Shown here in pieces: positions 1 to 64,000 of a DNA stretch of 64,000 nt (positions are counted from its first letter, which is position 1; every line of letters starts with the position of its first letter). Source of the stretch: Eledone cirrhosa. Taxonomy: Eukaryota. The stretch covers positions 194,742,001 through 194,806,000 of the forward strand of contig OZ024743.1 of assembly GCA_964016885.1 (NCBI GenBank), written 5' to 3'. The translations under genes were made by a program, and so were the position numbers. Below the pieces are notes generated by a model. That model saw only the letters and a list, made by a program, of their open reading frames with translations, made no database searches and was not told the DNA's origin.

Positions 1-1850
1 CGATGCATGGACAAGCCTCTATGCTCGGTTTCTATTGGCCAAATGTGCAGTGTGTGAAGTAATTTCGATTTTATTCCAGTACATATCGATCATATCATAT
101 AACATTCCATATTTCATAGTAATATGGTCAGTGTGCTGTTAATTTCAAATAATTTCTTGTTGCTATTAAACCACAATAAACAATTTTATTATTAATGTTC
201 TAACACTGGCTAGCGGAACAATTAATTCACCATTACATAAGATACCATCTTATATTTCAATGACGTACATGGCCAACAGGACAATTCAACCAATTAGTAA
301 TAAGAAAATTCCTATTAATATACCAGGCCAAATATTATCATTAGCGTTCTCCGACCTGTTCAACTGTTCTTTGAAACAGAGCTGGTAGTTTTAGATACAC
401 ATGGAAGACATGTCCATTATAAAAGACCCAACGGCAACTTTTATTGCTATCGAACACATCTCCATCTAATAATATACTCCTTTTAACTCCAACTGTGAAA
501 AATATTCTTTGCTATAAAGAAAATGAAATATCGATTGAATATTAGGAGTTTAGTAAAGATCTGAATCAATGTTTTTATTTCCACCTAATTCATAGTCTCC
601 ACATATTCTCTGATCAGCATCCACTTTTCGTACAACCAATAAAGGAGACTCCTATTTATCCCCTCTGGGAAGAACCTCTTCTATAAGACCTTCATTAATT
701 AGTTTTCTCAGCTTCGCTATGACTAATGGCTTAATTTGAATTGGTAATGGCTTTGCCTCAAAATAACATAGCCTGATATTTCCTTTGAGAAGAATGTTAG
801 TCTTAAAATCTCTTAATCCTCCAAATTGTCCCTGAGCTTCAATCTCATGAATTAATGTTCAACTATCAACTTTCATCACGTCCATACGAAGCAAGCCATG
901 ATTTTGTTTACATTCAGACACAACGACACTCTCAATACTTTCTATGCTGTTATCATTTCCCAATAATGCGCTGAAGTTTCGAAAAAATTCAACGAGTGAT
1001 GGATTAAATTGTTTTACTTTAAGATTACATTTACTTAATTACAGTTGATACAAATCAATCCAGAACTTCAGTTACCTCGATCTCTGCATATTATTTTTGT
1101 ATTTTAGTCCAATTTCATAAACAGCTACTAAATAATCATCAGCAATTAATTTAATTTCTGCGTCCATTTGTTGTTGTATAATTATATACTGCCTGGAAGT
1201 GAATTATTTAAATATTTAAAACACATTTTCCAAATGAAAATATGGTACAAGATCCACTAAAGTGATATTAGAATGAGATTGATACTGTTTTCTATCAACA
1301 TATGACACAGTGATATGATCAATATTATTCTAACTTTCAGTTTTGTTTGTCTTGTTGATCAACCATCTTAACTTTAGACAAAAACTTTCAAGCTCTTCAG
1401 TAAACACTGCATGCATTAAATCTTAGATCCGCTGCTTGAAGATATACTATTTTTTATAATGTTCATAACTATATTGTATATATATAATTGCATACCATTT
1501 ATGAGATCCCAATTAAGTTTCGAATTCCCATAAAACACTGACTCACGCAATCTCAAAATTCTAAAGGTTTGTGGGTGGGTGACGAACCGTTGACACAATC
1601 CCTTGTCTGATATATCTACACACGTATTCAGCGGTCTACAGAAACTACTTTGTATTGACAATCTACCAGAATTTGGCAAAACATCTGATATTTGTTTATT
1701 TTCGTTAGTGTACAGAATATCCTTCTTTCTTGCTGTAGCAAAGAAATATCGTAGACGAAGCCTTTGTCGTGTTTGAATCATCGACTGGCGTCATTGTCAT
1801 ATTCTATTCTATATATACCCACTCTCACCGTAGTCATCTGTGATCCTTTA
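1..1850 (-). pseudogene. Highly degraded Gypsy/Ty3 LTR-retrotransposon pol remnant
   Basis: Minus-strand translation through stops/frameshifts gives RT-like ...AKPLPIQIKPLVIAKLRKLINEGLIEEV...SPLLVVRKVDADQRICGDY... (~590-800), integrase-like DGILCNGELIVP and HIWPIETE (~20-260), and RNase H-like HKPLEF (~1560-1590). Confidence 0.55.
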
Positions 1851-4386
1851 AGTTCAGAAGTTTTATTCAATTGGATACCTCACCTAAGGCATTGAACTAT
1901 TAACGCCCTTACATATACTTAATTAGCATGCACAGTGCATGTGAGGTTACCTATATTATTATCATAACAATAACATCACTAGTAATTATATCACACCAAT
2001 TTTCAGATGAAAGTAAATTAACACACTAATGATAGGTGAACTAGATAAACAAATTCAATGTCTAAATATAACTTTATGGTAGGATCTAATGAGTTGTACT
2101 GCAAACATAAAAATAACTGGTCAACTATAAGGTTTTAGGTGTGATATTATAAACTCTTAAAGTTGATTTTCTGGTTTAGGTGCATGAACGTATGTATGTC
2201 CGGCGTATTTCATAATAATATATACAAGTGCATCTGATTATTAATCCATAAATTGATTGAGAGTTTCTGATGACCTAGACGTAATTTTCCATTAACATGT
2301 TTAATAGAACCGATAGATCTACTTGATTATAACGATTGACACATCTCTCTTTCAATCTATTTTCGTATTCCAGCAGAGAAAAATATACTCTCACATATAT
2401 ATGAAAAGAATAAATCAGATATATTTGAACTTTATCACAAACGAAATAAAAGACCAAGTTCCTCCGACTCAACTGGGTAAATAATGATTTCTCACGTGAA
2501 TACTAATCAAATATTTCTAGGGTGAAGATCTAATCGATTCAACTCAATTAGATGCATGATAATTATATTATAGTCCCCAGAGAAAAGAAAAGTAAAACAA
2601 ACTTCAATGGGAGATAATCGACCTGTTCTAGTTCATATTGTGATTGTTTTGATTTCATTATCTAACTATCCAAGTACATTTTGAGGGTGCACTAAATCTT
2701 TCTAAGTGGATGCTGTTACGGTTAACCCTAATTGCACTGGCTTACGATCAAAGGAATTTCAACTCTGTCATATCCTTTTCTGGAAACCCCAAGAGCACAT
2801 AATCCAATGTGCTCACATTTAAGACGGTAGGGTATGTTTGAGAGAGAATCCTATTTCTATTAATTAAAGTCTTCGGTGATTGATGCAAACTGTTGAGTTG
2901 GTGTGTGGTGTGGTGATGTTGCTTGAATAGATAATCTATAAGAAGTTTGTAAATGGTTCAGATGCTTTTAGTTTTGACAGCAACTTTGATAATTTTTCCT
3001 TTTATAAAGACATTTCCTTCCTACTTTTGGATTTGCAATTTCATTCTTTTAGCTCTTGTCTGTTTATATTATTTTTGTGTTTAGATTTCTGATGATATCC
3101 AACATCTTCTAAAAGTAGCTGAGGCAGCACGCTTTTACATTGTTTCTATTGATTTCGTCTATGTTTTAGTGATTAGGAAATGTCTACTGGTAAGCTATAT
3201 ATATAGATTCTTGTTACATTCCCTAGACAGCTTGTGCATTCCCTACACAGTGGCAACCTTTAGGTAAGTGCAGATTTCTTTACCTAACCTTAAAACAATC
3301 AGGAATAAATATGGACAGGACGCTATATGTTTATGTTACAAAACCTAGCTTATACCTGATGGCTTGTTATGTTAAAAAGAACAAACCGACTTCTCCCAAC
3401 ACCACATAATATCGTGAAAAAGAATATTTTGGAATATTTTGGATAATATATTTCTGGATATATTGTCTGAAAATAAGATGAAATGTCATGGCTGGAATGC
3501 TTAAACTACTATTTGCTTGTACTGATGCATATATTCATACGTAGAAACATTCACGTCTGCCAGTTTTAATGTGTTTCTATCCACTGATGTGGTTGTGTAT
3601 GTACATAAGTTGATGTCTTTCCTGTCACTGCGTGTGGAAGAAAACTCGAAAGTAAAAAATCATGGTAAGAGCTTGTTCAAATTAGTCTTTGCCTACTTTA
3701 TAAAGAAAAAAAAAAAAAAATAAATGCCTGGCGGAATTTCACTTTAGTGCCACCTTCAGAAACTAATGGTCAAGACAGCTCATCTTTCCTTATATATCCC
3801 TCCCTTTTCCTAACAGTTGGCATTCAAGGATATTGGTTGTATATATATATATGATTCTGCGGTGCACTAATCATTTTATGTTTGTTCATAAGCAAATTGT
3901 TTCATTCTTACAATGAAACCTATAGGAAAACAGAATGAATTATCTCTTGAGTGAAATAATGTTGTTTCAGAGTGTTTACCAAGAAATGTTTGACAAGGCA
4001 GCTTGAAATGTTTTGCAAAAAACATCAGGAAACAATCAATTGTTGAATTCATGAAATCCGACACTAGAACAAAACTGACCTTTAATTCTACACACATATA
4101 GAAAGGTTTGCAATATTTTCGTAGTCTTATGCAGTAAAACATGAGATATTAAAAAATATATATATTATTTTACATATGTTCTCAATAAATCCAGGCATGG
4201 CTTTGTTGTTAAGCATTTGCATCATAACCACAAGATTCCAAGCTCACTCCCAATATGTGGCACCTTCAGCTATAGTCTTCTACTATACCTACTGTTGGAG
4301 TAATGTATGTTAAGTGAAATTCGATAGACGTAAACTGATGGACTCCATTTTATATATATATGTATGTATGTGTGTGTGTGTGTGTG

Positions 4387-4567
4387 TAGAAATGGCTTCT
4401 ACAGGACTAGAACTGTTTCATTCGGAGGAATCATCAGGAAAGCCCTGATGATTTCCTTCGAATGGAACAGTGCTAGTCCTGTAGAAGCCATTTCTATATC
4501 AAATATTTATACTCTGCTATGTATTGAGTCCCTTACTTACTGTGGTTACCGCCGATTGAACCCGGGA
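4387..4567. mobile_element. Palindromic Penelope-like pseudo-LTR remnant containing two head-to-head hammerhead motifs
   Basis: Inverted arms 4387-4437 / 4445-4496. The minus strand 4444-4394 reads ggctttc-CTGATGA-ttc.ctcc.gaa.t-GAAA-cag...ctg-TA-gaagcc. Flanked by (TG)n and (TA)n. Confidence 0.65.
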
Positions 4568-5196
4568 TATATATATATATAATATATGCATGCGCATGTA
4601 TGTGTTTGTGTGAAGATTACTTTAAATACCCTAAAACCAAAAGGATTTGGATACGGTGCCTAGTGGTAAGAGTGTTGGGTTCAATTCCTGACCTGAGTTG
4701 TTTTACTCTGAATCGCTTCAAGCAATGAAACCAGGATATGCACCAGCCTAACGAGCCTTAAATTGATTAAGACAGACTTTAGTGTGTGTGAGTATTTGAT
4801 TGGGTGTATGTTTATGTTGTGTGTGTGTGCCTGTCTATGTCTGTGGAGCTACGACATGACCGTTGTCAAATGACTGAAACCAGTAACGGAATAAACGAAT
4901 GTTATGGTTTGGTTTGTGCCCGCACCATTCGTAGACCATCTAAATCTTATGAAATCGATTATATATTATATGAAACATTTTCAAACCACGTAAACAGTCC
5001 TATCTTTGTGAAGTAATTTTAGCTATGTTTTATATGTGAAATCATCCGGACACATAATCAATGATGAGGACATGTGTTGTAATTGTGTGTTTTCTTATTG
5101 TTGAATGCGGCAGGATTGGTATGCTCCCATTGAAGATTATTTTGGAAATAACTGTTCGGGAACATCATGAATTATATATTAATATATTCTACATGT

Positions 5197-5445
5197 GAAG
5201 ACGCGTGGCTGTGTGGTTAGATAAATGGATTCGCAATCGTATGGTTGGGATTTAGATTCCCGGACAGGACGATGCATTTTGTCCTTGAGCAATACAATTT
5301 ATTTCACGTTGCTCCTTCTGCATAGATTTGCAACCGGCAGGTAGTATTAACAATTGGAAAGACCAATGGAAACATTGCTTCCTCGGTCCGATTTGACTAG
5401 CTCCACCCCACTCCTTAAGCGAATGAGTTCTGGCATCTTGACAAT
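5197..5445 (+). mobile_element. tRNA-derived CORE-type SINE
   Basis: A-box-like gcgtggctgtgtggttag, B-box-like gattccc, and CORE-like tgtccttgagcaatacaatttatttcac. The 3' part matches 19915-20150. Confidence 0.65.
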
Positions 5446-5984
5446 CGACTGTCGATATTCTATTTTTAGTTTCAATTTAGGATGTATTTCGTTAAGTATG
5501 AATAGATTTCATTTGAAATTGTACTGGTTTTTTTGGTACGCTTGCATATCTCTCTGATTTAAATATAATCCCCCCACTTTAGTTGTGTATGTAACGCATA
5601 TGAAACATAGAAAAACGTCAGTAGCCTGTAACGAAATATTATTGTTATTTTGTTGGGGGGTTTTAACAATGCATGACATGTTTTTTCCTATTTCTTCCCT
5701 TCGGTTATATTCTCGACGTCCTCAATAAAGACATTAAAGTAAGAAACTACTATTCAGTCTGTTCTAAAAATCACAGGCGTTATGCCTATGCAGAAAAACC
5801 AAATAAAATAGAAATAAATAATATAATGTTACATAAAACCATTGAAGTAGCAGCTTACAGTTGTAATGTAATTGTATATGTTCAGTGAACGGAGTCCACC
5901 ATATGGTTTGAATTCTGAGCAGAAGTTGGACAACATTTCTGTGCTGGCGCTAAGAATACAAACCAAAGCACATTTAGTATAAAC

Positions 5985-6250
5985 ACCAAGAGTGGTCTAG
6001 TGGTTAGGGTGTCGAACTAAGGAATATAATGCCGTGGTTTCGATTCCTGGATCGCGCGGCACGTTGTATTCGGGGTAAAAACAACTAGTTTTGTGTTGCT
6101 CCAGTACAGTCAGCTGGAAATGCGTACTGAGACTAGTTTGGGATTAAACCTGGTGTCCTATCCATGTGGCACGAATCTTAAACTCACAGTGGCTTGACAC
6201 TGATGAAACTGAGATAAACAATGATCCGATGGACCTAAGCTCTTGGAAAC
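5985..6250 (+). mobile_element. tRNA-derived CORE-type SINE (degenerate)
   Basis: agtggtctagtggttagg ... ggtttcgattcctgg A/B boxes followed by gttgctccagtacagtcagctg. Confidence 0.55.
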
Positions 6251-6607
6251 AAAAGGAAAAAATAATATAAATTTGTAGTGTTTATCACGCCACACGACTT
6301 AATATTTTGGATGTGGTTTGTGGAGTTCGCTATATTGTAATTAATCAGGCGAGATTTTTGTCTCTCTCTCTCTCACCGCAACAGAGATATTAACATTGAG
6401 TATGAAACATATGAATCGTATCTGTTTGGCATGGCATACAAACGCCTATGGAATTGAAACTGCCCACTTATGTAATTTGTAAACAAAACAAAATCATTTT
6501 TATAAACTATGAAGCACCGGTCCTGTAAAAAACAATGAACTTCATACAAGCATAGGAATTATAGGAATTCATGTGATTGTCTTTGTACAGTGTACCAATT
6601 TTTGTGG

Positions 6608-7120
6608 TCTTCTTCTTCTTCTTCTTCTTCTTCTTCTTCTTCTTCTTCTTCTTCTTCTTCTTCTTCTTCTTCGTTCACTTACTCTGAGGATCGTGTAGAC
6701 AGAGTCCTCAGGCTCGCCTTTCAGAAGATTTTGTCAGAAACAATCGCCTCCAATTGATACGGCTTGATCCCCAAGCAAGACCAACATATCTCATTGATTT
6801 ATGCAACCATTTTGCTTGTGGTTATTCTGGTGGTTGGTTCTGCCAGTAAAATATGGTCAGCTATTCTTTTCTTCGACATTCTAACCGTAATATCGGAACT
6901 GTGATATCCCAATTTGTAGAAGTAGCAGTTCTACCTGGAGCGATTCTCTGATCTCCGAGCTACATACCCTACAGAATAACATTACTCCAAAGACACCTCA
7001 GAGGATGCTCATTTCGGTCGCTTGTATCCAAAATCCTGTTCATTCAGCCATTACCCGTAGATGTTGTGTATCCTAAGACCCAAATGAGAGTCCAAAAGAG
7101 AGTAAACGTTAACGTTAACT
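6608..7120 (-). mobile_element. RTE-type LINE 3' fragment with (GAA)n tail
   Basis: (TTC)n at 6608-6672 adjoins a sequence homologous to 43289-43680 and 51672-52200 (cagagtcctca...gatccccaagcaagacca). Confidence 0.6.
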
Positions 7121-8016
7121 TGCTGCTGAAAAGATTTAACAATAATATCGAATGTTTCCAGTAAATACCAATACAGAGCAAACGTAGGTTGTACAATAAT
7201 AGAACGATATAATATCATTGAAAACTTAATTCTTTACTATTTTTCAGTGCTTCATAAGTATTTTAAGTAAGTTCAGTTATATAATTTAAAATGGTGTAAA
7301 ACATAAAGTTGAGGAGTCAGAGATTGTAGTAAAATCTACATATTGTAACGGCAGATCAAGAGCCGCGTTCTTAGCTGGTGACTATAGAAAGATACTGGAA
7401 CAAATGTCATTTTACGTGCGTACTTGTATGTGCATTGTTAAAATGTTACATATGGAAGTATTTGAGCATATGTATTCGTTTCTGTAGAATGCGGCGTTTA
7501 TCTGTTCATGAATATTTCATGGTTACACTATATTTAAAAACAATGATCGAGAATTACAATAAGAGGTTGGGGTTGTTAAATAAAATCTATTTTCTTTATC
7601 ATACTTTCTAACTGCAATTTGTATCCTGGTAGACTGATAAGGAAGTTTTTCCGCAAAGGAATTTTATTCAAAAGAATCTTGGCTACAAGGAGTTTGCTTA
7701 TTGTAAAACTGAAGAAAACCATCCTTTGTATGTATGTTTAATAAACTTTGGTAATATTTTGTAATCATTGAAGGACTAGAGATATATTTTCTCTTTGTTT
7801 TGCTTTAGTTTTTACTTTCCAGCTAATCTTGGTATATTTTAAGTGTAAAGGAGATAAGTAGATTTTTATGTAACTTATATTCAATTTAAAATATTTTTTG
7901 ACAAAGAACACGTCTATTGCTGCAACGCAAACACTGAAAACAATGATTCCATAGTCACGAAGAAAAACTGGTGACTTAGTTCCTTATACTATTTCAGACT
8001 AGTATATACTGGTACA

Positions 8017-8705
<689 letters not shown>

Positions 8706-9235
8706 TAAAGTATGTCCATAGAATCATTTGATAAAATATATATACCATTCCTCTTCCAATTAGCATAATTAACAACATAAAAAATCAATTAGTCCAGGCT
8801 TTAAGAATAAAGGCTCCTATGTAGAAATATTTGATAAATAAAGGAAAGCAGCCTCTTCGCGGCCGACCGCAATACAATGTTTACCCAACATTTCAACAGC
8901 ATGTAGAAATCGACTAAATATACAGTCAACCATACACAATCAGGTATACATTTAAAGTTAGAAGAAATTCGTACACTCTTAACGTGATTATGTCTCTACC
9001 CTGGGTGCCGTTCGCGTTGTGAGATATCCTATTAAGGATAAAATCTCGAGTTTCGAACTCATCACGAGATAAACTCATAGGACAGTTCATTTTCCAAAGC
9101 GATCCCCGCCAGAAATAGATTCAAAAATGGCAAAGAATCGTGACGTGGCAGTGGTCAAGTTAGAAAGAATGTGTGTGATTAGTTGCTTACGGCTAGTGGG
9201 CTGGTTGCTAGAAAGCATACATATTTATATGTATG

Positions 9236-9362
<127 letters not shown>

Positions 9363-9632
9363 CAAGAGTAACAAATCTTAAAGAGAGAGATAGAGATAGG
9401 AGAGGAGATATGAGAGGAGAGATTTGTGAATTAGTTAGAAGCCAACGCGTAAAGGCATGTGCTGAATGTGCAATATGTAGTAGAAAGAAGCTTGGTGGCT
9501 GGGTTCATGCAGAAGTTAGGTGCGCAGAGCTGGAAATATTCATTAGTTAAGCAAAGCAAGACCAAAACTTTCACAAGGAACACATTATTAAAAGATTGTC
9601 AACATATTTTAGTTTGATGTAAGGAATGTAGA

Positions 9633-9635
<3 letters not shown>

Positions 9636-9672
<37 letters not shown>
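9636..9672. repeat. (TAA)n microsatellite at the 3' flank of the Tx1-like LINE
   Basis: Direct read; the partner tract is at 15528-15596. Confidence 0.95.
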
Positions 9673-9673
<1 letters not shown>

Positions 9674-12600
9674 TTTTCTTTATTAACCACAAGGGTTTAC
9701 ATAAAGTAGACATTAAGGACAGTACAGGACAATACAGGACGGTACAAATGGGCATTTCTGCGTGTAAAAAAACAGAGGATGTAATAAAATAACAAAGAAA
9801 AATGCCCCAATATGTGGGAGACTTCCGAGGGACATTTGTGGAGAAAACCCATTAAAAGACCACAGTGACCCTGACCAACAGGGCAAGTGCCCTCTCCCAG
9901 TTTTCCACCTTTAATTTACAGACACATACTCAGAGAAGGCCCATTCATTCGGGCCATACTTGATTCTTCAACAAAATGCTGGGAAGAGAGCACTTCCCTC
10001 TCTACCCTGATTTTCCATTTCAAATGAAATTTGAAAAAGTTAATCAGGGCATCACCGAAGAGGTAAGTGCTCGCCTTCAGCCCTTTCAAACGTGTCCACC
10101 ATACTATCTCTTTCGCCATGTCCACCAGACAGATAAAAACTGCCTGCCCTTCCCGGCTAAAGGAAGAGGGCGGGGAAATCCTCACGATGGACTCAGCTGG
10201 TTGCTGGATCCGTCCTACACGTGACAGCAGGTGTTCGACATAAACCCACAAGTCAGCAATGCTGGGACACTGGACGAGTGCGTGCAGGACGGTTTCGTCA
10301 CCCTGTGCGCATCTCGGACATGCCCGGCTGACGGCACCTACATGCCTGTAGAGTTTATCCCGAACTGGCAAAGCTCCTCGGTAGCACTGCCAGGCCAGGG
10401 ATTTCTGGAAGTTGTCCATAGGCCCCGGCCCGAAAGTCCTTCCGAAGAGATTGGCTAGTTGATTTTCGTCGAGGCCTAGAGTTTCTCCAAGTACGTCGTC
10501 GCTCTTCCCCTCCATTAATCCCCTATAGAACGCCAAGGTGGAGTTTCCACCGATCACATTGCCCGATTGGTCGAGGGCTGTGAGCGCCTGAAGACATTCC
10601 AGTCTCCAAGCGCTCCCTCTCGGTCTTCGCTTGACCCAGGACTGCAGCTCCGTCAACGAAACGAGCTGGGTAAAAACGTGTCTAGCAAACGGCGACCACA
10701 CATGATCACCGTCGAGGAAGAGGTGGAGATGCGTAGCCTGAGCGCGTGTCATCAGCCACGGCTTGCCCAGCCCTCCGCGTAGCGGGTGTTGACAGCAGAT
10801 GGACCGCCTGACCATCGGAGCGCGTCCCTTCCACAAGAAGCGAAAGAGCAAACGCTCCAGCGCAGTCAGGCGGGGCTTTGGACAAGGTACGACGGTCAGG
10901 CGGTAGTAGATGACGGACGCGATGTACGCGTTAGCCACCCCCGCTCGACCTTTCAGGGATAGCTTCCTCTCGGCCCATTTCTGGGTGAGAGAAGCCACCC
11001 TGCTCGTCACCTCGTCCCAGTTTTTGTCCGTTTGGAGGTCTGGACCGAACCAGATCTCTAGCAATTTAACCGGTCCGTCCGTCCAGCGCCCGACGACGCT
11101 GTTGGACGGCATGGACCTGCCTCTCCAGGTGCCGAGCTGCAGGCCCACTGACTTTTCCTGGTTGATCATTTCTCCTGTTACCGCTTCGTATTCTCTTAGT
11201 GTAGTGCCGATCGCCTCGATGTGTTTGGCGTTCGACACCACTACGGTGACATCGTCCGCATATGCTGACACGGATCTTCCGCATCCTAGTTCGCGCGGGA
11301 CCCCCCTCAACGTCTCCAGTTTGTGCAGTAATGACTCGAGAGTCAATACGTACAATTGGGACGAGAGGGGACATCCTTGCCGACCGACCGCATGATGTTG
11401 AACGGTTCCGAAAGGTGACCGTTCACTCTCACTACAGAGCAGATGTCGCTGTGCATGGCAGCGATCCAGTCTCTGAAGACGGGCCCAAAGCCAGCCGCCC
11501 TCAGGACTGCCGCTAGGTAACGATGGTCGACCCTATCGAAGGCTTTCGACTGATCTAAATTGATCAAAGACCCACCCGTCCCAGGTTCCCTAGCGACCCT
11601 CTCTAGATGTATCGCATGAGGTGGAGGTTGTCGTGGATGGATCTGTCGGGAATGGCGCATGTCTGTGCCTCTCCCACCAGACCACCAACGACAAGCGCAC
11701 ACCTCTTTGCTAGCACCTTGGCCAAAATCTTGAACTCTGTGTTTAGCAGAGTTATAGGCCTAAAATTATCTATGTTATCCCCCTTGTTCGGATCCTTTCT
11801 CAGCAGCGCCACCGCTCCTCGGCTCACAGAGCTGGGAATTCTCTCGTTCTGTTGCCAGTTGCAGTAGACGTCCGCCAATAGGCCTCCGAAAAAGTCTGGC
11901 ATTTGTACGTAAAGTTCATAGGGCAGACCATCCAAACCAGGCGATTTACCCTTTGTGCAGCCAGTCAATGCCTCCCGTACTTCAGCGGTTGTTATCGGCT
12001 TTTCGCAACACTCCGCCTCAGTGGCCGAAAGCCGCGGCAGTCCGTCGAGGTAGACACTAAAATCCATCCCTCGATCCGGCCCGGCACTGCCCCCGAACAG
12101 TTGAGCGAAGTGTCGCTGAAAAGCTTCAAACATTTGCCCGGGATCGAGTAGCATGCGCCGGTCGTGGTCCACCAAAGACCGGATCGTGGCTTTGTTGCCA
12201 CGACGCGCCTCCACCACTCGGGCCCATTGAACGGCTTTCGTCCCCTCGTGTCTGAGAGCACGCACCCTAGCTTTGACAACGCAGCCTTCGTGCCTTGCAT
12301 TGAAGAATTGGTCAAGGACCAATTTCGCCGCTAAGCGCCTCGTCTAATTTTCTAACTAATTCTCCCTCTGCTCCATTTTTCTCTATTGCTAAAGCCTTAC
12401 TAAACCTAATGTCTCTATTCTAATTGCTCTTTTCAGAGCAAACCACCAATTGTTGTTGACGATGGCCCCCGTCAACGCCCGCGTAACTAGTTCGCTAATC
12501 CGGTCTCTGTAGCCCTTGCGCGCTGGTAAGGACGCGTTTAGCTTCGAGTAGCCGGGTCCTCGTCTATGAAGCCTATCTAGGTCAAGCACACAGATTACGA

Positions 12601-15527
12601 ATGTGTGGTCCGTGTAGCTGACTATCTTGAATTGTGGACAGCCTATGCTAGACCTATCTATTTCCCTACAAAATACTCTATCTAGATATGATCTGGATGA
12701 CCCTATGCGATTTGTTCAAGTCCACATTGGTACATTCGGGAAATCCATTCGGTACCTGTCATACAGTTCAAAACGCCTGAGTAGGTTGGTGAGACTCTTG
12801 CACCCTCCTTCCCTATCTACTAATCCCACACAATCCCAGCGTGCATCTAACATCCCGTTCCAGTCGCCCTCTAACACTAAAGAGGGGGACGTTCCAAGAA
12901 AGGTCTCTAGACGCCGGAAGAAATCAGGCCGCCCTGCTCCTGTCGGGGCATAGACGGCCACTAACCTGAAAGCTTTCCCGTCTCAGCTGGTCACGTCCAG
13001 CACCACCAACTTACCTTCTGCGTCCAGGAAGAGTGCCCGTATGGCAAGATCCAAACCTCTCCGAAAAAGCACAGCAACTCCTCCCCCCGATCCAGGACGG
13101 CTGGGAGATGCGTACACATCGTAGCCACCGAAGATCGGTGCGAAGGCCCGTCCTTCGGAGATTCTGGTCTCGCTGATGGCCACTACATCTATGTTTAGTG
13201 ACCTGAGGTCGTTGAGCAGGTGGCCCTGCTTCCATGACGACCCCAAGCCACGCGCAATTATGCTGCTTATTCTGAGTGAGGTCATGTTGAAAAGGAGTGG
13301 AAAAGATGGGAAAGACCACTTACCTTACTTCTCGTAGAGGAATGACGGTTTTTCCATCCGTTTCACTGCTCGTGGCCTCCTCAGGAAGGATGTCCTTATA
13401 AATCCTCCTGGAGAGTGTTTGTCGGAAGTCTCCGATGTCTTTGGGGAATTTTTGTTTTAGTGTCATGTATGTTTTCTGTGTGATGCGAGTGATTTGTATG
13501 TGTGGAGGTGGTGTGAATTTTTGGGTTGTTGTGTAGTCTTTGTCTGTGATGCTGGTGTTGTGTTGGATGTAGTGTAATAATTGGTTGTTGTTCAAATTTA
13601 ATGCTGTGTAGTGTGTATCGTTTTGGTCGTTTTGTTTTGTTTGCGTTTGTTGTGGGTTTGTTCCTGTTTCGCATTTTGGTGACTTTTGTGGTGTATGTGA
13701 TGGTGGTGTTGGGGTTAATGATGTTGATGGTGTTGGTGTTTGGGTTGACGGGGTTGGTGATGCTGGTGTGGATGGTGGCATATCTGTCCTAACTTTTTTG
13801 TTTGTTAATTTATTTGTTTCCCTCTGTATTTTTTTTTAGGAGGGGAAGGAAGAGAATTTTTTCTTTTTTGGTTTCTTTTTTTTTTCCTGATACCGTTTCC
13901 CACTCCTCGTCGTCACAATCTGTCTCCAGTTGTGATAGGCCGGGGAGTGGAAAATCCTCCACAGGCGTTAGTTTTGGTTGTGGCGTGGTGGATGGTGTAG
14001 ACGCTGGTGCTAGTTCTGAAGCGTTGGGTGGTGGTGGTGTTGGTTTTGCTGGTGTGGTGGTGTTGATTTTGCTACTGTTGCTGGGGTTGTTGCTGTTATA
14101 GTTGCTTCTGTTGTTGCTGTTACAGTTGTTGCTGCCATCTCTGCTACTGGTGGTGTTGATGGTTGTGTCACTGGGGTGGGTAGGAGAGGTGGCCTCAACC
14201 TTTTAGCCTGAGGGGAGAAGGCCCTTTGGTGGGTTCCTTCACCACAAACGACACACCTAGGCTTTCTGCTCTCGACAATTACGGTGAGGTCGCTGCCGTC
14301 AGCAAGGTCTATTACCTCTGGGATCTCCTCAATGCTTTTTTGGTCCGCTTGGATCAGGAGCTCCATCCCAGATCCGGACGAGTTCCCCTGCTTTTCTTTT
14401 GCTATTGCTATTATCTTTGTGTTGGCTTCGATGCCGGCGAGCACGGCCGCTATTAGCCAGGGAATTTCGATGGCCCTGAACTTTACGAGTCTCTAGCCAC
14501 AATAGCTTGGGATGAGTGTGAAGTCGTCACTTCTTAATGGGGCCATGGATTGTTCTCTAGCCTCCTCTGGTGTTTCAAAGAACACGTCCACGGTTCCATA
14601 CTTCTGCCCACGTCTGATGTGGGTTTTTCTTGCCCACACATGTCCCAAAGCTTTTTGGATTTGGGACTCGGATGCCCGTTCCACTCGGCGCGATTTTACA
14701 TTTATTGTTCGATACGACACGGTGCATAGGCGCCGATGCCCCATTTTATTAGGTGGGGGGGGGGGAGGTTGACCCTGTACCCATCTTTCTTTACCATTTG
14801 TTTGGCATTTTCTAATTCCTCCTGAGTTACCGTATATGCTTCGCACTGTTTTGCTACTCTGGCAAAACTCAGGGTGGTTTTTTTAATGTCATTGTTGTTG
14901 TTGTTGCTATCGTTATTTTTGTTATTATTAACTTTAGTTTCAGTTGTGGTGGTGGTGACGTCAGTGAAGTTCGGTTTGGGAGAGTCCATTTTGGTTGAAA
15001 ATATTTCGACATCACGAGTTGATTTATTTTTTCCTTTTGTTTCTGTTGTCGCGGTGGTGGTGGTGGTGGTGGTGGTGGTGGTGGGGGGGGGGGGGGGGGG
15101 GGGGGTGATGGTTGTCGCGGTGGTGGTGGCGGCTTTAACACCTGCAGTCATTGGTAATGGCGGGAAATGAATGTCTGCCTGAAACAGATTTAAAATATTG
15201 CTAGTGCTTAAATTGTTTTTGTTGGCAGACGTATAATCATTTACAATGGTGGTGTCGGTGTGAGGTGTTAATTTGTGAGAAAGGCTTTCAGCTGCTTGGT
15301 GCAGTGGTGAATTAGCCTTTTTTCTCAAAGAAATTTTTTGATAATCATGAAAGTTTAAATTTTGGGCACAAGGCCCCAATCTTTTTGGGTGTCCTTTTCG
15401 GAAAACAATATATGTGCGCTTATATATAGTTAACAATAAAAATTTTCCATAAATGGCAATTTTTAACAAACGGAAATAACAAACCTTTGCGGAGCTCACG
15501 ATGATACGATTTACTACGTAGGTCGCC
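9673..15527 (-). mobile_element. Near full-length Tx1/L1-group non-LTR retrotransposon (degenerate, frameshifted)
   Basis: ORF1 fragments (14010-14444 with CVVCGEGTH knuckle-like motif; stop at 13320); APE endonuclease (12983-13285, 12716-12961: SETR, GDWN, DR, TDH); RT (KSPGLDG, FRPITLLN, DQSKAFD, AYADD); C-terminal CPRC...ETVLHALVQC. AATAAA at 9679-9684 (minus strand). (TTA)n on both sides. Confidence 0.93.
9916..13285 (-). pseudogene. ORF2 (APE endonuclease + reverse transcriptase + zf-RVT) of the Tx1-like LINE, split by frameshifts/stops
   Basis: ORF track segments 12983-13285, 12716-12961, 12389-12589, 11603-12322, 11343-11702 and 9916-11355 are colinear domains. Confidence 0.9.

Positions 15528-15596
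<69 letters not shown>
15528..15596. repeat. (TAA)n microsatellite at the 5' flank of the Tx1-like LINE
   Basis: Direct read. Confidence 0.95.
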
Positions 15597-19360
<3,764 letters not shown>

Positions 19361-19384
19361 TCATATATATATATATATATACAT

Positions 19385-19478
<94 letters not shown>

Positions 19479-19600
19479 AGATTTGAATGGATACAGTTTA
19501 GTTGAAAGGAACTTATTGACACGTGTTTCTATAACAGTTACATAACCTAAAACAGCTGCTATCTACAAACTTTTAGTTATGCAGACATTCAATATTTCAA

Positions 19601-19632
<32 letters not shown>

Positions 19633-19715
19633 GTATATATATATATATATAATCCCAGTATACACATACATACACACACACATATATATATATGCACACA
19701 CATACGCACACACAC

Positions 19716-19812
<97 letters not shown>

Positions 19813-19914
19813 CATATATTTATCCCAGGAAACAAATTATAGTTTCAAAACATGTTAAAAAAATAGATTTTATTGAACCATCACAGAATCTTATCATTCT
19901 CGCTCATTGATTTT

Positions 19915-20525
19915 AAAGCGCATGGCTAACGAATCGCATCTGCAATCGTGAGGTTGTGAGTTCGATTCCCGGACCCGGCGATATGTTATGTCCTTGATCC
20001 AGACACTGTATTTCACGTTGCACCTTCTGGCTGTATTTGCGACCGATAGATACTGTTAGCAATTGGAAAGACCAGTGCAAACATTGTTTCCTCGCTCCGA
20101 TTTGACGAGCCTCACCCCACTCGTTAAGTGAATTAGGTCTGGAATCTTACGGCATAGAGATAGTGCAATTACGTTCTGAATTCAAATCCTGCTGAGCTTA
20201 GCTTTTCCTTTCATCCTTACGGGATCGATAAATAAATTACCAGTAACACACTATGGTCGATTTAAACGACTTCCCGCTGCGCCCCCATTAAATGCCTGTC
20301 TTGTGTCTCAATCTGAAACCATTACTTATACTGTCGATTGGCAGTATCGGTAGAGGGTCGGGCGCCGTGCTTTGCAGCATAGAGTTAAGGCCCTTTACGA
20401 TCTTAGTTCAAATCCCGCCGAAGTTAACTTTGCCTTTGATCCTGATGGGGTCGTTAAAATAAAATACCAGTAATGCACTGGTGGTAATTGCTGGCCTTGT
20501 ACCAAGAGTAGAAACCATTATTTAT
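19915..20525 (+). mobile_element. SINE cluster: one CORE-type SINE followed by two Nin-domain SINEs
   Basis: gagttcgattccc / tgtccttga (19915-20150); ttcaaatcc B-box plus cctttcatccttacgggatcgataaa (20150-20320; 20331-20520). Confidence 0.75.
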
Positions 20526-21834
20526 ACTGTGTTCCGTTTCCATTATGATATATCCCAATCTGATATATATTAATTTCATTTTAGCTTATTAGGTTGCAAG
20601 AATTAGAATGAAAATCTGCTTACTATCACATGTTCCATTTTGTAAGCTATAAAATATCTCTCTAAACTTGAATATTTAATTGCCTGAAGTAGTTACATAT
20701 AAGGAAAAACGAGAATCAGTGAAAATTAAATATGCCCTAACTAGTCGACAATTAGTACACATAAGAGTTCAGAGAAGAGTTCGGTAAGTATAATTGCCGT
20801 GAGGAGTGAACACACTAACTTGTGTTGCTGACGTTATTCTGAGACTAAGAAATATAGAGAAAGTGGTGTTGTCGTTTTTGTTGATGGAATACTTTATGAA
20901 GTGAAATGAAGATAATATGGGGGATGGTAATGAGCGAGGCGTTAACTGAGAGAGGGAAATCTAGATTTTGAAAGGAAAGCTAGAAATAGCCAATATAGAA
21001 GTTAGTCTTCAAGTATGAAGGTGAGAGTAGAGAAAATGTCAAATAAAAATACTTATGTAAAAGGTTTGGTACAATTTCTAATTTATAGATTGGATAATGT
21101 GGGATTTGAAGAGGAATATCAAAGGAAGTTGAAATATCTGGGCATAAAGGAAAGAGGACGTGGTAGAAATTGAGAATCCAAAAGCAACGACAGCGACGCA
21201 GCTAAACTTTGAGGGTATGAAGGTGTGCTAAATATTCTAAATGTGTGTCCATAACTTACATAGAAGTGTTTCCTCTTTCTTGTGTCATTTCAACAGGAGT
21301 GAGATTGATATGTGGGCAGTAGAATGGCTGAGCGTGAGAAGTTGATGCGTTCCAGATTTGATGATTTTGTTCACAGAATCTGATAGCCAAATAGCGCCCC
21401 ATTCCGTCGATGTACAGGGCCCTACAGATTTTAAAAGTCTGGTTTAAGAGAGACAATCAGAATTTGATACATAGGAGGCTAAGGACAATGGAACCCATAT
21501 TTAAAATCACGTATATATTTCATGTCAATTAAAATAGAGAATTGGAAGCAAGGGAAAAATTAGAGAGGCCACGTTTGTTGCCGTGCACGTTGGCTGAGGC
21601 AAATGGACCGAAAAACACATAATTTTGTGCTGAGGATGAGTGCTACGTAGGTTTGGGATTGTCAGGCTGGTAGATTGGGGAAGGTAGAGGTTGCGTTCAA
21701 TATGTGATGGTTGTAACTCTTTTACCTGCTCCAGCCATCCGGCTGAGACCATGCTGGGGCACCGGCCTTGATAGGAATAGGAAGGGGCATGTTTCTTTTA
21801 CTCGATATCAAAGTAGAAGTCATTATTACAGAAG

Positions 21835-22213
21835 TGGCAGTGGATTGGCAGTATCGGTAGAGGGTCGGACGCCATGCTTTGACGCATTGAAGTACGGCCC
21901 TTGCCATTCTGCGTTCAAATCCCGCCGAGGTTACCTGTGCCTTTCATCTTTACGGTGTCTATAAAATAAAGTACCAGTAATACACTGGGGTAATAAAGTA
22001 GAAACAATTATTACAGAAGTGGCGGTGGATTGGCAGTATCGGTAGAGGGTCGGAGGCCATGCTTTGCAACACAGAGTTACGGCCCTTTACGTTCTGAGTT
22101 CAAATCCCGTCGAAGTTAACTTTACCTTTCATCCTTATGGGGGTCGATAACATAAAGCACCAGTAACACACTGGGATAATTGTTGGCCTTGTGCCAAAAG
22201 TAGAAACAATTAT
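21835..22213 (+). mobile_element. Two tandem tRNA-derived Nin-domain SINEs
   Basis: ggcggtggattggcagtatcggtagag (A box) ... gttcaaatccc (B box) ... cctttcatccttatgggggtcgataa. Repeated flank ttattacagaagt. Confidence 0.85.
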
Positions 22214-22454
22214 TACAAAAATGGGATGTGAGAAGCGCCTTTGCATTCTCAGTTAATAGAGGTAGAAAGGTGCTTATTAAATCAAAAGTAAATTCGATCT
22301 CAGTGGTCTAGAGGAAGAAATGATCCCACTATATGTTACAGGATTCTATTTCACTATAGATAGACATAAACAAGTTCACCTTATATTTGAAATGTAGTTT
22401 TAACAAATATTTTAAAGGAAACTGAATTTGGTTTAATGTTCCGTCGAACGAGAT

Positions 22455-22885
22455 ATCTATCTATATATACTACTAAAACGCTGTGTTCATGTGCTTGTGT
22501 GTAATTCAATACAGTCAAAACGCCACAAAATGGGAAAATACTTTGAAAAGAAGTTGCCCCTGAAATGGGAATACAAATGGAATAAAACAAATTTCGCGTA
22601 AATCGGAGTACGGGTTCCCGAGATATTCCGGCTACCTTCATAAATATAGAGGGAGTAAGAGAGTGTGAGAGAGAGAGGGGGTGAGAGATAAATAGAGGGG
22701 GAATGAGAGCAAGAGAGAGAGAGGGGAAGAGAGAGGGAGAGAGTGGGAGAGAGAGAGAGGGAGTGAGAGGGAGAGAGAGCTGGTAGTGTTTTTGAATGAA
22801 ATTATAATAGGTCACTTCAAAGGATCTAATACAGCATTACTCTATCTACATAGGAACTCAACGGGTCACGGGTAGTTTAGTATTA
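22455..22885 (+). mobile_element. Possible non-autonomous Helitron
   Basis: Starts tctatctatatatactactaaaacg, has an internal (GA)n-rich tract, and ends caacgggtcacgggtagtttagt. Termini resemble Helitron TC...CTAG ends but are degenerate. Confidence 0.35.
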
Positions 22886-23999
22886 TTTTAAAAATAAGTA
22901 AACATCTCAACAAAAGACATTTCAGATCCATTAATAATTTTTTAAACCTTTTGTCTGCAGCAAAACTATATACTCCCCTTTTTTCCTTTTCGACAATTGC
23001 TATAGTTTGGAAAGTGAAGCGGGTGATAATGTAATGAATGTTGCATGTTTTAGGAAATATATAAGCATCAAGTTTCATAAATGACTTCAGGGAGATTTAT
23101 ACGTTCTAACTCTAGGCGTATACTTGATGGTAGTCTCGAATTAGTGATTAGATTTTACTGCACAGCAGAGGCGCTGTGGTAAATTATTATTGTAGTTCAA
23201 AACATGAAGGATAGATTGCCTGAAAAAGTCAATTGTCTCTTCTGCGAAAGATTACTGAACAATATATATACATGAAAAATATGGTATCATTTTAGTGTTC
23301 AGTTTTGCATAATAAGTAACAATACTCTTTCGTTTGGTTCCACTTTGTACAAAAAACATCGAATGTTTTACTGGCTATTTAGATATAAATTCAATAATCA
23401 GTATAAAAATGACCAAAGTTAGAGTAAATATGCAACACGAGGCAGAGATAAGTACAATGAAAACAAATTCAAAGTCAATAGAAAGTGAAGAAAAAATGAT
23501 AAAGAAGAAGAGAAAGAGCTATGAGAAATCAATACGAAGGACTGTGGTAAAGAATGAAGAGAAATATAAAAGGAAAAGTGGGAAGATTGTAACAAATAAA
23601 GAAGTAAATAATAGAGCCAGAATGTGTAGAATAGATAAAAAATAATGAAAAATTCTAGTGAAAAGACAAGAACACAAGATAAAGTGAAGAGCAATATTTT
23701 GATTTCAGTTGTGTATATTTAGTAGACGGAGAAAATAGATTTTAAATGGACAAGGAACCTAAGAGAGAAAAGTGTCTAAGTAAACCGCTCTGAGCCGAAA
23801 AATCGAATGTTATGATTTCAGTAGTACGGTTGAAATATGCATTGAGGTTAAATATTTGGTATGATTTCTTAAATAGGAGGAATATAAATAAAAATATCCC
23901 ATTTTCCTTTATGGAAGACGTGAGAAAGTGATGTGTTAATGAACTGGTTACTAGAAATAGGTCAGTTATTGTTATTTATATTTTGTTTCTAGGATTATA

Positions 24000-24650
24000 T
24001 GTAATTTCTTTTCAGATTTTTTTCTTTTCATTATAATGCTCAAATTTGAAATAAACGGCATTCTTTATGGCCTTCCACAGTCCCCATACACCGGCCAGAT
24101 TGATACTATTAAACACCTAGCAAAACAAATTGATCGCCGCCACGATACTATTAAGGTTTTACTTAAATATATAAAAGGTAGATAAAGTTGATGTTCTGAA
24201 TAACGATTAGTGTAAGCCTTGAGGAGAGTGGAAGCTATGTGTGATGAAAGGAGTTACGATTGAGGAGTAACTGGCTTTAAATTAGGCAACTCTGAACTGC
24301 AAATATTGTTGCAATAGAAAAAGGAGAGTAAAGAGACCGAAAGAGATGTTAAATGGAACTGGTGAACGAATTTATGCCAATTAATGTGGTGGCTTTTTCC
24401 GGAACGCAGTCTAGAGCATCTGCATGCTTTGTGGAATTATTGTCGCAGATATTGGAGTAGTATTCCTGGGTTTCACCTGATCTTTGTTTAAATTTGCATA
24501 GTCACTGCTGCGAGCTGAGGTATTTACCGACTCTGGCTAGAAAGGCTAATCTTTGTGATGCAGTCTCGGCTCTTCCACTCATGTGAGAATGCCAGCAGAA
24601 ATTATAAGTAGTGATAAGGCCGGGCGTGTGGGGGCTTTTGTTATATCAAC
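24000..24650 (-). mobile_element. Degraded CR1/L2-group LINE 3' fragment
   Basis: Minus-strand QVKP.EYYSNICDNNSTKHADALDCVPEKATTLIG resembles the conserved post-RT region (QIRP.MEY.SHIW...LDR.Q.KA.RLIG). A weaker similar remnant lies at ~21240-21520. Confidence 0.5.
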
Positions 24651-26299
24651 AAAATTGATATTAGATTGGCTATTTTTACTAGTGAATATTTTGTTTAATA
24701 TCACCATGTAAGAGAGGAATTGCTATATTTTTCTAAACATTCACTCGTTCTACGGAGCTATGTTTCGTTTAATTACTTCGTAAATTAAGCACGAATTCAG
24801 TCAACGCAACCTGCAGTTGAAGTTTTACAGAGAAGGAGAAATACGGAGGACAATAGGTTTAGTGTGATGCTCTATTCTCTCAAACGTCTGTCTTTCAGTA
24901 TGATATATAGAGATTAAATTAAGCTTTTGTGGGGAATATAGTCAATTTATACCACTCTTTCACTTATAAATGCAAACGTAATTCATCATTTTAAAGATTA
25001 ATACCAAAGCACATTTAATTATGTAAAGAATATCTGAGTTGAAATAGTACAATCTATGTTTTTTTCAAAGTCAGAGATGATAAATTGTAATACAATTTTC
25101 TGAAAATTGTCCCTCTAAAAAGTAACACGTTCATGCGTCTATAACATGATTCTGACATTTCAGCTGTTACTAGACTTCAAAACTCAAAAGCTACTGCGCA
25201 CATATGGCATGCATATAGTTACGTGGTTTGCCGTGTTGGAATTCTTTCAATTTCAATGGACTATGTACATGTACGTTTTAGGACAATTGACGCCGGAAAT
25301 GCAAACTTTGGGTGTCCTATAAATAGAGTCACAGCATCTTGTGAGAGAAAGTTTGTCTACATTTCTTGTAAAAGAAATGTCAAACATATGTCTATATGAA
25401 AACAATAACGTCTGAAAAAAGATATGAAACAAATTGTGAAACTAATTATGAACCTAAAACAGTAAGTAGATTTTGTAAATTCTATAAATGAACATAAGTG
25501 TCTGAAACACTTAAAAGGATGTAAAGAAAATATATATAAATTATAGATACTGTATCAAAATAAAGAAACGTAAAAGAACACCCATATTAGAAGCATTTTC
25601 TGAGAACACCAATCACATATGAAATGCTCTTAGCCTGAAATTATTTGCTGAGAATAGTTTGGGTTTGTAGTAACATGCCAGTCGGGAGAAGAATATCTGT
25701 GATGAAATACGTTTTAAAGGTGTCAAGCCATATTTAATATCAGACATAGTATATATAGATCTATAGCTTCTTTTATATTATTCTCTATAAAATGAATAGA
25801 CTGTAATTTGAGCATGATTTGTCAAATGAAAGCGTAGCAGCAACATTCCTGATTCATATTTAGAATGTATTTGGAAGAAAGCATAATTAAAGATTCTAGA
25901 TTTACGTGTTACAAGAGACATTATATATTTAGTTGTTACGGTTATACGTTAGTACCCTGCTACACGTGTCGCAAGATAAACACGATATATAATTTTCACT
26001 TTAAATTATGTGATAGAAATACTAGGTATTTTGAAACGCCTGTGGTTCAACAAATATTGCGCCAACTTAGCGCATTCTCATATGGCAGAGACATTTTAAA
26101 ATTACACACTTACAAGATCACTGACACATCTGTATATATGCATGTATATATATATATATATATATATACAAAGTGTTACAACGATCAAATTTTAGTTTAG
26201 AAAATATATTTGCTGACAATTAATTATTTCTTCCAGAGGGAGGTCTGGAATCATCGGAGCATATGGAATATCGAAACATGTTACTAAAATCCTAGTCAT

Positions 26300-27240
26300 T
26301 TAGAACATTTAAGGTACATAATTGTTGTTAGTGTCAAAAGTAACATGTGGAGAGTCAGTAGTTAAAAAGATGTTCTGCTTGAAAGAACAGAATAACAGGC
26401 AGCACTGGGTCAAAGTGTAAGAGGTATAAGTGAGAAGCACAAGCAAAAGAATATACAGGCAAAAAAGTAGGCAACAAAATATACAGGCCAAAAAGTTATA
26501 TGCAAGGAAAATTTGTGTACAATGCAGGAGTCAATACAGTCAATAAGGCATGTATGAGGAAAGAGTTATAATGCAGTTGAAATAAACATATTTTGTGTGG
26601 GTTGCTAAATCATGTTATAATTGTTAGAAATGTTTAAGGTAGTGTGCAATTTGTTAGAGAGGCATGTGGTGATAATGTAGATATTTGTTTTGTAAGGTGT
26701 AATGCAAAACACGACATAGAGTTGGATAGGTGATTTTCATTCAAGTGTTTTTGTGTTGTAGTTCGTATGTATGTGTAGATGTCATTTGTAACTCACAGAT
26801 ATTAACCATGGTATATTTTGAGTCGTTTATAGTCAATAGGTGTTTGTTTGTTAAATGTAAATTCCACCGAATTACTGGCCATGTTGTTATTGCAGGTATA
26901 TTATTTTATGCCTTTTTTATCTACAAGTTATCTTTTCTAGGGTTTGTACTAACTGTTATTAAGCTGTTGGTAAACCGTTAGATTGCTTAATTTTATGAGT
27001 TTACACAGTAAGTTGTAAAGGGGGTTAATAACAAAGGGAGATAATTAAGGTTGTTGATAAATTAAGGGTTGTTTTAATATTGTAGTAGTGTTATAAATTA
27101 ATCTTTATAGAGTATATAAAATAATATTGGTTATATAATTGTTATCTTTTAAACTTGTGTGGAGGGAGTTAAACACATTCTTTTATTATTTTATTATAAC
27201 TAGATAGTTTTTACATAGTTAGTATATGTATATATAATAT
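26300..27240 (-). mobile_element. Possible very degraded Penelope-like (GIY-YIG) remnant between (TA)n runs
   Basis: A/C-rich minus strand like the other Naiad copies; YTYIRTT resembles YIG[ST]T. No intact ORF. Confidence 0.3.
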
Positions 27241-27283
27241 AAGGTATATATATATGTGAGAATGCATACATATACATATATAT

Positions 27284-28637
<1,354 letters not shown>

Positions 28638-28649
28638 TACATATATACA

Positions 28650-29772
28650 GATTGTGTAGAGAGAGTTGAAGTTTTTTATGACAGGATAGTGAGTTGCATA
28701 ATATATACTGGAGTAATTGGTGTTATATACACAGTTGTCTGCTATTTAGTTGGTGTTGTATATTGAGAGTATATTAGAGTGTCTATATTATTTAAATATT
28801 TTAATTGTATAAGGTCAAACAAGGGGTTTATTGCCTGTATGTAGGTTAGTGTGGTCTTCTAATTAAGGTGCAGTCCTATTAAGGTGTAGTATAATTGGAT
28901 AAGTTAAAATGTGGTGGTCTAGTGTTATCTCCGACGCTGGTCTTTATTTTTATTTTTATTATTATCATTTTTAATTACTAGGTTTGTTGTAGTGGAACGA
29001 GAATCTATGGTAATGTGGACACGTAGAGAATATCTCTGATTTCCTATTTAGCAGGCTAAGATTAGAGTGAAGGATTTTTCTACACTCAAGGATGCACAGG
29101 TTACAGAATTTGTTAGGTGGTCTATATGAAGAGGCCTTAGTTATCACTTCCCATTTTAAGGTGTATGGTATGTTATTTGATTTTAATGGGTGTATGTATG
29201 TGGATAGTGATATTACGTTACTAAGTTTAGGGTTTCTGAACAAGTGAAGGTGTGAATTATATCTAGTCTTAAAGCTATTCGATGTTGAGCCTATATATAC
29301 TTTCGAAATGTGATTAGCGGTTACAGTACCGGAGTAGACAATGTCTTTAATAAGGCAGTTTTTATTTAATGGGCATGTCTTGTTAGGTCTACAATTACAA
29401 TTGTTTTGGTAACAAGTATACTGGTTAAGGGGGTATGCATTTGAGTGGTTGTTTCTGTTTCTACTTCTAGTATTAAGATTATGGTAAGTATTATTATTAT
29501 TGGTATTATTAGTATGATTTGCTGTATGGTCTTGTATTGTGTTATTGTTCAGGTTATTTTATGCTGGACATTATTAATTTGGTGTAATTTGAAGTACTTT
29601 TTTATCTTTCACTTGTTGGTGCTGGCTATATAGTCTGCTATGTTAGATGTGGTGGAGTAGGAGATTTTAATTGTATTTTTGTTACATAGGTTGTGGTATT
29701 TATGGTTACTTGGGAAGTTTTTGTCTAGAATGGAGAAGAAAGCTTTAGGTATGTTTGTTATACATTTAAGTT
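28650..29772 (-). mobile_element. 5'-truncated Penelope-like (Naiad-type) element, GIY-YIG end
   Basis: NIPKAFFSILDKNFP...KISYSTT (29640-29770); CNCRPNKTCPLNKNC...VYIGSTSNSFKTRY; ORF 28971-29243 LKWEVI...CNLC...LLNRKSEIFSTCPH. The 3' end abuts (TA)n. Confidence 0.85.
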
Positions 29773-29789
29773 TAACGGAGGATTAGTAC

Positions 29790-29902
29790 TACTTTCAAAT
29801 ATACATCACTTTGCCTTTCATCCTTACGGGGTCGATAAAATAAAGTACCAGTAATGTACTGGGTAATTGCTGGCCTTGTGCCAAAAGTAGAAACAATTAT
29901 AA
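29790..29902 (+). mobile_element. Nin-domain SINE 3' fragment
   Basis: ttgcctttcatccttacggggtcgataaaataaagtaccagt...gtagaaacaattat. Confidence 0.75.
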
Positions 29903-30088
29903 CTATATATATATATATATACTTATACAAATACACATATTTATATATATGCATATTGGTATGTCCCCCCCCTCTCTCTCTCTCGCTATATATATATATG
30001 CATTCGTCCGAGTGTATATATATATATATATATTTTACTATTTTTCTCTGTTTATGCTGTACCGATTGTGTTGTTATTTCTGTTTGCC

Positions 30089-30191
<103 letters not shown>

Positions 30192-31048
30192 TGTGAGTAT
30201 GTGTGAGAGAGTAATTTCTGCTAACAAATAATACTAAATGATATAAAGCAAATTTATATTTGAAGGAAGAATAATAATAAATTCGATATTCATAAATAAA
30301 ACAATGCCGTCAGGCTGGCAAGAATGTTTTTACTAGAAAGTTTTAAGTTTGAAAACAATCTAAGTGTAATCCATCTGATGCATTAAGATATCTCTGAATA
30401 TACTTGAATTTTAAAAGGAGAATCAATCATAAAAATAAAATATAGATATAAAGATAACAAAATAAGAGAGTCGTTATACTTTAATACAGCTAGAATAAGT
30501 TATTTCAGTTTGTAACTTAAGTCGTGAAAAATCTATATCAAACAGATAGCGACATATTAAATATATCATGGTCGTCACCATCGACACCGTCATCGTTATC
30601 GTCATCGGCTTCAGCCTCATAAAAGAAATAAAAATAAAGAAAAGAAATAAAAATAAAGAAAAGAAACAAAAATATATCAATAGAAGAAGTAGCTGCATAT
30701 AAATTGATTATAACAGTAAATCTATAATGTCTATTGTAAAACGAATGGCTTGTAAAGATAAGACTGTTGAGACAAAAGAAGGAGAATCTGAACATTTATT
30801 GAACAATTGGTCTAACCAATTGGCTTTGAGTTCGCTTTGTAATATTTGATGTATTTTATTGCAGTTCGGGGAAGACCTATAATATCAAAGTAAGTAATAC
30901 TATATTTTGTCTGTTGAATTTCTAATGTTTAAATGGATCTTCAATTACCGAAATGATAGGAAGCTTTCGAAGTGGAACACTTGTGTTATACATGAATACA
31001 TACATATATATAATTATTCTCTTATACACACACAAACACACACACATT

Positions 31049-31110
<62 letters not shown>

Positions 31111-32019
31111 TCCCTGTTCGATGATATAATACTTGTTTAAAATACCTTATCGTTTATATCTTAAAATAATAACAAATATAAGGAGGCTCAAAATTTCACT
31201 GATCACTGATATGTAGAATTTATTGTTTTGTGTCAGTTTTGCCTTTATTTTAGTTAAATTTTTAAACTGTTTGTATGATGATTTGTAAAATATAATCTTC
31301 TGTTTATTAACTCGATAACATTTAAAATCAAATATTGAAGGCATTGATCTCAGAATACTTCCGCCATTAAATTATTGATGAATGATTCATACGTCAGACT
31401 AAATTAAATCAATCTTGCTTTACTTTCAACACGTTTCATTGACAGGTTTGTGTCAGCTAATATACAGACATGTAGACACATGAGATTACAAAATATTTAA
31501 ATTTACATACTTAAATAAAACCCAGTTATATAGTTACATGAATGAAAGGTACAATATAAATATTTTCACAAATTAATATAGAAATTAGTATTTGGACATT
31601 GGATTTATGAACATTAGTGCAATAACTTCCATTTATGCAGCAATCTATATTATAACAAGCAGAATTATCTTCTATCCAAAATCTACCATGCAATATATTC
31701 TATCATTTGGACTAGTTAACCACAGCATATATCAGATATGCTATTTTAGTTTATCAGAATTCCTCATAAAAAATATGCTCTTTAACAAATGTCATCCAGT
31801 ATTCCATTTAATCCTATTAACATTCTCAAAGAGAAATGATTATTTAGTTTCCGATTACTGTTCCGGAGAGTGTATTGGGTTCATTATGACATCACATATA
31901 GATCGCTATCTTATGTATAATCTGCTGGGCTTATAATTTCTATATTAGTTTCAAACTAAAATTGAAACCAATTATTTTGGCTATCATATGATGGCAATAA
32001 ACAAGCTCGCTATATTTAC

Positions 32020-32450
32020 TGACAATATCAGTAGAGTGTCGGATAACATGGTTTGTGACATATAGAATACGGCAGTTTATGTTCTGCGTTCAAATCTCAA
32101 CGAGGTTAGCTCTGCCTTTTAACCTTACGGTCGATAAACAAAGCATCAGTAATGAACTGCGATCAATTTAATGGACTTTCCCCTCCCCAAAATTGTTGGC
32201 CTTGTGCCTAAATCAGAAGCAATCATTATTTCAAGAGCAGTTGGTTGGCAACATCGGTAGAGCGTCGGACAACACGATTTGTGACATGTAGTCACGGCTC
32301 TTTACGTTCTGAGTTCAAATCCCATCGACGTTAGCTTTGCCTTTCATCATTATGGAGACGATAAATAAAGCCCCAGTTATTTATTGGGGGTCGATTTAAT
32401 CGACTTTCTTCTCCTCCCATATCGTTGGCCTTGTGCCTAAATCAGAAATT
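32020..32450 (+). mobile_element. Two tandem Nin-domain SINEs
   Basis: Two gttcaaat B-boxes, each followed by a gccttt...gataaa domain. Confidence 0.75.
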
Positions 32451-33769
32451 ATATTTTCTGATCTCACTGATCTTACAATATTTAGTATCATATTTGTACT
32501 TTCCCAGTTCAACTTTCGTTCGGTTCAACTTTAATTTTTCTCCTAACGGGATAACTAAGATTAAGATATAGTTTACGCTACAATATTTTCCTGTTACATT
32601 AATCTAAGAATTATAAAAGTCATATTTTCTTGTCTTACAGATGATTAGTTTCGATATCACTCTTTATTACATGCATTTACGTTGAATTTTATCAGATTTG
32701 ATTTTCAAACAAATTACGAACATTTTAAATGTTTCATGAAATATATACACATAGGAAATATTCTTTTCAGGAAATATCTTTAAAAAGCAGTAAAATCTTG
32801 GTAAGCCGAATCCGTGACATGATTGCAGTTTCTTGACTCAAGAATGATGAAAGGGAAATATAAACTCAAAATTGTTTAACATCAGAACCGGAAGAAATAC
32901 AACAAGGCATAATGTCGGATACTATAACTTTTTTGCTAAGGTATCACCTAGAAAAGATAGAGAATAACAATGGCAATATTTCGAGCCGTAGCTATTTTCA
33001 AAAACATTCCTGTTTAAAGAAAATAAGAAAATAGTAATCTAATAACACCTACAATATAGTAAAATATGATAAAATATAGAGTAAATTGATAGCTCTGCTT
33101 CGGTGAAAAATCTCCATTTCTTCAGGTTTATCATCTCTACAACGATATTATAATTCCTAGCATGTTTTGTATAATGGTTAGGTGTCTCCTTAAAAGGTTA
33201 TTTACTACTCATAAACCAATTACTGTTTAACTCATTCCATTTTTTTCGAAGGTATGTTTGGGATGCTTTATCATTTGTTTGTATGTCAGAAACGTGGATA
33301 ATATTTTTTTAATAATTACTTTTCCTTTTAGGAATGGATCATTTTGAAATAGAAAAAGGTTTATATTCTATGTTATTTCCGAATTTGACTGCAACTGTGT
33401 GATGTGTGGGGTTGCTCTGTTGTATTTAAGTTTTTTTTACGGAACGTGCAGTTCATAATATGCAATTGGGTGATATGATTTTTTAACGAAAACTTCTGTA
33501 TTAATTTCCTCGAGAAAGACAACACTACCTAATAACGATTTCTACAATGGCACAAGGGCCAACAATTTGTGGGGTCAGGGAATGTCCATTACACACAACC
33601 TAGTACGTAACAACTAGATCATTGCATCGACCGTGTTATGATTAAAGGAAAGCTTCTTTTTTGTGGGATTTAGTATGCAGAACATAGTTAAATACCGCAA
33701 GGCATTTTTTCCGAAGCTCTATCGATTCTACCAATCCATGCGCCTTATTTTACTGTCGGATGAGGGTTT

Positions 33770-33975
33770 TTGGCACAAGGCCAACTATTTTGAGGGGTGG
33801 AGAAAGTCGATTAAATCGATCCCTGTGCATTACAGGTACTTTATTTCATCAACCCGTAAGGATAAAATGCATAGCTAACCTCGGCGGGATTTGACATCAG
33901 AACATAAAGGGACTTAACTCTATGCCGCGAAGCATGGTGTCCGATGCTCTACCGATACTTCTAATCCACCGAGCT
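33770..33975 (-). mobile_element. Nin-domain SINE
   Basis: Reverse complement of the SINE consensus (cggcgggatttga; ctctaccgatact). Confidence 0.75.
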
Positions 33976-34146
33976 GTTTTACTGTCAAATAATAAAACAA
34001 AATATTCAGCCAGACTTTGTATAGATGGATCCGTAAGTATCACCCATTCTCTATTCTTCTCTGGGTGAAATCGATTGTTCAAACGTGGGGAGAGAGAGAT
34101 TGAGAAAGAGAGAAAGAAAGAGAGAATGTGTGAAAGAGAGAGACAG

Positions 34147-34210
<64 letters not shown>

Positions 34211-34769
34211 GAGAGAGAGATTTGATTCCACCAGGATTAAAATGCCAAACAAGTCGTGCCCCACAATTGAACTCTTACAATTCCATAAATCAGGCAATAT
34301 CAATTTCGTCTGAAAATATCAACGTAAATAATATATACGTAAATACATAGTTTCATCCACCCATCCCTCCTTTCCTCTATCCATACATACATACTTACCA
34401 ACATGCAACCATATATACATACATGCAAACATGCATGCATAATACAATAATACATACATACATACATACATACATACATGCATAGATGCATGCAAACATA
34501 CAATCACACATGCATGAATTTCTCATGCGTTTTCGCAATTTTTTATTTGAAAATCTAAAGGGAGAGGTTAACTTCAAATGTACTTCTGAAATTGTAAGGA
34601 TTTTAATTGATGGGATGGTTCGTGGTGTTACCAATGGATTCCATACGCATACATGCACATATATAATACATAGATACATACAAAATAGAAAATACATATA
34701 TAATACATACATAATGCATACATACATTCATATATAAGCTTTAGCGGCAATCCTTCGTTTACGACCATG

Positions 34770-35035
34770 AGTGTCCCAGCGTATACAGTCAACGGAACAG
34801 CTTACTCGTGAAATTAATGCGCAAGTGGCTGAGCATTACATAGACACGTGTAGCATTAACGTAATTCTCAGAGAGATTCAGTGTGACAGAGAATGTAACA
34901 AGGCTGGCCCCTCGAATTACAGGCACAATTCATTTTTACCAGCTGAGTGAACTGGAGCAAAATAAAGTGTCTTCCTCAAGGACTCGACGCACCGCCGGAA
35001 ATCGAACTCACCACCTTACGATTGTGAGCTCCGGC
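34770..35035 (-). mobile_element. CORE-type tRNA SINE
   Basis: Minus strand gagttcgatttcc...gtccttgaggaagacactttattttgctccagttcactcagctgg. Confidence 0.65.
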
Positions 35036-35075
35036 TGTTTAGATATAAATATATATATATATATATGAAAAAAGT

Positions 35076-35181
35076 GTGTCCTTCATCAGTGATCTTCCAA
35101 CTATCATAGGTATTTCATCGCTTTAAAGACCATATACCTCCGGTTGGTGCGAGCAACGGCTAAAAAAAGTCGTTGGGACAC
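35076..35181 (-). ncRNA. Putative non-circularly permuted hammerhead ribozyme (copy 1)
   Basis: Minus strand: gtgtcc-[caacgact/agccgttg hairpin]-c-tcgc-a-ccaacc-gg-aggta-TA-tggtctt-taaa-gcga-t-GAAA-tacct-atgat-agttgg-aagatca-CTGATGA-a-ggacac. Helices covary with the copy at 59652-59755. Confidence 0.7.
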
Positions 35182-35694
35182 GTAAATAAAGGGGACGCGA
35201 GGGTAAACAAACAAAATGGTGAGGCAACAGAAAGTGAGGAAGGAGGAAACAAGTCCCAGATTTCTATGAATTTAAGTTCGGTGAAATCGTGAACGAGAGA
35301 ATAAAGACCATCAAACCTGGTTGAAATGTGAGCAAGGAAGGAATTTTGCACAGGTCTAACGGGAGGAAGAAGGGGTCAGGTCTGCGAATTCGGTAAACAT
35401 AAGTTCTGTGAAATCGTAGACGCGAGAGAAAAAATTCCGACCAGCTTGGCCGAGAATGTGAGAGAAAAGAGTTACTCACAGGTCAAACGGGAAGAAAGAG
35501 GAGGAGGAGGAGAGGTAGTGACAGAGAATGAGTGAGTGAAGGGTGAGGTGAGGAAGAGGCTAAGAGAGAGAGAGACTGCTAGAAAGGGTAAAGATACGTA
35601 GAACGAAAAAGACGGTGTAGCAGCAGAGGAAAAAATATGTGTAAATATGATAAGGGCGCTGCGGAGTTGCAAATGGGTTACATATGAAAAAAGT

Positions 35695-35800
35695 TTGTCC
35701 TTCATCAGTGATCTTCCAACTATCATAGGTGTTTCATCGCTTTAAAGACCATATACCTCCGGTTGGTGCGAGCAACGGCTAAAAAAAGTCCTTGGGACAC
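35695..35800 (-). ncRNA. Putative non-circularly permuted hammerhead ribozyme (copy 2)
   Basis: Near-identical to 35076-35181; one stem III substitution (GAAAcacct) and one hairpin substitution. Confidence 0.65.
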
Positions 35801-36237
35801 GTAAATAAAGGGGACGCGAGGGTAAACAAACAAAATGGTGAGGCAACAGAAAGTGAGGAAGGAGGAGACAAGTCCCAGATTTCTATGAATTTAAGTTCGG
35901 TGAAATCGTGAAGTACATTATGAAGAGAGAAGAAACATTAGATATAATTAGTAATAAGATATATTATACTTATATATATAGACAGACTGAATAAAAATGG
36001 AGTAGCCATACAATTCAACAGGAGGAAACAATAGCACCGCTGACGGTGTTCCAGATGTGCAACGAAAGATTTATGATAGACTATATATATGTGTTTGTGC
36101 AACATTGAGGACCGAATATATTAGATTACCGATATAAAAGACACAGAAGCGAAAAGCGAAAACCAATGAAACAGTGAGTGTGTTCTGTTATTAATTCCGC
36201 AATATTACACAAATATGACCCTCCCCAAGTATAACAA

Positions 36238-36575
36238 TATGTGTGTATATATATATATGTATATATGTATATGTATGTATGTATATGTGTGTATGTATGT
36301 GTGTGTGTATATATATATGTATGTGTGTGTATATGTGTATGTATGTATGTGTGTGTATATATATATGTATGTATATATATGTGTATATGTGTATATATAT
36401 ATATGTAAGTATGTGTATGTATGTGTATGTGTGAGTATATATATATGTATGTGTGTGTATGTATATATATATATATATGTATATGTATGTATATATGTAT
36501 ATGTATGTATATATGTATATATGTGTGTACATGTGTATATATATATGTGTATGTGTGTGTATGTATGTATATATC
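36238..36575. repeat. Compound (TA)/(TG)/(TATG) microsatellite
   Basis: Direct read; it explains the overlapping low-complexity ORFs. Confidence 0.95.
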
Positions 36576-36755
36576 TATCTATTAAGGCGGGTAAAATTCC
36601 CGAGATCCATGGACGAGTTATCTCCAGCGGTCTCTGTCCCATATTTCTTTTCAATGGCTGACAATACCTTACCGGCGCCACTCGAATAAGGTAGTTATTT
36701 ATATATAAGGTATATATTTATATATAAGGGATGTATATGTATATGTATATATATA

Positions 36756-36822
<67 letters not shown>

Positions 36823-36875
36823 AAATAATGAATTAAACAAAGAAACAGTTCCTTATATTAAACAAAAAAAGTTAA

Positions 36876-37008
36876 TTATTTAACGATCGTTTCTAGGACA
36901 TATATGTGTTAGAATTGGCATGCATATTCAAAAGATCTATGTACAAAATTATACAAACTATCAAGGAGAATATACATACCATCACATATATATGCTGTCT
37001 TCAGAAAG
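36876..37008 (-). ncRNA. Hammerhead-like motif with long stem II insertion
   Basis: ttt-CTGAAGA-cagcatatatatgtg...cacatatatgtccta-GAAA-cgatc-GTT-aaa; palindromic ACGATCGT stem III. Lies between (TA)n runs. Confidence 0.45.
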
Positions 37009-37104
37009 TGATTTTTGAATGCATCTCTTCTTTCCATGATATCCGGATTACATTGAGTTCTTCATACGGATTGGACACTTCCGTAATCTTTTGGTAGATT
37101 TATC

Positions 37105-37183
<79 letters not shown>

Positions 37184-37218
37184 GTATATGTGTATGTGTG
37201 TATATGTATGTATGTATA

Positions 37219-37281
<63 letters not shown>

Positions 37282-37299
37282 GTATATATATGTATATAT

Positions 37300-38653
37300 A
37301 TATGTGTGCATGTATGTACATATATATACATAATACTGTACGTCTGTATACATATATGTATGTACGTATACATACTTATATTTAAGTAGCTGCCGTACTA
37401 ATAGTGGGAAATGAAATTTCGTTTCATTTTTTCCGTTTATCGTTTTCGGTGCACCCGGCCGATTAACCCACTCGATATGCAAATTGGGCTAGTCTGCCGT
37501 TAATATGCATAAGGAAAGTATATACTTTCAGACGTTCAATCATCTGGCAGGAAGGTATACGTTTCTGACGATAGCAATAAGCTTGAAACTAGTACAGCGT
37601 TCCTTTGTCAGTGTTGAACAAACGAGCAACGATGGTTGCTAGACACTACGGCTTAATACGGGATGTTTGTTTACACACACACCGTGCATTATAATAAATG
37701 TTCGGTGAATCCATACGTACATATATATATATGTGTGCATGTATGTATATATATATATACATACTACTGTACACAATTATGGATGTACGTATACATACTT
37801 ATATTCAAGTAACAGCCGTACTAAGAGTGGGAAATTAAATTTCGTTTCATTTTTTCCGTTTATCGTTTTCGGTGCAACCGGCCGATTAACCCACTCGATA
37901 TGCAAATTGGGCTACTCAGCCGTTAATATGCATAAGGAAAGTATATACTTTCAGACGTTCAATCATCTGGCAGGAAGGTATAAGTTGCTGACGATAGCTA
38001 ATAAGCTTGAAACTAGTACAGCGTTCCTTTGTCAGTGTTGAACAAACGAACAACGATGGTTGCTAGACACTACGGCTTAATACAGGATGTTTGTTTACAC
38101 ACACACCGAGCATTATAATAAATGTTCGGTGAATCCATACGTACATATATATATATGTGTGCATGTATGTATACATATATACATACTACTGTACGTCTGT
38201 ATACATATATGTATGTACGTATACATACTTATATTTAAGTAACAGCCGTACGAAGAGTGGGAAATGAAATTTCGTTTCATTTTTTCTGTTTATCGTTTTC
38301 GGTGCACCTGGCCGGTTAACACACTCGATATGCAAATTGGGCTACAGCCGTTAATATGCTTAGGGAAAGTATATACTTTCAGGCGTTCAATCATCTGGCA
38401 GGAAGGTATACGTTGCCGACGATAGTTAATAAGCTTGAAACTAGTACAGCGTTTCTTTGTCAGTGTTGAACTAACGAGCAACGATGGTTGCTAGACACTA
38501 CGGTTTAATACGGGATGTTTGTTCACAAACATACCGAGCATTATAATAAATGTTCTTTGATTCCATACGTAAATATATATATGTGTCCATGTATGTATAT
38601 ATATATACATACTACTGTACGTCTGTATACATATATGTATGTACGTATACATA

Positions 38654-38657
<4 letters not shown>
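37300..38657 (+). mobile_element. Tandem array (~425 bp x 3.2) with one minimal hammerhead per unit; retrozyme-like
   Basis: HHR cores at 37565, 37988 and 38416: (a)cgttg-CTGACGA-tagc.taataa.gctt-GAAA-cta-GTA-cagcgt. Flanked by (TA)n. Confidence 0.8.
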
Positions 38658-38701
<44 letters not shown>

Positions 38702-40399
38702 TTTACTTATTCAGAATACGAATGTCCACTGGGGAACCTTAGCCAACGCATACTTTTTTGAAATAACGTAACTACTTTCTAAGAAAATGAAAAGTATTAA
38801 CCTATATAATTTTTCTATTATGATATTGAGTTGTTCGATCTGCCGAAATCACTAGCCTATATATATATGTATGTGTTTGTGTGTTTGTGTGTTTGTGTGT
38901 ATGTTTTTGTGTCTGTGTGTGTGTGTGTGTATGTTTCCTAACAAGGGAACTTCAACGGTAGATGGTATACATCAATAAACAGCTTCAAGGAATTGAATTT
39001 TGTAAAACATGGCAGCCTTGAACGTATAAATGAAACGAAGAGCAATTATGGAGAAATAGGCAAAGCCATTTTATGTAAAATTATTGAAAATTTATAAAAG
39101 ATTAAATTTTCAATTTCTTTGGGGTTAATTCCGCTATTTTCTGACATATATTCAATAAACATTCACGTACATAGGAAAAAATTTCTATGTTACCTTCGAG
39201 AACGAAAAAAACAAATTTATTGAACAGATAAGAAGAAAAAAAAATGAAACGATTATTTGCGAAATTGATGTAGGAAACGTCGTCTTCCAGTATTATTCCC
39301 TTATATTGCATTTTATAAAGACATTTAACGAGTTTGTCGAAATTGCTCAACTATTAATAACGCCATCGGGAAAGCCATTCCTTATTTTTTGTAAGGAAAA
39401 GTAGGTATAATAATGAAAACTCAGAAAATAAATCAATCGAACGTCTGCAAACTCAATGGCTTACAAAAAAGAGAGAGCTCGTTTTCACAACATGTAATAT
39501 TATACCTAGCTCTTGGTTATTTAATCGTTTATGTAGAATGATTCTTCAGAATTGAAATTAAAACGGCGATTGTGTAAAATGTGGAGCTACTGAGAATTTA
39601 AAGACATAAAGAATGTTACGTAAGTGTAAATGATTTCTATACAATTTAGTTTACTTCGTTCTAAATATATCTTTTGGAGGAAGCAACAATAATTAATCGT
39701 GTATAAGAATAGAAAGAAATATGCTGTAGATGAGCAATCTATGGAAACCATCGAAATAAAATAAATCTCGGTTAGTGAGTGAGTTCCAGATTATAATTAA
39801 AGGATAGGAACAGTATAATACATCTTAGTATAAATATATAGCATCTCATCTCACAGGATAAAACCAATGCTGATAATTCTATTTAGAATATTTGTGTGTG
39901 AAGGGATGATTGTTAGATTTCAAATAAAACATTTATTTCACATAGATTTACAACTATTCACTAATAACGCTATGAATACATCTAAGAAAACCATATGGGA
40001 TAATTACTAACACACATGGAAGCAGATATTTTACTTAACAACAGAAATATTTTCTTTATTGATTCCAAGATGTACTTCCAAACGGTTGGCATCGCATATA
40101 AGTTTAGCAAGAATATTATGCCACATAGGAATGTAGTACCTTAATGATATTGAAATATGATTCATTACCGTAAACTAAATATTTGAAAGAGTATTTCTGT
40201 AAAATTTCATTGACGATTATAGATTAAAAACGATTATGGATTAAAAACGCAGTAAGAAGTGAATAGGGCATTGACATTTAGTCACCCCTAAATGTATAAT
40301 CTAAAAACAAAAAAAAAAAACATCTTTCACAGAAGTGAAATAATATTGCACCATAAACTGGCATTTGTTTTCCATCAACATCATTTTGTCTCAGGAATT

Positions 40400-40725
40400 T
40401 ATCACATGCAAAGCCGTTCGGCAGGATATCAAGTGGTAGACCATGAGTTTGATGTTTCAATAATTTCTAAAATTTCGGTTAGTTTTACTTGGCGTTGCAA
40501 CCGTATCATGTGCAGCCGGTTACTTCCGACTGGACCCTCTAGAAGTAGTGTCTGAGGAGTCTTCCCCCACGTATCTCACATGAATTAGCAGAAGAAGAAG
40601 GAGGAGGAGGCGAAGGAGGAGGAGGAGGAGGAGGAGGAGAAGAAGAAGAAGAAGAAGAAGAAGAAGAAGAAGAAGAAGAAGAAGAAGAAGAAGAAGAAGA
40701 AGAAGAAGAAGAAGAAGAAGAAGAA
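40400..40725 (+). mobile_element. RTE-type LINE 3' end with (GAG)/(GAA)n tail
   Basis: tctgaggagtcttcccccacg..., then a long GAA repeat; similar to the 3' ends at 6608, 43289 and 51672. Confidence 0.5.
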
Positions 40726-42352
40726 ACCTACTTGTCGCAACGCAAGTCGAAATATATGGAAGAGCATATTGGCCCGTTACTGTGAGGCTGGAGGAGCGAG
40801 ATGACCAGATGGCTCTGTGTTTACTATAAGATGAAACTGCTTGTACTAATCTATTGTTTTGTTTCTACATTGTTTGTATCTATGTTCTCTAGACAACGTC
40901 TAATTTTTTATGTTTGGTATAATATAATTTGATTCAGCACTACTTTTGATATCAATATTTAGATACTTGTAATACTCAAGGGAAGATAGAAAAACTTGAT
41001 AGGTATATTAATTTTCCGTTCAACTACCAAATAGATTTATTGAGCACTTTGCTAAAACACTGCACAACTATATCATTATATCTACCATGTTTGTGAAGTA
41101 ACTATTTACACCTTTGTTATAAATGTGCCTTTCTTAGTTTTATTGCTAAATACACGAAGTTTGTGCACTTTACAATAAAGTTTTACAGTCAGAGCAGAGG
41201 AGTTTGAAATTAACGACATTCCTATAGTATACATCTTACACGGATTCCTCATTTAGACAGGGTAACCTGTAGAGATCAATAATTATTTTTCACAAGCCTT
41301 CCTACAGCCTTCCTACAGCTAGGCCTATAAAAAGTTTTATGCACCTCAAGCCAATTGTGACATCAATGAAGTCCGAGAAGATAATAGAATATATATTTAT
41401 TTCAATATGTGTTTATGTGTCTTCACATGTCATTTTGGTGAAGCGAAATATATATATATTTCCTTATGTTAGAATCCTGTTAGAAAATTGAATACATTTA
41501 ATTTTCATGCAGCAATTTCCTTAAACAATGGACATAGAAATTCTTTGGTAACCACAGTTATTTATGTGTATCATTAAAATATAGGAATGTATGTATGTAA
41601 GCATGATTATATATATATATGTATGTACGTATGTATATACATGCATGCATTTTTGTATGTATTTATATATGTGCGCGTGTATATGTGTATGTATGTGTGT
41701 GGCGTACGTATCTATATCATAATGCTGGGAAACATATAAGAGGTTACGAACATGATATCCAGTCTCAATCTGAAATGGGTTGTGAGATAGTTCTTGAAAG
41801 GATGTAGTTGTATATATCTGTTGTGTGGTTTGGTACAACCTGACTCTCGGGCTTGGTTAATATCATAGCATAATCATTCTTTGCTTACTACGGAAAAATG
41901 AGAGAAAGTGTAAGAGAAAGTGATGGTGTGGGAGCAGGAGAGAGGGAGAGAGAGTTCGACAGAGAGAGAAAGATATACATATATATATTTTAATAACCTC
42001 TGTCATTTTTGTTTAACAACTTTATTTATATTATTCTTAAATTCCGGAGCTGAGAATCATTCGGTTATTCTAAATAGAATTTTAGTCTAATGACTCCATT
42101 TATTCCATAAACGTGTTTTTGTCTTTGCGTGAAATTGTTCTCATCGCTCCACATAACGATGTAATTATGATCACTTTTTCCCGTTCATTGCCAGGGAACG
42201 TCTTCACGAACCAAAGTATCGTCTTCCCATTTTCCTTCGGTTGTAACATTTTTCGAAATATTTACTTCTACGTACACAGATTGAATTTTTTTAGTTTCAG
42301 AAGATCCCGTTAAGGGTGAAAGCAGAGATTCTTTGCTTCAACTTTAATCTGT

Positions 42353-42447
<95 letters not shown>

Positions 42448-42450
<3 letters not shown>

Positions 42451-42653
42451 CGAGTAGGACCCCGACGGCTGAGCTCAAGCCGTTTCGACGGCTAATTCTG
42501 GACAGCTAATTCTGCGTCCAGAATTAGCCGTCGAGACGGCTTGAGCTCGGCCGTCGGGGTCCTACTCGTTCCTATTACCCACTCTACAACTCTAAGTATT
42601 GAGTATTTTGGTGCGTTATGGTCCACTTGGTTCCTTACCACATTTCCTTCGTT
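42448..42653. mobile_element. Inverted remnant of the 27326-28521 hammerhead element, in (TA)n
   Basis: 42448-42502 is the inverted copy of 42516-42570; the tail is near-identical to 28440-28521. Confidence 0.75.
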
Positions 42654-42702
42654 ATATATATATATATATATATATATAAAGGGACAGAGAGAAAGAGAGA
42701 GG

Positions 42703-42784
<82 letters not shown>

Positions 42785-43288
42785 GTCACTGTTCAGAAAC
42801 TCCATTTGCTATCAAAGTCAAAGACTCAAAAAGAGCTTTTTAAGTATGCCCTGTCTGTTTATTGAGCCGACGCGCGCCGAGAATGCGACGTCAGCAAAAA
42901 GTCCTAAACGACGAACAAATATATGTGGTTGCTGTTAATACCAATAAAACTTACATAGCTAATCTAAGTAATGTCGCGGTAGTCCTGGGGAAGCACTGAC
43001 GTTCACATTTTAAAGAGGACCAACAATAATCTGACAGTGAATCTATGTGTCATCGAGGACAGTCAGTAGTGAGAAGTACATTCAGGTCAGAGACTATGGA
43101 TTACTTTGGAAAATCTTTGGCCAGGTAGGTCAAGAATGCGGTTTATCTGTCCGGGTTAAACTCTACTCCCATAACTTTATTTGATATACCAGAAACCATT
43201 CCACGGTGTAATTAAATCATCCGACTGAAGAGAAATCCAACATCTATTGGAAAAGTACAGTGGATAATCCTTCTCTGACTAATGAATA

Positions 43289-43680
43289 TCTTCTTCTTCG
43301 CCCATCTATTCCTGAGAGGGCCGTGGGGGCAGAGTCCTCAAGCACTCATTCCAGTGGGTCCTGTCTGAAGTAACTATCTCCAACTGATCTGGCTGTATAC
43401 CTAAGCGAGACCAGCCAATCTCATGGGTGTTATCCAACCATCTTGCTCAGTGTATACACATGGGTCTCCTGAAGGGTGGTTTTGCCCGTAAAATTTGTCC
43501 GGCGATTTTTTGCCCTGACATTCTTACCGCATACCCATAGTATCGAAGCTGTGATCTCTCAATTCGGAGAAGTAGCTGCTCTACCTGGAGTGACTCGTTG
43601 ATCTCCGAGGTGTGGAGATAATGAATATGGCTTAGGAATATGGCTTGACATGTCTGGAGATAGGTTTCCCTTTCAGTCCA
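43289..43680 (-). mobile_element. RTE-type LINE 3' fragment
   Basis: ORF 43447-43737: INESLQVEQLLLRIERSQLRYYGYAVRM...RRP, typical of the RTE C-terminus. Short GAA tail. Confidence 0.7.
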
Positions 43681-44129
43681 AACTTTCGCCAACAACTTCA
43701 AGGACAACTTGATGAGGGAGTTAAGGATAAAGAGCAAAGTACAGTAAGTACTTCAGTGAGTTTTATAAGAGGTGGAGGATGGAGGTGAAATTGGCTTTGC
43801 TATGCGAGCCTGCAATAACTATAGGGCTGTAGTTTGGTCACAATAACTGGCAGAGGGATTTGCCTTTATTTTACCAGGGTAATGTAGCTTCTGTATGGGA
43901 GGTCCCGAATAAGCCTATGGATTTGCCTTCCCACAACCTTTAGATCCCTTCTTGTTCTAGTAGTCTTATTTCTAAATAATTCTCATTGTGTTATTTCTAT
44001 ATATTTTCAGCTATTTATTAAATGCTTTTATTGACGTGTTCATTTCACATTTCTAATCGATTTTAATTTTCTTTGTGTATTTCGCTTTTGTTCAGTCCTT
44101 GTTGTTAATATAAAAATATCATTAGCTGA

Positions 44130-44518
44130 ATTGTTAGCTTCGGACTAAATGCTTACAGTTTTTCAGTATCGTCCACAACCCCAGATTTCAAATCTCACAA
44201 AGTAAGATTTGTCTTTCAGCTTTCTGGGTCGATAACATAATGTACCAGTTAAGTATCGGAATTAATTTCATCGATTTTCCACTTCCGGCAAAATTGCCTA
44301 AATCAGAAACCATTATTATTGGGGGATTGGCAGTATCAGTAGAAGGTCGGACGCCATGCTATCAAGCATAGTTACGTCCCTTTACGGTCTTCGTTCAAAT
44401 CCCGCCAAGATTAAGTTTCGCCTTTCATCCTTACGGGGTAGATAAATAAAATAAAGTACCAGTAATTCACTGGTTAATTGCTGGCCTTGTTCCAAATGTA
44501 GAAACAATTATTATTATT
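44130..44518 (+). mobile_element. Two tandem Nin-domain SINEs, the second ending in (TTA)n
   Basis: The 44321-44518 copy has A/B boxes and cctttcatccttacgggg; a degenerate copy lies at 44130-44320. Confidence 0.75.
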
Positions 44519-45942
44519 GTTCATTGAGTCTCAGTCACTGATGTTATTTAACTGGAAAGTTTGATGAAATGAATATCAAGCCGCTACCTGCAGCCTCAGA
44601 TATTCAGGACGTATCGGAGGGTTCTTGCTGTTCCCAGCAAGCAGGCCTTTTGAAGTGTTCCAAAAAGCAGGGCTGGACTAATCTTCTTTAACCATCCTTG
44701 GAAACTCTTTGAGATAGTACCTAGCGCGCCTATGAGAATCGGGACGACCTTGACTACATGGCAGTTCCATTTCCGTTTTATCTCCCATTTTAAGTCCTGG
44801 TATCGGTTAATTTTCTCCCTCTCCCTTTCTTGCACTCTCGTGTCAAATGGGCAGGCTACATCTACAATCAGGCACGATCTTTTTTCCTTGTCCAAAACCA
44901 CCAGGTCAGGCCTATTGTGTTCCTGTTTCTTGTCCGTCTGTATCCTAAATTCCCATAGCACCTTCACCTGATAGTTTTCTATCAGAGACTCTGGCTTATG
45001 CTCATACCACTTCTCAGAATGTGTTAAATTGTTTAGTTTGCATAGATGCCAGTGGATCACCCTGCCTATCACGTAATGCCTCCAGCCTTTATAGTGAGTC
45101 TGGGCTAGGTGTTTACACTCGGATACAATGTGAGCCACAGTCTCCCCTCTCTCTACACAGATCCTACACAGTGAGCTAGCCTCCTCCTTGTAATAATGTG
45201 TTTCACCCACTTCGTTCCGAGGGTCTGCTCTTGCGCAGCCATTAGCATTCCTTCTTTAGCTTTTTTAAGGTTTCCCTTTTTTAACCAGATCCATATCTGT
45301 GGATCTCTAAATTCAGTTTTCCTAAAGAAGGTACTATGAAGGGATTTTCCATGAAGGTTGGCCTTCGTCCTTTTTTGTTATTTCCTCCTTGATAATCCCC
45401 AGATCTATTGTCTTCTCCTTCAGTACAATTTTGAGCATTGGCTCCTCCCTACTGTCAATCACGTACTTGTGCAGGTTGTTTTTCTCCATCTGAACACAGT
45501 CCTCTATGCTGATAAGACCTATTCCACCTTCAGATCTCTTTAAGTAGAGTCTATCGACATCATTCCGCTTCTGGAACATGTTGTAGATAGTCAACAGGTT
45601 CCTAGTCTTCCTATCCATTTCTTTTTGTTCAGCAACATTCCATCTCAGAATTCCCGCACTGTACCCAATAATAGACACAGTTCGGGAATTCACCACATTT
45701 ATGACATTCCTACTGTTCAGATCTGACTTTAATACGCTCCTTATTCTCCGAATGTATTCAGATCTTATCAATTCCTTCATTTTTTTGTTCTTGATGTCAT
45801 CTATCTCCAGAACACCTACATATTTGTATCCCTTCTCAGTGTCAATTTCCTTTATCATCTCACCTGTTGGTACCTGGATTCCGTTGCCTCTGCTCAATTT
45901 ACCCCTCTTTATAAACTAGGACTCTACACTTATTAATACCAA
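44519..45942 (-). mobile_element. 5'-truncated R4/Dong-clade non-LTR retrotransposon (RT C-terminus + CCHC + restriction-like endonuclease)
   Basis: YKYVGVLE...DVDRLYLKRSEGGIGL (45334-45897); CRICVERGETVAHIVSEC...RH...HNRPDLVV...IVDVACPFD...EKINRYQDL...VVPILIGALG (44596-45210). TAA repeats at both ends in element sense. Confidence 0.88.
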
Positions 45943-45972
45943 ATTATTATTATTATTATTATTATTATTATT

Positions 45973-48900
45973 GGCGCCTACGTAGTAAATCGTATCATCG
46001 TGCCCTCCGAAAAGGTTTATTATTTTCAGTTGTTTAAAATTGACATTTATGGAACATTTGTATTGTTAACTGTATATAACTGCACATACATTGATTTCTG
46101 AAAAGGACACTAAAAAATATTGGGGCCTTGAGCCCAAAATTTATACTTTTTATAATAATCAAACAAAACCTTTTCTTTGAAAAATCATGGACGACTCAGA
46201 GTCACTCATACCTCATAATCTAACACCTCACACCGACACCACCATTGTAAATATTACTACGTTTGCCAACACTAAAAATATAAGCAGTAGCAATATTTTA
46301 AATTTGTCTCAGGCAGACATTCATTTCCCGCCATTACCAATTACTGCAGGTGTTAAAGCCGCCACCCCCACCACCACCACCACAGCGACAACAGAAACAG
46401 AAGAAAAAAATAAATTAACTCGTGATATCGAAATGATTCATACACAGCATTAAATTTGAACAACAAGCAATTATTACACTACATCCAACACAACACCAGC
46501 ATCACAGAAAAAAGACTACACAACACCCCAAATGTTCACACCACCTCCTCACATACAAATCACTCGAATCACACAGAAAATGTACACGACACTAAAACAA
46601 CAACAACAAAAAGAAGTGAAAAGGATGGAGAAACCATCCTTCCTCTACGAGAAGTAAGGTAAGTGGTCTTTCCCATCTTTTCCACTCCATTTTAACATGA
46701 CCTCACTCAGAATAGGCAGCATAAATGCGCGTGGTTTGGGGTCGTCACGAAGGCAGGGCCACCTGCTCAACGGCCTCAGGTCACTAAACATAGGTGTTAT
46801 GGTCATCAGCGAGACCAGAATCTCCAAAGCACGGGCCTTCGCACCGATCTTCGGCGGCTACGATGTGTACGCATCTCCCAGCCGTCCTGGATCGGGGGGT
46901 GTTGCTTTTTCGGAGAGGTTTGGATCTCGCCATACGGGCCATCTTTCTGGACCCAGAAGGTAAGTTGGTGGTGCTGGACGTGACCAGTGGAGACTGGCAA
47001 GCTTTCAGGCTAGTGGCCGTCTATGCCCTGACAGGAGCAGGGCGGATGATTTCTTCCGGCGTCAGGACACCTTTCTTGGAGCGTCCCGCACTTTAGTGAT
47101 AGTGGGCGACTGGAACGGGATCTTAGATGCACGTTGGGACTGTGTGGGAGTAACGGATAGGGGAGGAGGGTGCAAGAACCTCACCAACCTGCTCAGGCGT
47201 TTTGAACTGTCTGACAGGTAGCGATTGGATTTCCCGAATGTGCCAATGTGGACTTGGACAAACCGTATCGGGTCATCCATATCATATCTAGATAAATTAT
47301 TTTGTAGGGAAATAGATAGGTCTAGCATAGGCTGTCCACAATTCAAGATAGTCAGCTACACGGACCATAAATTCATGATCTGTGTGCTTGACTTAGATAG
47401 GCCTCATAGACGAGAACCCGGCTACTAGAAGTTAAACGCGTCCTTACCAGCGCGCAAGGCCTACGGAGACTGGATTAGAGAACTAGTTAAGCGGGCGTTG
47501 ACGGGGGCCATCGTCAACCACAAGTGGTAGTTTGCTCTGAAAAGAGCGATTAAAATAGAGTCCATTAGGTTTAGTAAGGCCTCAGCTATAGAGAAACATA
47601 GAGCAGAGGGAGAACTAGTTAGAACATTAGACGAGGCGCTTAGCAAAGGGATCGCGACCGACGTACTTGCGGCGAAATTGGCCCTTGACCAATTCCTCAA
47701 TGTAAAGCACGAAGGCTGCGTTGTCAGAGCTAGCGTGCGTGCTCTCAGACACGAGGGGACGAAAGCCGTTCAATGGGCCCGAGTGGCGGAGGCGTGTCTT
47801 GGCAACAAAGCCACGATCCGGTCTTTGGTGGACCACGACGGGCGCATGCTACTCGATCCCGGGCAAATATGTGAAGCTTCTCAGCGACACTTCGCTCAGC
47901 TGTACGGGCGCAGCGGCGGGCCGGATCGAGGGATGAACTTTAGTGTCTACCTCGACGGACTGCAGCGGCTCTCGACCACTGAGGCGGAGAGTTGCGAAAA
48001 GCCGATAACAGCCGCTGAAGTACGGGAGGCAATGACTGGCTGCATAAGGGTTAAATTGCCTGGTTTGGATGGTCTGCTCTATGAACTTTACGTACAAATG
48101 CCAGACTTGTTCGGGGACCTCTTGGCGGACGTCCACTGCAACCGGCAACAGGACGGGAGAATTCCCAGCTCTGTGAGCCGAGGTGCTGTGGGGCTGCTGA
48201 GAAAGGATACGAACAAGGGGGTTAACATAGATAATTTCAGGCCCATATCTCTGCTAAACACAGAGTTCAAGATTTTTGCCAAGGTGCTAGCAAAGAGGTT
48301 GGCGCTTGTCGTTGGTGGTCTGGTGGGAGAGGCGCAGATGTACGCCATTCCCGACAGATCCATTACGACAACCTCCACATCATGCGATACATAATAGAGA
48401 GAGTAGCTAGGCAACCTGGCACGTGTGTGTCCTTGAACAATTTATAACAATTCTTCAGCTCTCGATAGGGTCGACTATCGTTACCTAGCAGAAGTACCGA
48501 GGGCGGCTGGCTTTGGGCTCGTCTTCAGAGCCTGGATCACTGCCATGCACAGCGACATCTGCTCTGTGGTGAGAGTGAACGGTCACCTTTCGGTACCGTT
48601 CAACATCATGCGCTCTCGTCCCTCTTATACGTATTGACTCTCGAGCTATTACTGCACAAACTCGAAACGTTGAGGGGGGTCCCGCGCGAAATAGGATGCG
48701 GAAGATCCGTGTCAGCATATGCGGACGATGTCACCGTAGTGGTGTTGAACGCCAATTCGAGGCGATCGCCACTACACCAACAGAATACGAAGCGCTAACA
48801 GGAGCAATGATCAACCAGGAAAAGTCAGTGGGCCTGCAGCTCGACACCTGGAGAAGCAGGTCCATGCCGTCCAACAGCGTCGTCGGGCGCTGGACGGACG

Positions 48901-49850
48901 GACCGGTTAAATTGCTAGGGGTCTGGTTCATCCGGACCTCGAGACGGATAAAAACTGGGACGAGGTGACGAACAGGGTGGCTTCTCTCGCCCAGAAACGG
49001 GCGGAGAGGAAGCTATCCCTGAAAGGTCGAGCAGAGGTGGCTAACGCGTACATCGCATCCATCATCTACTACCACCTGACCGTCGTACCTTGTCCTAAGC
49101 CCCACCTGACTGCGCTGGAGCGTTTGCTCTTTCGCTTTTTGTGGAACAGACGCGCTCCGATGGTCAGGCGGTCCATCTGCTGTCAACACCCGCTACGTGG
49201 AGGGCTGGGATTGCCGTGGCTGATGATGTGCAGACACGCGCTCAGGCTACGACATCTCCACCTCTTCCTCGACGGTGATCAGGTGTGGTCGCCGTTTGCT
49301 AGACCTGTCTTTCCCCAGCTCGTCTCCTTGACGGAGCTGCAGTCCTGGGTCAAGCGAAGACCGAGAGGGAGCGCTTGGAGACTGGAATGTCTTCAGGCGC
49401 TCACAGCCCTCGACCAATCGGGCAATGTGATCGGTAGAAACTCCACCTTGGCGTTCTATAGAGGATTAGTGGTGTCGAAGAGCGACGACGTACTTGGAGA
49501 AACTCTAGGCGTCGACGAAAATCAACTAGCCAATCTCTTCGGAAGAACTTTCGGGCCGGGGCCTATGGACAGCTTCCAGAAATCCCTGGCCTGGCAGTGC
49601 TACCGAGGAGTGGGCCTACTCAGAGTATGTGTCTGTAAATTAAAGGTGGCAAACTGGGAGAGGGCACTTGCCCTGGTGGTCAGGGTCACTTTGGCCTTTT
49701 AATGGGCTTTCTCCAACAATGTCCCTCGGAAGTCTCCCCCCCTTATTGGGGAATTTTTCATTGTTATTTTTTTGTTACATCCTCTGATTTTGTTTTTTTT
49801 ACACGCGGAAATGCCCATTTGTACCGTCCTGTATTGTCCTGTACTGTCCT
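45973..49850 (+). mobile_element. Second Tx1-like LINE copy, internally deleted
   Basis: Same 5' end (ggcgcctacgtagtaaatcgtatc) after (TTA)n. About 1.4 kb of ORF1 is deleted at ~46434 and the CCHC region at ~49610. The last ~43 nt are replaced by a SINE. Confidence 0.92.
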
Positions 49851-49854
49851 GGAT

Positions 49855-50102
49855 TGGCTGTGGATTGGAAGTATCGGTAGAGCATCGGACAACATTATTT
49901 TTGGCATAGAATTATGGCCCTTTACTTTTCTTCCTAATTGGCACGATAATATAATTATACCAGTCACGCACTGGAGTCGATTTAATCCACTTTCTCCTTT
50001 CCCAAATTTGCTGGCCTTGTGCCTCAATCAGAAATCATTAAAGTACCAGTAATGCACTGTTTAATTGCTGGCCTTGTGCCAAAAGTAGAAACAATTATTA
50101 CT
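49855..50102 (+). mobile_element. Nin-domain SINE fragments
   Basis: gtggattggaagtatcggtagag ... ggccttgtgccaaaagtagaaacaattatta. Confidence 0.7.
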
Positions 50103-50643
50103 ATAGGCAAAAATCTCTACGAGTTCATTAATGCTTCTTTAAATCACATCTATTCTCAGGAATATTTCTTGAATATTATCGATTTTACAATTCAAGCATT
50201 GGTATTTTAGCCTATTAAAATTAGAAAAATTAATCTGAATTTTGTGATCAATCAAATCTTCTGGAAAGTCTTCTACTACATTAAGTTTTATAAAATAAAT
50301 TATTTTTCAGATATACTAATCTGCAACGTAATGGGGTTGCCTCTGCACGGAGATGAATATAATTTTACTAAAATATGACATGTATATAAGTATTTCTTTT
50401 AGTTATCCAATGCGCTTTGATAATTAAATTTCGAGAGAAGAAATTTTCGGAAGAATATTTAATTATGAAGCTTAGTTCTATAGAAGGGATGCCTTGAGAG
50501 GAATGGTAGACCGTTACAATACACATATATATATATACATGTATATACGAAATATATACATATATTTATATGTAAAATGAAGAATAGTATTCTTTTAAAG
50601 AACGTACGGAAAGGAAAACTAAAGAAATGTACTCAATATATCG

Positions 50644-50839
50644 CAGGCCTGCCAACATCTAAAAACCCAAACTGGGAGTACCATGACCAAGGGTAACGCA
50701 AAACGGGAAGAAATGAGGCAACATGGGAAGATTTTACATAATGAAAGCTATACTCATTTTCACGGGAGAAGACTTCTCTCTCCCATGGCTAAGTTGGCAG
50801 GAGCTCTCCCCCGTCGGACGGAGAGTGTTGACAGGTCTG
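50644..50839. mobile_element. MITE-like non-autonomous DNA transposon
   Basis: Imperfect TIRs caggcctgccaac / gttgacaggtctg; a homologous copy lies at 62747-62948. Confidence 0.65.
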
Positions 50840-50987
50840 ATATCGGGTTTTCTTCCGATTTTATCACCGAATGAAAGTACTAGTTTTTGTAGCCAATTCG
50901 AAATTAAATAAAATTAAACACACTCACACACACACATACACAGACCCAGGCACGCACACACACACAGACATACGCACACACACACAC

Positions 50988-51057
<70 letters not shown>

Positions 51058-51671
51058 TCGTTTTCGTCCCCTTATATTTTCAAATCTTTCTAAGCTGTAT
51101 AAATTATCCTTCTTAGCCATTATCGAAATGAAAGAAAGTAATGTCATAGTAATATTTAAAGTGTAAAACAAATAAGCTATAAATATCTTTAAGTTAAGTA
51201 GTAATAATTATTCTATTCAGAAAACATGAACAGTTTGCTATATCTTGATGTAATACAGAAATTTCCTATCATATGAAAAATTAAATTTAATAAAACTGTT
51301 CGTTGTTTTCCTCTGTAATTTATTGAATCTTTAAATATTAACACAGCAGTTTTATAGTAAAGAAGCTTTGTCTACAATTCAGAGTGTATTGGAATTCATT
51401 ATTATTTGTATAAATTAATTGCTACCTGAGTATTGGTTGGGGTGGCTGGTACATTAATCAATATAAACTCTTGAAATGTGTTATATAGATTTCGATTTTA
51501 GGCACAGGGCCAAATTTAGGTGAAGAGCAAAATTGTTTAAATCAATCACAGTTCTTGATTTTTACTTTATTTCATCGATCCCTGAAGGACAAAAGCAAAG
51601 CTTATCTTGGTGAAATTTGAATTCAGAATGTAATGAGGCAGAACAAATAGCGCAATGGCATTGTTTCTCCA

Positions 51672-52200
51672 TTCTTCTTCTTCTTCTTCTTCTTCTTCTT
51701 CTTCTTCTTCTTCTTCTTCTTCTTCTTCTTCTTCTTCTTCTTCTTCTTCCTGACAGGGTCGTTGGGGCGCAGTCCTCAAACACTTCTTCCCGCGGGTCCT
51801 GTAAGAAGTAACCATCTCGAAATGATCTAACTGGATCCCCAAGTGAGACCAGCCGAGCTTATGGATGTTTTCCAACCATCTTGCTCGGATATACTCCAGG
51901 GTCTCCTGTCGGTTGATTTTGCTCTTAAAATCCAACGAGTGTGTCCTGACACAGTCTAACCACATGTTCTTAGCATCGGAGATGTGATCTCTCAATTTGG
52001 AGAAGTAGCGGCTCTATCTGGTGTGACTCTGATATCTGAGCTGTGCATATTGTCGAGTAACGTTACTGGAAAGATCCTTCGGATGGACCCCCGTTTCGGC
52101 TGCTTGTATTCGCGATCATATTCTCTCGGTCATTACCCAAGATAACCATAGGTAAGAGTTGTCTCGAATACCGAATAGAAGATAGCGAAATTCTGCAAAT
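51672..52200 (-). mobile_element. RTE-type LINE 3' fragment with (GAA)n tail
   Basis: (TTC)n at 51672-51749 followed by sequence homologous to 43289-43680. Confidence 0.65.
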
Positions 52201-52619
52201 CTGCTAACCTCCTTGAAATATTTGATACGGAAGTGTCTTTTGTGACAGTCAGCGAGATTCTTCTAATATGATAATAAACTATACAGCTTTTAAATATTTT
52301 GACCTTGTTGAGTTCTAAATATGAAGCTGATTAGAAGATAAGAAGATTTCTAAATGCCAACGCCACGCACATGATAATCCTAAAATATTATACTAATTAT
52401 AAATATTTACTTGAAATATTTATCCAATGATGGCTAGTGAAGCTGAATAATAATTTCTATTTTAGGCACAAGGTTAAGAATTCATAGGGAGAGGATTGAC
52501 GATTATATGGAACGGACTACATGGCTGGTAGTTTAGTATATGTACCTCGGAAAGATGAAAGTTAACGTTAACCTAAGTGGGAGTGGAACTAGGAACTTAA
52601 TGATTCATAACTAAATAAT

Positions 52620-52835
52620 TGTTTCTTATATAGGCACAATACCATGAATTTTTTTTTGGGGGAAAGTCGATTAAATCGACTCCAGTGCGTAACTGGTACT
52701 TTATTTTATCGAACCCGTAAGGATGAAAGGCAAAGTTAACCTCGGCGGGATTTGAACTCAGATCATAAAGGACCGTAACTCTATACTGCAAAGCTTGGCG
52801 TCCAGCCCTCTACCGATACTGCCAATACACCGCTC
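52620..52835 (-). mobile_element. Nin-domain SINE (well preserved)
   Basis: Reverse complement of the consensus; degenerate neighbours at 52455-52595 and 52920-53010. Confidence 0.8.
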
Positions 52836-53029
52836 TTGATTCATAACTAAATAATACGAAGTATTTTTCCAGAGCTCTAATGATTCTCCCTATATACCAC
52901 TCTTAATTTTTAACTTTAGGCATACAATTTGGGTGCAATTTGTAAGAAAGCGAAAAGTCAATTAGATCGAACGCAGAAAGATGAAAGGCAAAGTTGACAA
53001 CGAGATCATAAAGCATGGCTTAAAGATCG

Positions 53030-53390
53030 CAGGCTTCCCTTACCAGCTCACCGGACCGAGGAGACGGCAATAGGCCAGACGTCATAATAATCTTCCAGCT
53101 CCGCGGATGTAGGCTCCTCAGTTGAGATGCTACATGTTTTGACACCTCTTATAGCAGCAACCTGGTGCGTTTGGCTACCAGCCCAAGCGTCGCTGCTCGC
53201 CTGGCAAAGTTTCTGACGCCCTCTGATAGATTTGTGGTTGAGCCTGTGGCAGTGGAGACCTACTGCATTATTAGGTTTAGGACCACATACCTGCCCAGTG
53301 CTTTCAGAGCGGAGTTCGACGCCAGCAGGTGTGAGGCTCGTGCAGTGGAGTGGCCGTTCCAGCGCGTTACCCACACCATCCTGTGACCAG
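53030..53390 (+). mobile_element. CRE/NeSL-type RLE retrotransposon C-terminal fragment
   Basis: RPDVIIIFQLRGCRLLS*DATCFDT...RFVVEPVAVET...EWPFQRVTHTI matches the RPDG...WDAT..DT...PVAVET...WLFQRIS.AI pattern. Confidence 0.65.
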
Positions 53391-55831
53391 GAGGCAGACT
53401 GAATCTTGTCTTAATTATGCTGGTGACATGTGGATTTGATTCACTTGCATAATCATGAATAGTAAGAAAGTGAAATCATTCAAACACAAATAGATAAATA
53501 TAATTTTTTTATCTTCGAAAAAAAAAAAACTAGACCAAGAATTTTAATTAGCATACAGCACTTTGTTTTCTTTTATCCTTTTTAACTATTAATTCAAGTC
53601 TTTTGAGATAAACCTGCCTGAAACTGCCTTTGGTGCCGATATGAATCCTTTAATTTTAATGTGTTCATTAATATTGCTTATCATTAACCGTTCTTTCTTC
53701 CTTGTTGGTCTTTTGGCTGAACACTAGATTAAGAATCTATTCAACTAATATAAAACATGTATACCCGGACGTCATTTTTAATCACTCCATGAAATGAATC
53801 TTAAAGAATTTACTCAGGGTCAAATCTTTGAACTGGAAGCAAATTTCGATGAATTTCTTATATGGCACACACTTTAGTAGCATCTTACAAAATATAGACA
53901 GCCAGTTGTGTTTAGTATACGCTTTTAATGTTGGTATTCATTTGAGGTTTTGCTTCGCTCGCATGCCTGTTGGCGAAAGTGCGAATTATATATGGAGGTG
54001 GTGAATATGAGCTCAGAATCAAATGCACTAGTACACGACATCGCACCCGACGTTCTAACTATTCCGCCAATTCACCGATATATATATGAGTACTCGGCTA
54101 TTTAATTGCCTTATATGTATTTGTGAAACTTGATAGAGGAATAGAATGTCTATAAGGAATAGTGGCTTATTTTGCCTCCAGATGAATCTCGCAATTAAGA
54201 TTGTTTTACTGAAATATATCGCTATAAATATGTATAACTCTTGCATATTTAGAAAGTTCCAAGGTATTACGCTGCACCATTTATACATAACTTTCATCTT
54301 GCGAAAACTATTTGTCCATGCAAACTATTTGATATTTAACTTAATGAAATCTATTTATTCTCTTAGAATATATTCGAATTTCGTGATGAAACTTGATCAA
54401 GCGACATTAAAAACTAATTCTACTACAACCACATTTCTTTAAGTGATTATGAAATTGATCAAAGATTCCTTTGGAAGAATGGTGTATTTGTTAAGAATGT
54501 TATTTACTTCGTACGATTGAAATGGATTGCTGCCTAAATTTCATGGAAGCATTCACATCAACTGCTATTATAATCTGCTCGTGTTTGATATCGATGCAAC
54601 ATTTAAAGTCTCCATTTACATATATTGCCTGCGGCAGCATTTCAATATATAAAAAGAGAAGTTTCATAAGAAGATCTTATCGTTCCTAATGATCTCAAAA
54701 GTAGATATTTGCCGTTAAAGTTTTCTATGACATTATTTTAGAACGAATAGTCATAAATTCAGTTCCACTTGCAAAACATATCAATTGAATAGACGTCTCC
54801 ATTCTTGATGTGAAGATGATGATTTAAGAATACGGAGTGTAGTACATTTTGATATGTTAATTTTGTAATAACGTGATTGATTAGGAAGTTGAGTGTCGCC
54901 CGTGGCCAAACGTATGACTATTTTTGCATTACAGACTTTTCGACGGTGAATATAATCGATGGACGAACATTTTCTGATGCAGCTCTTGGCATCCATGTTC
55001 TATTTTAAGCTTTTCCATCGTGTATTCCGACAATTAGCTGCAAACCACAGACAAAATAAGGACAGTTGCAACGCTAATGCACTACTTCAAAAGTAAAACA
55101 GCTAGAAGTTGCGATTATAAAATAATGGACGATTTAGATAAAAGTCAACCATAAACTTGCTATCAATATATTAAAGTCATTGCTCTACCAACTGATTTTC
55201 TAAAGTTATTTGCCTACTTTTATTTATTTCGATTATTGTAGATTTGGATTTCAGCCAGAATACCGAAGGTTTTGTGCAATAGACAATGAAGTTAATAAAT
55301 AACTGACAGTGGCTAAATGATTCTTTTTCAAGCGATCAATTTAGCAACAAATAAAAAGAAAAAAATATCCAATAATGTAGATATATATAGTATATTCCAA
55401 TATGGGATTTGATTTAAGAAACTTCTTTTATCGCTTTAAATCCATAGCTACATTAACCTCTTGATATTACCCTATGAACAAAAAATGTTTTACAAGATGC
55501 TTCAATGTTTGACATAATTTGATTGCTGCTCATAATCTCAATGGATTGATCTTTGCAATATATGTGATAAAAAATAAGAAAAAAGTTTAAGTTGCAAGTA
55601 TTTCTTTTAATATACTTAAGGAGATTAATTTAGAGTAATATATTGATTGCTACCAGGATATTTACTATTCTTTATATATCTATTTGTACTAGTACTGCTG
55701 GGATAAGACGGCTGAACATTTTCGTATTTGTATTTGACCCTAAATATCTCCTTTATACCCTATGGAATAATGTGGAACAAATATATCCAAAGAATCGGCA
55801 TTCGGTTAAGATACAGCAGCAACAACAAAAG

Positions 55832-55882
<51 letters not shown>

Positions 55883-56649
55883 ATAATAATAATAATAATA
55901 ATAATATTAAAGTGGATGGGAGTGACTTGGATTTGGGATCTACTACTAATATTACTTTAAAAATAAATATGAGGCCACACATTTCTCTGTGGCGGGTACT
56001 TCTCCGATTCAATCTTATAGATCTCAAATAGAAGAAAGATTAAGTGAACTTTGAATGTAGACATACAAATACTTTATTTGGTTGCGATTTCTGTAGCAAG
56101 CGGCGCATTCTTTACTTAAGTAAGAAATATTGTTTCTTATTGCCCCAGTTCAGTTAGTTGGGTAAAATTGAGTTGTAACGTTAATGAAACCCAATTTATC
56201 GGCCATTGACTTTTCCTTGGACAACATCGGTTGCTTGGAAAAGAATTAATCTAAAGCATACACAACTACTGATCTTCCACAAAATCAACTTACCCGGGCT
56301 TGTGCCGCGGCAAGTAACTTTCTATATTCCAATTTATAGTCAGATATTAAAAAGGGGGGACATACTCATCATCGTCTATACTGATTCTCTGTACAAAATA
56401 CCCAAATAAATTAATAATCACTAATTAATTATTACACGTCATACAACATATACTCTATGGTTTGAGACAACGAAATTTCTATCAGGTTTTTGGCCCGTCT
56501 GCGGCTACCGTGTAGCAAATTCATTCAGGAATTACCTAATTCGCCTTCGAAATACTGAAACCTACATCAATATCTACGTTTATACAATTATACAATGTTA
56601 GTAGAGGACGTTCTCCCACGAATTTACAACTCTTAAATTGTTGTAAAAC

Positions 56650-56697
<48 letters not shown>

Positions 56698-56701
<4 letters not shown>

Positions 56702-56815
56702 CAAAGAAGGTGTGGTAAGATACCAGGGTACTCGATATAGTAGAGTTGGTAATATGACGGGGTCTAGCTGTCGAAACGGTCGGAGCTCAGCCGTCGGGGT
56801 CCTGACTCTTTTCAT
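56698..56815. mobile_element. Diverged short remnant of the 27326-28521 hammerhead element in (TA)n
   Basis: tagctgtcGAAACggtcggagctcagccGTCggggtcc, preceded by the element tail in inverted orientation. Confidence 0.6.
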
Positions 56816-58494
56816 ATATATATATATATATATTTATAGGCTGGTAGGTGTCGCATATTATTAGATAGATTCAAAGAGTAAAATAAATTAGCACCTTAGA
56901 TATCGAATAGTTAGGCAAGAACGTCCTACAGAATCAATATCATCATAGAACTAGAAATATAGCTGCCTTTTTTTTTTATTTGAAAAATCTTACTTAACAC
57001 TCAAAGTTTAGCAACCAACTATGTATCGATTCTTCTATCCTCTATCTAAATTTAATTGCTTTTATGCATGGCTGTACTGGTATTTCGTAAAAAAAGATGA
57101 CAGTCAACATAAAATAAGTGAGACTTTAGTAACTGCTGATTATCGTGATTGTTAATATGAATGATAGTCCCACTGTATACTCGAAATATCGATATGTTTA
57201 TATGGCAACATTATATGCTAAATTAAACAGATATCCAATTAAGATAAACAGCCAACACAGTGAAACGAATGGAACATTGTTTTCATCATTAAATGGAAAT
57301 GCCTATTTTTTTTATCAAATAAATTGCTGTTTTATCGTAAATTCTATTTTACAAATCTTTTTTGGGGAAAAATTATAGCTGAAAATCTGTTGGCTGATAC
57401 TAAAAACAGAAAGTTACGTTACGAGATAAGAAACATTTGAACTGTAGCTATGCTTTGTTTATTGCGCAAACTAAAAAAAATAATATGGAAGTGTTTGTGA
57501 TGAATGCAAATCGGATACGGCGCCTAAAATTAAGTGTTTATTGGTAATATGAAAATAACATAGCCATCAGCTAATATGCAATTCAGATTTGTCAAATTTA
57601 AATAAGTAAACTGCAAAAAAAAAAAAATTAATAACTTATTCAAGCCATCGAATGATATTGAACTAGTTTAGAGAACGAAATCATATGTAAGATAAAAACA
57701 AAATTCTCTGACAGTAACGACATCAGCTGAATCTCTGTATAATGATTACTCATACATTTATTGGATTTTAGTCTTTTTCATGCATTATTTACTCCCTACG
57801 TTCACAGTTGTGGAGATATAATATTGAACGATAGCAGACACTGAAACTATGAATCGCTAGAAATTATATCATAATTCTGAAGGGTTTTAGTTACTTCGAA
57901 TTTTACAGCTTCATAAAATCTAGATATTTACAAAAATCAATACGTAGATTACTTCTCAATAGAGTAGATGAATATAGTTTCCTTTGGTAACTTTAGGCTA
58001 AAGTTATAAGGGATGGGTTTTATAGCAGCGATTAATATTTGTAACATGTGATATCGCTAAATATATCAAGAAATATTTAAAAAAATATTTCCTGCAAAAT
58101 ATTTTTGTAGTTAACTAGAAACAGAGAATTTCGACGCCTTGTTGCACAGTTTGCCTGGCACTTTATTCTTTTTCGTTTTTGATTTATCCAAAATAGAATG
58201 TAGATTTCCAGCTAGTATACTATTTAGACTTATTTTATTATTTAAACATAATATGCACTCAGAAACATATTTGTTCCTGCGGCTGTTCTTGATTTAAGGT
58301 GTGAATTCACATTCTAATATACCACTCCTTCAGTGGAAAACACACCATTACAAACCAATATTTTCTATTTCTTGATTCCAGCAACTTCCTCCTGGAGCAT
58401 TAAGATTTCGAAAATTACTAAATGTTATTAAGAACCTCTTAAATAATATTGTGTAACAGCATAGAAATAATGTTCGTGTTTATGTATATATGTG

Positions 58495-58594
<100 letters not shown>

Positions 58595-59529
58595 TGATGG
58601 CAAACATTCAATTCTTAGTATCAGAAATAATCACCACTCCTTCAATTCCACATCTCTCTCTCGTGTATGTTACATTGTAGTTTATTGCAGGAGAATAAAA
58701 GCCCAGAGATGGATAACGCCGTTGTATCCTTTGCCCTCCTTATGACACTTCGCACGCCCATGATCTATATCAGAGTTACTCAAAGTGAGCGCTACCACCC
58801 TAGCGGGTGTTGAGAAGGTTCAGGTGAGGAAGGGTGGCTGGCGCCTAAATGGGTGGTGGGGCCGAGGGCAGTAGAGATGATATAATAGTATATTAAATAT
58901 CAACTGGCATATATATAAATAGAGTAAAATAAAAAAATATATAATATTTATTTAAACATAGTATATATTATTTTATTTATGAATTAACGATATTATTATT
59001 ATGTTATTTACAATTTGTGTGTAAGCTGGTCTCTCTGGAAATAGGGGTGAGGGTGCTGGAGTTATTACATGGCCGTAAGTTGGGCGGTGGCCGAAAACGT
59101 TTCAGAAATTGTGATTTAAATAAATAAAAAAAAAAGCCAAGTAAAATTGTATCTCGTTTTCACAATCAAGCCATTATTCCTGGTCTATTATAATCACACC
59201 CATTTGGCATACTACCGAACTAGTTGACAATTTAAATATATAAACATTTATTTATTTCTAAGCAGAAAAACAGACACTTATCTTTTCACACCCAGTCCAA
59301 AGCATATATCTCCAAAATAACCCACGCAAAAAACACTTTCTTGAATTTAACCCCCCCCCCCCCTACGTCACCCACACCCCAAGCCACAGAAAAAAGCACC
59401 GCCACCACCCGAAATGTAGAAAACATCTCTCTAAAAAAACTGCAACGGTGGGAACAACCGCAGTAACATTAATATTCCAATCAATGTTTTGAGCACTACT
59501 TTTCTTTGGGGTAATTGTATTGTAACAAC

Positions 59530-59584
<55 letters not shown>

Positions 59585-59651
59585 TGAAAAATGGCATGCT
59601 GCGTTGTTGCGAATATGAACATATGAATAAAAATAGAGTGAGAAACAAGAA

Positions 59652-59755
59652 TGTCCTTCATCAGTAGCCTGCTGATTATCATTGGAATTTCTTCGCATTA
59701 AAGACTAGATACCTAAAATCAGTGCAAGCGATAACTAAATTAAGTTATCGGGACA
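59652..59755 (-). ncRNA. Putative non-circularly permuted hammerhead ribozyme (diverged copy 3)
   Basis: Gap-free colinear homolog of 35077-35180, with conserved CTGATGA, GAAA and UH (ATC) and compensatory changes in three helices. Confidence 0.65.
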
Positions 59756-59864
59756 GAGGAAAACAGAGGAAAGGAAACAAACAACATGGTAGTAATGCGA
59801 CGTAAAGAGAGGAAAAGAGAGACAAGTCAATTAATCTTGTAGGCTTAAGTCCGACAAATCAAAT

Positions 59865-59917
<53 letters not shown>

Positions 59918-59999
59918 AGCAAGTGCAGCAGCTTAATGATTCCAGAACTTGGAAGGTAGGACCTTCTGAAGGAAAGAACAATGCTACCAGAAAACATAT

Positions 60000-60047
<48 letters not shown>

Positions 60048-60070
60048 CGTGTGTGTGTGTGTGTGTGTGT

Positions 60071-60108
<38 letters not shown>

Positions 60109-60138
60109 GAGAGAGAGAGAGAGAGAGAGTGAGAGAGA

Positions 60139-60188
<50 letters not shown>

Positions 60189-60814
60189 GACGTACTCCTT
60201 CTTCAAAGAATTGAAATTGTAAAGTAGGTTCTTTCAATCTTCTGAAATATATAACAAAAGTAACTATCAATTAGTATTGGAGATTGAAGTGATATTGGAG
60301 ATTTCAAGTCGAAAGTCCTGGACACAAATTAAGTACAGCTGAATTAACTTGCTCTTAACATACTGACTAAGTGGTTTTGAATTACAATGTAAGATTGGTA
60401 AAATTTATCGCATCCTAGTCATACACTACATATTACAAAATGGTATAGACGAGGATTTACTCGCATAGGAAATATATCTTTACACGATAATGCATTCATC
60501 AATATTATTTTCCTTGCAAGATTATGCATAAGTTTGTATGTTCGAACTTGTATTAAATAATTATAACAATTTGTGACTCTGCAATGTATAACTTGTATGT
60601 GGATGTATTTGTAAATAAGTATATATATATATATATATATATATGTTTTCTAAGGAGGGGTTGAAAGGGTTGTTAGAACCCAATGTGTCCTTGGAATGAT
60701 GGCTGCAATAAGAATAGGTGGTGCGACCAATTATTTTTGTGGTTTAGTAGGTGACCACAGCATAAGGTTTCCTCGAAGAAGAATATGCCCAAGTTACTGA
60801 GTCATTTTTTTTTG

Positions 60815-61089
60815 TGTGTGTATAGAACAAAGGATAAAAGACAGAAATCAGAGATAGGTAGTTACATAGGTCATTGTTTTACGATCATTTCAGAGGTTCG
60901 ATTGATCGTGGAATATCGATAGTTTAGTGTTTTTGAAGGAGACGGTCAATCGAACAGAAATTTTGATACTCTAACCAGTACCATGTTAGTCGATGCATCG
61001 ATCTTTGCGATCAATGGACTCTCTAAAACGATCGTGAAGCAATAAATTAAAGAACAACCTACCTAAGACTTCTGTCTCGTTTTCCTTGT

Positions 61090-61100
<11 letters not shown>
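60815..61100. mobile_element. Old inverted pseudo-LTR remnant with degenerate hammerhead
   Basis: 60815-60920 and 61006-61100 are diverged inverted arms; tgttt-ttgaagg-agac...ctct-aaaa-cgatc-gtg-aagca. Confidence 0.45.
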
Positions 61101-61163
<63 letters not shown>

Positions 61164-61914
61164 TACCAGAATATATAAACTACAAGAGTAATATTCTGGT
61201 AAATAGAGATTTGTGCTAATAGCATTTCAGGCTAAACCTAATACCACAGCCATCAAGAAAATATGACAAACGCTCTTATCAGTCATATGCTGTTGTAGTA
61301 TATTAAAGTTTCGGTGGTACAAACCACACAAATTATAATGCAGAAAAAGGAAAGATGAAAAATAAACTCCAATAAACGAAAAGACAAAAAAAAAACAACC
61401 CATAAAATAGTGAAACGTAACGTTGCTCAAGCTCCTATATTCATATAGTTATGCATCTATATATCGCAATCTGAGCATTGACGCAAGGAATCAGATATCA
61501 ATTCTGCACATTTTTGTGTCATCCGAGAAAATAAGAATGAGTAATGTTTTAGAAATAGAATCCTTATATAATTAGAATTGTACAATGAACAATGTACTGC
61601 TATTAAAGACCGTTAAAAAAGAAACGCTGTTCTCTAAAAGATAACAACGTCATTACGATATTATATATTTCTATTATACAGTTTTAGTAAGATACATATG
61701 TGTCATGGTATACATAAAGTAAAATTGTTTTTATTTTAAAGATATATCCCTCTGGTTGTTTTCTGATTCAGTTATTCTGCGTAAATATATATGTAAATAC
61801 CCCCCTCCCCACATATATATATATATACATTTAAATATACATAATATGTGTGTGTGAACGTGTAAGTATGTGAAATGTGACTGTATATGCATATTTATAT
61901 AAACAAACACACAT

Positions 61915-61946
<32 letters not shown>

Positions 61947-62746
61947 TATATATAAGTATGTTTGTATTTGTGTGTGTGTGTGTGTACGTATGTAAGTTTG
62001 TGTGCAAATATGAATTTCCCTAATGTAAGAGAAATCGATCGAAAAATAGTAAAATAACATTAACTTATTGGTTGTTAATACTACTGATCGAATATTCCAG
62101 ACGGCTTCCATTTCTGTTTACATTTCTATCATTATAGTAGAATTTTCCTTTAATCTAAATATTTTAAAAATTTTCATATATATTTTTTTACTTTGTCTGA
62201 TGGTTTATACATGTTAATGGTTATATATCTTAATTTCAGAATATCTACTCTTATTTCGCTGAAAGCTATATATTAGATTTTATAACAAGAAATAGTTTCG
62301 AAAACTTTGATGGATGGATATTCTTTGTAAGTATAGTTTTGTACATGAAAGAGACGTGTTAATTAATTAACAGTCCAATGAATTAATATATCTTACACTA
62401 ATTACTCGTCTATATTTTCTTCAATTATGACCTTATACAATTGATCAACTTTTCTTCTGTTTATTCTTAACCAATATATATTTTTATATTTTTGATAAGT
62501 CATATAAGGGAAACCCATCAATTGGTTGGACAATAGCATGAATCTAGATAATTCTGGTAGATGGTTATGCAGTGGCTATTGCACGAAAATATTATCAAAA
62601 TGAATTAAAATGTGTACTTTAATTACAAAATAAAAACAACAGGCTGGCTGTAATTGTATGCAACAATGTAAACAGTGTAAGTGTGTGAATTTAATTCTTA
62701 TGTATTTCTATATATTGTTGGGGTCATGCTGCCAATAAGAACAGGG

Positions 62747-62948
62747 CAGACCTGCAAGCCTATAAAAACCCGAACGGGGAGTACCATGAAAAAATGTGCC
62801 CCAAAACGGGGAGAAATGAGGCAAAAACGGAGAGATTTTACATAATGTAAGCTATACCCATTTTCACAAGAGAAGACATCTTTCACCTCCCGTCCCCGCA
62901 AAATGGATGCGAGATCTTACCGTCAGATGGAGAGAGTTGACAGGTCTG
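62747..62948. mobile_element. MITE-like element, homolog of 50644-50839
   Basis: cagacctg...caggtctg termini and a shared internal sequence. Confidence 0.65.
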
Positions 62949-62984
62949 GCACAGGCATTAGTTGATGTTTCATTTCGGTGTTAT

Positions 62985-64000
62985 CATTAAGTCAGGTAAG
63001 AAAGGGCAGTGGATTGTCGGAATTGGTAGAACATCTTAGAAAATACCATTGCGGTATGTTACTGACTCTATACATTCTTGGTCAAATTCTGACTAGGTCT
63101 ACCTTGCTTTTCTCAAAAAATTATGTTTTCACGTATTGTTATGATTTAGAGAGTCAATAAAAATCCTCTCATCGGTTGAGTGTCATTTCGGGTTTATTAT
63201 ATGTCATGTAAGGGCGGTGGATTGGCAGTATCGGAGGAGTCGGACACCATGCGTTACAGCATGGAGTTGCGGTCCTTTATGGTCTGAGTTCAAATCCCGC
63301 CGAGGTTTACTTTGCCTTTCATCCTTACGGAGTCGATAAAATAAGGCACCAGTAACGTACTGGGGTCGATTTAATCGACTTTTCCCTCCCACCAAATTAC
63401 TGGCCTTGTGCCTAAAGTAGAAACAATTATTAGTCAGGTAAAAGGCGGTGGGTTGGCAGTATCGTTTGATCGTCGTACAACTTGATTTGCAGAACAGAGT
63501 AACGGCCCTTAATGTTCTTAGTTCAAATCCCGTCGAAGTTATCTTTGCATTTCATTTTTACGGTGTCGATAAATAATGCACCAGTAATGCTATGGGGTCG
63601 ATTTAGTCGAGTTTTCCCTCTCCTCAAATTCCTGGCCTTGTGCCTAAAGTATTAATCATTATCAGCCAAGTAAAGGACGGTGGATTAGCAGTATGGATTG
63701 GGTGACGTACAACATACTGTGGAACATATATTTATGATCCTTAACTTTCTGAGCCCAAATCCCACCGAGGTTCTCTTTGCCTTTGATTCTTACAGGGTAA
63801 ATAAACAAAGGACCAGTAATACACTATGGTTGATTTAATCAAATTTTTCTTCTCCAAACATTGTTGGCCTTGTCTCTAAAGCAGGTAACAAAGGGTGAGG
63901 CATTGGATCAGTTGGTAGAGCATCGGTGAAAATGTTATTCAGGTATTTCTTCTGACTTTTTAGATACTAATTTTAAATCCCGTTGAGGTTAACTTTGCCT
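62985..64000 (+). mobile_element. Array of five head-to-tail Nin-domain SINEs
   Basis: Units start at ~63003, 63212, 63443, 63675 and 63898; each has A-box and (usually) gttcaaatccc B-box motifs and is preceded by a caggtaa-like flank. Confidence 0.85.

Follow-up and report, generated by a model that had tools for sequence, protein, structure and literature searches.

A predicted hammerhead ribozyme with non-circular block order in a retrozyme-like mobile element of Eledone cirrhosa

Introduction

At positions 59652-59755 of a 64,000-nt stretch of the Eledone cirrhosa genome (the whole stretch that was analysed, hereafter the window), the original prediction placed a diverged copy of a permuted hammerhead, with helices that change in compensating pairs, and it took this as a sign of selection on an RNA structure even though the copy itself might be dead. 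Is this RNA a hammerhead, what element carries it, and at what level would selection on it have acted?

Results

The window copy is a single insertion of a mobile subfamily

Alignment confirmed a gap-free minus-strand homolog of the copies at 35.1 and 35.7 kb, with the core kept (CUGAUGA homologs at 35089 and 35708); the 118-nt cores of the window copy and the 35-kb copies are identical at 82 of 118 positions (nhmmer E 6.9e-17). Reading of the sequence bore out the listed helix changes, namely three double changes in the hairpin, three in the bridging helix, and one double change with two G-U swaps in stem I, and the U-H site is kept, with C as H17. The proposed association with (TA)n also held, a run being present on both sides of the copy (Table 1). 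The flanks had been described as unalignable, which proved incorrect: family-A loci align to the window copy over ~300 nt at ~70%, and the identities between families A and B (ribozyme 74/103, tail 46/64, just upstream 42/63) reveal a ribozyme sequence no more conserved than the tail of the element.

Every core base of the window copy is intact, and it departs from family B at just two positions (~2.5% from the family majority): a private change at 15.3 (A>U at 59686; 1 of 40 family-B copies) that places a U.U in stem III, and a C>U change in helix b where a wobble remains (2 of 40 copies). Mismatches in stem III and at 10.1-11.1 had both been listed against this copy; the former is indeed private, whereas the A.A at 10.1-11.1 is the majority state of family B and not private decay, so that the suggestion of a dead copy retains one mismatch in its favour and has the intact core against it. 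The window copy is probably passive and possibly weakened by its stem III mismatch, and it is sound evidence for the fold of the family. Because the mobile subfamily to which it belongs has thousands of insertions, selection would have acted on master elements and not on this locus; the claim of selection on the RNA structure is kept in that form only, and a conserved host locus under selection is ruled out by the same copy number and by the small distance from the family majority. A degenerate internal repeat of ~130 nt (~70-74% alike) lies in the family-A monomer and may account for size steps between subfamilies.

Table 1. Features of the window discussed in the text (positions are those of the window).
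Feature	Position	Strand	Remarks
Insertion, window copy	59582..59867	minus	Solo, 5′-truncated, 286 nt; subfamily B of the retrozyme-like element
(TA)n runs flanking the window copy	59534..59581 and 59868..59901		
Element 3′ tail	59582..59651	minus	Ends in (TA)n
Leader strand a	59751..59755	minus	Partner 59652-59656
Leader hairpin h	59729..59750	minus	8 bp, 6-nt U-rich loop; arm of predicted four-way junction
Leader strand b	59723..59727	minus	Partner 59693-59697, just 5′ of GAAA (pseudoknot, stem II equivalent)
Bridging helix i, 5′ strand	59717..59722	minus	Partner 59672-59677
Predicted kink-turn, non-bulged strand	59714..59716	minus	3n, 2n, 1n
Block S	59702..59713	minus	Stem III strand, U16.1 (59709), C17 (59708), stem I 5′ strand (59707-59702)
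Block G	59684..59697	minus	b′ strand, 11.1 (59692), GAAA (59691-59688), stem III strand
Predicted kink-turn, bulged strand	59678..59683	minus	3-nt bulge, then G1b, A2b, U3b
Block C	59652..59670	minus	Stem I 3′ strand (59670-59665), CUGAUGA (59664-59658), 10.1 (59657), a′ strand (59656-59652)
Subfamily A insertion	35060..35912	minus	~1.4 monomers, 619-nt period, two ribozymes
Subfamily A ribozymes	35077-35180 and 35696-35799	minus	
Internal repeat of family-A monomer	35236-35496		
Decayed minimal hammerhead of another repeat	36035-36090	plus	Canonical order, core with one change; ~120 nt from the family-A insertion; intact versions in L114, L148 and L152
Hammerhead-like motif	8487-8530	plus	Canonical order, stem II paired
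538-aa frame	9916-11532	minus	RVT_1 and zf-RVT; LINE fragment unrelated to the ribozyme
Tandem repeat	37293-38660		423-nt unit, 3.2 copies, 92% matches

The core is conserved in a non-circular order

On the minus strand the blocks stand in the order site-GAAA-CUGAUGA (S-G-C) and not in the S-C-G circular order of hammerhead types I, II and III. Read 5′ to 3′, strand a, hairpin h, strand b, strand i and three nucleotides precede the stem III strand with U16.1 and H17; the stem I strand, a 4-5-nt linker, strand b′, 11.1, GAAA, the second stem III strand and six nucleotides follow; and strand i′, the other stem I strand, CUGAUGA, 10.1 and strand a′ close the structure. The site is flanked by stems I and III, as a hammerhead requires (in the window copy with the U.U in stem III), and by analogy with hammerheads we infer a cut between 59708 and 59707, that is, 3′ of H17. 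A circular permutation that merely appears in a circle was ruled out, since circularising leaves the cyclic order S-G-C unchanged. Rfam yielded no hammerhead match, either for the element by itself or, of the 168 hits to the window, among the 150 listed.

Harvesting of cores from the genome gave 220 sequences, of which 26 were truncated; the remaining 194 full-length copies fell into 21 clusters, and the nine with at least three members (181 copies) were used as subfamilies, in a sample that over-represents families A and B. Nearly all copies keep G12 (191 of 194), A13 (192), A14 (192), A15.1 (193) and U16.1 (191), and 192 have A or C as H17; the presence of CUGAnGA was a requirement of the harvest. 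Positions 10.1 and 11.1 pair in eight of the nine subfamilies (A-U, G-U or U-A) and in a held-out one (G-C), and face each other as A.A in family B, where the letters at 11.1/10.1 are AA in 24, AC in 8, AT in 7 and GT in 1 of 40 copies. Covariation of this pair is not significant (4,376 of 20,000 shuffles, which ignore relatedness, reach it).

Helices covary between subfamilies

In a first pairing test on 25 sequences hand-chosen to span the subfamilies, 94.3% of cells were paired and 18 of 36 pairs displayed double changes, a value reached by none of 500 shuffles, while slid registers gave 26-46%. On a tree of the nine subfamilies we counted 30 pair-state changes, at least 14 of them double and 3-4 pair-breaking, so that 26-27 of the 30 keep pairing; within families, 104 of 199 departures break a pair. 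Whether further homologs break the proposed pairings as often as they keep them is thus decided in favour of the fold at the level that matters, because decay is seen in dead copies and compensation in master lineages.

Pairing in the pseudoknotted stem I holds for 54 of 54 subfamily pairs (0 of 20,000 shuffles, relatedness ignored), with five G-U and no A.C pairs, which supports the proposed minus-strand permuted hammerhead with real covariation that includes this crossing helix. Helix b is likewise paired throughout (36 of 36 subfamily pairs) with one double change, and is not significant alone (2,194 of 20,000 shuffles, again ignoring relatedness). Double changes occur at five of the eight pairs of hairpin h and at four of the six pairs of helix i, and these two nested helices carry two subfamily-level A.C pairs each, which are G-U on the plus strand. 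Helix a has four invariant pairs, and one of its pairs is compensated in the held-out subfamily L344, which also has new compensations in helix i. The held-out loci L340-L346 furthermore provided new stem I pairs, together with the G-C at 10.1-11.1, which comes with a one-base shift of helix a; the exceptions are a U.U at the end of stem I in one subfamily and a C.A in stem I of the single truncated copy L345.

A four-way junction and a kink-turn are predicted around the core

No more than one pair (10.1-11.1) connects blocks G and C directly, and the leader pairs with both halves (a-a′ and b-b′). From these pairings, the leader and its hairpin h are predicted to complete a four-way junction on the core that splits stem II. 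Stem III is joined to the bridging helix by a kink-turn consensus, in which three bulged bases are followed by tandem G.A-type positions. Among the 194 copies, G1b is kept in 189, A2b in 191 and A1n in 190; 2n is G in 148 and U in 45 (three of the U represent an alignment shift in family F), with U in subfamily B and G in most other subfamilies, and U.U is the commonest state of 3b.3n. All nine subfamilies and the Octopus Naiads (see below) carry this consensus. Kink-turns are defined by a 3-nt bulge with tandem G.A pairs and have an included angle of 50 degrees, according to the available part of PMC5061560; the likeness here, in which a 3-nt bulge and then G.A and A.G separate two helices, is one of sequence. 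With its U at 2n, subfamily B resembles the non-standard Thermus Kt-23, which is described as folding with this base in the portions of the sources consulted (PMC4316175, PMC5061560). No paper describing a kink-turn within a hammerhead came up in our literature search.

The kink-turn consensus, the four-way junction in place of stem II, the assignment to the type-SGC class and the link to Naiads are new relative to the original prediction. With a helical rise of 2.8 Å, axis arithmetic yields an inter-junction distance of 23 Å with the kink and 53 Å without it, against a 14-Å helix b, and 19 Å against 17 Å for stem I; by this rough estimate, a monomer fold would be feasible.

Thousands of copies reside in non-coding tandem units

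Three search patterns gave 13,043, 16,099 and 15,432 matches in the 3.0-Gb genome, the last being the pattern that holds all three blocks, and no match in the reversed controls. The carriers are non-coding, TA-targeted tandem units of ~500-800 nt, with 47 same-strand spacings that span 445-806 nt and an array of nine in locus L098. Six monomers examined are pyrimidine-rich with 38-44% GC and hold one sense core each; none of the six has an antisense ribozyme of the kind associated with symmetric rolling circles. Among sequencing data sets, no RNA run was listed for the element, and the four contig sets of one study that contain its DNA were left out of the evidence.

A sample from the first 45 Mb of contig C1 contained 108 array 3′ ends, of which 80 continue into TA repeats. 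The 3′ ends cluster at about +26-30 (26 ends) and +75-93 (61 ends) relative to the core, extents that overshoot by a few nucleotides through TA microhomology; the two clusters recall the optional 30-40-bp tail of Naiads (PMC8557442). Inverted truncated arms are common among the loci. The 5′ junctions are not clearly enriched at the predicted cut site, with ~4 independent cases of 107 within a few nucleotides, a count near chance and confounded by TA microhomology. A few inversion junctions lie 0-3 nt from the predicted cut site (L068, L069, L101 and L036, with both arms in L101). The insertion of 1.4 units at 35 kb, with its fixed 3′ end downstream of the cut site, fits a template that was either circular or a tandem transcript left uncleaved. 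Approximately ten short tandem repeats of 45-75 nt were also observed just upstream of a family-B ribozyme in L026 (C7:11478601-11479361).

The same fold, read by eye, ends some published Naiad elements

Naiads, a group of Penelope-like elements (PLEs), are described in the available parts of PMC8557442 as lacking canonical hammerheads, with some 'half cores' listed, as targeting (TA)n and as carrying optional 3′ tails of 30-40 bp. By eye, we found the same leader-S-G-C fold at the 3′ ends of at least 10 of the 54 published Naiad consensi seen there: two from Octopus, three near-identical ones from Acropora, one from Beroe and four others, placed in parts 9, 12, 12 and 19 of the supplement. 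This number, obtained with four core spellings and little surrounding sequence, is a minimum, and many published Naiad records show no core by those spellings. The Octopus consensi also have the kink-turn and the same U-rich hairpin loop, the Beroe consensus has a stem I of two pairs only, and one published Naiad forms an almost straight rod that is hardly compatible with a monomer fold (all by eye). In several nematode Naiads of File S5 of that paper (parts 13-16), the order is the canonical C-then-G with a long branched stem II, and Naiads therefore seem to use more than one non-standard hammerhead layout; several arthropod Naiads in parts 16-19 of the same file have a core after a C-run and a strand complementary to the bases that follow the core, are not of the leader-S-G-C kind at a glance, and may represent yet another wiring.

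Metagenome contigs were scanned with a pattern built from the Naiad records, which yielded at least 120 stretches, plus 2 viral matches; 43 of the 122 metagenome and viral matches listed passed the helix filter, those visible being of a coral type. Viral contigs gave 2 matches and 0, and the 2 were judged to be chance. The coral-type copies (13 aligned) are 96.2% paired, with three double-change pairs (in helix a, helix i and stem I), and possess a larger asymmetric loop where the kink-turn would be. A reverse transcriptase (RT) motif, sought as a regular expression, was present in 1 of 33 loci with long upstream sequence, and a C-terminal RT piece lies upstream of the ribozyme in 2 of the 18 long loci listed (L262 and L276); Pfam names no family for either piece. 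Searching the E. cirrhosa genome with the C-terminal RT piece recovered, among 150 scored candidates, only three decayed Naiad-like remnants, which have neither 3′ ends nor ribozyme and resemble the published Octopus Naiads. No similarity to the family-A monomer was detected by nhmmer in any of the compared loci, whether PLE, coral-type or Naiad-remnant.

Candidates for an autonomous partner in the genome were sought with four motif patterns, whose 0, 1, 1 and 6 matches were all chance or unrelated on inspection. The 45 GIY-YIG loci carry canonical-order hammerheads or none, the sole true SGC copy being a separate insertion in L111. Intact elements with a C-terminal GIY-YIG, which we take to be Neptune-like, are abundant (150 scored hits, 96-100% identity, several frames >1,200 aa) and carry canonical-order minimal hammerheads. 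These are the likeliest RT donors, because the Naiads of this genome look dead. A young Penelope-like family (L111-L125; C2:73740228 and others), whose open frames reach ~1,260 aa and whose 3′ end contains a minimal type I hammerhead, is very abundant, at 38,543 first-look candidates.

The (TA)n target, the inverted truncated arm and the optional 3′ tail are traits of the Naiad type that the short elements display, and other PLE clades share them. We consider it quite likely that the short elements descend from Naiad 3′ ends, and since the same fold ends Naiads that were reported without canonical hammerheads, the SGC-order fold is likely a Naiad ribozyme that has been overlooked.

Alternative readings of the pairing

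The pairing might belong to a plus-strand or DNA-level hairpin, with the hammerhead letters incidental. Copy A1 does fold better on the plus strand (z −3.0, versus −1.8 on the minus strand), and the four A.C pairs in the nested arms point in the same direction; stem I, in contrast, crosses those arms and has G-U but no A.C pairs on the minus strand, the unpaired invariant bases spell the hammerhead core on that strand only, and the six monomers are free of an antisense core, which leaves this reading scarcely credible. It is also improbable, if somewhat less so, that the fold is real and catalysis was lost in the short elements, the RNA being kept as a protein-binding or RT-recruiting 3′ structure, for example through the kink-turn. 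The A.A or C.A at 10.1-11.1 in 32 of 40 family-B copies and the 5′ junctions without a clear pile-up at the cut site would agree with such a loss, while all catalytic positions are kept across subfamilies, H17 being limited to a switch between A and C, and the Naiad records available to us keep them across animal phyla.

More weight attaches to a domain-swapped double hammerhead, although we regard it as unlikely. The same pairs would form between two molecules or neighbouring repeats, each unit keeping its nested arms and lending its loop, so that only tandem transcripts would be cut and monomer circles spared. Covariation is blind to the difference between intra- and intermolecular pairing; the nested arms a, h, i and III are found again by RNAalifold, and the two pseudoknot helices originate in a single loop; hammerheads of axolotl retrozymes are stated to cut better as dimers (PMC7229834, in the part available); and Naiad versions without the kink-turn have longer or nearly straight rods (by eye, in the published records seen). 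The presence of the kink-turn consensus in all nine subfamilies and in Octopus Naiads, however, makes the monomer geometry roughly feasible, and published type-SGC ribozymes cleave co-transcriptionally as short single constructs, according to the consulted part of PMC10085705. A fold within one molecule is in our judgement several times as probable as the swapped dimer.

Discussion

The locus is probably a 5′-truncated copy of a non-coding tandem mobile element, likely descended from Naiads, with a predicted SGC hammerhead that would cut 3′ of 59708. We hold the fold as drawn with high confidence, and judging from the sequences, intact members very probably cleave at H17. In the monomer, stem III and the bridging helix would form one rod, folded back by the kink-turn so as to bring the base of the rod to the upper ends of stem I and helix b, and the leader four-way junction would leave helix b free to point back at that rod. 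The life cycle that we propose follows that of animal non-LTR retrozymes: transcripts reading through a tandem array would be cleaved to monomers, which would be circularised and then reverse-transcribed from the tail for more than one turn. Both a Penelope-type RT and a GIY-YIG endonuclease would act in trans, and the intact Neptune-like elements are their most likely source.

There is about an even chance that this non-circularly permuted hammerhead is the overlooked ribozyme of much of the Naiad clade (ctenophores, cnidarians, arthropods and cephalopods), with a fourth strand that makes stem II a four-way junction, and that in the present lineage it gained a kink-turn and gave rise to ~15,000 retrozyme copies. 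If so, the non-circular hammerhead would move from anonymous metatranscriptomes to animal genomes, at high copy number and with a job, and the published view that Naiads thrive without canonical hammerheads would be revised, as would the argument that hammerheads may merely parasitise Penelope-like elements. The gain of a kink-turn, if true, could put self-cleavage under the control of host proteins of the L7Ae family. Descriptors for type I hammerheads would then have missed an entire class of retrozymes, and the predicted ribozyme, which is compact, naturally varied and testable, bears on the steric puzzle raised by Eckert 2023 of how the bridging helix connects to stem III (described in the accessible part of PMC10085705).

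Among known ribozymes, the closest comparison is with type SGC (HRIMA-1 and variants; Eckert, Friedrich, Weinberg and Weinberg 2023, PMC10085705), and on sequence grounds we file the present ribozyme as a variant of this type that would work like it. As far as the available part of that article describes them, both share the S-G-C order with a full core, a short linker from stem I to stem II, two pseudoknots and a helix that joins the distal sides of stems I and II, here helix i with its linker of 4-5 nt. In type SGC, stem II forms directly between blocks G and C, whereas here each half is paired with the leader, which contributes a hairpin as well; the bridging helix here is, in addition, tied to stem III on both strands through the kink-turn consensus, unlike in type SGC, and the word 'kink-turn' occurs 0 times in the main text available from PMC10085705. 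The examples given there derive from metatranscriptomes and none from the genomes of known organisms, in contrast to the ~15,000 copies in an animal genome reported here; our literature search, which covered few subscription papers, found no report of SGC-order hammerheads in animal genomes or in Naiads.

The carriers resemble animal non-LTR retrozymes (Cervera and de la Pena 2020, PMC7229834; Li, Clavereau and Pollet 2026, 10.64898/2026.07.22.740005), which in the consulted portions of these papers are likewise non-coding tandem units with one hammerhead each, occur as dispersed monomers and arrays, and have a proposed origin from Penelope-like elements. Those retrozymes are defined by, and searched with, type I hammerheads, while the present units of ~500-800 nt carry an SGC-order ribozyme, and circular RNAs are shown for the retrozymes and predicted for the elements described here. 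With Naiads, as far as they are described in the available part of Craig et al. 2021 (PMC8557442), the elements share (TA)n targeting, inverted truncated arms, an optional 3′ tail and, by eye, the fold at the 3′ ends of at least 10 consensi; Naiads encode a GIY-YIG endonuclease and an RT, whereas the elements here are non-coding and have bodies without detectable similarity to the Naiad-type loci compared.
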